From a virus: a stretch of 64,000 nucleotides of DNA. Positions 1 through 64,000 of this stretch are shown piece after piece. The notes beneath the pieces were generated by a model. The model was not told the DNA's origin, searched no databases, and saw nothing but the letters and a program-made list of their open reading frames with translations. The position numbers and the translations under genes were made by a program. How positions within the stretch are numbered: the stretch's first letter is position 1; every line of letters starts with the position of its first letter. The stretch lies in IMG/VR virus record IMGVR_UViG_3300037882_002282, positions 5,834 to 69,833 of that record. One strand, written 5' to 3'.

Positions 1-3000
1 TCCATTGGTATTGCTTCTTCAGCTAGTCAACCTTACACACTTACTGTTGTGCCGAAATCTCCTGTCGTTACTGTAAATTCTGCAAATCCTCATATTGCTT
101 ACAGAGCTAGTTTACAAGCGTCTGTCAATATATCGTCTGGTGTTACCGACAGTAGTTATCGTCGTGGCATCTATATAGACGCTTATCCTAATAGTTCTGC
201 TACTGTGGGAACGTTGGATAATATGACCGCTATTCATATTGACCACGGTTCTTTTGGAACATTGGCTAGTGGCACAACTTCGGTTAATTATGGATTAAGG
301 ATTGTAAGTTATAGTCAAGGAACACACACCACTGCAAATCTTTGGGGTATCTATATTCAAGATATTGATGGTGTTTCAAAGAACTATATTCAACGCGACT
401 TACGTGTAGGTACTACCTCAAATGCTGGTAACTTCCTAGCTAACTTTGCTGGTCATGTTGGACCGCAAACAGATGTGACCTACGACTTGGGGGCTTCTAA
501 TTTAAGGTGGCGTGGTATTTATGGCTCCAGTGGAATTTTTGGTAATAACATTACTGTGGGCGGTAGCGGTATTCTAGTAGGTAGCATTCGAGATACTTTT
601 GTTCCGTTTGGTAGTGGTGGGGCTCTTACTGGTAATCCTAATCTATGCTTCAATTATGTTACTAACCGTATGGGTATTGGTAGTGGAGCTAATAGTCCTA
701 CTGGCCCCTCTGGTTATTTGCACATTTGGCCTAGTGGTAGTACTTCTCCTTCTGCTTCTACTGGTGCTCCTATTTGTACTTTTGGTTCTACTCGCCACAT
801 TCATTTCTATTCTGATACTAGTGCGAACTATATTTTTAGTGATGCCGATGTTAACGCTCACGAACATATGTACAATGTTATTGTTACTTCGGGTACCAAT
901 CTAAATAAAAATTTCTATTGGGCTAGTGTAGCAAATGCTAATAAACGAACAGCAGTATCACTTTATAACGAATTATTTACTATTCGCGGTAGTGGTATTG
1001 CTGGCTTTAATATGGCAAATAACCAACCCGCTGGTGCATTAGAAATTCGTACATCTGGTACATCTCATTATACTCTTTATCTTAAGGGTATCGACGGACA
1101 GGTAAATGATTATTTAAGAATTGATGATACAGCAGACGCCTTTGCTACAGAACTATTTTCGGTTGGTCCATCAGATGTAGTTATAAACGAGGGTGGTGGT
1201 GATAGAGAATTTAGAGTTGAATCTTCAGACTTAGCTAGTATGTTGCGTGTTAATGCTACTGGTAATTGCGTTTCTGTCAATAATAGCGGTCCTACTACAA
1301 GTGGTAATATATTTAATACCGTAGCAAATTTCCCTGCTGTTGTTTCTAATTCTACTAACTTCATGCGTAATATTGACCTGTATGCTACTACGGTAAATAT
1401 TGCTTCGGGAGTAACTGATGCTGGATATCGTGTGTGCCAATGGAATAATTCATATATTTCCAATTCTGGTTTCAGAGGAACTTTGACTGCTCAATACGGT
1501 ATGGTTGTTCAAGGTGGAACATTTGATGGCTCTCAAACCCCTAGTGGCACAATTACCAATGTATATGGATTTTATGTTAGTCTAAGTAAGGGTACTGCTT
1601 GTACACATACCAATGAGTGGGGTATTTTCCAAACTGGTCGCGGCAACAATTACTTCGCCAACGATTCTCGTTTTGGTACTACTGCTAATGCTGGTTCGTT
1701 CACAATTAACTCTGCTGGTCATGTTGGCCCAGCTTTAAATGTTACTTACGACTTAGGTGCTCCCGCCCATAGATGGAGAAATATCTACGGTAACAGTGGT
1801 ATCTTTGATAATATCTCTGTAAGCGGTAGTGGTTTAACTATGGTTGTTTCCTATCCAGGGGACGTTCTAAATAAACAGATTGTGTTTGCTAGTGGCGATA
1901 ACCAGTTTGCTGGTAATAGTTTACTAAAGTGGGATCATACTGTTCAGCGTATGGGGCTTGGTGTTGGTAGTGCTACTCCAAGCGGTTTGTTGCATGTAAT
2001 TGGTACAGCTAATACTTCGCCTTGGGTTTCGCCCCTCGTTAGATTTCAAAGAACTACCAGTTCCAATTATATGGATTTTGCTTGTGATGCTAGTGCTAAC
2101 TGGATTTCTACCAATGAAGCAGGGACTAATCAGAAATCATTAGTCTTTGATGTTGGTTGTTCTGGGTTCGATATGAATCTGGCTACAACCTTCCAATTCT
2201 CTGTTTCTGGCGGGACTACTACTCGTGAGGTTGCTCGTGTACGTGGTAGTGGTATGTTGTGTATCAATACAACTAACGGTACAGGAACTATTACAGCAGT
2301 AAATCATTCTAGCAACATTGGCATTCCAACTTTATGGTTAAAAGCTATTACTAACCAAAATAGCCCTCTCATCGAGACTTTAAATACTTCTAGTCAGTCT
2401 TTATTCTCAGTGAGCAGTTCTGGTGTGACTGTTAATGGTGGTCATACGGCTCTTAATTTCCGTGTCGCATCTGATAATAATCCTACACTATTCAATACCA
2501 ATGGAACATCAGATTATGTCACTATTGGTGGTACTGGTAATCCTGGTGGGTTTATTCTTGTAACTTCTGGAAATGTTGGTCCTGAAAGTAGTGGTACTAG
2601 AGATATTGGTTCTACTACTACTTATTGGAATAATCTCTATGTAAACAATATTTGGTGTCGGAATGTAAATGGTGGTTCTGTTAGTGGTGGCGGTGGTACT
2701 GCTGGATTCCCAGTAACTTCAGGTCAAGTAGCTTTCGGTAGCGGTAGCAGTCTTGTGGGCGATGCTAACCTGTATTGGGATAACTTTAATCGTAGATTGG
2801 GTATTAATTACGGTACAGCCCCACTACATACTGTATCTATGCGTACTGCTAACAGTACAACTTTCGGTTTGGTTATCGCTGGTTCTGTTAGTCAAGTACT
2901 TGACTTATTCAATGTTGTTGATGCTAGTTCTAATGAATATATTGGTATTGGAGTTGTAGACACAGTATTCAACGAACACGCTCAAGATCGTGATTTTAGA

Positions 3001-4908
3001 ATTGAGACAACTGGTAATCCTTATGCCTTTTTTGTGGATGCTGGCTCTGGCTTCGTAAGTATGGGTGGGGCTTTAAATCCTGGGGCATTTAGCTTAGCTA
3101 TGAACGGTCATTTAGGCCCCGAAGCAAGCGGTACACGTGATTTAGGTTCTATCGCCTATCCTTTCCGTGGTATTTATCACGGTACTGGTACTGGTAGCTT
3201 CTATGGCGGACTAGCTGAAATTTATGCTAACCCTGCTACTGGAAATATTAGTTTTGCTGGCTCTGGTTGCTTAGCGTTTAAGATTGGTTCTGGTACTACT
3301 GTTATCGAACGATATTATATGTCGGCTTCTGGTTTCTCGCCCTGGCTAGACAACAATTATGATTTGGGTACAAACAATAGAAACTGGCGTAACCTATATG
3401 TTAACCATATTGATAGTATTACTGGCATCAACGGTATTGCTATTGCTAATTATTTAAATAGCGGCGGTGTGAGTGGTGCTGGTTTAAGTGGAGTTATCTC
3501 TTCGGGGTGTGTCCTAGTAGGAACTAATGTTGGTACTATCAGTGGCAACACCAACTTTACGTGGGATTTTACCAACCGTCGTTTGGGTATTAATGTTGGT
3601 AGTCAGCCCCTACACACCGTAGCCATTCAACCTGCTAGTACTAGCACAGTAGGTCTACATATCGTTGGGCAAGCTTCTCAAACTGCTGATCTGATGACGG
3701 TAGTTAACAATAGTTCTGTTGAGATGTTCTCGATTGGTAGTGGTGATGTTGTAGTTAATGGCGGCGGCTTGTTTATGGATTTTAGGGCTGGTAGTGCGGG
3801 CGATTCTAGTTTGTTCCGTACTAGCTCTAATACTGATACGGTCGCGGTTGGTACAACTCCAACTTCATCCTTTAAATTTATGGTTCACGGAGATATTGGT
3901 CCTGCCACAAGCGGTGGTCGTAGCTTAGGTTCACGCTCTCTAGCTTATGGTACACTCAACCTGTCGCATACTGGTATTATTACGTTTAATAATGAGATGT
4001 TGCGTTATGATAATTCTCAGTTTGTATTTTCAACGGGCGTAGGTGTAAGCGGACATATTCGTGTGAACGACAATGTTTCTGGTACTCCCTCAATTAGCTT
4101 CTTGGGCGATACTAATACTGGTTTCTGGCGTATGGGTGCTGATGATGTGGGTTTCACAGCGGGTGGTGTTGGTCGTTTCCGTTTTGATACAACTAAGATT
4201 TCGCCCCTACAAACTATTACTTATGATCTTGGTGCCACAAATGCTTATTGGAGAAAGATTTACGTCGATGATGTAATTTGCAACACTATTAATGGTAGTG
4301 CTGGTGGTGGCGGTGGTATTGCTGGAAGTATTGCTACTAGTCAAGTTGCTTATGGTGCTTCAGCTAATACTATCGCTGGTAGTAACAATTTCTGGTGGGA
4401 CAATAGTAATGTTAGGTTGGGTATTGGTACTAATTCGCCCGATTCAACTTTACATATGGATGCTGGTGGGTCATTTAATACACATTTGACTATGACTTGG
4501 CGTACATCTACTGAAGCTGGTATTAAGTTTGATGATGCTAGTGCAAATGTTCTTGGTTATATTGTTATGAATGCCGCCAAGAATTTGTCGATTCAGAATG
4601 ATGTTAGTGCGGGCGATATACTCTTTAATATCAATGCTCGTACAGACGCAAGCGATCCTGGTCAATCTTATAGACAAGCTGTGCGTATTGACGCTTCAGG
4701 TTATACTGGTACCGCTGGTATTACTGGTGTGAGTGCTGCCGTTGTACTTCCTTCTACTGGTGTATATCCAACTACTACTGGTGCTTCTTGTGATCTAGTT
4801 ATTGAAGACCCGAATAGAGGTATTATTATGCAGGACAAGACTTTGGGTACGTGGCATAGAATTTTCTTAAATAATGGAGTACTGGAAATCGGTCCAGCCC
4901 TAGGATAA
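1..4908 (+). CDS. Large tail fibre / virion appendage protein with internal repeats (5' truncated)
   Basis: Frame is open from base 1 (TCC ATT GGT ... GTG at 49). G/S/T/N-rich beta-type composition. Repeated units GHVGP...YDLG...RWR.IY, QVAF.SG....G..N..WD..N.RLGI and VVINEGG.D..FRVES. C-terminal GIIMQD..GTWHRI..NNGVL motif is typical of fibre ends. Confidence 0.75.
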   Translation, partial: SIGIASSASQPYTLTVVPKSPVVTVNSANPHIAYRASLQASVNISSGVTDSSYRRGIYIDAYPNSSATVGTLDNMTAIHIDHGSFGTLASGTTSVNYGLRIVSYSQGTHTTANLWGIYIQDIDGVSKNYIQRDLRVGTTSNAGNFLANFAGHVGPQTDVTYDLGASNLRWRGIYGSSGIFGNNITVGGSGILVGSIRDTFVPFGSGGALTGNPNLCFNYVTNRMGIGSGANSPTGPSGYLHIWPSGSTSPSASTGAPICTFGSTRHIHFYSDTSANYIFSDADVNAHEHMYNVIVTSGTNLNKNFYWASVANANKRTAVSLYNELFTIRGSGIAGFNMANNQPAGALEIRTSGTSHYTLYLKGIDGQVNDYLRIDDTADAFATELFSVGPSDVVINEGGGDREFRVESSDLASMLRVNATGNCVSVNNSGPTTSGNIFNTVANFPAVVSNSTNFMRNIDLYATTVNIASGVTDAGYRVCQWNNSYISNSGFRGTLTAQYGMVVQGGTFDGSQTPSGTITNVYGFYVSLSKGTACTHTNEWGIFQTGRGNNYFANDSRFGTTANAGSFTINSAGHVGPALNVTYDLGAPAHRWRNIYGNSGIFDNISVSGSGLTMVVSYPGDVLNKQIVFASGDNQFAGNSLLKWDHTVQRMGLGVGSATPSGLLHVIGTANTSPWVSPLVRFQRTTSSNYMDFACDASANWISTNEAGTNQKSLVFDVGCSGFDMNLATTFQFSVSGGTTTREVARVRGSGMLCINTTNGTGTITAVNHSSNIGIPTLWLKAITNQNSPLIETLNTSSQSLFSVSSSGVTVNGGHTALNFRVASDNNPTLFNTNGTSDYVTIGGTGNPGGFILVTSGNVGPESSGTRDIGSTTTYWNNLYVNNIWCRNVNGGSVSGGGGTAGFPVTSGQVAFGSGSSLVGDANLYWDNFNRRLGINYGTAPLHTVSMRTANSTTFGLVIAGSVSQVLDLFNVVDASSNEYIGIGVVDTVFNEHAQDRDFRIETTGNPYAFFVDAGSGFVSMGGALNPGAFSLAMNGHLGPEASGTRDLGSIAYPFRGIYHGTGTGSFYGGLAEIYANPATGNISFAGSGCLAFKIGSGTTVIERYYMSASGFSPWLDNNYDLGTNNRNWRNLYVNHIDSITGINGIAIANYLNSGGVSGAGLSGVISSGCVLVGTNVGTISGNTNFTWDFTNRRLGINVGSQPLHTVAIQPASTSTVGLHIVGQASQTADLMTVVNNSSVEMFSIGSGDVVVNGGGLFMDFRAGSAGDSSLFRTSSNTDTVAVGTTPTSSFKFMVHGDIGPATSGGRSLGSRSLAYGTLNLSHTGIITFNNEMLRYDNSQFVFSTGVGVSGHIRVNDNVSGTPSISFLGDTNTGFWRMGADDVGFTAGGVGRFRFDTTKISPLQTITYDLGATNAYWRKIYVDDVICNTINGSAGGGGGIAGSIATSQVAYGASANTIAGSNNFWWDNSNVRLGIGTNSPDSTLHMDAGGSFNTHLTMTWRTSTEAGIKFDDASANVLGYIVMNAAKNLSIQNDVSAGDILFNINARTDASDPGQSYRQAVRIDASGYTGTAGITGVSAAVVLPSTGVYPTTTGASCDLVIEDPNRGIIMQDKTLGTWHRIFLNNGVLEIGPALG

Positions 4909-5444
4909 TGAAAAGATTCAATTCCCCTAAGAGTGTACAGACAGTTGAACTGACAACTCCTAAGAACTTTAGTGATTTTGTTAGTTTAGTATGGAGTGAA
5001 ATCTATGAAACTGAAATGGATGCTTATATTATCTTGAGTGGTAACATAAAGACAGCAAAGAACTTACACAAATTTGCCCATAACGTTTTGTGGCCAGGTA
5101 AAAACATCGCTTTCTGTTCATTGCTTACGTCGGTGTATTATTATAGTGACAGACATGGTTTTAACCAACAAAACAGGGGATTACTTCTAAAAAATTATGA
5201 AGCTTTGGTTTTTCCTAGAGATGAAATTTTTGCATTAGTCAAAGAAACGCATTTGCCCCAAGGAATATATAAAACTTCTAATATTAGTTCAGTATTAGGA
5301 TATTGGGCCAAAACCAGAAAGAAAGATATTTATTATTTTTCACCATCGCTCTGTCAGAATGATAACGAAGACGGCTGTTTGTTTGTTGGCGAAGATTACG
5401 ATGTTGCTAAGGGGGTGGGCCAATGGCGTTCCGATACTGGATAA
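4908..5444 (+). CDS. Hypothetical protein
   Basis: 178-aa ORF translationally coupled (TAATG) to the fibre gene. Confidence 0.6.
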   Translation: MKRFNSPKSVQTVELTTPKNFSDFVSLVWSEIYETEMDAYIILSGNIKTAKNLHKFAHNVLWPGKNIAFCSLLTSVYYYSDRHGFNQQNRGLLLKNYEALVFPRDEIFALVKETHLPQGIYKTSNISSVLGYWAKTRKKDIYYFSPSLCQNDNEDGCLFVGEDYDVAKGVGQWRSDTG

Positions 5445-8188
5445 GAAATACTCCAGGTGTTTGGAGCGATTCTAATAATTGGTCGAGCGTTTCCAATGGG
5501 GGTGGCGGATTCTCGGTACCAGATTACACTTCTGATGTAGTTTTTGATTCTGGTGGTACTGGTAATTGTGTCATTAATATGCACCTTACTGATGTAACTG
5601 GTGCTATCAATACTCTAACCGTTTCTGGTTACACTGGCACAATCTCTAATTCTGGCAACTATAATGTTGCTATTCAAAATGATTTCTGGTGGAGCGGCAG
5701 TGGAATTCTTCATCAAGGTAATGGCAATTGGTTTATCGGGCGGCAGTTACAATTTAGGGGCGGGCAGATAAATAGTAACTCGTCTAGAGTTGTTGTTGGC
5801 GGTAGCGTTAGTCTTAGTGGATCAAACTATATTCACCAGTCTGGTTCATTAAGTATTTCGCCCTATACTACTGGTACTATAACTGTTGACTTTAATCAGT
5901 TTAATATGCCATATGTTTACATACAAGGGACTGGTAATGTCACATTCGTGCCCTCTAAACCAGTCAAGGCTAAGTCTTTGTATATGGCTGTAGCTGGTAA
6001 TTTAAATTTAAATAGAAATAATTTTGCTACTAGCGGCACACTAAAAATTGACTATCCTTCTATTATTACTACTGGCAGTCTATCAGGAAATATGTTAACT
6101 GGGGCTTCTGGCGTACAGATTAATGGTATTCCAGGTGTGAGGGCAAATGCTAGAGGTAGTGGAACTTGGTATATCAATTCGCCAGCATCTTATATGAATA
6201 ACACTAACTATCAAAATCTAACTGCTGTTACTTCTTCTGCTTTTGTTACTAACTCGTGTAATTTAACCAGTGATCCAACCTGTGGTGATAAAGGCGGGAA
6301 TAGTAATGTGGTGTCTTCTAGTGGTTGTATAATTTGTGACTATTGTGGTGGTAAGCATCACGCTAGCGGTATTACTTTTAGCCCATATTATTTTAAGATT
6401 ACTATCGCTGGAGTTACTAATTCTAGCCAAGGATATGGTGCTTATGCTAAATCTGCTGGTCACGATGGCAGATGTTCTGAACCAGAATTACCTGAAGATC
6501 ATGGACAAGGAAAATTTATTTGTGATGCCTGTAATAGTTACAATGGTAGCTATGTATTAAGACGTGTGGATAGTAGCATTGGTAATGAGCAGACTGAAGA
6601 GTATGGTGAATTATTTGCTTCACGTCCTATATGTCTTTGGGCAGCTTGTGTCGATCAACCATGTACCACAGGACACATGTTTTATAGAGATAGAACCAAT
6701 CCTGGTGATTTAACGCCATTAACCGATTTCTGGAACGGCGGTTCTTTTGAAGATACTATTGGTTCATGTGTATACATATATGACGAGGAACGATGGTATA
6801 ACGATTATGATCCTTGGTCAGATACTTGTGTTAATACTAGGGAAGCGTGTGAACCACCAGTTTTTGGTGGACGTATGCCTTGGACATTTCAAAAATCCAT
6901 TATGGCTCTTTTTACTTATGGTAGAGACTTAAACAAGTTGCTTGGGTGGGTTAAGGATACGGATTTTAGTCCCATTCAGCCAAGAGTTGGCGATATTTTC
7001 TTTTCGATAAACGGGCATTGTGCAACTGATACAGACCTTTCAGGCAGAGATTTTTGTAGTGATGATCCTGGGTCTTCTGTGCCTGGTAGCTTTTGTTTTA
7101 ATTACCAGGCTCCAGCCGCTAATAACCTTAATGATCTATTATATAACGGCGGTATACCAGATTTTGCCATTTGGAGAAAAAACAAACCAAATTGGCCAAA
7201 CGCATCTGGACGCCCAGATTGTATCGACATGTTTCCTATTGTATTTAGTCCATCTGATTTAATCACACGTCCAGGTGCCTCATATCAATTTGGTAATAAT
7301 CCATTAAATGGTAGTGTGGAATTTCCAGGTCAATGTGATTGGAGTTTCGCAACAATTACCATTACTGCTGCTAGTGGGCATTTACCAGATACAAATTATG
7401 AACAATGGTGGGATTTTATTCCTCCAAGCTGGTGTAGCGGGGCTCCGTGTGGCTGTTGTGGTGGGGATACTGGTTCTACAAGTTCTAGTAGTTCTAGTTC
7501 AAGCTCGTCTTCTAGTAGTTCAAGCTCATCAAGTTCATCAAGTTCATCAAGCTCATCCAGTTCTAGTTCGTCCAGTTCAAGTAGCTCTAGCAGTTCTTCT
7601 AGTTCAAGCTCAAGTAGTAGTTCTAGCTCATCTAGTAGTAGTAGTAGTAGTTCTAGTTCAAGTTCTACAGAATGCTATAACTGTATTGCTTGTGCGGACT
7701 TAGATGTTTTGAATGCTACGGCTTATTATGATCCAATTGCTGGTGGTTGTCGAGATAACGATGATTTTTCAATTATTCCTTCGGTCGATGTTCAACTTGA
7801 TCCAGACGCAAGTAATCTGAGTTGTAACTGTCTTTTTGAGGGTGAAGGTGGACAATTAGGAAGTTGTAGTACTGGTTCTGTCCGCCTTAGTTTAACTTGT
7901 GAAAGTAATGTATGGGTTTTGCGAGGTTTTATTGGTACGTGTAATATTAGCGAGTTTGAAGTTATTGCTTCTCCAGAATCAACAATTGATCCATTCTTCC
8001 TACGTTTTCGTACTAATATTCAATGTGCTAATTGTTTAGCCCCAACTTCACCTTGGAGATGTTGTGGTTCTGCTATTGATGGTATTGGTTCATTTCCAAA
8101 TTGTGATGGGTTTGATGGAGATGATTTTGAGCTTTGTGAATATTGTGGAGCAACTGTTATCATTGATATAACTGAGGCAAGCTTCTGA
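5423..8188 (+). CDS. Cys-rich putative virion protein: N-terminal beta-helix-like region (W....NWS...VP...DV.FD), Cys-rich domains, 62-Ser linker
   Basis: 921-aa ORF; poly-Ser at 7481-7666; many Cys flanking it. Confidence 0.65.
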   Translation: MAFRYWIRNTPGVWSDSNNWSSVSNGGGGFSVPDYTSDVVFDSGGTGNCVINMHLTDVTGAINTLTVSGYTGTISNSGNYNVAIQNDFWWSGSGILHQGNGNWFIGRQLQFRGGQINSNSSRVVVGGSVSLSGSNYIHQSGSLSISPYTTGTITVDFNQFNMPYVYIQGTGNVTFVPSKPVKAKSLYMAVAGNLNLNRNNFATSGTLKIDYPSIITTGSLSGNMLTGASGVQINGIPGVRANARGSGTWYINSPASYMNNTNYQNLTAVTSSAFVTNSCNLTSDPTCGDKGGNSNVVSSSGCIICDYCGGKHHASGITFSPYYFKITIAGVTNSSQGYGAYAKSAGHDGRCSEPELPEDHGQGKFICDACNSYNGSYVLRRVDSSIGNEQTEEYGELFASRPICLWAACVDQPCTTGHMFYRDRTNPGDLTPLTDFWNGGSFEDTIGSCVYIYDEERWYNDYDPWSDTCVNTREACEPPVFGGRMPWTFQKSIMALFTYGRDLNKLLGWVKDTDFSPIQPRVGDIFFSINGHCATDTDLSGRDFCSDDPGSSVPGSFCFNYQAPAANNLNDLLYNGGIPDFAIWRKNKPNWPNASGRPDCIDMFPIVFSPSDLITRPGASYQFGNNPLNGSVEFPGQCDWSFATITITAASGHLPDTNYEQWWDFIPPSWCSGAPCGCCGGDTGSTSSSSSSSSSSSSSSSSSSSSSSSSSSSSSSSSSSSSSSSSSSSSSSSSSSSSSSSSSSSSSSTECYNCIACADLDVLNATAYYDPIAGGCRDNDDFSIIPSVDVQLDPDASNLSCNCLFEGEGGQLGSCSTGSVRLSLTCESNVWVLRGFIGTCNISEFEVIASPESTIDPFFLRFRTNIQCANCLAPTSPWRCCGSAIDGIGSFPNCDGFDGDDFELCEYCGATVIIDITEASF
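7481..7666 (+). repeat. Poly-serine tract (62 consecutive Ser codons)
   Basis: Mixture of AGT/TCT/TCA/AGC/TCG/TCC codons, in frame with 5423..8188. Confidence 0.95.
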
Positions 8189-8904
8189 AATTAAAACTAT
8201 ATACTACATCTGGGCTTAGTGCTAGATTGCTAGCTATAATTTCTGGGTACAGATTATCAAAATTATCTGGGCGAGATTTTGAAGTAGTATGGAATATTAC
8301 TGGTGGGGAAGTTCCATGTAACTTTACTGATTTATTTGAAGAACCAGACTTTAAAATAACTTCTGACGTTGTTGAAAAAAAATGGGATACTCCGCTAGAC
8401 ATTCATAAAAAAAACGATATAAGTATATGGGCGACCAAGCCTTTCGATAATAATTGGCGAGTGCCTAAGGATGATGATTTGAGTGCTTATTGTCATATTC
8501 TCAAACCAAAAAAATTTATATTGGATGAAGTTGAAAATTTCATTTCTTTACACGGACCCCCTCCTTTGGGGGTACACCTACGTAGACAAGGAGTTCATCT
8601 AATAGATAATTGTAATGTTCCCATTATAGCTTACATCAACAAAAAACTAAAAGAAAATGAAAAAGGTAAGATATTTGTATCAACCGATTGTCAGGAAACC
8701 TTAAACATATTTAATGTAATCTACTGGGGGAATATGGTGTATTATGACAATAATACTTTTAATAGAACTTCTTTAAAGGATATGGAGGTTGCTCTAATAA
8801 ATATATTATTGCTGAGTCGGTGTATATTTATAGTGCGGAGCGGCTTAAGCGGTTTTTCGTATCTTGCCTCCATTATTAACAAAACACCTAATTTAATCCT
8901 TTGA
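8185..8904 (+). CDS. O-fucosyltransferase/NodZ-like GT-B glycosyltransferase
   Basis: GLSARL (GLGNRL-like), GVHLRR (HxRR), IFVSTD, LLSRC...SGFS motifs. The N-terminal motif requires a start at CTG 8185, upstream of the listed 8227. Confidence 0.7.
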   Translation: MKLKLYTTSGLSARLLAIISGYRLSKLSGRDFEVVWNITGGEVPCNFTDLFEEPDFKITSDVVEKKWDTPLDIHKKNDISIWATKPFDNNWRVPKDDDLSAYCHILKPKKFILDEVENFISLHGPPPLGVHLRRQGVHLIDNCNVPIIAYINKKLKENEKGKIFVSTDCQETLNIFNVIYWGNMVYYDNNTFNRTSLKDMEVALINILLLSRCIFIVRSGLSGFSYLASIINKTPNLIL

Positions 8905-8913
8905 GGAAATAAA

Positions 8914-9294
8914 ATGAGTGATTCGTGTTCGTGTGAAGGCCCTGGATACTGTCCACGCCACAAAATGGTAAAAGGACCAAACAACTTCAGGTTGTGCCAG
9001 AACCGCCCAGAATATAGAAAACTTTGGGATGATCTTGTCAAGAAAGAAACACCCGAAGAATTTTCTCTTCTACAAAAAGCCGCTGCTTTTAAAGACTCTG
9101 CTATAGTTCATATTGAAAATGGCAGAAAGCGTACTACACAAGAACAGAAGCAAGAACGCTTAGATATCTGTAATACTTGTGAGTATCGTAAAGAAAATGT
9201 TTGCAAATTGTGTGGTTGCTTTTTATCAGCAAAGGCAACCTGGGCAACAAGTGAATGTCCAGCAGCTAAGTGGCCAATTTTAGAGGATAAGTAA
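8914..9294 (+). CDS. Cys-rich Zn-binding phage protein (DUF6171-like C-terminus)
   Basis: RLDICNTC...CKLCGCFL..KA.W....CP..KW. Confidence 0.6.
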   Translation: MSDSCSCEGPGYCPRHKMVKGPNNFRLCQNRPEYRKLWDDLVKKETPEEFSLLQKAAAFKDSAIVHIENGRKRTTQEQKQERLDICNTCEYRKENVCKLCGCFLSAKATWATSECPAAKWPILEDK

Positions 9295-9432
9295 ATGCTA
9301 GTTATTCTTACGCTTATTTTAATTGTAGCTATAATGCCTATCCTTTATCAAGTGTATGTAGCTTTCTTCAAATACACCAAGGATCAGCTTTATAGCTCAA
9401 CACAGAAAGTTAGAGAATATAATGTCAGATAG
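9295..9432 (+). CDS. Small membrane protein (45 aa)
   Basis: ATG at 9295 directly after the previous stop; MLVILTLILIVAIMPILYQVYVAFF hydrophobic; GAGG upstream; not in the ORF track. Confidence 0.5.
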   Translation: MLVILTLILIVAIMPILYQVYVAFFKYTKDQLYSSTQKVREYNVR

Positions 9433-9652
9433 AGCAACTAATGGTTGGGGCGAGCATAAGCGTTTAGTGGAACATCGTATAAACGCACTAGAAGAAGAAA
9501 TGGCTGACCAAAAAAAAAGAGCTAACGAACACGATGTTTCGATAGCTCTGTTAAACCTAAAAGCTTCTGGCTGGGGTGCCATAGCTGGGTTTATTATTTC
9601 TATTCTGACACAGGGATTGGTTTATTTAATTTCCCTGATTCCTCAAAACTAG
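9422..9652 (+). CDS. Coiled-coil plus C-terminal TM protein (holin/XhlA-like)
   Basis: Coiled-coil N-terminus followed by WGAIAGFIISILTQGLVYLI. Confidence 0.5.
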   Translation: MSDRATNGWGEHKRLVEHRINALEEEMADQKKRANEHDVSIALLNLKASGWGAIAGFIISILTQGLVYLISLIPQN

Positions 9653-10118
9653 ACGAGAGAAACCCGTTCAGGAATTGCTCTAATACTACCCCTTCACCAA
9701 TACTAATTGTTTGGTTGATGGCTAGAGAGTTTTTCTGGGTGTCTTGTGTACTAATTCGTAGGCTGAATCGATCTGGTACTTTGTCGGTTGCCCCAACGAA
9801 GCAAAATTGCAGAACAGAATTTCCGTTTTGGTTTTTATGGAATAAACCTTTTCCTGTTCCAACAGCGTCTTTACGCCCCTTGAGAACTGCCAAGATTTCG
9901 CCCACATCTGGCAAGCCAAGCTTCATTTTAATAGTCTTAGACTTATCACTATCCCAAGCAAAGCTAGCGTTTCCGTTATCGTCTTCGCCAGTTTGCTGAG
10001 TAATTGTCCAGAATAAAACAACTTCACTTCGCTTACCCCTAGTGTTTTTGCGGTAATCTAATTGTGAAGCACTTCCGCTCTTTTGGTTATTGGGTTTATA
10101 AATTCTAAAATTAGCCAT
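9600..10118 (-). CDS. Putative ssDNA-binding protein (Whirly/PC4-like)
   Basis: FRIYKP...ASQL...FAW...IKMKLGLPDVGEIL...LFHK pattern resembles Whirly; adjacent to the annealing protein. Confidence 0.4.
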   Translation of the reverse strand: MANFRIYKPNNQKSGSASQLDYRKNTRGKRSEVVLFWTITQQTGEDDNGNASFAWDSDKSKTIKMKLGLPDVGEILAVLKGRKDAVGTGKGLFHKNQNGNSVLQFCFVGATDKVPDRFSLRISTQDTQKNSLAINQTISIGEGVVLEQFLNGFLSSSFEESGKLNKPIPVSE

Positions 10119-10837
10119 TACTTACCTTTCAATCTAAGTTCTACAGGGACTTCAACGCCTACTTTCATGTAACCATTTAATTCTGTAATCATGTTCTGGG
10201 CGACTTCAGAAGAGATATTCTTAAACTCACCAGTGGGTGAACCATATTTCTTTGCAAAAGCTGTTGTATTAATCTTAAGCTTTTTACATTGATTGGTCAT
10301 ATAATTTAATTGCTGTTGTGTAACCATATCAGGCTCTACATCTGGGTTCCACGGAGCCTTATCGTCATCATCACTTTCATTAGTGATTTCTTCGGCGGCA
10401 CAAACGTTAAGCTTGAGTACTTTGCGTAATACTCTAGCTTCCGCACGAGTGAGTGCTAGGGCAGCAGGATATTGGGAAAAGGCTCTATTATCATCTAAAG
10501 AACAGTCGCCAACATCTTCAAACGACCCCATTTTATAGATATCAATTCTACATCTAGCTACATACCTACGTCCGTTATACTCAGAAGGGGTATCGACGAT
10601 TTCGGCGGTTACACCATAAGTATCGCCCAAAACTAGTTTACCAACTCGTCTTAGTCCATGAACTCTGGGTTTTCCATCTTTTAGTTCATTAGCAACAAAT
10701 AATGACATTACGTAGTCTGACCAAGCTGGATCAGTATCGTCTAACAGTTTTTCTGCTGGTTCTACTACATTAGAAGTATTGAAATTGTCTTCCGCTTCCT
10801 CTACATCTTCAAAATCTGCAACATTTCTACGAGTCAC
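10118..10837 (-). CDS. Rad52/Sak-like ssDNA annealing protein
   Basis: GLRR...EDVGD...AALALTRAEARVLRK.L...AAEE core; C-terminal T.QQL...I.EL helical domain. Confidence 0.55.
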   Translation of the reverse strand: MTRRNVADFEDVEEAEDNFNTSNVVEPAEKLLDDTDPAWSDYVMSLFVANELKDGKPRVHGLRRVGKLVLGDTYGVTAEIVDTPSEYNGRRYVARCRIDIYKMGSFEDVGDCSLDDNRAFSQYPAALALTRAEARVLRKVLKLNVCAAEEITNESDDDDKAPWNPDVEPDMVTQQQLNYMTNQCKKLKINTTAFAKKYGSPTGEFKNISSEVAQNMITELNGYMKVGVEVPVELRLKGK

Positions 10838-11319
10838 TAGATTCCTCCAATCAATTCGTTAAGTTCTAGGTTAGGAACAACTGCGTCTGGTTTTCTGTGC
10901 CAGACCTTTTCAAAAACGTTCGCGTGTTCTTGACTTCTACAAATAATACTTAATTTATCGTTAAGGTAGATATTTTTCATAGCTGAATATCCCATCTGAC
11001 GGGTAAACCATTCCAAATCCCACACATAGAAAATTTTCTTTCTTGGGCCAGGAAAGGTAAGTAGTTTACTAGCTAGATCAAGATTGGTAGCAACAAGCGC
11101 TCCTTTGTAGCCGAACCCATCATAAAGTTGCATTATTGCAAAGTTTGTGGGCACGCATTGTGGGGCCAGGTCTTTAATAAATAGTGTAACATCCCATGAA
11201 CCATGTTCAAGAATGTAACGGTGAGTTGAAAGAGAAGCAGTGAAAGCTAATTGAGATAGACCAAAACTGTCTATCATAATGCCCACCATTTCTAGTGGTG
11301 TACTAAGCTTTGCAAGCAT
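10837..11319 (-). CDS. Glycosyltransferase-like (GT-B N-terminal half) protein
   Basis: LVAT...KIFYVWDLEW...IICRS...VVPN motif; located in the GT cluster. Confidence 0.5.
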   Translation of the reverse strand: MLAKLSTPLEMVGIMIDSFGLSQLAFTASLSTHRYILEHGSWDVTLFIKDLAPQCVPTNFAIMQLYDGFGYKGALVATNLDLASKLLTFPGPRKKIFYVWDLEWFTRQMGYSAMKNIYLNDKLSIICRSQEHANVFEKVWHRKPDAVVPNLELNELIGGI

Positions 11320-12029
11320 TGATTAGCTTCCTCATCATATCCTAGTCCAGTTAAAATATCGTATAGCTTTCGGTTGTAATTATATCGTTCAGCAATTTCT
11401 TCTCTGTGGGGCGTATTCGTAACAAGCCCCTCGATATATTTTGCCTTTCCATTATATAATAGGGCTAATTCCCAATCTGTGTTTTGTTCACACAAACCAT
11501 CTTGAACTTCATTTAGTAAGTAGGCTACTTCCTTATAATCAACTTGCCCAACATAAGACGGATGTTCAATTAGCTTATTTCCTACTATCTTATACTCGAA
11601 TGATGGGTTATTTACTATTCTCAGGAAAGCGTCTCCGCTCAAAAAATCAGTAACCACTAACGTTTGCCCAAAGTTGGTGTCGGTTTCTTTGCGTTGACCA
11701 CACCCACCAAAAGTCATTAGGTCTGCTGCTGTTTCGTCTTTAATAGTATAGTCTATCCTGTTATCTTTTTCCAGTTCTTTTCCGTAAAAATTTCGGGAAC
11801 TGGTCTGAATCACACACACCTTAATATCTCGATTCTGTTGAAGATACTTGAGCATTGCTCGTGTTAGAAGATTATTTTTTGTAATGAACACATCTGGATT
11901 GGCTTCGTCAAAAATATCGAAGACTGGAATGCTATCATCAAAAACAGTTAATTGTAAATTTTCAACGGCCTCGAATACTGGAACGATGCCCCATAAAAAG
12001 GAATCTTGGATATTACATAACACTCGCAT
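11292..12029 (-). CDS. Degenerate glycosyltransferase-like protein
   Basis: FDEANPDVFI, KIVG...YVGQV.YKEV, YNY..KL motifs reminiscent of GT-B. Confidence 0.35.
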   Translation of the reverse strand: MRVLCNIQDSFLWGIVPVFEAVENLQLTVFDDSIPVFDIFDEANPDVFITKNNLLTRAMLKYLQQNRDIKVCVIQTSSRNFYGKELEKDNRIDYTIKDETAADLMTFGGCGQRKETDTNFGQTLVVTDFLSGDAFLRIVNNPSFEYKIVGNKLIEHPSYVGQVDYKEVAYLLNEVQDGLCEQNTDWELALLYNGKAKYIEGLVTNTPHREEIAERYNYNRKLYDILTGLGYDEEANQCLQSLVHH

Positions 12030-12705
12030 ATTTTAATCTCCTAATACGCTCTAAATCTTTCATACTAAAAATTTCTACAACTCTACTTCGCCTGTTCATA
12101 ATTGCAGTAATTCGATGTTCGGTATTGACAAACATATTATTTAGAATTTCATGGAACAAATATCTGGACATATCTGTTTCGCAAGTATCTCTTAGATAAT
12201 GTAGAGCCTTACCACTAAAAAAAGATATTTGTGACCATTTAATAGGCAGATCATAATCAAAGTGCATTACCTGATTATTTTCTGTGAGTATACCCAATTC
12301 GTTACTATTTATTCCCCTCGGGTCACTAATAATTGCCCCGTTTTCATTGTCCTCAACTCCTTTAAGACAACTTGCCTTGAAGGCTAGGCACGCTGGGATA
12401 ATCAACACTTTACTATTGATTAGTGTCCGTAGCCCCAACGTGATACTACGCATTATAGACGTAGTTTCCCATAAATCGTTTTCGACTACTGGTATTTTAT
12501 GTTTGAGACTATTAAATACCTTGTCGTGCTCAAAACCAGTAACTACTACAATATCTGGGTTTTTGAATACTTGTCTCAGTAGGTCTATTTGATACTGTAG
12601 TACAGTTCTGTCGTCTTCTAGCTTGAGTAGGAACCTATTGGTATTTATCCCACTTCTTTTTTGGTGGCTAGACGCCACAATTACTACGCCTATACGCTTT
12701 GCCAT
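12013..12705 (-). CDS. Nucleotidyltransferase (NTP_transf_3/LicC-like)
   Basis: LLKL...TVLQYQI...DIVVVTGF...VEN..WETT...S..LG; EI.S..DL near the C-terminus. Confidence 0.7.
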   Translation of the reverse strand: MAKRIGVVIVASSHQKRSGINTNRFLLKLEDDRTVLQYQIDLLRQVFKNPDIVVVTGFEHDKVFNSLKHKIPVVENDLWETTSIMRSITLGLRTLINSKVLIIPACLAFKASCLKGVEDNENGAIISDPRGINSNELGILTENNQVMHFDYDLPIKWSQISFFSGKALHYLRDTCETDMSRYLFHEILNNMFVNTEHRITAIMNRRSRVVEIFSMKDLERIRRLKYASVM

Positions 12706-13394
12706 TGCTCACAAAATTCTGGATACTTTTTAACAATGTCTGCCATGAGGTTATATTTTTCCATTTTATAAAGTCTTCTATCAATTAGATAGTTGTCTTC
12801 ATCAATCATCAGAAGACCAATAATCTTAAAATTTCTATAGATGCTTTGTTGGGCATACTTCACAAATCCCCAATCAATAGTAGTTCCGCATTTATTAATT
12901 AGTACATAGTTGGTTTGTGTATAATTTAAAGCAAAATCAATACCGTCACCAATTTTAAAGTCTGGATCGAGTATATTATGTAACGTAACTTTCTCACCAA
13001 AGAATTTATGAGCTTTTTCTAAAAGGTAGTGTGGAGCAATTTGCGAGAACAAATTAACCAGCCTGAAATGTATTGGGGCTGGTTCCTGTATTACAAGACT
13101 AGCACATTTATCAAAGTCATCTTCGTTACTATGGTGATCGAGTACAATAATAGCTGTATACTCAATCTTAGACTCAAATGCTAATTGCTCAGTATACTTA
13201 TCCTTATAGACTTCCCACCATTCCTGGGGGCGGAACCTTGGACAAAGAGTATTGCTAATTACAAAATAGTTGTTTTCTTTGCTGATTTGTCCACGCTGCT
13301 TGAAAATATCAATCAGACCTAATTTACAACCATTCTGCGATTCTCCGTCGTGTAGAGCAAAACAACAATCTTTACACTCAGTCTGGATGTTCAT
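12690..13394 (-). CDS. Hypothetical protein with N-terminal Cys cluster, possibly GT-A-like
   Basis: CKDCCF..GC.LG...C.RFR at the N-terminus. Confidence 0.4.
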   Translation of the reverse strand: MNIQTECKDCCFALHDGESQNGCKLGLIDIFKQRGQISKENNYFVISNTLCPRFRPQEWWEVYKDKYTEQLAFESKIEYTAIIVLDHHSNEDDFDKCASLVIQEPAPIHFRLVNLFSQIAPHYLLEKAHKFFGEKVTLHNILDPDFKIGDGIDFALNYTQTNYVLINKCGTTIDWGFVKYAQQSIYRNFKIIGLLMIDEDNYLIDRRLYKMEKYNLMADIVKKYPEFCEQWQSV

Positions 13395-13395
13395 T

Positions 13396-13869
13396 TTATT
13401 CTCTAATGGCTACAATACTATATTCGTAACGATCAAAGCCTTTGCTTTTTACTTTTAGCCCCAATTCTGTCAACAAACTAATAACGTCGGTAGTTTTAAG
13501 AGCAGACTTTTTATGGGGCGGATTTGGATTAAATAGTAGACTATTAATTATTCCAGTATCTACAGATTGGGCAAGACACGACTTACTAAGTGTTTGAAGG
13601 TCTGTACCGTTAAGGATTAATTTTCCGCCCTTACGAAGCTTCTTTACCCAACGTTGTACAACTGGACCAATTTCTGGAATGGGCAGGTAATCCGTTACAT
13701 GTTCAGAGATAATTTCGTCACACTCACTATCATCCAAGAAAGTGTCTAATTGTCTAATATCGCATACCACTGTTTGGATAGGACCATACTCTATTTGTGG
13801 GGCAATATTATGTTGTAGATTTTTATATCCATTTTTGGGCATACCGCCCACCATTAAATTTACCTTCAT
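13396..13869 (-). CDS. SAM-dependent methyltransferase-like protein
   Basis: CDIRQL...DSECDEI.SEHV.DY...W.KKLRKGGKL. Confidence 0.65.
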   Translation of the reverse strand: MKVNLMVGGMPKNGYKNLQHNIAPQIEYGPIQTVVCDIRQLDTFLDDSECDEIISEHVTDYLPIPEIGPVVQRWVKKLRKGGKLILNGTDLQTLSKSCLAQSVDTGIINSLLFNPNPPHKKSALKTTDVISLLTELGLKVKSKGFDRYEYSIVAIRE

Positions 13870-14228
13870 TAGATATATCCCTCTTTGACTCCAGCTTTGA
13901 TAAAAATATCGTATTCACACGTATCATATTTATCTGCTAATTCTTTGACATAATCGTTGACAACACGCCTACCTTCTTCATAATTATACTGTAATGTTTT
14001 AACTTTAATTGCTTTTTTGTAAACAGAATCAAGTTGTTTTTGTGTAACTTTTTCTAAGTTTTTTTCATTACGGGCACAATTTTCTTTTGCAACACTTTTC
14101 CATAAATCATCTAATTGTTCATCACTCAAAGCTTCTAAGAGTTCTCCACCAGTTAATAACCCAATAGCGTTATACAATTCTTCTTTCTTAGTCATAGTGT
14201 CTTTGTCCTGTATAAACTGTTTTTGCAC
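13869..14228 (-). CDS. Hypothetical helical protein (paralog of 30117 and 31276 genes)
   Basis: ORF; shared motifs described in findings. Confidence 0.5.
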   Translation of the reverse strand: MQKQFIQDKDTMTKKEELYNAIGLLTGGELLEALSDEQLDDLWKSVAKENCARNEKNLEKVTQKQLDSVYKKAIKVKTLQYNYEEGRRVVNDYVKELADKYDTCEYDIFIKAGVKEGYI

Positions 14229-14748
14229 AATGTTTTATAAGTGTATCCCATCTAGCCAAATGTTTCTTGTCATAACTCATCACACTACTGTTTAGATCAT
14301 TAAAAAACAACCAACTTTGTCTAATAAACTCTGTAGCGAAGATGTTCGTATCACCAACTAATTTCTTGACCTTTTCTAACGTCTCAAGATTCGGGTTGGG
14401 GTTGAGGGGAGTATCTTCCGCCCATAATAAAGGAATATGGTATAAGGAAGAAATGCTCAGAATCCAATTAATAATCCCTGAATTTCGTGTTGGGGCAAAG
14501 ATAAGATCAAAGTTTACATATAGTGGAATTTGGTGGTCGCCCCTAGTAAAGTCGAGAAGGTTCAAATTCTCTGGGGTCGGACTCTGGAAATTCCATCGGA
14601 GAGTATCGTTTTGGCAAAGATATATGTTATGACCTGTCGAACATAAAAAATTGATTATGTCATCTTTGTAGGGGAAAGTTAATATGTTAAGTGGTTCAGT
14701 ATTCTTACGGGTATTCGCCCGTAGGACGCTTGCCATGACATTGTTCAT
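14188..14748 (-). CDS. Glycosyltransferase-like N-terminal fragment protein
   Basis: LNILTFP...TGHN.Y...W...PEN...FDLI...GD.NIF.TEF...SW. Confidence 0.45.
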   Translation of the reverse strand: MNNVMASVLRANTRKNTEPLNILTFPYKDDIINFLCSTGHNIYLCQNDTLRWNFQSPTPENLNLLDFTRGDHQIPLYVNFDLIFAPTRNSGIINWILSISSLYHIPLLWAEDTPLNPNPNLETLEKVKKLVGDTNIFATEFIRQSWLFFNDLNSSVMSYDKKHLARWDTLIKHCAKTVYTGQRHYD

Positions 14749-15209
14749 TTATATTGATTTCTCAATCCTTCTAGGTTATACTTGTAGTCGCCCATACCAT
14801 TATTCCATTGTATCAAATTGTCAGCCATTTTTTGTATAACAGGAATCAAATCGTCTTGTTGGGTAAGAATTGCCCGTCTAATACATTCTGACACTTCCGT
14901 ATCAATAAATGTATATTCTAAATCTTTATCGACTTGGAATAGTTCTCGCCAATTATATATTTTGGTATAGGTACCGTCCAGAATTATGTAGTGACCACGA
15001 TTAAAAAGTGCTCTAACCATAGTGTATTTGATCGATCTGACAAATCCTTCTGCTAGATCATTATACCTTTCACCAGTCAAAGCTTTTCTAATATCATCAC
15101 CAGCTATAATAACCCTAGGCTGATTATCTGTTTTTCTAACAAGTTGGTCACAGAAAGTTGACTTACCGCTACGGGGTAAACCGAAGACTATGTGAAGATG
15201 ACCTTTCAT
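14745..15209 (-). CDS. P-loop kinase (AAA_33 / polynucleotide kinase-like)
   Basis: GLPRSGKST, DDIR, ILDGT, ECIRR. Confidence 0.8.
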   Translation of the reverse strand: MKGHLHIVFGLPRSGKSTFCDQLVRKTDNQPRVIIAGDDIRKALTGERYNDLAEGFVRSIKYTMVRALFNRGHYIILDGTYTKIYNWRELFQVDKDLEYTFIDTEVSECIRRAILTQQDDLIPVIQKMADNLIQWNNGMGDYKYNLEGLRNQYK

Positions 15210-15370
15210 TAGTTGTATAAATCCTGTAGGATTATCCTGTCGTTTTGTGGTTCTTCGATAATTTCAATCTCACCACGTCTAAGTCCTTCGTACCCTAAGA
15301 CAACATCTAAATCCCTTTTTTGTGTGGCTTGAATCATAGAAAGTTCAGCAATTAGTTCACTAAGCTTCAT
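15209..15370 (-). CDS. Small hypothetical protein (53 aa, MKLSELIAEL...)
   Basis: Read manually; fills the gap between coupled genes. Confidence 0.55.
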   Translation of the reverse strand: MKLSELIAELSMIQATQKRDLDVVLGYEGLRRGEIEIIEEPQNDRIILQDLYN

Positions 15371-15980
15371 TTTTGATAATTCCGTTTAAAATTTGTTCAG
15401 CTTCTTCTAACGTATTAAATCTGCCGATATTTTTATGTTTGAAATGGACAATATATTTTTTTCGTTGTTCATCGAACCAAATTGATCCTGTCTTTCTCCT
15501 AAAGGGTTTGTATTTATAATTTTCATCAACAAATCTGTTATTTAGAACAATTTTAGAAATGTTGCCTTTATGAACACAATATTCTATAGCTAATTCTTCC
15601 TGAGTTGCCCCTTTAATATACTTATCTCGTATTTCTTTCGCTTGTTTGAGATTTAACTTTTGAATATGTTGTTTTCCTATACTAACCATATCTAAACTAT
15701 TTTGCTTGCAATTACCCTGGTATAAATGCTCTTTTTTACAGCAAGAAGGATTATTGCAAATGTCTGGTCTATGTAGTACCAAAAGACTATTGTTTATTGA
15801 ATTATTGTATATATAGTAGGCTACTCTATGTGCTAGGTATGTTTTTCCTTGTAGACTAAAAACTCCGTATCCTTTTTTGTTCTTGTAACCAGACCAAACT
15901 AAACAGTTATCTTCATGAACCAACTTTTGTAAAAAATTTGTTTGTTCCGTGTTCGACATTAGCGGTATACTAAGATACAT
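15360..15980 (-). CDS. HNH homing endonuclease with HTH/AP2-like C-terminus
   Basis: C..W.G...GYG...AHRVAY...VLH...CNNPSCC..HL..G...N; IGRF.T.EEA. Confidence 0.85.
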   Translation of the reverse strand: MYLSIPLMSNTEQTNFLQKLVHEDNCLVWSGYKNKKGYGVFSLQGKTYLAHRVAYYIYNNSINNSLLVLHRPDICNNPSCCKKEHLYQGNCKQNSLDMVSIGKQHIQKLNLKQAKEIRDKYIKGATQEELAIEYCVHKGNISKIVLNNRFVDENYKYKPFRRKTGSIWFDEQRKKYIVHFKHKNIGRFNTLEEAEQILNGIIKNEA

Positions 15981-17109
15981 TAGTTTCTTCCAAATATCCT
16001 AACATTCTTTGTCCAATTTTTTCAAATGTATATTCGTATGGAGTTTCCTTAGCCGCTTGTTGTTTATCTTTCCATAATTGTGTGTGTCTGCTTTCATATG
16101 CTAATCTCATTTGTTTTTGTAGGTCGATTATATCTATTTCTTCGTGACATTCGTGCCCAGTGTACAGGTCTGTTAGAGGCGCAGAACCATTGACTACTGG
16201 CGTTTTATAACTGTTTACTAACCATCCATTATTATCGTTAACATAATCCATTCCTGCGAATGCTCCACATATTACAGGGTTTGAAAAACCAAGCGAGTCT
16301 AATGCAGGCATACACCAACCTTCCCCACAACTAGGTAATACAAAACAATCACACATTTGGTGCAATGAACAAATATCATCATCTGAAACATAGTCCGTCA
16401 AAATAATTTCTGGCTTGTACAAACCAGGATGATCGTACATTCTAAGGTTTTGTTTGATAGTAGTACACATTCCAGCCACCTGATTTTGTGTTTCCTGGGG
16501 CGAGGTAAGTGTTCTATTAGTCTTAATGAATAAGGCAACGTCGTCCTCAGGACGGAATTCTACGTGAAACGCCTTAACCAAAGCTTCCAAGTTTTTGCGT
16601 GGAGTGTGTTCGCCAATAAAGTAGAACTTAAAAGTTGAGTCTAAAACTATAGGAGCGGTCATTTTCCTATAGACTTTACCAAATTTTTCTACATCTACTG
16701 GTTCGCCAATAATCTTAACTGGCTTAGTAATCTTGCTATTTTCACAAGCTTTTTTTGTTAACTTATTTGTGGCCCAGATTTCGTCCATCAATTCTAGGCG
16801 TTCTGGCCAAATTGTTCTGCCCAAGCTATTAGTCTCATAGGCAAGAATAGCAACGTTCTTTTTGAAATCGCCACAATAATCCATATTATGTGGCAATACC
16901 TTCTGAATTACATAGTCGTAGTTATCTAGAAAAACATTTTCCAGTTCCAATATTCTAGGATGTAAATTAGCTTGTAATTGTCTAATCTTAACAGGACGAC
17001 AAGCAACATTAGCTGCTGTATCTAGAGCCCTAATGAAGTTTTGGGCGGCGATGCCGAAGCCAGTCTTTTCCCGATAGGAACCTACAAATAAAACGTTAGG
17101 TTTGTTCAT
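15970..17109 (-). CDS. Glycosyltransferase family 4 (GT-B)
   Basis: RKNLEALVKAF..EF, DCFVLPSCGEGWCMPALD. Confidence 0.9.
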   Translation of the reverse strand: MNKPNVLFVGSYREKTGFGIAAQNFIRALDTAANVACRPVKIRQLQANLHPRILELENVFLDNYDYVIQKVLPHNMDYCGDFKKNVAILAYETNSLGRTIWPERLELMDEIWATNKLTKKACENSKITKPVKIIGEPVDVEKFGKVYRKMTAPIVLDSTFKFYFIGEHTPRKNLEALVKAFHVEFRPEDDVALFIKTNRTLTSPQETQNQVAGMCTTIKQNLRMYDHPGLYKPEIILTDYVSDDDICSLHQMCDCFVLPSCGEGWCMPALDSLGFSNPVICGAFAGMDYVNDNNGWLVNSYKTPVVNGSAPLTDLYTGHECHEEIDIIDLQKQMRLAYESRHTQLWKDKQQAAKETPYEYTFEKIGQRMLGYLEETNVS

Positions 17110-17393
17110 AGGTTCTCCACATATGTTGTAAGAAGATCAGATAGTCCATCTTTATCTCTTGGTAGGTCTGCATCGTGGACTTCTTCTCCACATTTGCTAC
17201 ATGTATATGTAGCTTTTATAACCGTGTATGTTTTGCCCCAGTCTGGTACTTCATCTATATCTATCTCTGCTACTATTTCTCCATCACAAGCTTGATTAGC
17301 ATCAGTTTTGGTATATTCACGAAAGGTTTTTAAAAATGTTTTACCTTTCTTACTTTTCATTTCAATTGTTCTATAGAACAGTGGACATTTCAT
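17106..17393 (-). CDS. Hypothetical Zn-ribbon protein
   Basis: CP...C...CSKCG. Confidence 0.5.
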   Translation of the reverse strand: MKCPLFYRTIEMKSKKGKTFLKTFREYTKTDANQACDGEIVAEIDIDEVPDWGKTYTVIKATYTCSKCGEEVHDADLPRDKDGLSDLLTTYVENL

Positions 17394-19090
17394 ACTTTAA
17401 AATTCCTCGCATACTTAATACAATCGGTTATAGGATAAGTTTCTAATCCCGCTCTAATTCTTTCCCAGTGATTTCTATACTCACACAAATTTGTTAATTC
17501 TTTCAAACATTCTTGTCTATTATATTCAGATGTTGGGCGTAATCCACCAGGCAAAGACATTTCAGAGTGGAAAATACCGCCCCTACCGTGTTGTCTCATA
17601 CCCTGATTAAGATCAGTAAGCAGACGTAGATAGAATAAACTATTTAGTCTGTTCGGTTCGCCAAGAGTATTTAAAATCGCCCAGTTTAGAAATTCGCTGT
17701 TGGTTGATTTTTCACAAATGTCTTGCTGTGGCTGATGAAGTAAGGGTGGTTCTGACCATTTTTGTTCCATTTCGTCTGGATCAATAGAGTCAAAAAAGTT
17801 TTCCCACTTCTTGGCAGATTTATCATAATCAAAATTAAGTTTACAAGCTTTATGAGCTTCATACCCTTTTTTAGCTCGAACCGCTGGCGGAAGTGTAAAG
17901 AACTTATACAGCTTGTTAGCTAAATCTTCGCACGAGAAATATGCTCTATAAGCGTGAGTATCCGATTCAAAAAACATTCTTTCTACATCAATCGGAGTAC
18001 CTTTAAGCTCTCTAACATTTGAAGACATAGCTGAATAATCTACAGCCATTACTGGAACACCACAAGCTGCTGCTTCAGCCTGTGACATACCAGCACCTTC
18101 GCAAATGGCGGTCTGTACATAAACATCTGCTAGGTTATAAATCTCAGCTAAGATATTGGGTGGAACATAATGTTGTGTATCGGGCATGAAGGCGGCAGGT
18201 GCCTGGCACGCCTTGCAAATTGTACGAGCCCCTTGAAAAAACGAGGGAAAGAATGTACTACACTGTCTACATATATACGAGAATAATACCTTGCTTGTAA
18301 TACCATATTCCATTAGAAGTTGGTCTAGTTTCCAGCCAACATCTGGAAATGAGGTATGACAATATAAGTAAGACTTTCTATATAAGTCTGTTTTACCTTC
18401 TTCTTTATATTTGTTAAGAAGAAGTCGAAAAGATGCAAATAAGTCTGGAAATAGCTTACGCTTTTGATTACGAGAAATAAATAGAGCTAAATTTATATTA
18501 GGAAGGATACCAAACTTAGCTCTATGTTGTTCCTTATTAGGAACAGGTTTATAGAATCTTTTATCGTAGGCGGGTGGAGCAGTTCCAAGCATATTTGCCA
18601 TGCCACCACACTGATCGTTCATTTGTCCCATAGCCCACGTTGAATAAGCCAGCAAGCCGTCCGCATCTATATAGGCGGGTAGCCAATCGGTGTCAGAGGG
18701 GTAACTGTCATAGGTGGGCATTAACCCCCATTTAAATAATCTACGGTAAGGGGATTCTGGGATGAATGCGTACATCCACGGATCACGAAAATCAATTACT
18801 ACGTGCGGTTTAAATTTTGCACAGACGTGATTGAATCTCCACAATCCGAATCCATAAGCTGGATTGGCGTCGTACTCTTGATTAGAACTATTTGGCATAT
18901 TCCCGAAATAAGTCCAGGGAATACCTAGGGCTCTTACTTCATTTTCTCGCCCGAATATAGCTAGTTCGGCTAACTCATATTTACCTGTTGCATGAATACG
19001 AGTATTATTCTCTTTATGATAAACAGCAAAACCAGTTGCCATCTCTGTGAATTCACCAACAGAAAGAATTCTGAGTTTTCTCTTAGCCAT
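17390..19090 (-). CDS. Glycosyltransferase family 4 with Zn-ribbon insertion
   Basis: RNQKRK, IYNLADVYVQ...EGAGM...EAAACGVP; CRQC...CKAC insert. The ATG at 19090 (GGAG RBS) lies downstream of the terminator. Confidence 0.88.
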   Translation of the reverse strand: MAKRKLRILSVGEFTEMATGFAVYHKENNTRIHATGKYELAELAIFGRENEVRALGIPWTYFGNMPNSSNQEYDANPAYGFGLWRFNHVCAKFKPHVVIDFRDPWMYAFIPESPYRRLFKWGLMPTYDSYPSDTDWLPAYIDADGLLAYSTWAMGQMNDQCGGMANMLGTAPPAYDKRFYKPVPNKEQHRAKFGILPNINLALFISRNQKRKLFPDLFASFRLLLNKYKEEGKTDLYRKSYLYCHTSFPDVGWKLDQLLMEYGITSKVLFSYICRQCSTFFPSFFQGARTICKACQAPAAFMPDTQHYVPPNILAEIYNLADVYVQTAICEGAGMSQAEAAACGVPVMAVDYSAMSSNVRELKGTPIDVERMFFESDTHAYRAYFSCEDLANKLYKFFTLPPAVRAKKGYEAHKACKLNFDYDKSAKKWENFFDSIDPDEMEQKWSEPPLLHQPQQDICEKSTNSEFLNWAILNTLGEPNRLNSLFYLRLLTDLNQGMRQHGRGGIFHSEMSLPGGLRPTSEYNRQECLKELTNLCEYRNHWERIRAGLETYPITDCIKYARNFKV

Positions 19091-19101
19091 TCTCACTCCA
19101 T

Positions 19102-19142
19102 AAAAAAAGGGGCCGCCACTATATATATACAGTGACGACCCC
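19102..19142 (-). terminator. Rho-independent terminator after ssb
   Basis: GGGGTCGTCACTG-loop-TAGTGGCGGCCCC followed by T7 on the minus strand. Confidence 0.75.
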
Positions 19143-19171
19143 AAAAAATCTAGTGGAGTGACTATTTTTCT

Positions 19172-19573
19172 TTAGTATGTACCACTCGGAACCTCAAAGG
19201 GAATTTCTTCCTCATCCTGATTATCATCTTGAGTTTCCTTTCTCTTATTTTTCAGTTTGGATTCGTCGTAGCTAACCCACTCAAACGAGTTAACTCTAAA
19301 TCGAATCGCCTTTTTAACTTCACCATCCTTGGTTTCCCACTTATGATTTTTCGCTTGGGCAGTAATAATAATATGACGCCCCTTGTAAGCTCCCTCAGCC
19401 AAGAAGTCTGCTACTGGTCCCCAGGCTTCAAAATCAAAGTAATGAGTTTCTGGGTTTTGGTCTTTAACAAAACTCTTAACAGCAATTGAAAAATTGATTA
19501 CAGACTTTTCGTTCTTGGTCTTCTTCAGTTCGATATCGGTTACTAGGCAACCTTTGAAATGGCAAAAATTCAT
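19172..19573 (-). CDS. ssb: Single-stranded DNA-binding protein
   Basis: OB fold N...G.L..D.ELK.T...V.NFSIAV...F..EAWG..A; acidic tail EEEIPF. Confidence 0.9.
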   Translation of the reverse strand: MNFCHFKGCLVTDIELKKTKNEKSVINFSIAVKSFVKDQNPETHYFDFEAWGPVADFLAEGAYKGRHIIITAQAKNHKWETKDGEVKKAIRFRVNSFEWVSYDESKLKNKRKETQDDNQDEEEIPFEVPSGTY

Positions 19574-20056
19574 CTATTTGTCCTTAAGATATAGTTCAGA
19601 TAAGTAGTATGGTATGTAGACACCTTTTTCTTTGGCTCTACTACCATAGTAAGGTAGAAAGTTCGTTTTTATTGCTTGTTTAAAAATCTCTAATAGATCA
19701 CCCTCTTTCGTCCTCTCTTCTATATTAACTGGTTCTGGTAAAAAACTTAGACATGTTTTATCGCGGATTAATTCGTGACCGTCATACAAAAAAATATGAT
19801 CTTCGCTGTACCCGATAGCACGGCACTTAGCCACGATATCACATATGATTATAAGCCGCACCCCATGCTCTGGCAACCCCAAAAATGTTGGGTTTCCTGC
19901 CTCGCCTATCGTAACCCCCTGTCTTGCCCCTTTTAACACGGTGTAAACCGTAAGTTCTTTTTCTGGGGTTAATAAACAGTAGGTATCCGAGTTAGCTTTG
20001 GTAAGAGATACAAAATATTTATTCTTAAGTAGAAAATTCTGAACCGACTGTTTCAT
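19574..20056 (-). CDS. Hypothetical protein
   Basis: 160-aa coupled ORF. Confidence 0.55.
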   Translation of the reverse strand: MKQSVQNFLLKNKYFVSLTKANSDTYCLLTPEKELTVYTVLKGARQGVTIGEAGNPTFLGLPEHGVRLIIICDIVAKCRAIGYSEDHIFLYDGHELIRDKTCLSFLPEPVNIEERTKEGDLLEIFKQAIKTNFLPYYGSRAKEKGVYIPYYLSELYLKDK

Positions 20057-21641
20057 TATATAAATTATGTTGCTTGCTTCTCATTTTACTTACAGTTTCC
20101 ACATTAAAGCTTCCAAACGAGTTATCTCTAGTACCAGTTAGATACAATACCGCCCTTTCTTTAAGTAGGTGTCCGTAAGTTTCTAGTGCGTCTGGAAATA
20201 CTGTAATGTTCTTAAGAACCCCAGTTTCGTCTTGAACAACTAGAAACATCATTTTTTGCCCAAGAGTTTTTCCACGTTTGATTGTGTGTTCCCGAATGGA
20301 CAATACCTCAACACCAAGAACAATATTCCTATACGTCTCCTTACGATTAGCGAACATATAACAGGTACAATTAACTTCTATATCTTCGTAATCCTCTACG
20401 TAGGTTGTAGTTACAGCTACTCCCAAGTAATGTTGTTCTGATTCTGTTTTACTATTTCCAGTGTCTTCTAAACTAATTGGGGGGCGTTTTAAGGTTATCA
20501 ACAAATCTTGTATCTTCGACGTTCTACTTTTATTAGCGGCACCGCCACCCAATTTCTTGGGAATACTCAATCTGTCTAACAAATCCTCGAAATCGCCCTC
20601 ATAATTATTCTTACACCATTCTTTTTCTTTTTCTGTAAGTTGTTGATAGATTCCATACTCGTACTTCATCCTAGCTCTTGGTACATCCAAGTAATCTAAG
20701 GCACCACAACCAATCAAAGCTTCAAAGTTAGTTTTTACTATTTCATCTGAGAGGAAAATTAGGGTTTCTAACCAGGACCACTCATTTTGTTTCTTATTCA
20801 ACTGAGATGTGACGGAAGCCACTCCCATAAGAAGTTTTTCTAAATTAGACTCACCGAATGATCTAACAGATTCATAACCGAAATAAATTACTTTGTCTCT
20901 AGCCTCAAAAGACCTGTTTAAATGCCTAAGGTCTGGTGGGCGAATATCTATACCGCCTAAGCGGGCATCAGTAACTAATTCTTCTAGCTCTGCTTGTGGG
21001 TCAATTTTCAAATGCGACTTGGATAACCAGCTTAAAAAAAAGAAATCTGTATACAAAACCTTAATATAAGCACAATAATAGCTTAATAAAGCATATGCGA
21101 TTGCGTGACTACGATTAAAACTATATCTTTGACTTGCTTCAATGTTTTGAAATAATACGTCGGCTACTTCTTGTGATATAATGTTATTTTTAACTACTCC
21201 TTCCATAAAGTTTAATTTAACTTTAGCCATTAGTTCTGGTATTTTTTTACCGCAAGCTTTCCTTAATTCATCGGCCTGTTTTAGATTAAAACCAGCAACT
21301 AAACGACAAATTTCCATTCCTTGTTCTTGATATAGAATAAGACCAAAAGTATCTTTTAATACAGGTTCTAGAACTGGATGAGGATAATCTACTTCTTCCT
21401 CCCCAGAATTACGATCTACATAATGTTGAGTTACTGTTTTATCGCCGATATAAGCCTCTAAACTTCCAGGTCTTATTACACTGATTAGATCAGCAATTTG
21501 TTCTATACTTTTAGGCTTAATTTTTTTCGAGTAGCTTCGACCCAGTGGACTTTCCAATTGGAACACGCCCTTACATAAACCATTGGCTAAAAGTTCCCAT
21601 ACTCTTGGTTCGTTAAGCGGAATATTATCTAACGACAACAT
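20025..21641 (-). CDS. dnaE: DNA polymerase III alpha subunit, C-terminal part (fingers, HhH, OB)
   Basis: GVFQLES, RPG, ILYQEQ, ADELRKA.GKK, YSFNRSHAIAY, E..YLG, OB fold. Confidence 0.92.
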   Translation of the reverse strand: MLSLDNIPLNEPRVWELLANGLCKGVFQLESPLGRSYSKKIKPKSIEQIADLISVIRPGSLEAYIGDKTVTQHYVDRNSGEEEVDYPHPVLEPVLKDTFGLILYQEQGMEICRLVAGFNLKQADELRKACGKKIPELMAKVKLNFMEGVVKNNIISQEVADVLFQNIEASQRYSFNRSHAIAYALLSYYCAYIKVLYTDFFFLSWLSKSHLKIDPQAELEELVTDARLGGIDIRPPDLRHLNRSFEARDKVIYFGYESVRSFGESNLEKLLMGVASVTSQLNKKQNEWSWLETLIFLSDEIVKTNFEALIGCGALDYLDVPRARMKYEYGIYQQLTEKEKEWCKNNYEGDFEDLLDRLSIPKKLGGGAANKSRTSKIQDLLITLKRPPISLEDTGNSKTESEQHYLGVAVTTTYVEDYEDIEVNCTCYMFANRKETYRNIVLGVEVLSIREHTIKRGKTLGQKMMFLVVQDETGVLKNITVFPDALETYGHLLKERAVLYLTGTRDNSFGSFNVETVSKMRSKQHNLYNETVGSEFST

Positions 21642-21682
21642 TTTTCTACTACCAGTTTACTATAGTTATTCTTTTACATTGC

Positions 21683-22375
21683 TTATTCGACATTAACCTT
21701 CTCTGGTTTCCATTTTACCTTCTTAGATGTTCGTCTAATTAGATTCATAAATCTAGTTATTAATTGTGCTGTTACCTTACAGTCTTCAATTGCCTGATGG
21801 GCACCTGGAGTTTCTATACCAACCAACTCACAAATAGTAGTTAACTTAATATTCTGTACACGATTATCATCCTCGAAGTGGTACCAAACTAGGTCCATTA
21901 AGTCTAATGTGCGGAAACTACTAAATAGAGTGTTATTCTGCCGTTCGTCTTCCCACTGCCCAAACTCTTTACAAATTCTATCTACAATTACCTTATCAAA
22001 ATTTAGAACATTATATCCAGCTAAGATAGGAGCGGTATAACTATTCTTCTTGTAATTATATTGTTTCACATAATCTGAAAACTGTTTCCAGACTACATTC
22101 AATGGGGGAGCTAGGAGAACGTCACGTTCAACGTTATAGGGGTGTCCGCCCGTCTTTTCCTCGCCCACACACAACTTATTTACCTTGAGGGCTCCATCCT
22201 CTACAGCTTCGATATTAGATGGGCGTATGAGTGAGCAGAATTCCGACCCTGGAATAATATCTAGGGAACGTGAATGTATAGCAACCGCTGCCAACTCTAA
22301 AGGTTGCGTAGTATATGGGTTAGCCGACGAACTTTCAAAATCTAGGCAGATTATTGTATTATAGTTCAAAGGCAT
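21683..22375 (-). CDS. DEDDh 3'-5' exonuclease (DnaQ/epsilon-like)
   Basis: LDFES, AGYNV.NFD, AHQAIED. Confidence 0.88.
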   Translation of the reverse strand: MPLNYNTIICLDFESSSANPYTTQPLELAAVAIHSRSLDIIPGSEFCSLIRPSNIEAVEDGALKVNKLCVGEEKTGGHPYNVERDVLLAPPLNVVWKQFSDYVKQYNYKKNSYTAPILAGYNVLNFDKVIVDRICKEFGQWEDERQNNTLFSSFRTLDLMDLVWYHFEDDNRVQNIKLTTICELVGIETPGAHQAIEDCKVTAQLITRFMNLIRRTSKKVKWKPEKVNVE

Positions 22376-23256
22376 CTTTTTTTATCTCTAATTTGTTGTG
22401 TAGTTAGGTTAAAATGTGTTGCTATATCTCTTACAGATTTTTGTTGTAATAAAAAACTTTCTAATTCGTTAGTCATCTCTGGTGTCCATAACCTATATTG
22501 TAATTTAATTGTAAAAAATCTTTCTTTTTTCCTAGCTAAAGAAAATCCACTATTCTTATACAAAATATCTCTTAACGAGAGACTTTCATTAACCCCAAAT
22601 TGTAAACGAGGGGGTTTCATATCATAATTAATTGTTCCTTTTAAAGAAAGAAGACTCTGTAAATTGTGTAAAAACTCGACCGATTGACACGAGAATATGG
22701 AAACATAGTTCTTGTTATCTTGCTTATAAATACTCCCATCACCATCAAAAAACCCTCTAACATAGTCTCCCACAAATTCTTCTGGTATATCAAAGTCTAT
22801 CCTATGTTTTCCAGTTTTGTTTGGAAAAATACTATATTGAAGTAGAGAGTTTTTAATTTGTTTTGAGAATATTCCTATTTTGGATGAATAATATTTTTTA
22901 CCAGTTCGTTTGTCATCGTGTTCGTAATGATATATATTACCATCTGGATAAATTTTAGATAATATATATTCTAAAACACATTCGTCTTTCCTAGCAACTT
23001 CTACGTATAAGTAGGCTCTTTTCTTGTGAACATTACCGTCCGCAGTTATGAACCCAAGAATGTAAGCCATGTCCGACGACCAACTATCAAAAAAATCGTG
23101 GGCCACATTGTTTCTAGACCAATATATTCCAAATTTCTTAAGATATTTTCTAACTATAGCTGGATGACAGTTAAATTCTTTGGCTATCTCTTCTGGTCGC
23201 TTTTCACGAATAATCTTTTCTAAATACTCTTTGGTTAGAGGAATGGCTTTGGGCAT
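22366..23256 (-). CDS. LAGLIDADG homing endonuclease
   Basis: YILGFITADG and YVRGFFDGDG; AGGAG RBS before MPKAI. Confidence 0.9.
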   Translation of the reverse strand: MPKAIPLTKEYLEKIIREKRPEEIAKEFNCHPAIVRKYLKKFGIYWSRNNVAHDFFDSWSSDMAYILGFITADGNVHKKRAYLYVEVARKDECVLEYILSKIYPDGNIYHYEHDDKRTGKKYYSSKIGIFSKQIKNSLLQYSIFPNKTGKHRIDFDIPEEFVGDYVRGFFDGDGSIYKQDNKNYVSIFSCQSVEFLHNLQSLLSLKGTINYDMKPPRLQFGVNESLSLRDILYKNSGFSLARKKERFFTIKLQYRLWTPEMTNELESFLLQQKSVRDIATHFNLTTQQIRDKKRCL

Positions 23257-23297
23257 TTCTGACTCCTTTTGGTTATACGTATAGACTTCTACTATAC

Positions 23298-23305
23298 TAT
23301 ACACC
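23298..23305 (-). promoter_or_regulatory. GGTGTATA phage promoter-like motif
   Basis: Recurrent intergenic motif; upstream of the LAGLIDADG gene. Confidence 0.65.
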
Positions 23306-23319
23306 AAAACTTACCCACT

Positions 23320-23595
23320 TCAGTCCGTATAGGGTAGAACTGAACTCCAACCGTATGTGCGTGGCTTAACAGTAATGCCAGCGTTTTTATATTCCACATC
23401 CATCCCAAGATCATTTAAACTACGTTCAAGGGCAATAATCATGTCTGCTAAAATATAGCCCAAATTATCATCAAAAGTACCTTGGTATTTCTTAATAGCA
23501 TTGTGGGGCTCTTGATCTTGGTAATAGATTTGCTTAGCTTGGTTCAATAAAAAATCTCTTTTACTACCAAAAAATCCAAATGAATCTAATGGCAT
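23320..23595 (-). CDS. Hypothetical protein
   Basis: 91-aa ORF in an operon. Confidence 0.5.
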   Translation of the reverse strand: MPLDSFGFFGSKRDFLLNQAKQIYYQDQEPHNAIKKYQGTFDDNLGYILADMIIALERSLNDLGMDVEYKNAGITVKPRTYGWSSVLPYTD

Positions 23596-23750
23596 TACCG
23601 TTTCTCCAATTGAGCAACCTTCTTCTTTAGTTGAGCAACTTCCCTGCGAAGTTCATTTGTACTATCATCACCAAATTCCTTCATTAGATTGGTGAACTTG
23701 GTTTCAACTTCACGCAAACGACGCAGACGGTTCTTTTCAGTCTTTGACAT
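23595..23750 (-). CDS. Small coiled-coil protein (51 aa, MSKTEKNRLRR...)
   Basis: Read manually; coupled to neighbours. Confidence 0.5.
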   Translation of the reverse strand: MSKTEKNRLRRLREVETKFTNLMKEFGDDSTNELRREVAQLKKKVAQLEKR

Positions 23751-23919
23751 TAGATTTATCTCCTAAGTGACTTGTTAAAATTTCTAGTTCCCAAACTCTG
23801 TCTTCTAATCTATTTATAGTGTTCTCTAGTTCTTCACACCATTCTGTTAGTTTATCTACTTGGTCAACCAAATCTTGGTGGGTCGGATTAATCCTGACCA
23901 CACCCCAATTACTGTTCAT
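23737..23919 (-). CDS. Small coiled-coil hypothetical protein
   Basis: ORF in an operon. Confidence 0.45.
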   Translation of the reverse strand: MNSNWGVVRINPTHQDLVDQVDKLTEWCEELENTINRLEDRVWELEILTSHLGDKSNVKD

Positions 23920-24169
23920 TAGTGTCCTCACCCTCTGTGGCATTGAATATTTCCAACATAATTCTATCTTCTGTTGCTACAACTAGCATATCTACATATC
24001 TCTTAAGGGCTAACGCACCATATGACAACACGCCCACATTAATATCTCTTATTAAATCCTTTTTCATTACTCCAGCTAATTTCTGGATGCTATCTAGAAT
24101 ATCAATTTCTGCTGTAACATCTTCTGGGTCGTAATCATCTTCATCGTCGTTTATATTAAAATCCACCAT
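23909..24169 (-). CDS. Acidic hypothetical protein
   Basis: ORF with GAGG RBS. Confidence 0.5.
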   Translation of the reverse strand: MVDFNINDDEDDYDPEDVTAEIDILDSIQKLAGVMKKDLIRDINVGVLSYGALALKRYVDMLVVATEDRIMLEIFNATEGEDTNEQ

Positions 24170-24344
24170 TATTTACCTCTTTGGAATTTGTGTCATCAAT
24201 AATGCAACGGACGTTAAACAAATTTTGTTGGTCTTGTATTACTAAATAATTCTTGTCTAGTCTAGGGTGATGAAACTCGTGTATGATAGTATAAGTAGCC
24301 CATTTTGTTTGGTAAATCTGACCAACACGAGAAGTACTATTCAT
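24156..24344 (-). CDS. Hypothetical protein
   Basis: Coupled ORF. Confidence 0.45.
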   Translation of the reverse strand: MNSTSRVGQIYQTKWATYTIIHEFHHPRLDKNYLVIQDQQNLFNVRCIIDDTNSKEVNNGGF

Positions 24345-24873
24345 ATTTCTGATATTCTTTATATGGAATTTTTCTTTTTTTAAATTCTTCTTTTAACCGA
24401 CTTAGTTCTACCTTCGTTATCAAATCCCCTCTACGGCTGTAGACCTTATAGGTGCAATCGCCAAAATTTTCTACCAGATCATCAAAGTCAGTCATTTCTT
24501 CGACAATCTGTGCCAGTTCGACGCGGGGAAACCTGATGAACGTTTTTTCTAGCTCGAATGTGATAAAATCAGCTTTTCCATAAAGCCAGCCACTACCCTC
24601 TGTGGCTTTTCCATTACGGAACTCCATAACAAGTTCTTTGTATTGTATATCAGACTTTCCACTAGTAGCCTTTTTTGCGCTCTTAACATCTGTAGTAAAA
24701 GTTTCTTCTTCTGTTTCTACTCTACAGTCATATTTTCTTACGGCGTCTTCATAGAAACTTACTTCATATACCTTGTAACCAGCTTTTCTCATGGAATAAA
24801 CAAATGTCCAGAATCCGTCTTCACCCTGTTTCTTTGCTTTTCCAGTATGGTCGTACTTATGCCTGAATCCCAT
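24337..24873 (-). CDS. PD-(D/E)XK-like nuclease
   Basis: G..GE...D....D...DVKS...EF.N...GWLYG.AD.I.FE. Confidence 0.65.
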   Translation of the reverse strand: MGFRHKYDHTGKAKKQGEDGFWTFVYSMRKAGYKVYEVSFYEDAVRKYDCRVETEEETFTTDVKSAKKATSGKSDIQYKELVMEFRNGKATEGSGWLYGKADFITFELEKTFIRFPRVELAQIVEEMTDFDDLVENFGDCTYKVYSRRGDLITKVELSRLKEEFKKRKIPYKEYQKYE

Positions 24874-24885
24874 TATTCTCCTTTT

Positions 24886-26742
24886 TTATTGACTGGCATT
24901 TATTAACCTTAGTGCCTTTCCTAACTTATCTAAACTAGCTACAGCCAAACAGTCTACTTTACATAATCCTGCCGTTTCGGCAGACTTTAAATCCCAACCA
25001 CAAATTTGTTGTTTGCTTTTAGAGTCATAAATCATTGGGGCGATATCTACTAGAGGACGATCACAAATGATAACTCCAGCAGGGTGACGAGAAGAATTGC
25101 GTTTTGTCCCCTCTAACTTCATAGCGTGCTTAAAATAGACGCCTAAATCTCCCTCACACTTTGGTTCAAACGTTTCACGATCAACCTCACAGAATTGGGC
25201 TAGTTTGTCAGTACGGTTCTGCAATGCCCAACGAATAATAGAATGATCTTCAATTTCTTGAATTTCATCAATTACTTCGGCTTCACCAGGAATGAACTTA
25301 CTTACTTCATTAGATAGATCGAAGGAAACATCATAAGCTCTAAATACATCCTTAAGAGCCCCCCGACCCATCATTCTGCCGTATGCGGCAATTTGACAAA
25401 CATTATTTCTACCGTATTTTTCTCTAATGTATTCTACTACGCCCTCTCTTGCACTAACCTCAAAGTCTACGTCGATATCTGGTAAGGCAACTCTATCGGG
25501 TGTGTTACGACCATCATTATAGAAACGTTCAAAAATTAGATTATACTTAATGGGGTCAACACGAGTAATCTTGGTTAGATAGGATACGAGACACCCGCCA
25601 GCACTACCTCTACCTGGACCCGTTAAGATACCCTGGTTTGTGGCCCAGTTTACATAATCTTGCACTACTAGAAAATAAGGACTGAGCCCAGCTTTTTCAA
25701 TAACGGAGAACTCCATCTCCATTCTATTTCTATATTCTGGGGTATCTAAATTCTTTTCTGCTATGCTATCATTACATAACTTACGCAGGTATTCATTTGA
25801 GTTTAGCCCATCAGGACAATCAAACTTGGGCATAAACGGCTTATTGGTAATATCATAGTTATCGCACATAGACGCGATAACAAAAGTATTCTCTATTTCC
25901 TCTTGTGTATTACACTTGCTCATTCGTTCGTGCGATGGAATATAAAATTCACCGTGTCCGCTGAAAAATGCCCTGAACGGAATATCTAATCCTTGTGCCA
26001 AACCACGCTTTAATTCTGGCACACTCTTTTTAATAGCAGACGACAGAATGATTTGGTGAAGCTCAATATCATCTGGTTTGGTATAGTGGCTGTCAGCAGT
26101 TGCTACTACTTTCTTTCCGTTCTTTTTTGCCCAGTTTCGTAAATTATCTCCTAATACTTGGCAGATGGGAGTATTTTTAGCATCAATAGTTTGGATTTCT
26201 ACAAAGAAGTTATCCTTACCAAAGATATCTTCGTGTAAACCAATCGACTGTTCTACTTCCTTTTCCCAATTTTGTCTAACTTTATTATTTTCGTCCAGTA
26301 GAACATCAGAGACGGTACTACCTAAATGCCCCGAAAAAGATATTAAATTCTTATTTGAGTTTAATTCACCAAGTCGTTTTAGGCTAATTCTGGGTTTGTA
26401 ATAATAGTTTTGTGGTTTGTTGGTTTCATCTATAATCTTTAATAGAGTTTTCCATCCGTTAAAATTTTTGGCTAAAACTACAAGATGAGATAGATTCCTA
26501 TTTTCTGGAGTTTGGTCAGATGGGTCATTTTTACATATATACAATTCTACCCCTTGAATGGGGATAATTCCTTCTTTCTTACAAGCAAGCTGGAATTCTA
26601 CTGAACCGTTTACTCCACCGTGGTCCGTCAAGGCAATATGAGTTTGTCCTAATTCTTTTGCTCGTTTAGCTATATCAGTTGGCTTACTTAATCCATCGAG
26701 CAAGCTGTAGTGGGAGTGCTGGTGACAGTTAATATACATCAT
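24886..26742 (-). CDS. dnaE: DNA polymerase III alpha subunit, N-terminal part (PHP + palm/thumb)
   Basis: HQHSHYSLLDG, TDHG, GPGRGSAGG, FERF, PDIDVDF, HPAGV, GLCKVD. Confidence 0.95.
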   Translation of the reverse strand: MMYINCHQHSHYSLLDGLSKPTDIAKRAKELGQTHIALTDHGGVNGSVEFQLACKKEGIIPIQGVELYICKNDPSDQTPENRNLSHLVVLAKNFNGWKTLLKIIDETNKPQNYYYKPRISLKRLGELNSNKNLISFSGHLGSTVSDVLLDENNKVRQNWEKEVEQSIGLHEDIFGKDNFFVEIQTIDAKNTPICQVLGDNLRNWAKKNGKKVVATADSHYTKPDDIELHQIILSSAIKKSVPELKRGLAQGLDIPFRAFFSGHGEFYIPSHERMSKCNTQEEIENTFVIASMCDNYDITNKPFMPKFDCPDGLNSNEYLRKLCNDSIAEKNLDTPEYRNRMEMEFSVIEKAGLSPYFLVVQDYVNWATNQGILTGPGRGSAGGCLVSYLTKITRVDPIKYNLIFERFYNDGRNTPDRVALPDIDVDFEVSAREGVVEYIREKYGRNNVCQIAAYGRMMGRGALKDVFRAYDVSFDLSNEVSKFIPGEAEVIDEIQEIEDHSIIRWALQNRTDKLAQFCEVDRETFEPKCEGDLGVYFKHAMKLEGTKRNSSRHPAGVIICDRPLVDIAPMIYDSKSKQQICGWDLKSAETAGLCKVDCLAVASLDKLGKALRLINASQ

Positions 26743-27503
26743 TTCCTCTGAAAGTCTGAAATTTTATGACACCAATCTACTAATTCTTGTTGTGTTAAAT
26801 CCCACTTAAGTTCGTTTACGATTTTGTGAACCCATTGTACATTACCTACTACATAACCTTTAGAGTTGTCTATTCTATCTAGAGAAGCTGTTGGTGTTTG
26901 TTTTCTGTTAAATAGAAATGTTAATTCTACACCACTTATAGCACATTTAAAATTTTGTTTTTCTAACAAGTCTTCCACATATTCCAAAGTAATATTAAAT
27001 TCTAATGTTCTACTACTTCTATGCTTACAAGACCTAATAGTATACCAATGTTTACCAGATATATATTTTCCACCTTTCCACCTAATATTTTCTTTTCCGA
27101 GAACAGTTTTAGAGCAGCCACAAGTCCTAGTTGCTTTACCGTCTATTCTTAAAACATTACCAGGGTCAAAGTCTTTAATGTTGCCACAATCGCATTCACA
27201 AACAAAAATACTTTTATTGTTAACGAACTTTAGTTCTAGTATAGATAAAGAATTATATTTATCACCAACATACTTGCTAAATATATCTAAAGAGCGTTGT
27301 TTTTGTGATGCTCTATAACCACAACCACATCTATCATTTCTGTGTTTTACACGCTCATATTTAGATTTAAAAATTTCTCCACAACAGCATACCCACAACG
27401 TTTCTGAAGTTGTAGCAACTGGTTTTGGTTGAGTTAACAACCATCTTACCCCAAATTTATTCTCGAAATGGATATAATCTTCCAGAGTTAACCTTTTGTA
27501 CAT
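26739..27503 (-). CDS. Putative homing endonuclease (CxCxCG + SLDRID..KGY..GNVQWV)
   Basis: His-Me-type motif ASLDRIDNSKGYVVGNVQWVH. Confidence 0.8.
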   Translation of the reverse strand: MYKRLTLEDYIHFENKFGVRWLLTQPKPVATTSETLWVCCCGEIFKSKYERVKHRNDRCGCGYRASQKQRSLDIFSKYVGDKYNSLSILELKFVNNKSIFVCECDCGNIKDFDPGNVLRIDGKATRTCGCSKTVLGKENIRWKGGKYISGKHWYTIRSCKHRSSRTLEFNITLEYVEDLLEKQNFKCAISGVELTFLFNRKQTPTASLDRIDNSKGYVVGNVQWVHKIVNELKWDLTQQELVDWCHKISDFQRK

Positions 27504-27839
27504 TCATGCCCTTTTCCTTTTGAGTAAACACCCACAAGACTTCACAGAACCAGCATTGAAATGAGCCACATCCACTTCTGTTTCATTACCACACTCACAC
27601 AGACACAACCATATAGTAGAATTATTCTTTCGTTTTCGTAGCGGTTTGATAGCTGTGAGCATGTTAGACTTTTTATTAGTAATGTCTACACTATTACGGT
27701 TTTGTTGGAGATTATATTTTTTGAGGTAGCGATAAACGGTAGCTGGAGAACAACCAAGTTCTTGGGCGATTTGGTAAACACTTTTATTATTTACCAAATA
27801 TTCACTAATAAGTACCTCTTGTTGTAAAATATTTCTCAT
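27504..27839 (-). CDS. HTH + CxCxCG protein (homing endonuclease N-terminal fragment)
   Basis: IAQELGCSPATVYRYL; WLCLCECGN...SCGC. Confidence 0.6.
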   Translation of the reverse strand: MRNILQQEVLISEYLVNNKSVYQIAQELGCSPATVYRYLKKYNLQQNRNSVDITNKKSNMLTAIKPLRKRKNNSTIWLCLCECGNETEVDVAHFNAGSVKSCGCLLKRKRA

Positions 27840-28774
27840 ACTGTATATAAAAGCATTTCTTCCTTAACAGCATCAATGTTTACATCATTTAATAATTTAT
27901 ATTTTTTCCCATTTTTCTCTATCCCGTTTGTTATTACCGCACCTTCTTGGATAAGACAGTTTAATACTTCTCTAAACCTAATTATATCTTTATCATTAGG
28001 TTTACCTAAAGCTTTTGTTGCGATTTCTCTGTTTGTTAGAAATTCATCTGCATTGTTAATTACTGATAAAACTAATGATACATCTTCATCTCTAATATTG
28101 TTGGTTGGTAAATTATAAACTGGAAAGTCCATAACATTATCTTCATACATAATATTAATATGTGAACATGCTTTTGCCAACATCTTTGCTAATTTTTCAC
28201 AGCTATTTTTCTCTAATTCAAATTGACTTTTTAAAGATAAAAACGCAAATTTGTGTAGTTCCTTCCAAGATTCTTTATCTGCTGGTTTCATAATAGTAAG
28301 AACTTTACCTCCATTTTCTTTCAGTTTTCTTAAGGAAGTTTTTAATTTAGTTGCATTTTGGTCCATACTTGACCAATCAAATCGTCTTAAATCAACTATG
28401 GCTAGTTCGTATGTAGTACAATTACCTAAAATCAATATATCTGTTCGTCTAAAACCTATATCTTCATTCCGTTTTTTTGCCCAATCAAAAATACAATCTA
28501 CGAAACGTCCATACTGTTTGAAGTTTTTTATTTCTACCAATAACTCTTCAGGTTTATATAATAAATCACCTTTTAGTCCATTACAAGAATCATCGTATTC
28601 ACTAAAACAATCAATCATAGACATTACTTTTGTTTGTATGTCTGCTGCCGATATATTTCCGTTGTTTGTTTGATAACGAAATCTGCCGTAATAATATGAA
28701 TAGAATGTAAAAATATATACAAGTTTTTTGAGTGTGTTATTTTCAATTAGTTCCAATTTACTTTTCCTTACCAA
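27836..28774 (-). CDS. Hypothetical protein with C-terminal winged-helix-like region
   Basis: 312 aa, coupled to the methyltransferase gene. Confidence 0.55.
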   Translation of the reverse strand: MVRKSKLELIENNTLKKLVYIFTFYSYYYGRFRYQTNNGNISAADIQTKVMSMIDCFSEYDDSCNGLKGDLLYKPEELLVEIKNFKQYGRFVDCIFDWAKKRNEDIGFRRTDILILGNCTTYELAIVDLRRFDWSSMDQNATKLKTSLRKLKENGGKVLTIMKPADKESWKELHKFAFLSLKSQFELEKNSCEKLAKMLAKACSHINIMYEDNVMDFPVYNLPTNNIRDEDVSLVLSVINNADEFLTNREIATKALGKPNDKDIIRFREVLNCLIQEGAVITNGIEKNGKKYKLLNDVNIDAVKEEMLLYTV

Positions 28775-30059
28775 TTAAACTTTTTACTATTTCTCTTACA
28801 ACATCCACACAAACAGCATTACCAAATTGTTTATAGGCAGTTGTGTCGTTTTCATGAATCTTGAAGTTAGTACCAAATCCTTGAAGTATAGAATACTCTA
28901 ATGGTGTCAATTTTCTATATAAATCGTTAGTTGAATCATATATAATTTGAGAATCAACCGTTGTTAGTGTAGGTGATATACCCAAATCATGATATGCTCT
29001 GTCGTGTTGCCTAGACCTACCAGACGGTGTGTCTTGGTCCACTTCACAAGCCAGAACAGGTTTGTTGACACTATTTGTTGGATGTTTTCCATTTCCCTTC
29101 CTGTTTGTAAAATCCAGTTTTAAAGCTTCTAGTCTGTTCTTCTTTGGATATTTATTATATTTTAGTACTTGTTTTAGAGCATACTTGTGTTTCTTGCCAT
29201 CTTGTTCTATAGTATATACGATACTATCTATGTTATTACTTCCGATTTTCTCGTTCTTTTTATCTTTGTTCTTAATAACTACTTTATTTGGTTCAAATAT
29301 GTCTATTACTTTTCCAGTATTTCCTTTATCTAATTTAATAACATCACCAACTTGTGGCCTCATCAGAGGATGAATATCTGTTAACCAGTAATTTGCCCAC
29401 TGATTCTCTAAACAATATTTTTCGTTTACCTCTGCTTTTGGCAGTAGTATATCTTTTGTGCTTTTACTACAAATATAATTGTCAGCTATTTCTGGTAGAC
29501 TAGGTTCTCCGTTTAAAATCCCAGCAATAAATAATCTTTCTCTAGCTTGGGGTACACCAAATTGTTCAGCACTATAAATTTCTGCTTTAACACCGTAGCC
29601 CAACACCCTTAAGGAATCTAGTATTGTATTTATAAGTAAACTACCATCTTGGTTCTGTATAGTTTTAAGTCCTTTGACATTTTCAAATAAGATATACTTG
29701 GGCCTTTTTTTCTCACATATCGCTCTCAAATACGCCCAAAGATTACTTCTATCATCTTCTATTCTGATTTTGCCTTCATTCCTAATATGGGCTAAACCAG
29801 CGGCACTAAACGGTTGACAAGGAAACCCCCCTGTAAGTAGATTAAACTCGGGCAAACTGGAAATATCTAGTTGTGTAATGTCTGGATAAAAATTAGTTTC
29901 ACCGTGATTTTGTTCATAAATTTTTCGTGCTTGTTTATTAAGCTCTATAGCACCAACACACTCAAAACTATATTTATCTCCTAATTGTTCACAAGCTTTT
30001 TTTACACCAAGATGGAATCCACCAATCCCAGCAAAAGCATCAAGTAGTTTTACTTCCAT
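28758..30059 (-). CDS. dcm: DNA cytosine-C5 methyltransferase
   Basis: FAGIGG, GGFPCQPFS, ENV, PQARER, QFGNAV. Confidence 0.93.
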   Translation of the reverse strand: MEVKLLDAFAGIGGFHLGVKKACEQLGDKYSFECVGAIELNKQARKIYEQNHGETNFYPDITQLDISSLPEFNLLTGGFPCQPFSAAGLAHIRNEGKIRIEDDRSNLWAYLRAICEKKRPKYILFENVKGLKTIQNQDGSLLINTILDSLRVLGYGVKAEIYSAEQFGVPQARERLFIAGILNGEPSLPEIADNYICSKSTKDILLPKAEVNEKYCLENQWANYWLTDIHPLMRPQVGDVIKLDKGNTGKVIDIFEPNKVVIKNKDKKNEKIGSNNIDSIVYTIEQDGKKHKYALKQVLKYNKYPKKNRLEALKLDFTNRKGNGKHPTNSVNKPVLACEVDQDTPSGRSRQHDRAYHDLGISPTLTTVDSQIIYDSTNDLYRKLTPLEYSILQGFGTNFKIHENDTTAYKQFGNAVCVDVVREIVKSLIGKEK

Positions 30060-30103
30060 TCATTCTCCTTTTAATATGAGTTAAAATAGACACCCATATT
30101 AAA

Positions 30104-30111
30104 TATACACC
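30104..30111 (-). promoter_or_regulatory. GGTGTATA promoter-like motif
   Basis: Upstream of dcm. Confidence 0.65.
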
Positions 30112-30116
30112 AAAGT

Positions 30117-30785
30117 TTAGGATTCCTGAACATCGTTTTTGTCAAACTTGTCAATATTTTCCACAGACTCGTCCTTGACTACACCAAAACCTAGACAAGC
30201 GTTACGAACATTTTTTCTTTCTAGTTTTAATCCCTCTAAAGCATCACAGACATTATTAACACAACCATAATCTACATTTAAATCAATTAGCTCTTCACGG
30301 AAATCATACAAAAGCTCGTGTACTTTAAGGTTATGTTTTTCACAAATTTCTTTAGCTCTTGCCCTGAGTTTGTTAATCTCTACCTGAACTTTATTAAGTC
30401 TATTTTGCAAGTCTTGATTATCTTCATGGACTTGTGTTAAGGTAGCGTCTGAATAATCTTCAGCGTTATCTATTGTTTCAACTAATGCTGACTTATCAAA
30501 TACTATTTTACCCTTTTTAATGTTATATAAGACATTAGCAGTTACCTGAATATTAACACAGATTTCCATCTCTTTCTTTTCCGAGAATCCTTCACATCTA
30601 TTTAGAACCTTAATTTGATTATAAAACTTATCCAAGTCTTTCTGCGGGATTGTCTCTAAGAGTTCTGTACCTTCGGGTCTTTCTGGCTCCTTTGGTTTCG
30701 TAGTCTTAGAACCAAGAAATTCCCGCAAAACTTCCATGTCTTCAGGTTCCAGATTTTCCAGCATCTTCTTTAGGTTCATCTTCAA
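30117..30785 (-). CDS. Hypothetical protein (paralog family)
   Basis: 222-aa ORF. Confidence 0.55.
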   Translation of the reverse strand: MKMNLKKMLENLEPEDMEVLREFLGSKTTKPKEPERPEGTELLETIPQKDLDKFYNQIKVLNRCEGFSEKKEMEICVNIQVTANVLYNIKKGKIVFDKSALVETIDNAEDYSDATLTQVHEDNQDLQNRLNKVQVEINKLRARAKEICEKHNLKVHELLYDFREELIDLNVDYGCVNNVCDALEGLKLERKNVRNACLGFGVVKDESVENIDKFDKNDVQES

Positions 30786-30972
30786 CCTTCTTGTTCTTAA
30801 GCTTAATCTCGTTCTTAATTCTTACCTTACTCAACTCTTCCTTAAGTTGTTTTGCCATATCCATACTTACCGTACTCTGTGGAGTCTTTAACGTAATTGA
30901 TACGTCTCGTGCATTAATCCTCTTCAGAAGAGTTGCAACACGTTTCACTGCTCTTTTATCACTTGCGTTCAC
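30742..30972 (-). CDS. Basic hypothetical protein
   Basis: ORF with AAGGA RBS. Confidence 0.45.
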   Translation of the reverse strand: MNASDKRAVKRVATLLKRINARDVSITLKTPQSTVSMDMAKQLKEELSKVRIKNEIKLKNKKVEDEPKEDAGKSGT

Positions 30973-30974
30973 TT

Positions 30975-31253
30975 TTATTCCTTATTCAGATTATCAATAT
31001 CTTCTTGAATCTTTCTAGCCTGCTCACCCATCCTCTCAAGTTCATCCTGAACCTCTTGTTTCAAAGCTTCCATTCTTCTCTTCAATTCGCTAAAATCCCT
31101 AGTTGTCTCAACAAAATTCACATTCAGTTCTGGATATTTCTCTTTAAATTTATCGGATAGATACTTAATAAGTTCAAGTCGTTTAGCCGTATCTTCAGAT
31201 TTAATCGTAATATTAAGTTCCATTTGTTTCCCCTTCGGGTTGTGGGCGTTCAT
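30975..31253 (-). CDS. Coiled-coil hypothetical protein
   Basis: ORF with AAGGA RBS. Confidence 0.5.
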   Translation of the reverse strand: MNAHNPKGKQMELNITIKSEDTAKRLELIKYLSDKFKEKYPELNVNFVETTRDFSELKRRMEALKQEVQDELERMGEQARKIQEDIDNLNKE

Positions 31254-31275
31254 TGTTTATTCCTTAATTCGATGT

Positions 31276-31791
31276 TCATAAAATGCTCGCTAAATCGTCG
31301 ATTCTGCCGTGTGTGTCTTTGTATCCTAGTTCTGAATAAAACTCTAAGATTGAATCCGTACTTGTCTTATACTTCTTCTTTAATTCCTTAACTTTGGTGC
31401 TAACTTTTGCAAACTGCTTATTTAGTGTTGCTAGAATTTTGTTAACGTGTGGGTTTTGTTCCAAAAATGATGCTACGCTTACTTTAACATAGTCAGGGTC
31501 AAATTCAGCACTATGGATAAAGTCCGATACGTCTTCCTTATCGAAAAAGAACCCTTTCTTACCCCATTTAAAACCACAACAAAAATACTCTATATCCACA
31601 TTTAAACTTAAGTCGATAGACTTGTCGAAATCGCACCCCTCCATTTCAAACATTTCTTGAATCATATAATAAAGTTCGTGAAGTTCATCTTCTGGAACCT
31701 TACTTTCATTTAATGCTGGTTTTTGTAGTAGGGTTAGTAATTCCCGACGTTCTTCCTTGCTTAGGTTTTTAACAATAGCACTAGCATTCAT
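31276..31791 (-). CDS. Hypothetical protein (paralog family)
   Basis: 171-aa ORF. Confidence 0.55.
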   Translation of the reverse strand: MNASAIVKNLSKEERRELLTLLQKPALNESKVPEDELHELYYMIQEMFEMEGCDFDKSIDLSLNVDIEYFCCGFKWGKKGFFFDKEDVSDFIHSAEFDPDYVKVSVASFLEQNPHVNKILATLNKQFAKVSTKVKELKKKYKTSTDSILEFYSELGYKDTHGRIDDLASIL

Positions 31792-32036
31792 AGCATTTGC
31801 TCCAATTGTTTCTTTACGTAATCCATATCAAGTTCATTATCTCGGATACGTTGACAAAACCTATACATTCTAAGATAGTCACCAAGAATATGTTTCATAT
31901 GTGTTCCGTTCACAACAACACCACGAATTTTTTCATAAAAACTCCATACTTCTGTAATGTTCAGAACTTTACGATTAACTCTCTCTTCTAAACCAGGACC
32001 AATTTCGTTTTTAATTAAATCATCTAAACTATCCAT
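31788..32036 (-). CDS. Hypothetical protein
   Basis: Coupled ORF. Confidence 0.5.
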   Translation of the reverse strand: MDSLDDLIKNEIGPGLEERVNRKVLNITEVWSFYEKIRGVVVNGTHMKHILGDYLRMYRFCQRIRDNELDMDYVKKQLEQML

Positions 32037-33066
32037 TAGTTGTTTTCCTGTGTTTAGCTACTAATTTACAAAGTTCCCTGAAATATTCTAAACTAAAGTT
32101 GTTTTTCCCGCTATTTACTTTTTTGTGACACCAAGCCACATTGCCTTCAATATACGGTGTCGTGCTATCTATTCTGTCTAATGATGCCGTTCGTTTACCA
32201 GCACGACAATGATTAACTAGAGTTAGTCCGCTAATATAACATAAACCACCTTGTTTTTTATATAAGTTATTCACATAATCATAATCTATTTCAACTAGTA
32301 TACCACGCTCATTAGCTTTATATAAAATATTAGACCAAATACTATGCTTTATATCTGGTAGCTCTTTTTGCTCTACCATATTACTTTGCTTAAACTCTGA
32401 AACGCATTTGCACATCTTGTAAAAATCGTCTAATGACCAGTCCCACTTTATAATATTTATATCGTGGTGAACCCACCACACATTTCCCTCTACATAACCT
32501 TTAGAGGAATCAATTCTATCTAATGAAGCTGTGTATTTGTCATTATATAATTTAGGAAAATATATATCTAATTCGCTTATACAACATTTTCTATTTGAGT
32601 CTTTAAATAATTCCCAAGCATACTCAATTGTTATCGAAAATTCTTTATTGTCAGTTTTAGCTCTTTGTTTAATTGTATTCCACACTCTCCCAGTTATTTC
32701 TTCGTATCCAGTATAATTATGATGTTTGTTACCCAACATAAAGGAACGGCAACCACACGATTTAATTGTGCGTTTATTGATAGCACACGCAGTAGCATCA
32801 CATGTATTTCCACAATCACACTGACACAACCACAATACTTGTTTATTTCGATAACCGTTCTTTCTAATAGCTGTTAGAGAACCACTACGCATTCCAGATA
32901 CATCTAATGTTTTTCTATCCTCTTGTATATTAAATTTTTTTAGATAATAATATATTGTTTGTAAATGTTTACACCCAACCTGTTTTGCTATTTGGTCAAC
33001 GGTTTTCTTGTTGATTAGATATTCTTTTTCTAGAAATTCTCTTGTAAGTATATATTCATGTTTCAT
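32029..33066 (-). CDS. Putative homing endonuclease with duplicated SLDRID nuclease domain
   Basis: HTH, WLCQCDCGN, then ASLDRIDSSKGYVEGNV and ASLDRIDSTTPYIEGNV. Confidence 0.8.
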   Translation of the reverse strand: MKHEYILTREFLEKEYLINKKTVDQIAKQVGCKHLQTIYYYLKKFNIQEDRKTLDVSGMRSGSLTAIRKNGYRNKQVLWLCQCDCGNTCDATACAINKRTIKSCGCRSFMLGNKHHNYTGYEEITGRVWNTIKQRAKTDNKEFSITIEYAWELFKDSNRKCCISELDIYFPKLYNDKYTASLDRIDSSKGYVEGNVWWVHHDINIIKWDWSLDDFYKMCKCVSEFKQSNMVEQKELPDIKHSIWSNILYKANERGILVEIDYDYVNNLYKKQGGLCYISGLTLVNHCRAGKRTASLDRIDSTTPYIEGNVAWCHKKVNSGKNNFSLEYFRELCKLVAKHRKTTNG

Positions 33067-33104
33067 TAGTCCTCCGTATATAGAGTTGGTTTACCTACCA
33101 ATAT

Positions 33105-33112
33105 TATACACC
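33105..33112 (-). promoter_or_regulatory. GGTGTATA promoter-like motif
   Basis: Upstream of the endonuclease gene. Confidence 0.65.
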
Positions 33113-33131
33113 AAAAATTACCAACTACCAA

Positions 33132-34109
33132 TTAGTTGGATGCGCTTTTTCCCCCACCAGAACCATATGTGTTTATCTTTTCGTATCCAGTGTTATGTTT
33201 CTCTAGGGCGTAGTCGATACCCTTACGCTCGATATCTTGGTGTATTTGTTCACAAATATCATTACCTTTTCTAAAATGACAGAATTTCTGGCATTGCCAC
33301 TTTTCTCTAATACGACGAGGGTTTTTAGTCCTTACAATTTCTTCAAATCTATTACGAATAAGCCCTTTTGCTTTTTCTAGGTCGGAGTCATCAAAATAAA
33401 TAGAGTAAATACCACCATAATTAATAAAATAAATCGATAACATTACTTGTTTATCTGGATATAAGCTTCGTAGAGCATAATAATATAAAAGTAGTTGTGG
33501 GTCTTTTTTAAGGGCTTCTTCATCCTTTTCTTGACCAGTATTCCAATTCACCCTTTTGCCACTTTTCCAATCAATGAATTCAATAGTATTATCATCGACT
33601 TTTGTAATTAAATCTATATTGCCTTTTACACTTAAATATCCTGCCCAAATTTCTTTATTAGGTAGGGTAAAGGTGTATTTAGCCCAATCTTCTTTAATTT
33701 CTATATCGAAGGATTGTTCAGCGGAAATAATGTCTAGAGTACGTGGGTCTACAATACCCCCCTTATAATTTAATACTTTCTCGGTCCATTCTAAACAGTC
33801 TTCATAATCAGTAATAAAATATTGGTGGGGCGAATTTGCTACGTTATTGTCGTAACACTTCTTAACTACTTTTTTAACATCTAAACCTATCTTCATTTTT
33901 CCCAGTTCTGGGTCTTGAATATAAGTTTGATTATTCTTTTTGGCTATATTCTCTAGAGCAAATAACTCTAATGCCTTATGGAGCACATTCCCCTTTTCGG
34001 CGGCTTTATTAGACGGTTGTTTTAGATGTAAAACATATTCTAAAAAATATCTTGTTTGGCAAAAATCCCAAGTATTATAACTAGAACTTCGTAAAAAAGT
34101 GGTTATCAT
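33132..34109 (-). CDS. Cas4/RecB-like PD-(D/E)XK exonuclease
   Basis: SS...C...G..LH, E, G.IDL, IDWKSG, QL..Y; 1+3 Cys (C...CQKFC...C). Confidence 0.88.
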   Translation of the reverse strand: MITTFLRSSSYNTWDFCQTRYFLEYVLHLKQPSNKAAEKGNVLHKALELFALENIAKKNNQTYIQDPELGKMKIGLDVKKVVKKCYDNNVANSPHQYFITDYEDCLEWTEKVLNYKGGIVDPRTLDIISAEQSFDIEIKEDWAKYTFTLPNKEIWAGYLSVKGNIDLITKVDDNTIEFIDWKSGKRVNWNTGQEKDEEALKKDPQLLLYYYALRSLYPDKQVMLSIYFINYGGIYSIYFDDSDLEKAKGLIRNRFEEIVRTKNPRRIREKWQCQKFCHFRKGNDICEQIHQDIERKGIDYALEKHNTGYEKINTYGSGGGKSASN

Positions 34110-34847
34110 TTATGAATTATACTCCACAACAACTTTACACCAATGCTTTAATTCGTCCACAGATAGAGTGTGTCTCATAAAGTTTATAGTCTTGTGTGTC
34201 CATTGGACATTATTTATTACGTATCCTTTAGTATTATCGATTCTATCAAGTGATGCTGTGGGTCTTTTATTGTTTGTTATATCTAAGGATAACTCAACTC
34301 CGCTAATAGCACACTTCTTATCTTGTTTTATAAACAAGTCCCACAGATATTCTGGTTCAACACTATATTCTAAACCATCCCTTTTTGCTCTATGTTTAAT
34401 AGACGCAAGAGTTTGACCATAAAGTTCTCCACACCCACTTCTAGTTGCTGGTTTAATTTTACGGACCTCTATACCATGTCTATTCAAAGCTTCTGCTACG
34501 GAAGCTGGTGATTTGATTCCAAATTCTACAGCAATTTCTACATGATTTTTGTTTAAGCGTATATAATGCTCTTCTAAAAATTGTTTTGTCAATAACTCAG
34601 ATGGTTTGGTTTCGGATGAAAGTCTTTTACAACCACAATTTTTTTTAATATTTCCAACAAGCAAATAATTTTTAACTACTACTTCGTTTCCACACGTACA
34701 TTTACAAATCCAAGCAGTTTGTTTGGAGTTATATGGACCATAAATTGGACTATTTTGAGCTTTTCTTACGTATGATCTTTTTATTACTACAAGATCGTTA
34801 AATTTTTGCCCAGTCAAATCGTAATCAATTTTGTTGTTAGCAGACAT
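34110..34847 (-). CDS. Putative homing endonuclease (SLDRID family)
   Basis: WICKCTCGN, HTH, ASLDRIDNTKGYVINNVQW. Confidence 0.8.
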   Translation of the reverse strand: MSANNKIDYDLTGQKFNDLVVIKRSYVRKAQNSPIYGPYNSKQTAWICKCTCGNEVVVKNYLLVGNIKKNCGCKRLSSETKPSELLTKQFLEEHYIRLNKNHVEIAVEFGIKSPASVAEALNRHGIEVRKIKPATRSGCGELYGQTLASIKHRAKRDGLEYSVEPEYLWDLFIKQDKKCAISGVELSLDITNNKRPTASLDRIDNTKGYVINNVQWTHKTINFMRHTLSVDELKHWCKVVVEYNS

Positions 34848-34891
34848 TGTTTACCCCTTCTATTAGACTATAAACATATTCTATAGTCTAT

Positions 34892-34899
34892 TATACACC
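34892..34899 (-). promoter_or_regulatory. GGTGTATA promoter-like motif
   Basis: Upstream of the endonuclease gene. Confidence 0.65.
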
Positions 34900-34901
34900 A
34901 T

Positions 34902-35105
34902 TCATTCATCTTTCCAAAGGGTTTTAAGTCCGAGACAACATAAATATAGAACTATTAATAAGGGTATATATTGTAGACTACCATAAAACCACCAGAATAG
35001 CGGTCGTCCACCACTGAAAGCTCTTACTCCGTCCAGAGCGTATGTAAAGAAACCTAGTCCTATTACTATCACAGATAGAATGATCCCTAATAATACCTTA
35101 TTCAT
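34902..35105 (-). CDS. Two-TM membrane protein
   Basis: Two hydrophobic segments. Confidence 0.55.
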   Translation of the reverse strand: MNKVLLGIILSVIVIGLGFFTYALDGVRAFSGGRPLFWWFYGSLQYIPLLIVLYLCCLGLKTLWKDE

Positions 35106-35841
35106 TAAATAAACTAAGCTCCTTTACTAAGTTGAATACTTTTTCCGCAGTCTGTTCCAATGTTAGAACATTATTATCAATTACAGTGTCAAACTTTTCA
35201 TAATTGTCTAATACATTTTCGCTAGAGTGTGAATCGGCTTCAACTTGACGCAAGAGACGGATTACGTGTCCGCCCTTTTGTTGAATTCCCTCTACCTCGT
35301 TAACGAACCGAACATCGTTGATAATAGCGACCTTGGGTGCTTCTCGCTCAATTCGGCGTAAACAAGATTTTACCCATACATCAGTATCAATTGTGCGAAA
35401 AATATCTGTACCTACCACCTGCATAATTTCTCTATTAGTCATTAGCTCGTCGTCCCTGTTCTGAGCCAACTTCTTAGTTTCTTGAGAAAGAAACTTTCTG
35501 AAATCTTTCCACTTATATTTGGTGGGCCTATTTTTGCCTTCGCGTGAAAAACAGTCTTCATCTAGCCCCAGAACATCCATACAGACTGAGCGCTTGAGGG
35601 CTTCTGCGTAGTTATAAACCTTAAGATGGGGGCCTAATAAGTCTACTAATGGGTGACGAGAATCCCGCTTGAATACTTCATCCACCGATAAGGTTTCTTG
35701 CCCAATAAGTAGGTGTCCCTCTTCAGAGATATTAAACTCAGGAATCATTTTCAGGCTAACCATAGCTAGTCCAGTAATATAGTTACTGAACGTAGTCTTG
35801 CCCGATTCCTTCTTGCCGCTAATACCAATAATCATTGTCAT
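35098..35841 (-). CDS. Deoxynucleoside monophosphate kinase
   Basis: GISGKKESGKT, REIMQ.VGTD.FR, DVRFVNE, HSSE. Confidence 0.88.
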   Translation of the reverse strand: MTMIIGISGKKESGKTTFSNYITGLAMVSLKMIPEFNISEEGHLLIGQETLSVDEVFKRDSRHPLVDLLGPHLKVYNYAEALKRSVCMDVLGLDEDCFSREGKNRPTKYKWKDFRKFLSQETKKLAQNRDDELMTNREIMQVVGTDIFRTIDTDVWVKSCLRRIEREAPKVAIINDVRFVNEVEGIQQKGGHVIRLLRQVEADSHSSENVLDNYEKFDTVIDNNVLTLEQTAEKVFNLVKELSLFNE

Positions 35842-35842
35842 T

Positions 35843-36859
35843 TCATACCCTTTTCTTATATTTTTCCAAAGTGGGTTTAATTAGTTCATCCACTTCATTC
35901 TGTGTTAGCTCGCCCAAATCTTTCTTGGGGAATTTAAGGTCCACAACCATACATTGACGCTCAAATCTAGAACGAATTTTTTCTTTGGCTTCTTGCCCAG
36001 CTTCATCGTTATCTAGCCCTAATAGAATTGTTCGTGGGTTTAAGCTCTCTATGAGATATTGTTGGTTGTCAGACATTTGTGCCCCAAAAATGCCCACTAC
36101 ATTATCAACACCTTTAGAGACAAGATTTAGTACATCTAGTGGACCCTCAACTATAATGACCGATCCATTTTTCTCGATACTGTCTCGACCTTCCCATAAA
36201 TTAAATAAGTTGTGGTGCGTCTTGAAGTTTTTCGAGTGGACCCATTTTTTTTGGGCTCGTTCTTTGTAGTCTTCTCCTGGGTATCTTGCTGTGAATCCGA
36301 CATACTTATCCTCTTTGAAAGGGTGTCTAACTGGAATGACTACCCGCCCTGTAAATATACCTCTGGTAGCCGTAAAAATCTTGTAGTCAGCCAAAGTTTT
36401 CGGGCAGAACCCACGTTCGATAAGATAGGTAGGAGGGCAAGTTTGACGCTCAACAATGCTAGCTTCGTATGTTTTTTCTTCTTTGGGTTTTATTTGTGAT
36501 AAGGAATTACTTAACGAAATGAAATCTCGTTTTTCGCTAAGGGCTGGAGTGGGTGCTTTGAGCCCTTTAGCAATCTTATTAATAAAGATATTTTTGGCTT
36601 CAGTTCTACTACATCCATGAATGCCCCTAATAAACCCAATTAAATCCTTGCCAGTTTCATTATGACATTTGTGTGAATAGCAAATATAAACTCCACTATT
36701 CTTATAGATACAGCAAGAGGTATTTTTTGTCCCGCCGTGGACAGGACAAGCCATAGAAAAGTAACTACCGTTATCTTTGTACTCTATACCAAAATATTCT
36801 AATATCTGTTCTATACGATTAATACATTCGTGATGTAAATCCCTAGAATTGACCACCAT
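35843..36859 (-). CDS. dnaG: DNA primase (Zn finger + TOPRIM)
   Basis: CPVH...C...C, VEGPLD, LDNDEAG. Confidence 0.9.
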   Translation of the reverse strand: MVVNSRDLHHECINRIEQILEYFGIEYKDNGSYFSMACPVHGGTKNTSCCIYKNSGVYICYSHKCHNETGKDLIGFIRGIHGCSRTEAKNIFINKIAKGLKAPTPALSEKRDFISLSNSLSQIKPKEEKTYEASIVERQTCPPTYLIERGFCPKTLADYKIFTATRGIFTGRVVIPVRHPFKEDKYVGFTARYPGEDYKERAQKKWVHSKNFKTHHNLFNLWEGRDSIEKNGSVIIVEGPLDVLNLVSKGVDNVVGIFGAQMSDNQQYLIESLNPRTILLGLDNDEAGQEAKEKIRSRFERQCMVVDLKFPKKDLGELTQNEVDELIKPTLEKYKKRV

Positions 36860-38273
36860 CGTAATCTTCAGCTTCTAAGTCATCTTTAACAATATTAGAT
36901 TTTAAAGTAACTTCTGTAATTTTACATGTATTTTCGTCCATGTTCATACAGATATAATCGAAGGCATTGTTTACTGGACCGTGGCGTGACTTTAGAACCA
37001 TGAGTCGTCTATTACCATTTTGTGGGCCATCTTCACCAATTTCTTTAGCTTCTTTTGCTCGATATAATGCAAAAGTTGCTGCGGGGTGAGTAATTCTGTC
37101 TGAACCAGCAATTACACCAGTATCATCCCTACTAATACCATCCCTGTTTAACTGTACGAGAGAGAAAATTGGAAAAGCATATTGGGAGGCAAGACTGCGT
37201 AACTGATCCATCATATAACCAAGTAATTGAAACTCAGCTATGTTTTTTGATAGATCATCTGAGCCAGCAGGTTTGAAATAGTCATAAATTACAACACAGT
37301 CTTTAGCTTTGCCATTTTCATCTAATCCAACGTCTTTGATTACCCATCTACGAATAATAGATAAGGCTTCTGAAAAAGTGCGGTTGTTTGTAGAAACATA
37401 GCTAATGGGCAATTTTTTAAGATAATCAACAGCTTGCTCCACAGATTTTTGGGCGTCTTCTGAGGCAGTAAAACTACCATCTTCGACTGAGGAACACGCG
37501 ACCCCAGACAAGACCCCCAATTGGCGGGGGTAGTGGTCGTGATCGTACATTTCTGTGTCTACATATAGGACAGGTATCCCCAATTTCCCAGCTATGTGGA
37601 GGGCGATATTATCTGAGAATAAACTTTTGCCTACACCCGTTCTCGCCCCGAACAGGTTGACCGTTCCCCTGCGTAATCCGCCCCCCAGATATTTATCATA
37701 AATTTTGTAGCCCGTAGAAATACCTACGGCTCTACCCTGATTATTTATCACATGATCCATGTACTCATCTAGGTTATCACTTAGATTACTTACCTTACCA
37801 GAACTATTATCTGATAAGTCATTAGATATATCCAGAATAGGAGTTTCAATTTTGGAGATAATTTCGTCTACAGATTCGTCACCAGTAAATTCGCCAAATT
37901 CCCTGATTGAGTTTTTAAGACGTTCTCTAACATTTCTGACTACAGCAAGTTTCTTTAGTTTGACAGCAAATTTTCTAACATTCTCTAGTTCTACATGTAA
38001 TTGAACTATACTTTGAAGATGTTTACGCTCGTCTGGATCATGCAACATCTCATAACAACCAACACTTTTAGCTGCCGACATGATGGACGGCATATCAATT
38101 TTTGGGGTATCGTCTTTTGAAAAGATATGGGTGATGCACTTAAAAAGATATTGGTTACTATCAATAGTAAATGTGTCAACATCTATAATATCTGAACAAT
38201 CTAAGTACGCATCAGCCCCATGATTAATAATTCCAGATAGAACAGCCCTCTCTGAAAACGGGTCAGATAACAC
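36843..38273 (-). CDS. dnaB: Replicative DnaB-like helicase
   Basis: ERAVL, GARTGVGKS, DTEM, YDY, QLNR, KSRHG. Confidence 0.92.
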   Translation of the reverse strand: MLSDPFSERAVLSGIINHGADAYLDCSDIIDVDTFTIDSNQYLFKCITHIFSKDDTPKIDMPSIMSAAKSVGCYEMLHDPDERKHLQSIVQLHVELENVRKFAVKLKKLAVVRNVRERLKNSIREFGEFTGDESVDEIISKIETPILDISNDLSDNSSGKVSNLSDNLDEYMDHVINNQGRAVGISTGYKIYDKYLGGGLRRGTVNLFGARTGVGKSLFSDNIALHIAGKLGIPVLYVDTEMYDHDHYPRQLGVLSGVACSSVEDGSFTASEDAQKSVEQAVDYLKKLPISYVSTNNRTFSEALSIIRRWVIKDVGLDENGKAKDCVVIYDYFKPAGSDDLSKNIAEFQLLGYMMDQLRSLASQYAFPIFSLVQLNRDGISRDDTGVIAGSDRITHPAATFALYRAKEAKEIGEDGPQNGNRRLMVLKSRHGPVNNAFDYICMNMDENTCKITEVTLKSNIVKDDLEAEDYDGGQF

Positions 38274-38282
38274 CTAGGCTCC

Positions 38283-38738
38283 TTATCGTTGACTACATCG
38301 TGAACAATAGATATCGGTATTAGCGTCTGCTACACCCTTTTCATTTGCCACTACTACCTTATATTCTCTATTACACTTATCACATTTCTTGGTTACATAT
38401 CTGGCTGCTGGACGTTTTTTGTGTCTAGCCCTTTTACGTTTTGGGTTTAGAATTAAGTCAATATCCTTTTCTTTCCCGTCTTTAGGATCGATTGCTGTTT
38501 CACGCCAACCACCTTCTAAGAGGTCAGTTTCCTCTAGAAATAGGTTGGGTCTACCCTTAGCATTCATAGGCAAATGTTTTAATTCATCTTTTGTATATTT
38601 TCTATCTCCAACAGAGATAATTTCTTTTTCTTCTGGGGGCGAAATATACTCGCCAGTTAGTTTACTGTAACCTTCAGCTACAGTAGTCCAGTCCCCGTTT
38701 TGTAAACCTTGTTTAATTAATTCTAGGGGTGACGCCAT
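38283..38738 (-). CDS. Zn-finger hypothetical protein
   Basis: CDKC...CSRC. Confidence 0.55.
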   Translation of the reverse strand: MASPLELIKQGLQNGDWTTVAEGYSKLTGEYISPPEEKEIISVGDRKYTKDELKHLPMNAKGRPNLFLEETDLLEGGWRETAIDPKDGKEKDIDLILNPKRKRARHKKRPAARYVTKKCDKCNREYKVVVANEKGVADANTDIYCSRCSQR

Positions 38739-39241
38739 TATTCTTTCCTGTATTGTAAAGATTGCATTGTTTTAGACATGAACTCTATCTTGGTTGCTAG
38801 CTGTGATAGTCTTTCAATCCGTAATTTAGCTTTCATTTTTAATGAGAAAAGTGAGTGAGCATAACTATTATCTGCTATAACTAAGTTCTGAACTTCTTCA
38901 TAAGAAATATACTTATCGTTCCTATACCTTTTACTATTTTTTCCGATATGAACTTTGAGAGTTGCGTCAGCCCACGCTAGCTTGGAATTCTCTCTATTTA
39001 GCGTTTGTTGCACCCAATACGAATACTGGGCTAACTCATAGGCTGCTTCTCCACATTGCTCCCGAGAGAGTTTTTGTAGTGCAGCCGAATTCATTTTAAA
39101 ATATTGGGAAACTTCTGGTTTGAAGCCAACTGGATTAACGAGCCCAATTGATTCTTCAAACTCGTCTAGTTTTTCTTGTGAAAGAGTTAATTCTTCATCA
39201 GCCTTCAAGTTTTCGTCTGATTGTTGTGTCATCTTCGTCAA
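38738..39241 (-). CDS. Helical protein, possibly a UvsY-like recombination mediator
   Basis: All-helical; lies between recA and dnaB. Confidence 0.4.
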   Translation of the reverse strand: MTKMTQQSDENLKADEELTLSQEKLDEFEESIGLVNPVGFKPEVSQYFKMNSAALQKLSREQCGEAAYELAQYSYWVQQTLNRENSKLAWADATLKVHIGKNSKRYRNDKYISYEEVQNLVIADNSYAHSLFSLKMKAKLRIERLSQLATKIEFMSKTMQSLQYRKE

Positions 39242-39596
39242 ATCGGATTGTGACTAGTTTAATTCCGTTCCATTCACACCAATTCTTTTTATATGTATCT
39301 CTACGTTGAGCTTCTAGAAAATCTTTTTTATTTGGGTAATGAAAATTATTATATGTATAATGTTGCTCACCGTTTACTTCTATAGCCATTTTGCGTAATG
39401 GTAAATAAAAATCTATATATAAAATTTTCCCAGGTATTGGTACTTCTTCTAGAATAGCATCTGTCGGATAAAGCTCTTTAAGAATAGACCGTACATTAAG
39501 ATGTAATTTGCTTCTGGGACGAGTATCATCAGAATTGGGCATATAACCGTATAGATTCCAAGAGTATACTTTGCCGTTTTCATCCACTACTTTCAT
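39198..39596 (-). CDS. DUF559/Vsr-like endonuclease
   Basis: YIDFY...AIEVNGEQHY...RD..K..WC..NGI.L. Confidence 0.8.
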   Translation of the reverse strand: MKVVDENGKVYSWNLYGYMPNSDDTRPRSKLHLNVRSILKELYPTDAILEEVPIPGKILYIDFYLPLRKMAIEVNGEQHYTYNNFHYPNKKDFLEAQRRDTYKKNWCEWNGIKLVTIRFDEDDTTIRRKLEG

Positions 39597-40648
39597 ACTA
39601 GCAAGCCATTAACTTGTTCTTGTAGAATTTTAAGCCATTGTGGGTTAGCTCTTAAACCGTCTGATAGATTATTTTCGCCCTGAAACCTTGCTTTTTTCAT
39701 ACCTTCATCATCCCAATCACTAGCGTCTAGTAAGTCAAGATGATCCTTCATAAAGTCGCAAGTATACCAAGCACCCTTTTTCTTGATTAGTTGACAAAGA
39801 ATGCCTAGTTGGGTTAGCTCCATACACTCATCGATACCATAACCAAAACGTAAGTAACTATCTACTTTAAGCCCTGGAACACCCAATGCTGAGTTGATTA
39901 CATCCCATGTAACTACTTGTCCGATAGGAGTTTCTGAGTCAGAGTTAGTCCAGAACTTAAAGTTTTTGATTCGTAGTTTTACATCGCTTTGATACTTGAC
40001 GTAATTACCTCCATCTTCGTAACTAGCTACTCCATATCCAGAAGTGTTAGCAATCATATGTTGCATAACAATTAAGATGTTATTATTTACTGGAATTACA
40101 GGGCCAACTTTACGAAAGAAAAGAGATAAGAGTTTGGGCGTAGAAGCACGGATTTGTGAGGACATTTCGCCCGTCAATTCTTTCTCGGGGCAGATAGCAG
40201 ACAACGAATCAATAATAACCACCGACTTGGGATGGGTCTTAATGATCTTTTCTGCAATGGTAAGATAGTCTTCACCAGTCAGAATTTTATTTTCATCTGA
40301 TCTGATAGGTGTAAACTTATCTATATTTAGATGATGGGTTCCCTGAAGGTTCATTGCCTTCATACGCCCCTCAACATCTAGATAATAGACGTGTCTGGAA
40401 CCATATTCTTTTTGCTGGGCTGTTGCAGCAAAATACAATGCCAAAGAGCTTTTTCCGCCCTTGGCTGGTCCAGATATTACAACGGTTGATCCTTCTGGTA
40501 TACCACCAGATAAACCTATGTCTAGTGCTGGTGATACTGGAATAACTTGTTTTGGTTTCTTAATAACAGCCGAAGGGTCTAAGATAATCCCATCACCGTA
40601 ATCGTCTGTAATTTCTGCTAATACTCTATCTAGGTAGTTATCAGCCAT
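39593..40648 (-). CDS. recA: RecA/UvsX recombinase
   Basis: LDIGL.GGIPEG, GPAKGGKS, D.E, IIDS, GG..., GYGID, KKGAWY. Confidence 0.92.
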   Translation of the reverse strand: MADNYLDRVLAEITDDYGDGIILDPSAVIKKPKQVIPVSPALDIGLSGGIPEGSTVVISGPAKGGKSSLALYFAATAQQKEYGSRHVYYLDVEGRMKAMNLQGTHHLNIDKFTPIRSDENKILTGEDYLTIAEKIIKTHPKSVVIIDSLSAICPEKELTGEMSSQIRASTPKLLSLFFRKVGPVIPVNNNILIVMQHMIANTSGYGVASYEDGGNYVKYQSDVKLRIKNFKFWTNSDSETPIGQVVTWDVINSALGVPGLKVDSYLRFGYGIDECMELTQLGILCQLIKKKGAWYTCDFMKDHLDLLDASDWDDEGMKKARFQGENNLSDGLRANPQWLKILQEQVNGLLV

Positions 40649-41063
40649 CTAACTTTCTCAAAGAGTTATTTTTAGTTTTCAGTGTTGCTCTGGGCAACTT
40701 TTCAGTATTGTCTTCTACTTCAACTCTAATAATCGGTAGTTTATACTGAGCTTTAAGATTTTCTTCTGCTAGAAACTTTAATATAAATCCTGCCCTAAGG
40801 GAAGTAATCCACTTGTTTGCTTCTAGAACATTTAATATAACATCAAACTCAAAACTTTTGAGTAATTTGTTAGCATAGCAAACCTGCCCCTGAAAGAATT
40901 TTTTCCATTCAGCGTCTTGCCAAAACCGCCCCTCTAACCTCTGCCCCTTTCTTTTTGCTACATTAATACAAAGCTTTTCTGTTAAGAATTGAGCTTGTGT
41001 AATCCAGCATTCTGGGGCACAGGTCGAGGGATATTTAGACTTGATAGTTCTACTTTTTGCCAC
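40641..41063 (-). CDS. Hypothetical protein
   Basis: Coupled ORF. Confidence 0.55.
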   Translation of the reverse strand: MAKSRTIKSKYPSTCAPECWITQAQFLTEKLCINVAKRKGQRLEGRFWQDAEWKKFFQGQVCYANKLLKSFEFDVILNVLEANKWITSLRAGFILKFLAEENLKAQYKLPIIRVEVEDNTEKLPRATLKTKNNSLRKLDG

Positions 41064-41550
41064 GTTTAGCCTTAGTAGTGCATTCCTCTAGATCAATTTC
41101 ATGTTGAATAACTTGTTCGTCTGTGAAACCCTTAATTGGGCGAACGAACTTACCCATAAGCTTCAATCGTTCAGCTTTCTTTTCGTGAAAGAGTTGGCTA
41201 ACTGCGTCACCCTTATCTGAAGCTGCTTTGTTCATTACAGCCACATTTCCATTATCTGGCAACTCTTCTCGTTTACCAATAGCGGAATAACCAATTTGGT
41301 GTTTGCTTCTAGGGCTAACAGGATTTACTGGGCCACTAGTAGTGGGAAGTGGAGATTCGTCCACAACCTCAGTAGTCTTTTCAGCTACTCCTAGATGTTT
41401 GTTAATCGCGTTAACCGATCTACCAAGCTGTTTTCCAATTTCTTCTGCTGATAGACCTTGTGATGATAATTGACCAATTTGATTAATTTCGTCTGCTGAT
41501 AGTCTACCACGTTTAACAGAACCAGTAATAACTTTAGTTTCAACTGCCAT
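41050..41550 (-). CDS. HTH protein
   Basis: GLSAEEIGKQLGRSVNAINKHL. Confidence 0.6.
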   Translation of the reverse strand: MAVETKVITGSVKRGRLSADEINQIGQLSSQGLSAEEIGKQLGRSVNAINKHLGVAEKTTEVVDESPLPTTSGPVNPVSPRSKHQIGYSAIGKREELPDNGNVAVMNKAASDKGDAVSQLFHEKKAERLKLMGKFVRPIKGFTDEQVIQHEIDLEECTTKAKRGKK

Positions 41551-41797
41551 TATCAGACCTCTCTTTTTTTTGTGTATGAACTAGAATTTTTTCACCATCA
41601 ATCCTCATACTAACGACGATGGATTTAGTTGTTCCAACAATAGAATATTTTCCTTGGAACGCTCGTTCAAAGCTGGTACCAGAACATTTCCAGCACTGAG
41701 CTTGAACTTTAGAAACGTCTTCCGTAACCTTAGTGACGACTACATTTATTAAGCTTGTTCCACAACTGGAACACTTAAGCTTTTCTTGGCTAACCAT
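41540..41797 (-). CDS. Zn-ribbon protein
   Basis: CSSCG...CWKC. Confidence 0.55.
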   Translation of the reverse strand: MVSQEKLKCSSCGTSLINVVVTKVTEDVSKVQAQCWKCSGTSFERAFQGKYSIVGTTKSIVVSMRIDGEKILVHTQKKERSDNGS

Positions 41798-41997
41798 TTA
41801 GAATAAGCCTCTTTTAGTTCTCCCATTAGTTCCCTTGTCTGTTGCTTGCATTCTTCTTCTGAATCAGCTTCAATAATAAAGATAGAACTATCTCTATCAA
41901 CAATTTCGCCCGAAACAAAACCTTGTGCTGTTTTTGGACGAACCAACAGTCTCACCAATATAGAACCATGATGCGGGTATAATTGTTTGCTATACAT
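41749..41997 (-). CDS. Hypothetical protein
   Basis: ORF; ATG at 41997. Confidence 0.45.
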   Translation of the reverse strand: MYSKQLYPHHGSILVRLLVRPKTAQGFVSGEIVDRDSSIFIIEADSEEECKQQTRELMGELKEAYSKWLAKKSLSVPVVEQA

Positions 41998-41999
41998 TA

Positions 42000-42155
42000 T
42001 TACCAGAGCCAATCCTTGTTGTTATTTTCTTTTTTCTTGTTCTTCTCTTTTCGATATTCATCAAGTAACTCATCTATCTCCCTAAACTTAGCCTCATAAT
42101 CTCGCTCTTTACTTTCGAGATATTTAACTCTTTGCTCAAGCTCTAGGGTAGTCAT
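42000..42155 (-). CDS. Small coiled-coil protein (51 aa, MTTLELEQRV...)
   Basis: Read manually; ATGA-coupled. Confidence 0.5.
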   Translation of the reverse strand: MTTLELEQRVKYLESKERDYEAKFREIDELLDEYRKEKNKKKENNNKDWLW

Positions 42156-42541
42156 AGTTTACCTGTTATGATATAATCGATTTGTTTCTGCTGAGACAAG
42201 TTAGCCAAACCCTTTGGAGGCTTACCCCAAGGTGGATCAGGCTTAGGTTTTTCTTCGGGGCGAATTTTATCTTTCTGTTCTTGAGTTAACTTGCTTGTGT
42301 TAGCATCAGCTAATGAGCCAACTGTCTTGAACTGTTGTTTAAAATATGGGGCTTTGGTAATAATTTTATGCAACTTGTGTTTACGACAGACTTTACATCG
42401 TTTTAGTGGCTTGTCGTGATAGCCCTGAACAATCTCAAAGGTATTACCACAGCCACCCTCATCGGGGTTGCATTCGTATTGGTAGAGAGGGATTGTGTCA
42501 TCTCCTATATAGGTCGTCTGGCCAGAGAATTCTCGCCCCAC
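42152..42541 (-). CDS. FmdB-family zinc-ribbon protein
   Basis: PLYQYEC...CG..FE.......PL..C..C; start uncertain. Confidence 0.75.
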   Translation of the reverse strand: MGREFSGQTTYIGDDTIPLYQYECNPDEGGCGNTFEIVQGYHDKPLKRCKVCRKHKLHKIITKAPYFKQQFKTVGSLADANTSKLTQEQKDKIRPEEKPKPDPPWGKPPKGLANLSQQKQIDYIITGKL

Positions 42542-42548
42542 TAAATAA

Positions 42549-43073
42549 TTACACCAAAAAATCTTCCCAGGCGGGCGGAATCTGACGGTTATTATGAAAA
42601 GCTACGATATCTATCATCTTGGGGGCAGTAGGCTTTTTGAGCAGTTTCATGCCCGATTGATCTAAAATTTTGTCCGCTTTCTTGTTATTACATTTGAAGC
42701 AAGCAGTGACAACATTGGTCCAGCAATGATTGTTGTGTCTACCTTTCCACTTACTCTTGGGAATAACGTGGTCACAAGTTAAATCGTCTGAACGAAATTT
42801 TTTACCACAATACTGACAGGTATACTTGTCTCGGGCGAATAAGTTATGATTATTGAGCCTAACTCTACTGAAACTAATTTTTACGTATTTATTTGTTTTG
42901 ATAACGGCTGGGATGGGATACTCATACCCTTTGGTGTCTTTTATTTTTTTATCGTAATATTTAATTACATCAACTGAGTCTTTATTACATAACGAAAGAA
43001 CCATACCACGTTCCCAACGTAAAATACCAACAGGCAGGAAATTTACATTTAATACAAGAACAGGATATTTCAT
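42549..43073 (-). CDS. HNH endonuclease (McrA-like)
   Basis: VLVLN, RDKYTCQYCG, DHVIP.S, W.N.V.AC..CN..K. Confidence 0.9.
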   Translation of the reverse strand: MKYPVLVLNVNFLPVGILRWERGMVLSLCNKDSVDVIKYYDKKIKDTKGYEYPIPAVIKTNKYVKISFSRVRLNNHNLFARDKYTCQYCGKKFRSDDLTCDHVIPKSKWKGRHNNHCWTNVVTACFKCNNKKADKILDQSGMKLLKKPTAPKMIDIVAFHNNRQIPPAWEDFLV

Positions 43074-46000
43074 TTAGAATAAATCGCATTTTCCGCCAGC
43101 ACACGCGATCTCATTAAGTGGTTTAGTATCATCTTTGCTCTCGATAAGTAACTCATAATCAACTTCTTTATATTCTCTACTAAGATCAACAAACTTTTTC
43201 CAGTTATAAACATCTTTGAGGCAATAAGTCATTTGTTTTAGATCGCCCTCAAAATAACGTTCGGCAAACCTAAAAGCTTTGTTTAAAAAATGTAAGTGAG
43301 TACTGTTTGACTCTTTGTTGCCTAAAATGATATCACACGCTGCCCACAAATCGCCCCCAAACGTATTTAATGCGGCCTCAATAATTCCACTACAAAAGAT
43401 GCCACCATCACCATATAGGTTAATAATCTCTTTGGGTGTGAAGACGGCTGTAAATGGAGCTTGTGGATAATCCTTATCTCCACTCTGAGGCAATAGAGAT
43501 ACACCAGTTAGAAATTTCTTATTATGATAAATGAAATCTGCTACAGCATCCCACTCATCTTCTTTGACTACAATAGTGTTGCTTACATTATGATTCAACC
43601 AGGGTTGAACACACAAGTCTCTGTTGGTGCCAGTTAACACCCAGTTTTGTTGTGTTGACACAACAGCTTCTAATAACTTAACTGCTGATACCTGATTTTT
43701 AAGCTTAGCTCCATCTGGCACTTCTACCGTAAAGGAAATAACCCCATCCGTTCCATTAGCACTCCAAACCGAATCCTCACACGCAAACGGGTTTATAGAC
43801 TCGAAGAACTTATATGGAGCTTCGTTCTTGTTAGATTGTACATTACGAATATATCGTTTAGCGTGGTGTGGATGGATGCCACTACTAGTACCTAAAATAC
43901 AACTACTAGTTCCCTCTGGTTTAATACAAGTAGTTCGTGCTGCTTGTCTAATACCAATCTTGGCTGCTATTTCCTTATTTACAGCCTTGACTATTTTAGC
44001 CCCAGCTTTCTGAATCCTCTCATCTAGGGTAATTTCTGGCTTTTCCATAACGCCAGTCATAGATACTCCAATCAAAGCTTCTCGTCTTACAATTCTTTCT
44101 GTTACTTCTCCAAGGTATGGAAATGAGTCAAATCCAGCTTGTAGTGTTCCAATAATAGCAGCAGCTTTACAAGCCTCATAAAAGTCCTCTTCGTTAGTTA
44201 CTTTGGAGCAATTAATCGTGCTAAGATTACACATTTCCCAGCCAGAATTGCCTTGCTCGTCATAACCGTAAAGTCCGATTTCGACACAATTTGATACATC
44301 ACATCCTTGAGTCCAGTATGTATGACTTTTATTATCTACCGTAATATCGAAAACCTCTTCTCTAGAAACTAGCTCAACTTTAATAATGTCATAATTAGTT
44401 TTAGGATTTCTGTTTTCTGGTAGAGAAGATATAATCTTACTAAGTTTCTCGTTTTTGTATGATTGTAAGAATCCAACTATCCGTTGGAACTTGCTAGCAT
44501 CAGTAGAGATATTTAAATCATAACTTTCTTTGCAAACATATTCGCCATTTTCAAACTTAACTTTAGTAGACTTATTTGTTGTAAAGTATGATCTGATACC
44601 AACTGAAGACAACATCATTTGTACGTCTTCAATTAACCCCAACGATGATGACTTTAAGGTTACTCTGTTTCCGCAAATACTACCATTCGCACTGTATAAA
44701 CCACGTAGAAAACCAACAACTTTACCACAATCGCCCGTTAAAAATCTGTTAGGAACTCTACGCTCGTATGTATATGGTAATTCAGAATTGGTAATAGTAG
44801 TTTGAACTTCAAAAGCGGTATCGGATAAACCTGGGCGATATGTTGAAATTAGAGAACTAATTTTGTGATTAAAATAATCTTGGTCATTTTGTCCGATATG
44901 TAGATAAACTAAGTTATTCGACGCTTTGTGAACAGCACCATCTCCAATTACCAATCCGTCAATAATATCTTGTTCACTAACTACACCCATTTCTGGGAAT
45001 AAACCAGGAATAATATCGATAGATTCTGCATTACCAACTTCTACTTTAACTCCATTAGAAACAATACGATGTTGCTCTGTTCCATAAAAAATACCAGCGG
45101 TTGTTGTATATTTATATACGTTTTTAGTACCAGTTGACCATTTGTTTACTACTTGGGTAAACCCTTCCTTACTCCAAATGTAGTCACCAATTTGAACATC
45201 TTTTAATTCTCTAATACCTTTTTTAGTAAGTAATTTAGCCCATCCTGGTTGACAAGGGTTTGTTAAAGTTTCTTTATCTTCGCACCAAAAGAAACCAGGT
45301 TCGCCACAATCTCTGGTAGACTGGATAATCTCTTGGAATTGTTTCTTTGAAACTTCACTTCTTACTAAAACTACAGAATTATTTGATCTACCCCTTTGTG
45401 GATTAGTATAGAACCAATTACCAGTTTTTGCTTTCATCATCTCTTCATCTTCAAGAGAGAATAAGCAAATAGTACTAGACCTGCGAACACCACCAGAAAG
45501 CACTGCATCACTAGCGTGCATGATAATATCATAACAATCAATTGGTCTTAAAATGCCACCATAATCGTTAGCAACATCGTCCAATATGGTTTGAATTTTT
45601 TCTAAAGCTCGTTTAAGAGGTTCTGGGCCTGGAGCGGTTCCACTACAATCGGAAAGGGGGGAACCTTCTGGGCGAATTTCTGAGTAGTCGAAATCTACAA
45701 AAGAATAAGCATACTCAGGAAAGATTGCGTTTTGGGGCGAAAAATAAGATGAGATTAAAACTCCTAGAGCATCACCCCAACCTTCAATACTATCTGGTAC
45801 AACAAACACTTTCTCGTCCCGTATAATTTTACTACGGTGCATTTGTGGAAGTTTGGCAACATGGTGTTTCTGTACGGAAAACCCAGTTCCACAACCGCAC
45901 AACAAAAGAAAAAACGCTTCCTGAAAAAATCTTAATCTATCACAGTATGAAGACGTACAATTATAAATTTTCTCATTGCGTTTTAGAATAGGTCGTCCAC

Positions 46001-46214
46001 CAAATTGCAAGGCTCTTTGCGAGCCGAGAACCCGCTTTTTTGCCATCTGATCGTATGCCCAATTAATATCCTCTTTAAGCTCAGGATATTTCTGGAGCAT
46101 CATATTCCTAATTCTATCTACACTTTCTTTCCATGTTTCTCTACGTTTCTTTTCTTCGTTATATCGGGCATACCTTGAAGTGAAGGTGTATTTTTGTAGC
46201 TCTTTAAGTGACAT
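43074..46214 (-). CDS. nrdJ: Class II (B12-dependent) ribonucleotide reductase with intein
   Basis: RRETW, RALQFGG, YNC, GGVRRS, GEPG, NP-[intein]-CVEI, CNL, TCIKPEGT, C-terminal CAGGKC. Confidence 0.92.
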   Translation of the reverse strand: MSLKELQKYTFTSRYARYNEEKKRRETWKESVDRIRNMMLQKYPELKEDINWAYDQMAKKRVLGSQRALQFGGRPILKRNEKIYNCTSSYCDRLRFFQEAFFLLLCGCGTGFSVQKHHVAKLPQMHRSKIIRDEKVFVVPDSIEGWGDALGVLISSYFSPQNAIFPEYAYSFVDFDYSEIRPEGSPLSDCSGTAPGPEPLKRALEKIQTILDDVANDYGGILRPIDCYDIIMHASDAVLSGGVRRSSTICLFSLEDEEMMKAKTGNWFYTNPQRGRSNNSVVLVRSEVSKKQFQEIIQSTRDCGEPGFFWCEDKETLTNPCQPGWAKLLTKKGIRELKDVQIGDYIWSKEGFTQVVNKWSTGTKNVYKYTTTAGIFYGTEQHRIVSNGVKVEVGNAESIDIIPGLFPEMGVVSEQDIIDGLVIGDGAVHKASNNLVYLHIGQNDQDYFNHKISSLISTYRPGLSDTAFEVQTTITNSELPYTYERRVPNRFLTGDCGKVVGFLRGLYSANGSICGNRVTLKSSSLGLIEDVQMMLSSVGIRSYFTTNKSTKVKFENGEYVCKESYDLNISTDASKFQRIVGFLQSYKNEKLSKIISSLPENRNPKTNYDIIKVELVSREEVFDITVDNKSHTYWTQGCDVSNCVEIGLYGYDEQGNSGWEMCNLSTINCSKVTNEEDFYEACKAAAIIGTLQAGFDSFPYLGEVTERIVRREALIGVSMTGVMEKPEITLDERIQKAGAKIVKAVNKEIAAKIGIRQAARTTCIKPEGTSSCILGTSSGIHPHHAKRYIRNVQSNKNEAPYKFFESINPFACEDSVWSANGTDGVISFTVEVPDGAKLKNQVSAVKLLEAVVSTQQNWVLTGTNRDLCVQPWLNHNVSNTIVVKEDEWDAVADFIYHNKKFLTGVSLLPQSGDKDYPQAPFTAVFTPKEIINLYGDGGIFCSGIIEAALNTFGGDLWAACDIILGNKESNSTHLHFLNKAFRFAERYFEGDLKQMTYCLKDVYNWKKFVDLSREYKEVDYELLIESKDDTKPLNEIACAGGKCDLF
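44289..45254 (-). mobile_element. Intein with LAGLIDADG endonuclease (322 aa) in nrdJ
   Basis: Starts CQPG after NP and ends VFDITV...HTY...VSN before C(+1); motifs GLVIGDG and FLRGLYSANG. Confidence 0.9.
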
Positions 46215-46578
46215 TAGGCTCCTGTTTTTCTAGCTGTTCCTCGGTGCCGAAACTAGCAGAATTTTCCTTAACCTGACCTTCTACCTTTTTCTTTTGTTTT
46301 GGCTTGCCTTTTTTGCGTTGAAACCAATTCCACATTTCGTAGGGAGTTCGGAAACTCTCTTCTTGGCGTTGGAACTTTCCATTAGGGAATAGATGTTTCT
46401 CTTCTGGCTTTACTGGCAACTCCACATAAACGACCATTGAAAAAGGATAGTTGGAGTCAGAGGATTTCTTCTTCTTTTGAGACGATACCTTCTTTATTAC
46501 ACCTTCCTTTTTGGGAACCTTAGGCTTGTATTTTTTCTTTACTCGCTCAACTTGTTTCTTCTTTGGTGTACTACCCAC
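46204..46578 (-). CDS. Lys-rich hypothetical protein
   Basis: Coupled ORF. Confidence 0.5.
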   Translation of the reverse strand: MGSTPKKKQVERVKKKYKPKVPKKEGVIKKVSSQKKKKSSDSNYPFSMVVYVELPVKPEEKHLFPNGKFQRQEESFRTPYEMWNWFQRKKGKPKQKKKVEGQVKENSASFGTEEQLEKQEPNVT

Positions 46579-46891
46579 GGTACTCTTCCTTATAGAACAG
46601 AATTAGTTTTAATACATCATTATTACGCTTATAAAGATAGTAATAGTCCGATCTTATATTAGCAAAGATATTAGGCATTTCCCAGCTTCCATCAACGGGT
46701 GAACTATAAACCATCATTTCTGGTGATTCCGCAACTATCATCTTAGTATTAGAATCATTTACCAAAATATACTTGCCTTTGTATATTTCATGAACATTAT
46801 ATTTTATGTATAGTAGATTATTGGTAATATGATTAAATTTGGTAAGTCCAGTTTTTTTTACTTCACTAAGATATAAAACGTCGTTTATCAC
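46571..46891 (-). CDS. Hypothetical protein
   Basis: Coupled ORF. Confidence 0.45.
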   Translation of the reverse strand: MINDVLYLSEVKKTGLTKFNHITNNLLYIKYNVHEIYKGKYILVNDSNTKMIVAESPEMMVYSSPVDGSWEMPNIFANIRSDYYYLYKRNNDVLKLILFYKEEYRG

Positions 46892-47361
46892 GGTTTCATG
46901 CTACTATATACAGTAGGTTTAGAACTCTTTTTGAAGACGACAACAGCCATAGGTTGGGGCAATGGCCAGGCTGCCCCTGCAAACCTTAACCGTCCCTCAA
47001 TGAATCTAATTTCTGCTGCTTTCATACAAATTCTGTACCACCACTTAACATTGGTTCTGGCGGGCAGAAGTGCTACAATAGTAGTACCAGCCGTTTGGCT
47101 TGCTTCATACGCTTTGGCAATCCAATCTTCCCACGAGAATCCGTCTGAGTTAAATGGAGGATTTAGGAAACCAGTTTTACCAGTCCAATCTTGTTGGAGA
47201 GCATCTTGACTTTCAGAAAAGAAAGTAGAAACCTTCTTATTTTTATCACTAGCTGCTAGGTCAATATCGAAATTAAATTCTTTATCTAGCTTAGAGAATA
47301 AATCTATAGGCGTTTCCCAATCAATCTTAGTTGTCTCGAATTTTGATTTAATGTCGGTCAT
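46888..47361 (-). CDS. dam: Phage DNA N6-adenine methyltransferase (Dam family)
   Basis: WETP..LF..L..EF.F..DLAA, NPPF, LLPART..W, IRFI.GRL.F. Confidence 0.88.
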   Translation of the reverse strand: MTDIKSKFETTKIDWETPIDLFSKLDKEFNFDIDLAASDKNKKVSTFFSESQDALQQDWTGKTGFLNPPFNSDGFSWEDWIAKAYEASQTAGTTIVALLPARTNVKWWYRICMKAAEIRFIEGRLRFAGAAWPLPQPMAVVVFKKSSKPTVYSSMKP

Positions 47362-47395
47362 TATGTTTCCACGATTTGGTGATCTAACTCGTTAC

Positions 47396-47433
47396 AAAAA
47401 AAAGGCCCGCAGTATTCTATAGTACCGCGAGCC
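47396..47433 (-). terminator. Rho-independent terminator
   Basis: GGCTCGCGGTA-loop-TACTGCGGGCC followed by T8. Confidence 0.75.
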
Positions 47434-47595
47434 GTAAAATTCTAGTGGCGATTTGTGTTGATTCCACCACGATTCGGCTTTGAGCCAGCCACCGACCGCC
47501 GATGACTTACATTTTTCGTGATGCTAGTTTAACGCTGAGCCATCGCCACTGTACCCAAGTTGCATAATGAACTTACGGGAATAATCGGCCAGCAA
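47396..47595 (-). ncRNA. Candidate structured ncRNA or cis-regulatory leader
   Basis: GC-rich, ORF-less, bounded by the promoter motif (47602-47609) and a terminator; nested stems AGTGGCGAT/ATCGCCACT, ATCACGA/TCGTGGT, TCGGC/GCCGA. Confidence 0.55.
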
Positions 47596-47601
47596 TAGTA
47601 T

Positions 47602-47609
47602 TATACACC
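47602..47609 (-). promoter_or_regulatory. GGTGTATA promoter-like motif
   Basis: Upstream of the candidate ncRNA. Confidence 0.65.
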
Positions 47610-47620
47610 GTTAGACTATT

Positions 47621-48166
47621 TTAATCTCGCTCAAACTTGAAAATCTTCATTCCAGTCATTTTTAGAAATAACAAAGAGTTGGGGTCTTTGCTTACAGAAG
47701 ATAGCATACTACCTCCGTCACCATTATTTCCATTAGCTGAAAAGTCGTTATAGATAATTTTAGATATGTTAAACGACCAAAGATCAGTTAGACACTGGAA
47801 GCATGGGAAACCAGTGAGATACAGAATTGCCCCAGATTTAGGACGACGCTGACAGTTGAGAATGCAGTTTTTCTCCGCGTGTTTTATCCAAATATATTTA
47901 TCTGGGCGAAGATTGGGAAGATATTGATCTGGTAATCCTCTAGGGAAACTATTATATCCAGTTGATATGATATAATGATTTCTGTCTACTAGAACTGCCC
48001 CAACTTTTGTTTGGGCGTCTTTAGAGCGTAAGGCTACCTGCTCTGCTATATTAAGAAAATATTGGTGCCAATCTAATATGTCTTCATGTTGTTGGCTTTT
48101 TTTCTGTTCTTTGTAGAACTTAACTATTTGGTCAGTTGAGGCAGCTTCTACTTCTATTAGTTTCAT
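47621..48166 (-). CDS. dCMP deaminase
   Basis: RSKD..T.VGAV, TGYN, HAE.N, PC..C. Confidence 0.9.
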   Translation of the reverse strand: MKLIEVEAASTDQIVKFYKEQKKSQQHEDILDWHQYFLNIAEQVALRSKDAQTKVGAVLVDRNHYIISTGYNSFPRGLPDQYLPNLRPDKYIWIKHAEKNCILNCQRRPKSGAILYLTGFPCFQCLTDLWSFNISKIIYNDFSANGNNGDGGSMLSSVSKDPNSLLFLKMTGMKIFKFERD

Positions 48167-48312
48167 ACGTAATCGTCGTTTGAGTTATTTTTAGGGGCGT
48201 TATTATTTTCTATAACAGTATGTCTTTTATTCTTCTTACTGTCGCGTACTTTCTTATAACGCTCTTTATGAGATTTATCGTTACGTTGTTTATTTGTCCA
48301 AGTTCTACCCAT
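48163..48312 (-). CDS. Small basic protein (49 aa, MGRTWTNK...)
   Basis: Read manually; GAGG RBS, ATGA-coupled. Confidence 0.45.
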   Translation of the reverse strand: MGRTWTNKQRNDKSHKERYKKVRDSKKNKRHTVIENNNAPKNNSNDDYV

Positions 48313-48338
48313 TTAAACCCTCGTTAAATCCTCCTCGT

Positions 48339-48587
48339 TCATTTTTTTCTCGTCTTTAAAGGTTTAGGTTGATTACACTTTACTGGAATAACTTCCCATC
48401 CGTAATACTTAAACGGTTCTGGGAGCCTCTTACAATCTAGGTACAAATAAATCTTCCACTCATCTACAGCAACGGCACACCACTTGTACCAATGTTTTCT
48501 ATGGGTCGAAAGTTCGCCCAGCCAAATTTCACTTAAACTTTCTGCGGCACGCTGAATATCTAATCGCTCTGGTTCGTATTCGTTCAT
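48339..48587 (-). CDS. Hypothetical protein
   Basis: Coupled ORF. Confidence 0.5.
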   Translation of the reverse strand: MNEYEPERLDIQRAAESLSEIWLGELSTHRKHWYKWCAVAVDEWKIYLYLDCKRLPEPFKYYGWEVIPVKCNQPKPLKTRKK

Positions 48588-49618
48588 ACAGTAAACTTCG
48601 TATTAGTTCCAGTGATATTTACATTACCATCCTGTACAACCACCTTAGCACTACCGACGACAGTTTGCTTAAAGGCTGATTGTAGGAACAGGTCTTTAGA
48701 ATCTATGATTTTGTATTTTGCGTTATATTCTTCTGTGTTAACTTCTACTCTAATCCAATCTCCATTAGTTAATGTAAAGGTTGCCCCAACAATCGGGGTG
48801 TTCTCAATTTCAAATGGGACTCTGGTACCAGTATCAAAGTATACTTCATACTTTTTTAATTCTGCGTGGAACGACTTATATCCTTCAACTAAATCTGTTC
48901 TCTCTAATATGTATGAGTAGTACTTATCATTCTTGCCTACCTGTTCGGGAATACCCTCAAACAAGCTATAGTAGCCTAAGCCATTAGCACCAGCACAAAT
49001 AGCAGCCATTGCTGAAGCAGTATTATATTGTAGAGGTACATAATCGTCCAGCATCCATTCCCGACGATTAGCTTTGACTCCAAATTCCAACGGAGTCATT
49101 TTAATCAGTGCAGGACCGTGAAGTAGAATACCTTTACATTGTTTCCTAGCTTCTAGCATAGCGGTCCATGACCACTTTTTAAGACCTTCTCTATAATGAT
49201 AGTTTTGAACATGATACATTTCTGCTAGATTAGCAAATACAGCGTGGTCAGCCCCTTTACCAACTGTAATATATGTTTTGATGCCTGGTTTAATGTGTGG
49301 TTTGAGAGTAGCTAATCTTTCTAAAGTCTTTTGTAATCCATTGAGGTTAGCGTCATCCATACAATCCCACGCAATAACATTAGTGTTTGCGTTTAAAATA
49401 GTATTTATCTTAGCATAGTCCCAAGTGTTTGGGGTGATAATAACATTTAATCCAGCGGCTTTACAAGCTGGAACAAATGCATCATCAATTGCTGGATTGG
49501 TAAAATCTGCAAGCATAACCACACCATTTAAACCAAAGTTTTTCATGGCGTTGATAGAATCGAAGCGGAGCTTTTGTGCTACATCATCGAATCCTTGAAA
49601 ATATGAAAATATTAGCAT
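48584..49618 (-). CDS. Glycoside hydrolase-like TIM-barrel protein
   Basis: K..G.N.V...AAGL.VI...VIAW...DD; A...GA.GL.YY pattern. Confidence 0.5.
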   Translation of the reverse strand: MLIFSYFQGFDDVAQKLRFDSINAMKNFGLNGVVMLADFTNPAIDDAFVPACKAAGLNVIITPNTWDYAKINTILNANTNVIAWDCMDDANLNGLQKTLERLATLKPHIKPGIKTYITVGKGADHAVFANLAEMYHVQNYHYREGLKKWSWTAMLEARKQCKGILLHGPALIKMTPLEFGVKANRREWMLDDYVPLQYNTASAMAAICAGANGLGYYSLFEGIPEQVGKNDKYYSYILERTDLVEGYKSFHAELKKYEVYFDTGTRVPFEIENTPIVGATFTLTNGDWIRVEVNTEEYNAKYKIIDSKDLFLQSAFKQTVVGSAKVVVQDGNVNITGTNTKFTV

Positions 49619-49881
49619 TAAGTTCTCCCGCAACATTTTTTAACAGGTGGAGTCTGAGGTTGATCGCTCAATATCTCAAACATATTAGAAGGCACGGCGT
49701 AAGCGGCTGCTGTATCAGAAAAGTATAGATCGGATACTTCGCCCCGATTTACAAGATCAGTAACAGCAACAACTTCGCCCAGATGATAAGTTTTATCTTC
49801 TGTTACATCAACTAAATTACCGTCCACAACTTGTGTGTCATGAACGGTAATAAGTGTTTCTTCTCTAAATTGGATTCTCAT
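49618..49881 (-). CDS. Hypothetical small beta protein ending KKCCGRT
   Basis: Coupled ORF. Confidence 0.5.
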   Translation of the reverse strand: MRIQFREETLITVHDTQVVDGNLVDVTEDKTYHLGEVVAVTDLVNRGEVSDLYFSDTAAAYAVPSNMFEILSDQPQTPPVKKCCGRT

Positions 49882-50231
49882 TATTCTACGCTAGCCCACA
49901 CGTCCTCGATATCACCATCGTCAGCATCTAAGGCAGCAGAAATTAGAGCTTCCTCTACTCTATCTCCCCTATGCCTAAATTCTTGACGGCCCATTGCATC
50001 CTTCAAATGACGCCTTAAAGCTAAACGCTGCCCAAACTTAGGGCTAGCGGCAATATTCTTAACCGAAGCTGAAGATGTGCCTCTACACTCTTGAATCTTT
50101 TTAATGAGTTCTAAGATCAATTCAGCAAAAGCAAAGAATGTTGTGGGATCAAGTGCTTCTTGTTTTTCACTATCGCTAGAAGCGTAATGATCTACGAATT
50201 TGCCAGTTAAGTTTTCTAGTGCCTTGTCCAT
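49881..50231 (-). CDS. Hypothetical protein
   Basis: Coupled ORF (DPTTF...LI..IQEC). Confidence 0.55.
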   Translation of the reverse strand: MDKALENLTGKFVDHYASSDSEKQEALDPTTFFAFAELILELIKKIQECRGTSSASVKNIAASPKFGQRLALRRHLKDAMGRQEFRHRGDRVEEALISAALDADDGDIEDVWASVE

Positions 50232-50599
50232 TAGTAACCCCCTTGTAGTTGTTGAGCGTTGTTATCATAGTTATAGTCAGCCATATTCAAGTTTTGAACA
50301 CGTTCACGAAGATTTCTGTTCTTAACTTTTTGGCGTTGAACAACTTGTTTTGAACGAATTTTTTGTTTAACGTTTTGTTGCTGCACTTGAGCATACTGAA
50401 CATTTTGCTGTAAATTAAAATTCTGGTTATAACTATTTTGGTGTTGAGCCAAAACAGGAATAGGTAAATATGCGGTCAGTTGTTGTCCAGCACTATAAAG
50501 CTGTTGGACTTGCTTAACCTGCTTAATATTGTTACGACAACCAGTTCCGTAAGCAAAACTAGGTACTAGTAAAAGAGTTAGAACGATTAGAATTTTCAT
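50231..50599 (-). CDS. Secreted Gln-rich protein
   Basis: Signal peptide MKILIVLTLLLVPSFAYG; Q/N-rich low complexity. Confidence 0.6.
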   Translation of the reverse strand: MKILIVLTLLLVPSFAYGTGCRNNIKQVKQVQQLYSAGQQLTAYLPIPVLAQHQNSYNQNFNLQQNVQYAQVQQQNVKQKIRSKQVVQRQKVKNRNLRERVQNLNMADYNYDNNAQQLQGGY

Positions 50600-51274
50600 T
50601 TATGAGCCCCATTTAAGTTTGTTATATTCCTTGATGTAATCCACGTCTCCCTTAGTCGGTGGAGGTTGAGTTTCTGGGCGTTTTGGCATATCACCAGATT
50701 CCATTTGGTCATGAATTTTCCTCATAGCCAACTCATCTTCCCATACGACGACATTTTCACCATCGAAAATTTGGAATCCGCCACTTTTTCTGTCTTGGTT
50801 ATGACATTTCTTACAATTATATTTTGTAGAAAGTAATTCTTTAATATGGGTCCGATGGGCTAAAAGTTTTGCTTCTAGCTGTTCATCTGGACCACCTAAA
50901 TCCCCGCCACCATCTGATTTACCTCCGTCCCCGCCACCAGTTTTGCCTTCTAGCTTGTCGAGCAAATCAGATAAAGCCCCTTCTAGATTGGCAATTCGTT
51001 CATCTTGTTCGTCGATTCTGGCTTCCAGAGCCTTAATTTTGGCCTGATCGCCTACAGAGTAATAGTATCCCAAACCCAAAGAATCTACAGGCAATCCAAC
51101 ATAATATGGATTATAGGGGTTATACTCTACAAATCGTTTTTCTATTTTGGCGAAATTTTGTTGGGGTGCAGCTATAAATTGTTGTTTTTGGACCACACGT
51201 TTAGGGGGTGTTGCAAAAATAGCCCCACTAAACATCATAACAACAATGAGTCCGCCTACTAATTTGCTTTTCAT
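50600..51274 (-). CDS. Exported protein with C-terminal planctomycete-type cytochrome c domain
   Basis: Signal peptide, coiled coil, Gly linker, CKKCH...SGG...G.MPK (distal Met). Confidence 0.72.
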   Translation of the reverse strand: MKSKLVGGLIVVMMFSGAIFATPPKRVVQKQQFIAAPQQNFAKIEKRFVEYNPYNPYYVGLPVDSLGLGYYYSVGDQAKIKALEARIDEQDERIANLEGALSDLLDKLEGKTGGGDGGKSDGGGDLGGPDEQLEAKLLAHRTHIKELLSTKYNCKKCHNQDRKSGGFQIFDGENVVVWEDELAMRKIHDQMESGDMPKRPETQPPPTKGDVDYIKEYNKLKWGS

Positions 51275-51305
51275 TAAATGTCCTCACATAAGTCCCCACC
51301 ATAAT

Positions 51306-51313
51306 TATACACC
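51306..51313 (-). promoter_or_regulatory. GGTGTATA promoter-like motif
   Basis: Upstream of the cytochrome gene. Confidence 0.65.
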
Positions 51314-51317
51314 AATT

Positions 51318-53051
51318 TTAGTAAGCGGCTGCTATCACGTCGCTCTTGAGGACATACCCCTTTTTACCATCTGCAACAACTTCAATCCAATAATTTCTAA
51401 CATTACTGTCTTTAGGTTCGCCCGAGAACTGTAATCTTTGCCCCTTCTTTAGTTTACCTATTGTATTATTTCCGCTCTTTAGATCAGTAGATTCAGCAAC
51501 TACTTCTAGTAATACAACCCCACCGTTTCTAATGTGGTTTGGAATATCGTCAAATTCGATTATTGTTGGTTTATAATCTTCTGTATCTGGATTAGTTGTT
51601 ACTTTTTCTACCAGTTCAGTAATTGGTTTATTGGCGGCTAATTCAGGATCAGGTTCAGGCTTCGGGGCGGTATCTACGCCAACTTCGGGCGAGGGAAGGT
51701 TATGAATATATAATTGAGCTTGTTGGTATTCTCCGTTTTTTACCTGTTCCCATACTTCGCGGGGGATAGTACCACCATTAGCCATTTTTGCTAATCTAGC
51801 ACTAGGAGCCCTTTTCAATTTTTCTTTAAGAATATCTACTGGAACACCACATTCAATAGATGCTTGATCTGGAGTAATGTTTCTATTATAGAACGAAATA
51901 ATTTTTTGTAGGCTCTCTAAGTTTTCCTTAGGAGTTCGCCCATTAACTTCTTTCATTACTCTTTTGTAAGCTAATTCGTCCTCTTCTACATAAGAATTAA
52001 TTTCACTAAGATAGAATCTTTGACGATATAAACTATCCTTATCTAATCCAGACAAATTAAGTTCTACATTAGTAGCCAGAACTTGTTTGATTTGATCGTT
52101 AATTTTATTAATTCCGTTTTCATGGCAACGAACGCAGGACCAAGCTGTACGTACCCTAAAATCATTAGGGTCTTGTACATCTCTAACTAGACCAGGATCA
52201 CCAAATTCTACAACCTCATTATTACCATTAACCAGCAAATAAACCTGTAGCCCCGCAAAGTTTGTACAGATAATTTCGCCCGCACTTCTTTTACTTTCTG
52301 TAGCTTTTAAGTCTTCTACATAATCGAAGTTTGGATCATCAAAAGTTTCCCAATAATAACCAATCTCTGTTCTTGCACGCGAGAGTAATCTATGGTGTCT
52401 AGATACTTCTGAATCGTTTGTGTCTACTACGCCACCACGCTCTAGTTGGAATTTACGGATTTTCGCAATGTCCACCCCCCAGAAATTACGGAATTCGTCG
52501 AGGTTCTTAAGTTTCTTGCCATAGAGCAAGTTATAGTACATTAACTCTTTGACGCCCAGATCAAGTTGACTCTGGGCATCTAGACCGTATTTGATAAACC
52601 AATCCGCCCTGACGAGAGAGTTACCAGACTGGTACCTAATTTTTTCGTATACTTCTTCAGGAATAAATGGCAAACGAATATATGGTTCAGCATCATTCGT
52701 AGACCGTTCCCAAGCGTCTTGGGTCCAGTTATAGTTACGAATATCTACCCTGTAGAGAGTGTCTGTAACTTTGTCTGGTTGTTTAATAATCAAACCAGAG
52801 CTAAGCGAATTGACAACAAAGGATAGGTCTTTACCGATATTTTTATTTAGATCGGGCGGTAAAGTATAAGAAGTAAAATATTTTAAGAAGGGTCTTTGTC
52901 CTGGTGGGAAGCGTTGTAAATCTGTTAATACAGCTTCCAACTCCGCATCTAGCGTAGGAACAATTTCAACTTCCTCTACAACCGTTTCTGTTTCCTGAGC
53001 ATTACCCAATTGGGGCAATGCTATAACCAGGAATATCATACAACTTACCAT
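51318..53051 (-). CDS. Exported CxxCH protein with C-terminal SH3-like domain
   Basis: Signal-like MVSCMIFLVIALPQLGNA; RADWF, SRHHR, YYWETFD, GEII...GLQ.Y.L, SCVRCH; SH3b-like ending W.EV..DGKKGYV. Start uncertain. Confidence 0.65.
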   Translation of the reverse strand: MVSCMIFLVIALPQLGNAQETETVVEEVEIVPTLDAELEAVLTDLQRFPPGQRPFLKYFTSYTLPPDLNKNIGKDLSFVVNSLSSGLIIKQPDKVTDTLYRVDIRNYNWTQDAWERSTNDAEPYIRLPFIPEEVYEKIRYQSGNSLVRADWFIKYGLDAQSQLDLGVKELMYYNLLYGKKLKNLDEFRNFWGVDIAKIRKFQLERGGVVDTNDSEVSRHHRLLSRARTEIGYYWETFDDPNFDYVEDLKATESKRSAGEIICTNFAGLQVYLLVNGNNEVVEFGDPGLVRDVQDPNDFRVRTAWSCVRCHENGINKINDQIKQVLATNVELNLSGLDKDSLYRQRFYLSEINSYVEEDELAYKRVMKEVNGRTPKENLESLQKIISFYNRNITPDQASIECGVPVDILKEKLKRAPSARLAKMANGGTIPREVWEQVKNGEYQQAQLYIHNLPSPEVGVDTAPKPEPDPELAANKPITELVEKVTTNPDTEDYKPTIIEFDDIPNHIRNGGVVLLEVVAESTDLKSGNNTIGKLKKGQRLQFSGEPKDSNVRNYWIEVVADGKKGYVLKSDVIAAAY

Positions 53052-53886
53052 CAACAAAGATGATAGTTGTTTTAGTTGTACCAGTCGGAGGATTTGGAGT
53101 CGGAGTTGGATCGACTGGTGGAACTGGATTAACTGCTTTACCATAAAGAGCGATAATTCTGTTGATATCTCCAGCTTGGGGCTTAGCGACACCTGGAGCA
53201 TAATAAGGTGCCATTAGGTCGCCAGATTTTCTAGAATGGTCTAATCCTAAGTTGTGTCCAATTTCGTGAGCGAGTACATTTACTCTCTGTACACCCCTTA
53301 AATTAGAAAGTGTAACCCACGTTTCATCATCATCACTTACATTACCTAATTGACTATCAGAACCGTTGGGCAGATAAGCATAAGCTAATGTTCCAGAAGG
53401 ACCATCAAACCCGCCCGCTCTACCCCGACCGATACTAAATACAATATCAGCCGATGAACTATTTGTTCTAGTAAACTTTAAATCAGCTACTTCAGCCCAA
53501 TAAGAAAAAGCAAGGGCGATTTGTTGTGAGTCAAGTTCGTCGTTTCTCGCCCCATTTAATCTAGATACATTTTGTTTAATGTAGTAGGTTAAATTTTTCT
53601 TCCGCCACTTACCTTCTTCTACTCTATTGGCTAGGATATCAGGATGACCACATCTAGGTGTAGTCAACATCGCCCTAACAGTTAATCTGTCCAATCCTTC
53701 TTCAGAATTGATATGGAAAAATTCTCTAAATTGTTCAACAGCTTTAAAGAAATCCGAAACTGTGAACTTATCAGTCTTAATTAGATAGCCATAGTATTTT
53801 AGATATTCTATAGCTTTAAAAATATCCGCGATAGTAAGGTCACTATTTTTTAGCTCAGCTAAAATTCTTGGAATAATTGATGCCAT
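53002..53886 (-). CDS. Matrixin (M10/MMP-like) zinc metalloprotease with PG-binding-like prodomain
   Basis: A..YL..YGYL...A...F..F; cysteine switch PRCGHPD; FDGPSGTLAYA; HEIGHNLGLDH; Met-turn LMAP. Confidence 0.9.
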   Translation of the reverse strand: MASIIPRILAELKNSDLTIADIFKAIEYLKYYGYLIKTDKFTVSDFFKAVEQFREFFHINSEEGLDRLTVRAMLTTPRCGHPDILANRVEEGKWRKKNLTYYIKQNVSRLNGARNDELDSQQIALAFSYWAEVADLKFTRTNSSSADIVFSIGRGRAGGFDGPSGTLAYAYLPNGSDSQLGNVSDDDETWVTLSNLRGVQRVNVLAHEIGHNLGLDHSRKSGDLMAPYYAPGVAKPQAGDINRIIALYGKAVNPVPPVDPTPTPNPPTGTTKTTIIFVDGKLYDIPGYSIAPIG

Positions 53887-53932
53887 TAGTGCCCCCCTGT
53901 CGCTTTTTAAATCATAAATTCTCCTATAGTAT

Positions 53933-53940
53933 TATACACC
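53933..53940 (-). promoter_or_regulatory. GGTGTATA promoter-like motif
   Basis: Upstream of the matrixin gene. Confidence 0.65.
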
Positions 53941-53952
53941 GTCTGCGACAGC

Positions 53953-54189
53953 TTAAAATTTTACCGCTGGATGCTCAACTTTATTCTGCCAACGCAAAAC
54001 TACAGTTGTTTGCCCAGCTTTTGGAAATGGAACACAGTGAACTTGCCCAAAAATATCTACTACTCTATGGGTAGTATCACCCACAAATAATGTTTTAGGG
54101 CTTTGCACTCTATATACTCTATCTCCTAGGTCATACTCACGCCACTCTTCACAAGTAATGTCGTGTTCAGCTTTAATACTCATAATCAT
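53953..54189 (-). CDS. Conserved small phage protein
   Basis: DIT.E.WREY......YR...P..L......HRVVD..G..HCVP. Confidence 0.6.
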   Translation of the reverse strand: MIMSIKAEHDITCEEWREYDLGDRVYRVQSPKTLFVGDTTHRVVDIFGQVHCVPFPKAGQTTVVLRWQNKVEHPAVKF

Positions 54190-54223
54190 CCTCTCATGTC
54201 AAAGAATTTGGTCCAGGGCATAT

Positions 54224-54421
54224 TTAGTCTTTCTTACCTAACTCTAAAGCTGTAAGTAAAATATTACCAATGCTACCGACAGCAAGAAAACATCCAGCCA
54301 GAATAATTAAACCAGCTTTTTCTGTTTTAAAAGCTTGGTCAGCAGTTCCCCAAGCTGATGCCATAAAAATGTATAATACTGAGCATACTATTTGGAATTG
54401 TCTTAGAGCGTGATATTTCAT
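54224..54421 (-). CDS. Two-TM membrane protein
   Basis: Two hydrophobic segments. Confidence 0.5.
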   Translation of the reverse strand: MKYHALRQFQIVCSVLYIFMASAWGTADQAFKTEKAGLIILAGCFLAVGSIGNILLTALELGKKD

Positions 54422-54448
54422 AAGTCTTTATATCCTGTCTTTCTATAT

Positions 54449-54456
54449 TATACACC
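54449..54456 (-). promoter_or_regulatory. GGTGTATA promoter-like motif
   Basis: Upstream of the membrane protein gene. Confidence 0.6.
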
Positions 54457-54467
54457 ATTATCTAAAG

Positions 54468-54539
54468 TGGCGACTACTGGAGTTGAACCAGTTTTTGCAC
54501 GTAATGAGCGTGCTTAGATTACCGAACCTTCCAGTCGCG
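54468..54539 (-). tRNA. tRNA with CAT anticodon (Met/fMet/Ile2 unresolved)
   Basis: Acceptor CGCGACT/AGTCGCC; anticodon arm GCACG-CTCATTA-CGTGC; T arm ACTGG-TTCAACT-CCAGT. Confidence 0.75.
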
Positions 54540-54608
54540 TTAAATATGTGGTCTACCTACGTTTCCACTTTTGCAAAGTTTTCGTTTCCAAAGTATAACC
54601 ACACAGAA

Positions 54609-54681
54609 GTGCCAGGGGGGATTACGAGTCCACCATCTTCACCCTAATCAGGGGTGCCGTTCTCGTCTTAAACTACCTGAC
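54609..54681 (-). tRNA. Degenerate tRNA-Ile(GAT)-like gene
   Basis: GTCAGG/CCTGGC acceptor; CACCC-CTGATTA-GGGTG anticodon arm; aberrant T arm. Confidence 0.5.
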
Positions 54682-54693
54682 GTGTGGGGGATT

Positions 54694-54771
54694 AAACGTG
54701 TGATCGCTTAAGAGCCCCGTGCAGGGCCTACCCCGAACATAGGTTCGGATCAGTCCTACGTTTGGGGGACT
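54694..54771 (-). ncRNA. Candidate structured RNA between tRNAs
   Basis: Stems AGTCC/GGACT, AAACGT/ACGTTT, GATC/GATC, CGAAC/GTTCG, CCC/GGG. Confidence 0.4.
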
Positions 54772-54819
54772 ACCAATAATAGAAAAAATGCTAGCACTCC
54801 TATTACCAGTTGTCCCGAG

Positions 54820-54892
54820 AGCCACGAACAGGCATCGAACCCGCAACCCGCTGCTTACAGGGCAGCCGCTCTACCAGTTGAGCTACCGTGGC
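54820..54892 (-). tRNA. tRNA-Thr(TGT)
   Basis: GCCACGG/TCGTGGC; GCTC-AACTGGTA-GAGC; GCTGC-CCTGTAA-GCAGC; GCGGG-TTCGATG-CCTGT; no encoded CCA. Confidence 0.88.
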
Positions 54893-54900
54893 ATATTATT

Positions 54901-54908
54901 TATACACC
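54901..54908 (-). promoter_or_regulatory. GGTGTATA promoter-like motif
   Basis: 8 nt upstream of the tRNA-Thr 5' end. Confidence 0.7.
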
Positions 54909-54924
54909 ACTCAATACGAAAATT

Positions 54925-55566
54925 CTAGCTAGAAATGATCGGTGTGCAAAAATAATTTAGTAGGGGGGTACGGGCTAAGTCATTAGGGTCTGTACCCTTA
55001 TCTGACCGATTGCGGACAGGATCATAAAACTGTTCTCTCACACATTTAGATACAGAATCACTACAGAAGTATTTATTATATATGAACTTAGGTTTATCTT
55101 CAAAATAAGAAGTATCGTCCCTGTAGTACCATCTTAAGAACGCTAGATGTATTGTTGATAGGCGGATAATACCTTTCCAGTCATATTCCGCCCCAGCTAA
55201 TTCCCTCATACACTCTGCTACTTTAACTCCATCATATTTGTAGGTGATTTTTTCCTCCATAAATACACCATCTTTTTCTACTAATGATGGTACAGTAATA
55301 CTATCTAGAGGGCGATAAATATCAATTTGTCCATTATATACTTTAAGAGCCCTATCAAAACTTACAATCCGCCCCCCAACACCTTCTCTTAATTCAATTA
55401 GTTCTAGATAATCACCATGCCTACCAATACAACCAACGTGAGAATGAGCACCAGCCCCAGCCTTTTTTAAAAGCCAAGAAAAGAAAGTGGTTCCCCTAAA
55501 AAGGGCAATATCACCATTTCTTAGAAGTGGGCGAATTTCTTTGTAGGGAACTTCGTTGAGTTGCAT
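54925..55566 (-). CDS. Permuted papain-like amidase (YiiX/YebB, NlpC/P60 superfamily)
   Basis: L..GDI.LF, HSHVG, YD, YFCS..V, P.DL. Confidence 0.8.
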   Translation of the reverse strand: MQLNEVPYKEIRPLLRNGDIALFRGTTFFSWLLKKAGAGAHSHVGCIGRHGDYLELIELREGVGGRIVSFDRALKVYNGQIDIYRPLDSITVPSLVEKDGVFMEEKITYKYDGVKVAECMRELAGAEYDWKGIIRLSTIHLAFLRWYYRDDTSYFEDKPKFIYNKYFCSDSVSKCVREQFYDPVRNRSDKGTDPNDLARTPLLNYFCTPIISS

Positions 55567-55592
55567 TCATACTTAGCTCCCGCAAAGGGAAT

Positions 55593-55618
55593 AAAAAAGG
55601 GGCGTCCGAAGACGCCCC
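55593..55618 (-). terminator. Rho-independent terminator
   Basis: GGGGCGTC-TTCG-GACGCCCC-TTTTTT. Confidence 0.9.
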
Positions 55619-55666
55619 ACTACAGGTTTGACCCTAGTTCGCGTTAGGGTCTGTTCCGACCTGTGA

Positions 55667-56191
55667 TTAACCGTTCTTCTTAGTAAGGTAATCCTTGTTT
55701 TCAACAGCAAATTTCGGTCCCTTAATTTGATATTCACCTTGCACACTACGGCTTACAGAACCTTCAGCATCAGCACTAAACACAACATCTTGATTACCAC
55801 GAGTACTGATAAATACACCAGAATATGCGTGCCAGTTACCGTTTCTAATACCTGAGGTAGTAAGGTCTTGCTTAAATGTAATATCGAAGTTGTTAAAATG
55901 TTTGCGACTACCAACATCAGCAGCAGGATTACTAAAGGAAGTGTTAGCAACACCACCGATTGTATCATTATATGCTGTAATTGGTCGATCAGTTGCACCC
56001 ATTTCATAAGCGAAGGTACCAGCGGATACAGATTTATTTGTATATCCAAGGTCCACAGGAACAACACGAGGTACAGCAGCCACATAACCAGCAGCTACGT
56101 TATTGACTTGGCTGGTCGATTTAGTGTTGCCACGAAATACAACACCACCGTCATTTCTAATAGTCGAACCAACAATTGTAGAAGTAGCCAT
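55667..56191 (-). CDS. Putative virion structural protein (monocistronic)
   Basis: G/S/T/A/V-rich; own promoter motif and strong terminator. Confidence 0.5.
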   Translation of the reverse strand: MATSTIVGSTIRNDGGVVFRGNTKSTSQVNNVAAGYVAAVPRVVPVDLGYTNKSVSAGTFAYEMGATDRPITAYNDTIGGVANTSFSNPAADVGSRKHFNNFDITFKQDLTTSGIRNGNWHAYSGVFISTRGNQDVVFSADAEGSVSRSVQGEYQIKGPKFAVENKDYLTKKNG

Positions 56192-56228
56192 TTGAGCCCC
56201 TTTTTAAGTTTAAGTTAACTACTATTAT

Positions 56229-56236
56229 TATACACC
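56229..56236 (-). promoter_or_regulatory. GGTGTATA promoter-like motif
   Basis: Upstream of 55667..56191. Confidence 0.65.
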
Positions 56237-56244
56237 AAAGTTTT

Positions 56245-56898
56245 TTACTTTTTAGCTGCTACCCGCAAAATTTTTGGAATAAAATCTGGCTGTCTAAGTC
56301 TCAGCCCATCGATCCCGCTCTTTTCAAGGAATTCAAGCTCTGTATTACTAACAACGTTTGTATCAATAATAGCTTTCATAGTACCCCTTTGAGCAATACT
56401 TTTAGCTACAATAATACTATCTTCTAGGTTGTCATTGATATTTCCAGTTTCGGTAATTATCGTGTGGATACCTTGAAGTTTCAGGGTTTGTAATATAATA
56501 TCGAGTTGTTTTCGATCAATAAGCTTGTATTCAAGGATTGCTCGGGGCTCAATGCCTCTACTGTAACAAAATTTAACAAATTGCTCAATTTCTGAGTTGA
56601 GCCTGTTCCATTGTTTGTTTACAACGAACGAATTGTTTATTACTAGGTCAGCAATACTTATATTACGTTTGCAAGCCTCGGCAAGCTGTTGGAGCTTGAC
56701 TTGTGTGATATTAAGTCCGAATGGATAATCGATGGGGCAAGCTAAAGCAATATTGTGCCCAATAAGTTCTATAACTGTGTCTAAATACGGATAACAAACA
56801 CTTAGAACGTCGAAATCATATTCTGTTGCGGCGAACGCAGCTTTCTGAATATCAGATTTTTTCGCTGCCCTATAATGACAGTTCAGTTCTAGTTGCAT
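56245..56898 (-). CDS. DeoC (deoxyribose-phosphate aldolase)-like protein, apparently lacking the catalytic Lys
   Basis: IDYPFG, DLVIN, RAILE, IITETG (canonical VKTSTG). Confidence 0.7.
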   Translation of the reverse strand: MQLELNCHYRAAKKSDIQKAAFAATEYDFDVLSVCYPYLDTVIELIGHNIALACPIDYPFGLNITQVKLQQLAEACKRNISIADLVINNSFVVNKQWNRLNSEIEQFVKFCYSRGIEPRAILEYKLIDRKQLDIILQTLKLQGIHTIITETGNINDNLEDSIIVAKSIAQRGTMKAIIDTNVVSNTELEFLEKSGIDGLRLRQPDFIPKILRVAAKK

Positions 56899-57454
56899 TA
56901 TTTTCCAGTACGTTTCTACATAAGGTTACTATCCTGCTAATGTTTTTAAGACTACAATTATGTTGTTCAGCCAATTCCTTACTTTTGTATCCGTTATGAT
57001 ATGAAAAGAAAATATCTATATCTCTGTCCTTAATTCCATGTTCTCGTAATCCTTGGACCAAGCTTTCCTTACAACAATTAAAGGATAAATCTGTATTTTC
57101 ATTTTTTGGGTGATTAAAATCTGCGTTTTGTAAGTCATTAAGTGGATCGCTTAATTGACTAAAACAAATAGTTCTATGACCGTTTATTTTTTTGCTAAAA
57201 GCTGATAAGTTTTGATTTATTAACCATTCTATAGTAAGTGATAAATAAGTTTGGAAATTAGACTTATCTGGCGAATGATTGCTGATTGCTAACCACAACC
57301 CTTCGTTTTTAAACGATTCAAATATATCCCGATCTATACTATAATATTTTAGTTTTAGAAGTTCAATAACCCTTATATTTTTGGGGTCATCTAGATATTG
57401 TCTGAATTCTTCATTTGAGATTTTACTATATTTTCTTGGAGTGCGTTTTCCCAT
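56870..57454 (-). CDS. Phage sigma-70-like factor
   Basis: GLW.AI..H.PDKSNF.TY (region 2); Y...ELAE...CS...ISR (region 4). Confidence 0.75.
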   Translation of the reverse strand: MGKRTPRKYSKISNEEFRQYLDDPKNIRVIELLKLKYYSIDRDIFESFKNEGLWLAISNHSPDKSNFQTYLSLTIEWLINQNLSAFSKKINGHRTICFSQLSDPLNDLQNADFNHPKNENTDLSFNCCKESLVQGLREHGIKDRDIDIFFSYHNGYKSKELAEQHNCSLKNISRIVTLCRNVLENNATRTELSL

Positions 57455-58017
57455 TTGTAGTCCCATATGCCATCTATTAGTCCATAGGACTTAGCACTAC
57501 GGGCATTCAACCACAGCCCAGATTTCAAATCATTCATAAAAGACTCTAATTTTTTACCAGTTCCCTTTTGGCACGCCTTTGCTACTTGACGATAAATTTC
57601 GTCGTTCTTTTTACCAGTAAACTCAGCATATATTTTCTGCATATGTACGTAATCGGTGGGCATATCCACGCTATACATATGAAGCATTAAGGTACTATTC
57701 TTAGTTGCAAAACGGTGTCCAGGTTCACCAAGGGCTAAAATATTAGCTGCGGCCGAATAAGCCTTTCCTTGTGCTACAGTCCAAATTGTTATGCCTCTTG
57801 CCCGCGTTCCTTCCATTTCATCAATTATTGCATCTTGTGCCTCCGTATCTCCCCCGTCGCTATGAATATAAAGGTATATATCTTCTTTAGAGATATCTGC
57901 TAAATATCTCATTGACTGTATTACAGTCTTGGCACTCTCTTCCTTGATTTCGCCCCACAACAAAATTCGCCTAGATTCTAGAAAAATCTGATCTAGGTCA
58001 AATTCATCTTTATTCAT
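57391..58017 (-). CDS. clpP: ClpP-like serine protease
   Basis: RRI.L.GEI, I.LYI.S.GG, G.AYSAA, R.A..NS..MLH, WL.A..A..YGLID. Confidence 0.88.
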   Translation of the reverse strand: MNKDEFDLDQIFLESRRILLWGEIKEESAKTVIQSMRYLADISKEDIYLYIHSDGGDTEAQDAIIDEMEGTRARGITIWTVAQGKAYSAAANILALGEPGHRFATKNSTLMLHMYSVDMPTDYVHMQKIYAEFTGKKNDEIYRQVAKACQKGTGKKLESFMNDLKSGLWLNARSAKSYGLIDGIWDYKWENALQENIVKSQMKNSDNI

Positions 58018-58597
58018 CCTGATACGTTGTTAGATAACCCCCAACTTCATCTTTCACATCCTTGAGAAGTTCCAATTCGGCTTGGAAAGACTCATCAAGG
58101 TGTTGAGCAGTAATTACCTTTTTCTGCCCCGTTGGGAATACATAAATCGCCCAGTAGTCAGTATTAATGGTGCTTCTAATCTCTTCAATAACGGAAAGAT
58201 TATCACCAAAAGTAAGCTCACAATTAGACATAAGATCGTCTTGAGCTTCGACCATCAGACGAGTAGCAACTTCTTTCTTGACGGTATTCTGATTGAACAA
58301 CTCGCCAACCCCCATGTTGAAGCGATAGGGGTGCATCTGTTTAAAATAACAGACGCCAGGAGTACCTTCGACGACTTTGCGGACCTGAGCAGTTACGTAG
58401 AACGTCGTGTCTGCCGTCCACAGATGAAGATATTTATCGGGATCAAAGTACAAAGCGGCTGGCAAATTGTCTGCACTTAGCATTGCAGAATCATCACCCT
58501 CATCCATCTCGTCTTCCAGGGAAAGGAAGTTTTCCGAAATTTTTTTCAAGGGATGCTCCCACTTCCTCCATACCAAAAGGCGGTTGATATTGTTCAT
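58010..58597 (-). CDS. Hypothetical protein
   Basis: 195-aa ORF heading the clpP-sigma operon. Confidence 0.55.
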   Translation of the reverse strand: MNNINRLLVWRKWEHPLKKISENFLSLEDEMDEGDDSAMLSADNLPAALYFDPDKYLHLWTADTTFYVTAQVRKVVEGTPGVCYFKQMHPYRFNMGVGELFNQNTVKKEVATRLMVEAQDDLMSNCELTFGDNLSVIEEIRSTINTDYWAIYVFPTGQKKVITAQHLDESFQAELELLKDVKDEVGGYLTTYQDE

Positions 58598-58653
58598 TAT
58601 TTGAGTTCCTTTTGAGTTGGTTGTCCCTAGTAATAATACACCGAACGGAAAGA

Positions 58654-59562
58654 CTAGTTCATATCTAGCACTTCCAATGTAGAAACATCGAATACCTTTG
58701 GGGGGTTGTCGAATTTGGTTAATTTTGCTTTTAATTCTGCTAATTCTCGTTTGTTAGTGATACCACGATCTTGTGCGTAACAAACAACCTGATCTAAGCT
58801 GAACGGATCATCAACATATGATGCACAGTCATTAATTGTGTCCATAATACTCAACCACTCTGCTCGCGTAAACGTTACTACATCCATTCTATAGTCATGA
58901 AAAGCCTCAAAAGTAATAGGAAATACTTCCTTCACAATAGCGGCAATTACATTAGCATACGAACGAATTTCTAGCTGGGCGTGTTCATCACAACGTAAGT
59001 ATAAGAAATGTAATAAGTTCCTGATATCAGCCTTAAAAAAGAGTTGTGTATAGGTAGAGACTGGTAAATCTTTGCGGGCTTGTTCCTTAGCTACTCCAAG
59101 ATTATTTCTAACATCATATTCAAACTTCAACTTTTTATGAAGTTCTTTCTCATCCCCTGTGAGATTCTTTCCCAGTCTTGTTTCTAGAAATCCTTCGGAA
59201 CCCTGTTTATTATCCTTAGATTGGGTTCGCCACTCGTCCTCGGCTGTACGCTGGAATTCGCAAGCACACTCTGAGTAGCGAAGGCTTTCCTGGTTGAAAT
59301 TGAACGTGCGATGACGTAAAAGTTGCTGTACTACATGGAGAGGTAGTTTGGCGTGAAACTTCATCTCTCCCATTTCCAGGGGGCTGGTATGGTTATGTCG
59401 AATTAAATATCTGATTAATGATTTAGTATCAGCTACTTGCCTAGTTCCTTTTTGATATGAAACTCTAGCAGCTTGTTCTAAGGATTGGTCGTCTCCCATA
59501 TAGTCAACCAAACCAAGAAACCCTTGGTCTAGCACCTTAAAATATTTACCTTTAAGATTCAC
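58654..59562 (-). CDS. thyX: Flavin-dependent thymidylate synthase
   Basis: AARVSY, HTSPLE, QLLRHR...QESLRY, EQAR..LP, LR...HAQ.EIR. Confidence 0.95.
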   Translation of the reverse strand: MNLKGKYFKVLDQGFLGLVDYMGDDQSLEQAARVSYQKGTRQVADTKSLIRYLIRHNHTSPLEMGEMKFHAKLPLHVVQQLLRHRTFNFNQESLRYSECACEFQRTAEDEWRTQSKDNKQGSEGFLETRLGKNLTGDEKELHKKLKFEYDVRNNLGVAKEQARKDLPVSTYTQLFFKADIRNLLHFLYLRCDEHAQLEIRSYANVIAAIVKEVFPITFEAFHDYRMDVVTFTRAEWLSIMDTINDCASYVDDPFSLDQVVCYAQDRGITNKRELAELKAKLTKFDNPPKVFDVSTLEVLDMN

Positions 59563-60152
59563 GCGACTTCCTTTATGAAATACTTACCATCTTCAAACCC
59601 TAATATTCCATCTTTATATAACTTATAACCTAATTCTTGTAACTGACTATGACAATCTCTATGTTCAACATGTGAAGGATATAGATGTAAGTTATCTGGA
59701 GAGTTATTTAACTTATCTCCATCTATATGATGAACTACCTCACCCCTCTCCACCTTCCTTCCAATCTTTTCCTCTATAACTACTATATGTTCTTTTTTAT
59801 ATGCCAACCACCCAGATTCAGTTTTGTAGTCTCTTTTACCATAATAAACCATCCAGTAACCATCTGACGACATATATCTACCACCTTTCCAGGTAGCAGA
59901 CTTTTCACGACAACGCTCTGGATATTTTTTGCCTTTGTTATATGGTATTCTACCCTTTGCTTTTTCACCTACTTTTTTTGCTGCACATTTTCTACAGTAG
60001 TTGCTGCCGTTATGTCTTTTTTTATATTGATAGTAATTATCTATAGATGTTTCGTATTTATGTCCACAACTTTCAGTATCGCAGACCAATCCTACCTTGA
60101 TACGATGTTTTCCTTTATTATCTTTGAAGTTAATTCTGTACTCAATAGCCAT
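59559..60152 (-). CDS. HNH homing endonuclease
   Basis: WKGGR...DGY, EH..V.E..IGR, VVHHIDGDKLNN...NL. Confidence 0.85.
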   Translation of the reverse strand: MAIEYRINFKDNKGKHRIKVGLVCDTESCGHKYETSIDNYYQYKKRHNGSNYCRKCAAKKVGEKAKGRIPYNKGKKYPERCREKSATWKGGRYMSSDGYWMVYYGKRDYKTESGWLAYKKEHIVVIEEKIGRKVERGEVVHHIDGDKLNNSPDNLHLYPSHVEHRDCHSQLQELGYKLYKDGILGFEDGKYFIKEVA

Positions 60153-60196
60153 TAAGACCCTCTTTTGGTTCGTTTAGTGTTGCTGTCCACTAAACA

Positions 60197-60204
60197 TATA
60201 CACC
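60197..60204 (-). promoter_or_regulatory. GGTGTATA promoter-like motif
   Basis: Upstream of the HNH gene. Confidence 0.65.
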
Positions 60205-60227
60205 AAAAGCAAGTCTAAACGAACTTT

Positions 60228-61349
60228 TTATCCACGGAATCCCACTTTGATCTTAGAGTCTACTTCTCTAGTTAAATTGAAGTTATCAAAAGCTTCTTGT
60301 AGATCGTATTCTTTGTTATCTACAAAATGTTGAAAGACAAGCATAGTTCTGAGCATGTCGATTTCTGCAAAAGATTTTCCTTGGCAGAATTCAACCAGAG
60401 AATACATTAGATAATTGTCATTCAGAAAATCAAGCAGGCTCTTGTCAGCAAACCGCTCAAAATATTCCTCGATTTGCTCAGCATTGGGTTTGTCAATCTT
60501 TACTCTGAGGTCAATCCGACCAGGACGCAAAAACGCTGCGTCAATGTTAGCAGTATCTTCATTTGTACTGAAAATTCGTACTGCTCCCCTAACTGGGACT
60601 CTCATACCATCCATTGCACTAAGAACAGCACAAGCGATATCTGCTTGCCCAGTGATAGTACGAGTAAGTAAACTCATGTCCATATCGTCGTAGAAAGTCA
60701 AACCTTCTCTACTGAAAAGTTTGTTAAGAGGCTCACCAGCACCAAACTGCTTCTTAATTTCCTGACATTCAACAGATGATGTAGAATGTTTGTGTTTGAT
60801 TGCCAGGTCTTGCAAGTATCTTGTTACCATAGTCTTACCATTTCCTGGTGGACCATAAAATAAGATACCACGGGCGAGTTTTACATTATGTTGCTTGAGA
60901 GAACGCCACTGTTGTAAAAATTCAATGGAGTTCTTTAAAACTAGGTCTAGTAAATCGCTAGGAAGAATAGGTTTAATAAGTTTAGGTTTGTAGTTACCCG
61001 CTCTAAACCTGCGTTTTAGTCCAACTAAATCTGCCGCTTTGGTTTTATTGTTTACTACAACAGCTTCGTATTCGTGGCCACCATCAGCATACCTAATTAA
61101 CCCCCATACAATATTACGTTGTTTACCTTTGATGGTAATTCTAGTATTAAAAATTTTCAGCCCGAGAAACATTCCTCCTTGCATATCTGCAAAGGTGTGG
61201 TCGTGAATTACTCTATCAATAAAAGATTTTGGTCTAATAAAGTAAGAAATTTGGTGTCCTTTGATAGCAGAACTAGCCCCAGGAACTTCCTTTTCAAAAA
61301 TCCCCTGCCAATATTTTACGATATTTGCGATTCTGTCTGGAGTATCCAT
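60228..61349 (-). CDS. AAA+ ATPase
   Basis: GILFYGPPGNGKT, FYDDMD, STN...IDAAFLRPGRID. Confidence 0.88.
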   Translation of the reverse strand: MDTPDRIANIVKYWQGIFEKEVPGASSAIKGHQISYFIRPKSFIDRVIHDHTFADMQGGMFLGLKIFNTRITIKGKQRNIVWGLIRYADGGHEYEAVVVNNKTKAADLVGLKRRFRAGNYKPKLIKPILPSDLLDLVLKNSIEFLQQWRSLKQHNVKLARGILFYGPPGNGKTMVTRYLQDLAIKHKHSTSSVECQEIKKQFGAGEPLNKLFSREGLTFYDDMDMSLLTRTITGQADIACAVLSAMDGMRVPVRGAVRIFSTNEDTANIDAAFLRPGRIDLRVKIDKPNAEQIEEYFERFADKSLLDFLNDNYLMYSLVEFCQGKSFAEIDMLRTMLVFQHFVDNKEYDLQEAFDNFNLTREVDSKIKVGFRG

Positions 61350-61651
61350 TAGTATGCCTGATTAATCCTTGCGGCTTCGCTTGCAGAGACTTCGGGTTTA
61401 GTATCATTGTGAAGAACCATTTTTTGCCACTCGTTAAAAATTAAGTGGGCTAGTGTAGTATCTCCAGTTTCTTTGGCGTGGTTTGTAATCAAAGCTTTAA
61501 GATGTTCTAGAAAGTTACCAGAGTTCAAACTGTAGAGAGTATGGGCAATTGCTACTGCTAGTTTTTGGTCTTCATTATCAGACTCAACCGATAGTTTTGC
61601 TTTAACATCGTCCATACCTTCTTCATAAAAGAAGGTTAGTTCAAATCTCAT
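61349..61651 (-). CDS. Hypothetical protein
   Basis: Coupled ORF. Confidence 0.5.
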   Translation of the reverse strand: MRFELTFFYEEGMDDVKAKLSVESDNEDQKLAVAIAHTLYSLNSGNFLEHLKALITNHAKETGDTTLAHLIFNEWQKMVLHNDTKPEVSASEAARINQAY

Positions 61652-62004
61652 GGCATCATTCCCTTAGCCATAGTTTTGTATAGCAACTCAAGTTGGGAAT
61701 TATTTAGATTTAATGGCTTAGCGTCTTTAAGGGTGTGCCACTCCGTTTTGATATCTAGTTCTAGTGGAAATAATACTCCGTAGTAAATATTAAACTGGTC
61801 TTTCTCTATGATTACGTCTAATAGTACTGGTTTTAGAAATTTAGGATCGAACCCTATTAGTTTTAAAAACTTGTCATGAGCACTATCAACACTACATATT
61901 CCGTCAGCAGGAATGGTAATATGATTATTATCTTTGTCTAGAAGTAATTGAACCTTATCTTTATTATTAGTACCGACACAAACATATTTGAAATTTACGT
62001 CCAT
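61648..62004 (-). CDS. Hypothetical protein
   Basis: Coupled ORF. Confidence 0.5.
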   Translation of the reverse strand: MDVNFKYVCVGTNNKDKVQLLLDKDNNHITIPADGICSVDSAHDKFLKLIGFDPKFLKPVLLDVIIEKDQFNIYYGVLFPLELDIKTEWHTLKDAKPLNLNNSQLELLYKTMAKGMMP

Positions 62005-62504
62005 TTTCCTAGTACCTTGGGAATGTGATAGGAAATATGACTCGCACTAATAGCATGGACCAAACTATGAAAAAAGGCAGAATCGATTTCGGTGGGTGGC
62101 TGAATTTGTTTTTGGTTTAATGATACCGACGAAATTGCAATGTCGCCCTTAAGCAAATTGGGGTTGGTTAGGTGACGGACTGAAAACGACTGATTAAAGA
62201 TTCCTTCATAATCAGTGTAGACAACCCCGATACTGGAAGCGTCGAACTTAAACGCTTCTACGATTTCTGCCAACCTAGTCCCATTCCATGAACTTCCGCC
62301 CTTAAAGAAGGCAACAATCTCAACTAGATTAGCTAGCTCGTTGAGTGTCGCTAGAAAAGAATCCCTGTCCGTACTACTCCGCACTACTGACGCGATATAA
62401 GTTTGATTTTCAAGATCGGCTAGCTCACTCCCTGTTTGTTGCCCATATAAGAGAACACCTACCCTTGGTTTAAATTCTTGAGAGCTTCCGTTATTTTGTT
62501 GCAT
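61995..62504 (-). CDS. Degenerate GT2-like hypothetical protein
   Basis: IGVVYTDY and YHIP..L motifs. Confidence 0.4.
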   Translation of the reverse strand: MQQNNGSSQEFKPRVGVLLYGQQTGSELADLENQTYIASVVRSSTDRDSFLATLNELANLVEIVAFFKGGSSWNGTRLAEIVEAFKFDASSIGVVYTDYEGIFNQSFSVRHLTNPNLLKGDIAISSVSLNQKQIQPPTEIDSAFFHSLVHAISASHISYHIPKVLGKWT

Positions 62505-63550
62505 GTGTTTTTCCAAGTAAACTTTTTACCAGTTTCGATGCCGTTTAGATTGATTACATTTTCGCCACGTTTTTTACTCTCATAGATACCCCTCATATAC
62601 TCTGCACATTGGGAAATTTGTGTGGGGCCAATTTCTGCCCATTCTGCAAATCCATGAAACCACCGCCCATCATAAGCATCTTCTAAATTATCAATATCTA
62701 CTAAGTAACAGTTGTCCTTAGTACAAAACTCAGTGTGAGCAGAATAGTTTGTGGCAATAACTTGTGTACCACAACTCATCATCTCTAAGAGAGGAAGGTT
62801 CCATCCTTCGGCATGAGATAAGAAGACTCCACAATCAACCGCCTGCATTGCGTTAATTAATTGGGGCATTTGTAGGCGATTTACAATCTTTATTTTTTCG
62901 CCCATTACCGATTCTTTGTAAACTCGTCCCCAATCATTAATTTCTTCTTGTGTAGTATGAGCACTGATTGGAAGCATAATTAACTCAACATCGTCGCTGG
63001 GCGAGAATGCTTGATTAAACGCTTCTAATAGCTCGTTATGACCTTTACGAACTTCCCACTTACCAACATTAAGGAAACGGCAAGTATTGTCTTTTGGTAA
63101 TTGTTGATATTTAAACACATTCGTGTCCACGCCCAAAGGAACAACAAATGTTGGAATATTTATATTATTTTCTTCTATTACTGTCTTCGCCCACTCAGAC
63201 GTTACGAATAAAGCGTCCTGGTTAAGTAGGTGATTTAAAATATGGGGCTCAAACTTATTTACCTCGAAGATAGGAAAACCAATATGGTGTCCCTTACCGA
63301 CGTGTTGGGCTAAATCGTGTTGGTGATATAATCGAATTGAATCAGCTTCTCGATCATAAAACCTCTGGTTAATCAAACACTGGTTTACGATACCGCCGTC
63401 TTCGTTGGGAGTTAAGCTACAATCAATTGATAGTGGCCCAATCCCAAATAAACTAACAGTATAATTATTAACCAGTTCTTTTAGGATATTTAGAGAAGCA
63501 ACACCATAACTTAATCCGTTAATAGGGCATGTCAAATTTAACTTATTCAT
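62459..63550 (-). CDS. Glycosyltransferase family 4
   Basis: VPLGVD, GKWEVRKG, EGWNLPLLEMMSCG. Confidence 0.9.
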   Translation of the reverse strand: MNKLNLTCPINGLSYGVASLNILKELVNNYTVSLFGIGPLSIDCSLTPNEDGGIVNQCLINQRFYDREADSIRLYHQHDLAQHVGKGHHIGFPIFEVNKFEPHILNHLLNQDALFVTSEWAKTVIEENNINIPTFVVPLGVDTNVFKYQQLPKDNTCRFLNVGKWEVRKGHNELLEAFNQAFSPSDDVELIMLPISAHTTQEEINDWGRVYKESVMGEKIKIVNRLQMPQLINAMQAVDCGVFLSHAEGWNLPLLEMMSCGTQVIATNYSAHTEFCTKDNCYLVDIDNLEDAYDGRWFHGFAEWAEIGPTQISQCAEYMRGIYESKKRGENVINLNGIETGKKFTWKNTCNKITEALKNLNQG

Positions 63551-63616
63551 TATGCTGTGCTATTCTCTTACAATAGTTTATAAATTTATCTTCATTAAGT
63601 TCTTGTTTCATAAAGT

Positions 63617-63985
63617 TTACATCCTTCGTTCCTTGCTGTAATATTTGTCTGCCCGTTTAGCCATTCTTAGAACTTGTGGTTCAAGTGCATGAGGAACCCT
63701 TAATTCATTTTCTTTGCTCTCATAATTCTGTACAACTTCGTCAAGAGGGTGAAGGTTTTTAAGGGCGTATTTAACCCCCTCAATCTTGTTGAACTTGTCT
63801 AGCTTTAAATTACATTTTGACCACCCAACCTTAACTCCACCACGCGGCGACTTAAGAGCTACCACGATACCGCATGGAGCCCCATCAGGTTGGTACGCTG
63901 GATATTTTTCGCCCGTCTTTTTGTTGACCTTTTCAATTCGTTTGTATGAATCGTGGATCACCTTGACGAGCATGTTCTGATTCAA
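63617..63985 (-). CDS. Conserved phage protein
   Basis: VGWSKC...DKFNK..G...A. Confidence 0.6.
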   Translation of the reverse strand: MNQNMLVKVIHDSYKRIEKVNKKTGEKYPAYQPDGAPCGIVVALKSPRGGVKVGWSKCNLKLDKFNKIEGVKYALKNLHPLDEVVQNYESKENELRVPHALEPQVLRMAKRADKYYSKERRM

Positions 63986-64000
63986 GCCCTGATTTTTTCC

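Follow-up and report, generated by a model that had tools for sequence, protein, structure and literature searches.

A 259-nt intergenic gap (47362 to 47620) in a 64,000-nt stretch of phage DNA, hereafter called the window, was found to hold a compact unit on the minus strand, which is the coding strand. The unit comprises a recurrent promoter motif, a predicted folded RNA, and a strong intrinsic terminator. Our preferred reading, which we advance tentatively, is that of a leader in which transcription stops prematurely, close to the promoter, so that access to the gap-free 12.5 kb of dam-nrdJ-recA-helicase genes is gated and a small RNA is set free. The window corresponds to bases 5834 to 69833 of a 69.8-kb IMG/VR virus record with a completeness estimate of 46%.

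In the gating model, the GGTGTATAAT promoter would fire near 47593, transcription would yield a folded, GC-rich product of ~195 nt, and the majority of polymerases would halt at the strong intrinsic terminator ahead of dam, with transcripts of the block arising by read-through. The unit would in this way set, and may time, the output of the replication and nucleotide block, while the terminated 195-nt RNA would be released as a by-product, perhaps one that has since acquired a separate role. Read-through might be set by a fixed leak, by a phage or host factor, or by pairing of the RNA's own 5' end with the terminator arm. The motif, the terminator, the gene map, and the stability of the rod are observed; where transcription starts, whether it terminates in vivo, and that the block needs read-through are predictions.

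Organization of the promoter, RNA, and terminator unit

The features of the locus, listed in the direction of transcription, are as follows.

47621-48166, minus strand: dCMP deaminase gene (dcd; Pfam PF00383, E 1.2e-18), which ends the upstream block
47600-47609, minus strand: promoter motif GGTGTATAAT, with TATAAT at 47605-47600 and no -35 element
47579-47593, minus strand: 5' single-stranded end of the predicted RNA, the first 14 nt being unpaired in the minimum-energy fold
47554-47579, minus strand: predicted 5' hairpin CCC..AAGUU / AACUU..GGG, present in the minimum-energy and centroid folds (pair probability, 0.54)
47444-47550, minus strand: predicted rod in which 9 bp close the structure, an internal loop of 19/13 nt leads to an inner stem of 7 bp, and two hairpins cap the end (pair probabilities, 0.57 to 0.92)
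47434-47443, minus strand: A/U-rich linker AGAAUUUUAC ahead of the terminator, read from the sequence
47396-47433, minus strand: intrinsic terminator, with a stem at 47433-47404 of 11 pairs (7 G-C), an 8-nt loop, and T8 at 47403-47396
47362-47395, minus strand: 34-nt spacer from the T tract to the dam start, with no promoter motif and a weak Shine-Dalgarno sequence
46888-47361, minus strand: dam, encoding a phage-type N6-adenine methyltransferase (Pfam PF05869, E 2e-29), which heads the downstream block
43074-46214, minus strand: nrdJ ORF (1046 aa) for a B12-dependent ribonucleotide reductase, beyond dam and two small ORFs

Downstream of nrdJ lie genes for an HNH endonuclease and a RecA-like protein, followed by a DnaB-like helicase and others. 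The N-terminal piece of a split DnaE-like polymerase has at most 34% identity to any GenBank phage protein, and the phage represents a deeply divergent, apparently lytic lineage without cultured relatives. The polymerase occupies two minus-strand ORFs about 3.2 kb apart (20025-21641 and 24886-26742), with a LAGLIDADG/HTH ORF (22366-23307) between them, an arrangement that could reflect a split gene or an intron or other mobile insertion. The nrdJ ORF also carries a LAGLIDADG domain, at residues 499-553 with ribonucleotide reductase domains on either side, and this insert has the appearance of an intein that includes a homing endonuclease.

The promoter is the best-supported part of the unit. 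The original prediction had assigned the RNA a promoter motif of its own, and GGTGTATAAT is indeed present at 47609-47600 (minus), with a copy number in the window that lies beyond chance: allowing at most one mismatch, 19 copies were found against 6.5 expected, a count reached in none of 100 shuffles. Because all seven exact copies (33103, 34890, 47600, 51304, 53931, 54447, and 56227) lie on the minus strand, the coding strand, and in intergenic gaps, GGTGTATAAT is, to judge by its distribution, the phage's own recurrent promoter motif. Near copies occur at 58633, 54899, 30102, and 23296; tRNA-Thr is directly preceded by a copy with one mismatch, and the sites are A/T-rich on their upstream side. 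The TG of the motif is one base nearer TATAAT than in the classical extended -10 element. From the usual spacing of sigma-70-type promoters, transcription is predicted to start at 47593 (range, 47592-47596), 7 nt past the -10 hexamer. For six of the exact copies, the distance to a Shine-Dalgarno sequence and start codon is 25-44 nt. Only the copy at 47600 departs from this pattern, being 238 nt ahead of the next start codon with a terminator in between.

That terminator had likewise been claimed at the outset, and a strong intrinsic one is present, its 11-bp stem being followed by eight T. The hairpin has a folding energy of -17.7 kcal/mol and pair probabilities of 0.93-1.0 in the full-length ensemble, and the terminator lies 35 nt ahead of dam. 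An 11-mer found in the terminator loop and in the leader at 34890, ACTATAGAATA, occurs nine times when one mismatch is tolerated. The expectation is 3.3, and 1 of 100 shuffles gave as many, which is too weak a signal to be retained. There is also a direct repeat (10 of 11 positions identical) between 47369-47379, in the dam ribosome-binding region, and 47467-47477, in the 3' strand of the inner stem, and AUCACGA could pair with either copy in read-through transcripts. By our own estimate about 0.26 such pairs of 11-nt repeats are expected by chance, and the repeat was rejected as not significant.

The predicted RNA is about 195 nt long. A perfect inverted repeat of 9 bp, 47444-47452 pairing with 47542-47550, closes the rod, which continues, in the predicted fold, through the inner stem AUCACGA/UCGUGGU (47522-47516 with 47472-47466) to terminal hairpins at 47487-47507 and 47476-47486. 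Both the closing stem and this inner stem had been part of the rod proposed originally, and the 5' hairpin, also proposed then, is at 47579-47554 in the predicted fold, but the two innermost stems of that proposal, TCGGC/GCCGA and GGTCGG/CTGGCT, did not survive; in their place, the minimum-energy fold has hairpins AGUCAUCG/CGGUGGCU and GGCU/AGCC.

Support for the predicted fold is uneven across the RNA. The 111-nt rod (47552-47442) has a z score of -3.3, and none of 300 dinucleotide shuffles was as stable, whereas the whole RNA (201-205 nt) has a z score of -1.7 to -1.8, which is not clearly beyond chance, and the RNA body minus its terminator has a z score of only -0.3. The two terminal hairpins have pair probabilities of 0.85-0.92, but the values drop to 0.5-0.65 in the inner stem, the 9-bp stem, and the 5' hairpin, and a competing helix, CGAUGGCU:AGUCAUCG, takes 0.14. 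The unpaired 5' end is a candidate strand of a closing helix or antiterminator, or alternatively a candidate sRNA seed.

The GC content is raised to 0.47-0.49 over 47350-47574 against 0.31-0.39 in the flanks, as had been noted, although the middle of dam also reaches 0.44-0.46. The statement that no credible ORF is present held: stop-to-stop frames span at most 43 aa, and none of the seven frames matches Pfam, a result that also led us to reject a decayed gene as the origin of the sequence. Leader-peptide attenuation was rejected as well, the AUG frames being only 13, 4, and 0 codons long and without a Shine-Dalgarno sequence. The sequence features of the unit are real, and the observation as a whole is partly confirmed.

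Homologue searches and related loci

A scan of the whole window against Rfam 15 (4227 models) at the gathering score gave a single match, a tRNA at 54820-54892. This was one of the checks proposed with the original prediction, and an identity with a known family was not found, since no family reached its gathering score in the region. With E values up to 10, the region matched sR16 (17 bits; cut-off, 70), Trp_leader (14.2 bits; cut-off, 41), and MIR821 (11.9 bits; cut-off, 249), and these three matches are noise. The cobalamin and 2'-dG riboswitch models were unlisted at E values up to 10; the original prediction, too, had named no matching riboswitch and had noted that B12-box motifs are absent. 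Short resemblances to a cobalamin core were set aside, as Rfam gives them no support. ARAGORN called no tRNA or tmRNA in the region. Elsewhere in the window it called a tRNA-Met at 54467-54539 (minus) that the Rfam tRNA model does not list at E values up to 1, and the ~280 nt separating the two tRNAs (54540-54818, minus) are noncoding.

Searches for the sequence itself were likewise negative. No match was obtained by blastn against GenBank phages, with the gap, with 3 kb around the gap, and again at E values up to 5, or by blastn against plasmids. An exact 20-mer and two purine/pyrimidine-degenerate patterns had no match in IMG/VR, nor had the two degenerate patterns in GTDB with one genome per species. 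Neither blastn nor nhmmer detected the RNA in 20 loci anchored on Dam relatives; a single-sequence covariance model of the RNA (R1) recovered only the RNA itself (188.7 bits) from the window and these 20 loci, and it had no match in 80 NrdJ-anchored loci and five whole viral records. The phage's own record holds no second copy. When the dCMP deaminase, a 350-aa ORF, and the DnaE-like polymerase were used as anchors, no near relative was found in IMG/VR.

Near-identical copies were found only in sequencing runs labelled as wastewater metagenomes, none of which is recorded as RNA, and the contigs are most likely DNA; the raw-read run contributed no aligned read. One contig of 1313 nt, 92% identical, covers 46717-48037, with 99 differences in all. 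Within the 259-nt gap it has three indels, at 47363, 47382, and 47394, each of them inside the 34-nt spacer, and the 225 nt of promoter and RNA have none; the chance of three out of three falling in the spacer if indels were evenly spread is (34/259)^3 = 0.002. This pattern, which comes from one contig, is the only apparent sign of constraint on the RNA. A second contig matches 47495-47611 with 1 difference in 117 nt and then continues into unrelated sequence just upstream of the promoter. Because the upstream flank diverges while promoter and RNA are kept, this suggests that the two travel together as a module. Two short contigs over the RNA show 1 difference in 150 and 1 in 117; these low values were not counted as conservation because a strain nearly identical to the window may explain them.

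Relatives of Dam with 30-53% identity were found at 4 loci in IMG/VR and 16 in metagenomes. In L002, L003, and L006, the three Dam loci with ORFs listed, only 36-65 nt lie ahead of the frame for Dam; a fourth, L007, has an upstream ORF that runs into this frame. The proteins encoded on either side in L006 and L007 show no relationship to those of the present phage. Among the 80 viral loci anchored on NrdJ (58-63% identical), dcd lies directly upstream of nrdJ in 60, and the gap between the two genes measures 110-164 nt in 58 of these.

Read by eye, the majority of 24 gaps between dcd and nrdJ (from L022-L101; L023:3359-3498 is an example) appear to encode a small hydrophobic peptide and not the 195-nt RNA. 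The ORF begins with a codon that overlaps the stop of dcd (..GGTGTATTATGA), its end (..ILNRR and stop) lies within the nrdJ Shine-Dalgarno sequence, and a GGTGTAT-like string in these gaps is coding sequence. Five gaps (L048, L068, L093, L100, and L101; e.g., L048:3384-3500) are without the small ORF and have in common GGCCC...GATTTATCATATC..TATGAC..AAATCA...GGGCC, possibly a conserved hairpin leader before nrdJ (n = 5, two of them nearly identical).

The closest NrdJ relative, at L022 (63%), has TAGTGTATAATACT immediately after the dcd stop codon and an ORF beginning 38 nt on, and the locus is without the RNA and without a terminator. This may mean that a promoter following dcd is old. Specific to the present lineage are the 195-nt RNA, the terminator, and dam, since at L022 a similar promoter-like sequence leads straight into a gene. 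The idea that GGTGTATAAT marks a promoter regime common to the relatives was dropped, as the two nearest NrdJ records contain only 1 and 3 copies.

Proposed read-through into the dam-nrdJ block and competing explanations

The gene arrangement was assessed on a crude map of the longest minus-strand ORFs of at least 45 aa over 30-60 kb. On this map, gaps in the stretch from 47361 to 34902 (~21 ORFs, 12.5 kb) all stay below 35 nt, the map's 198-nt gap at 41748-41551 falling inside ORF 41540-41797, and the same holds for the upstream stretch from 51274 to 47621 (8 ORFs). No copy of GGTGTATAAT with at most one mismatch occurs between 47599 and 34900. As a point against gating, promoters of other classes may lie inside coding sequence, where 42 consensus sigma-70 sites were counted, fewer than the 53 expected from shuffles. 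Most of the remaining gaps, of 43-78 nt, bear the promoter motif or a near copy. A 100-nt gap after ORF 56191-55667 bears a second terminator in place of the motif, and longer gaps of 251, 492, and 751 nt correspond to the tRNA region, an unexplained stretch, and an ORF dropped by the map. The 492 nt at 56899-57390 (minus) contain no coding-strand ORF of at least 45 aa in a region that is otherwise packed.

Because the 12.5 kb are without a gap or a motif, we infer that transcripts of the dam-nrdJ block must read through the terminator. Only two strong terminators were found on the minus strand over 40-59 kb, at 47433-47396 and 55618-55599. The second has an 8-bp G+C-rich stem (-16.6 kcal/mol) and T6 and follows ORF 56191-55667. 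The next gene, ORF 55566-54925, begins 32 nt further on, and since no promoter motif intervenes, it also appears to depend on read-through. The phage thus appears to tolerate read-through-dependent genes. An attenuator gating the downstream operon was one of the two interpretations offered originally, and it gains support from the 12.5 kb downstream that lack both a gap of at least 35 nt and a further copy of the motif. The order of the elements, promoter then terminator and not the reverse, also counts for gating, as do the unusual distance of the 47600 copy from its start codon, the indels confined to the spacer in one contig, the promoter and RNA kept together in another, the helix adopted by the prefix fold at 47425 (see below), and the precedents in Stx phages and 201phi2-1. 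No Q-like antiterminator protein was recognised among 30 window proteins compared with Pfam and PHROGs (20 of them from 41-54 kb), a scan in which most small ORFs match no family. Gating leaves the RNA body unexplained, because a gate needs no structured body of 150 nt. Two further points weigh against it, namely that the antiterminator pairing is no better than chance once any upstream window is allowed and that the unit is missing from L022.

A serious rival, although on balance an unlikely one, is a stand-alone trans-acting sRNA, the 195-nt product of which would pair with host or phage mRNAs. The free 5' end would then be the seed, the linker, terminator, and U8 would form an Hfq-type module, and the block to transcription downstream would be a side effect. 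The unit's own promoter and its own terminator with eight U fit this proposal, as do the first 14 nt, which are unpaired in the minimum-energy fold, and the retention of promoter plus RNA as a module where the upstream flank differs. The U count agrees with the seven or more T of Hfq-binding sRNA terminators, and RNAs of such short units can acquire sRNA functions, as illustrated by StxS (PMC5558911 and PMC7547250, respectively). However, against 157 phage translation start regions the best duplex reached -41.1 kcal/mol, which lies inside the spread given by 30 shuffled RNAs (mean, -38.2; best, -51.4 kcal/mol); no homologue or conserved seed was found in any collection searched; and the downstream block would be left with no recognisable promoter.

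It is also conceivable, though we regard it as quite unlikely, that the RNA has no function and that a plain terminator of the upstream operon is preceded by some 150 nt of leftover sequence, such as the scar of a recombination event or the remains of a gene. The element stands alone, without homologue in the collections searched, and the z score of the whole RNA is weak, both of which this explanation would accommodate. Against it, the other promoter-bearing gaps without a tRNA measure just 43-75 nt (crude map, 30-60 kb), the rod has its z score of -3.3, the GC content is raised, stop-free frames have no Pfam match, and the RNA shows no indels against three in the spacer. The compactness of the genome, together with the stability of the rod and the distribution of indels, makes a functionless spacer unlikely.

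The original prediction further pointed to a possible antiterminator switch. The 5' end, which runs from 47579 to 47593 or, with another start site, as far as 47596, can pair with 47427-47442 in a duplex of -16.0 kcal/mol that takes up 7 to 9 of the 11 bases of the terminator left arm, according to the start site, and this helix forms in a prefix fold stopping at 47425. In the full RNA, the terminated form (-60.9 kcal/mol) wins over the antiterminated one (-54.9 kcal/mol). With the 5' window fixed, a pairing as good is found in 1.6% of 2000 shuffles and in 0.6% of 1730 genomic 22-mers; when any 22-nt window of the shuffled 147-nt upstream region is allowed, -16.0 kcal/mol is reached in 99 of 300. 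The pairing claimed thus exists, but because about a third of these shuffles do equally well, it is possible and well placed, statistically unremarkable, and no evidence by itself.

On such a pairing one might build a riboswitch-like ON switch, in which a ligand or factor would stabilise the 47579-47593/47427-47442 helix, block the left arm of the terminator, and free dam-nrdJ; we consider this improbable. The helix in the prefix fold, as good in 1.6% of fixed-window shuffles, would be in its favour, as would a multi-branch, GC-rich domain closed by a terminal helix, which is the layout of an aptamer, and a nucleotide-metabolism operon downstream. These points are offset by the 99 of 300 shuffles that do as well with any upstream window, by the Rfam scan at E values up to 10, which matched no known aptamer class, by the lack of homologues in our searches together with pair probabilities that are only moderate, and by the absence of the element from relatives in which dcd adjoins nrdJ. 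It is correspondingly doubtful, in our estimation, that the hairpin-plus-rod domain is an undescribed sensor, either a riboswitch or a factor-binding leader, that turns on the replication and nucleotide block upon a cellular signal.

The original interpretation is partly supported. The unit of promoter, folded RNA, and terminator and the lack of an Rfam match stand, but the 6S-type polymerase decoy is unsupported: beyond a length of ~195 nt and a large internal loop nothing speaks for it, no 6S model was listed at E values up to 10, and the predicted fold is a three-way junction closed by the 9-bp stem and not a long rod round a central bubble, which makes a 6S-like RNA highly improbable.

Significance and comparison with known systems

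If the gating model is true, one 200-nt RNA unit sets the expression of ~21 genes of replication and nucleotide metabolism, which would provide a lytic-phage case of premature-termination control beyond the lambdoid and giant phages and supply a compact promoter/terminator pair. The value of the case is limited by its being effectively a singleton and by promoter-proximal terminated leaders and sRNAs being an already known kind. The unit of promoter, RNA, and terminator is of that known kind, with a sequence that is new and has no family.

6S RNA (RF00013 and related models) is alike in size, but neither its fold nor its Rfam models match. In transcriptional ON riboswitches, the 3' strand of P1 is common to the terminator. 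The present RNA resembles them in that a terminal helix would close a multi-branch domain and its 3' strand would overlap the terminator left arm, and differs in that it matches no known aptamer class and that its pairing is not above chance.

Hfq-binding modules include a U-rich stretch before the terminator. Like Hfq-dependent sRNAs, the unit would have its own promoter, a free 5' end, AAUUUUA at 47441-47435, and a terminator U8; unlike them, it has a body that is larger and more structured than usual. Terminators of Hfq-binding sRNAs have seven or more T (PMC5558911).

Long-read RNA sequencing of phage 201phi2-1 identified 11 small RNAs of less than 250 nt, 8 of which arise via premature termination in 5'UTRs (PMC11512511). 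The unit described here is like these sRNAs of the giant Pseudomonas phages 201phi2-1 and phiKZ in its length of less than 250 nt, in its predicted termination soon after the start, and in its position upstream of a gene, and it is unlike them in being predicted from sequence and in having no sequence relation to them.

A close architectural parallel is the PR'-tR' region of Stx phages, where an active promoter with a near-immediate intrinsic terminator stands at the head of a long promoter-less block and the short terminated RNA, StxS, is a by-product able to act as an sRNA (PMC7547250). The present unit differs in that no Q-type antiterminator or qut site was recognised here, in lacking sequence similarity, and in that the genes it would gate serve DNA metabolism and replication and not late functions or lysis. 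It shares with lambdoid PR'-tR' the arrangement of a putative promoter followed by an intrinsic terminator within ~250 nt and by a downstream block that is free of the motif.
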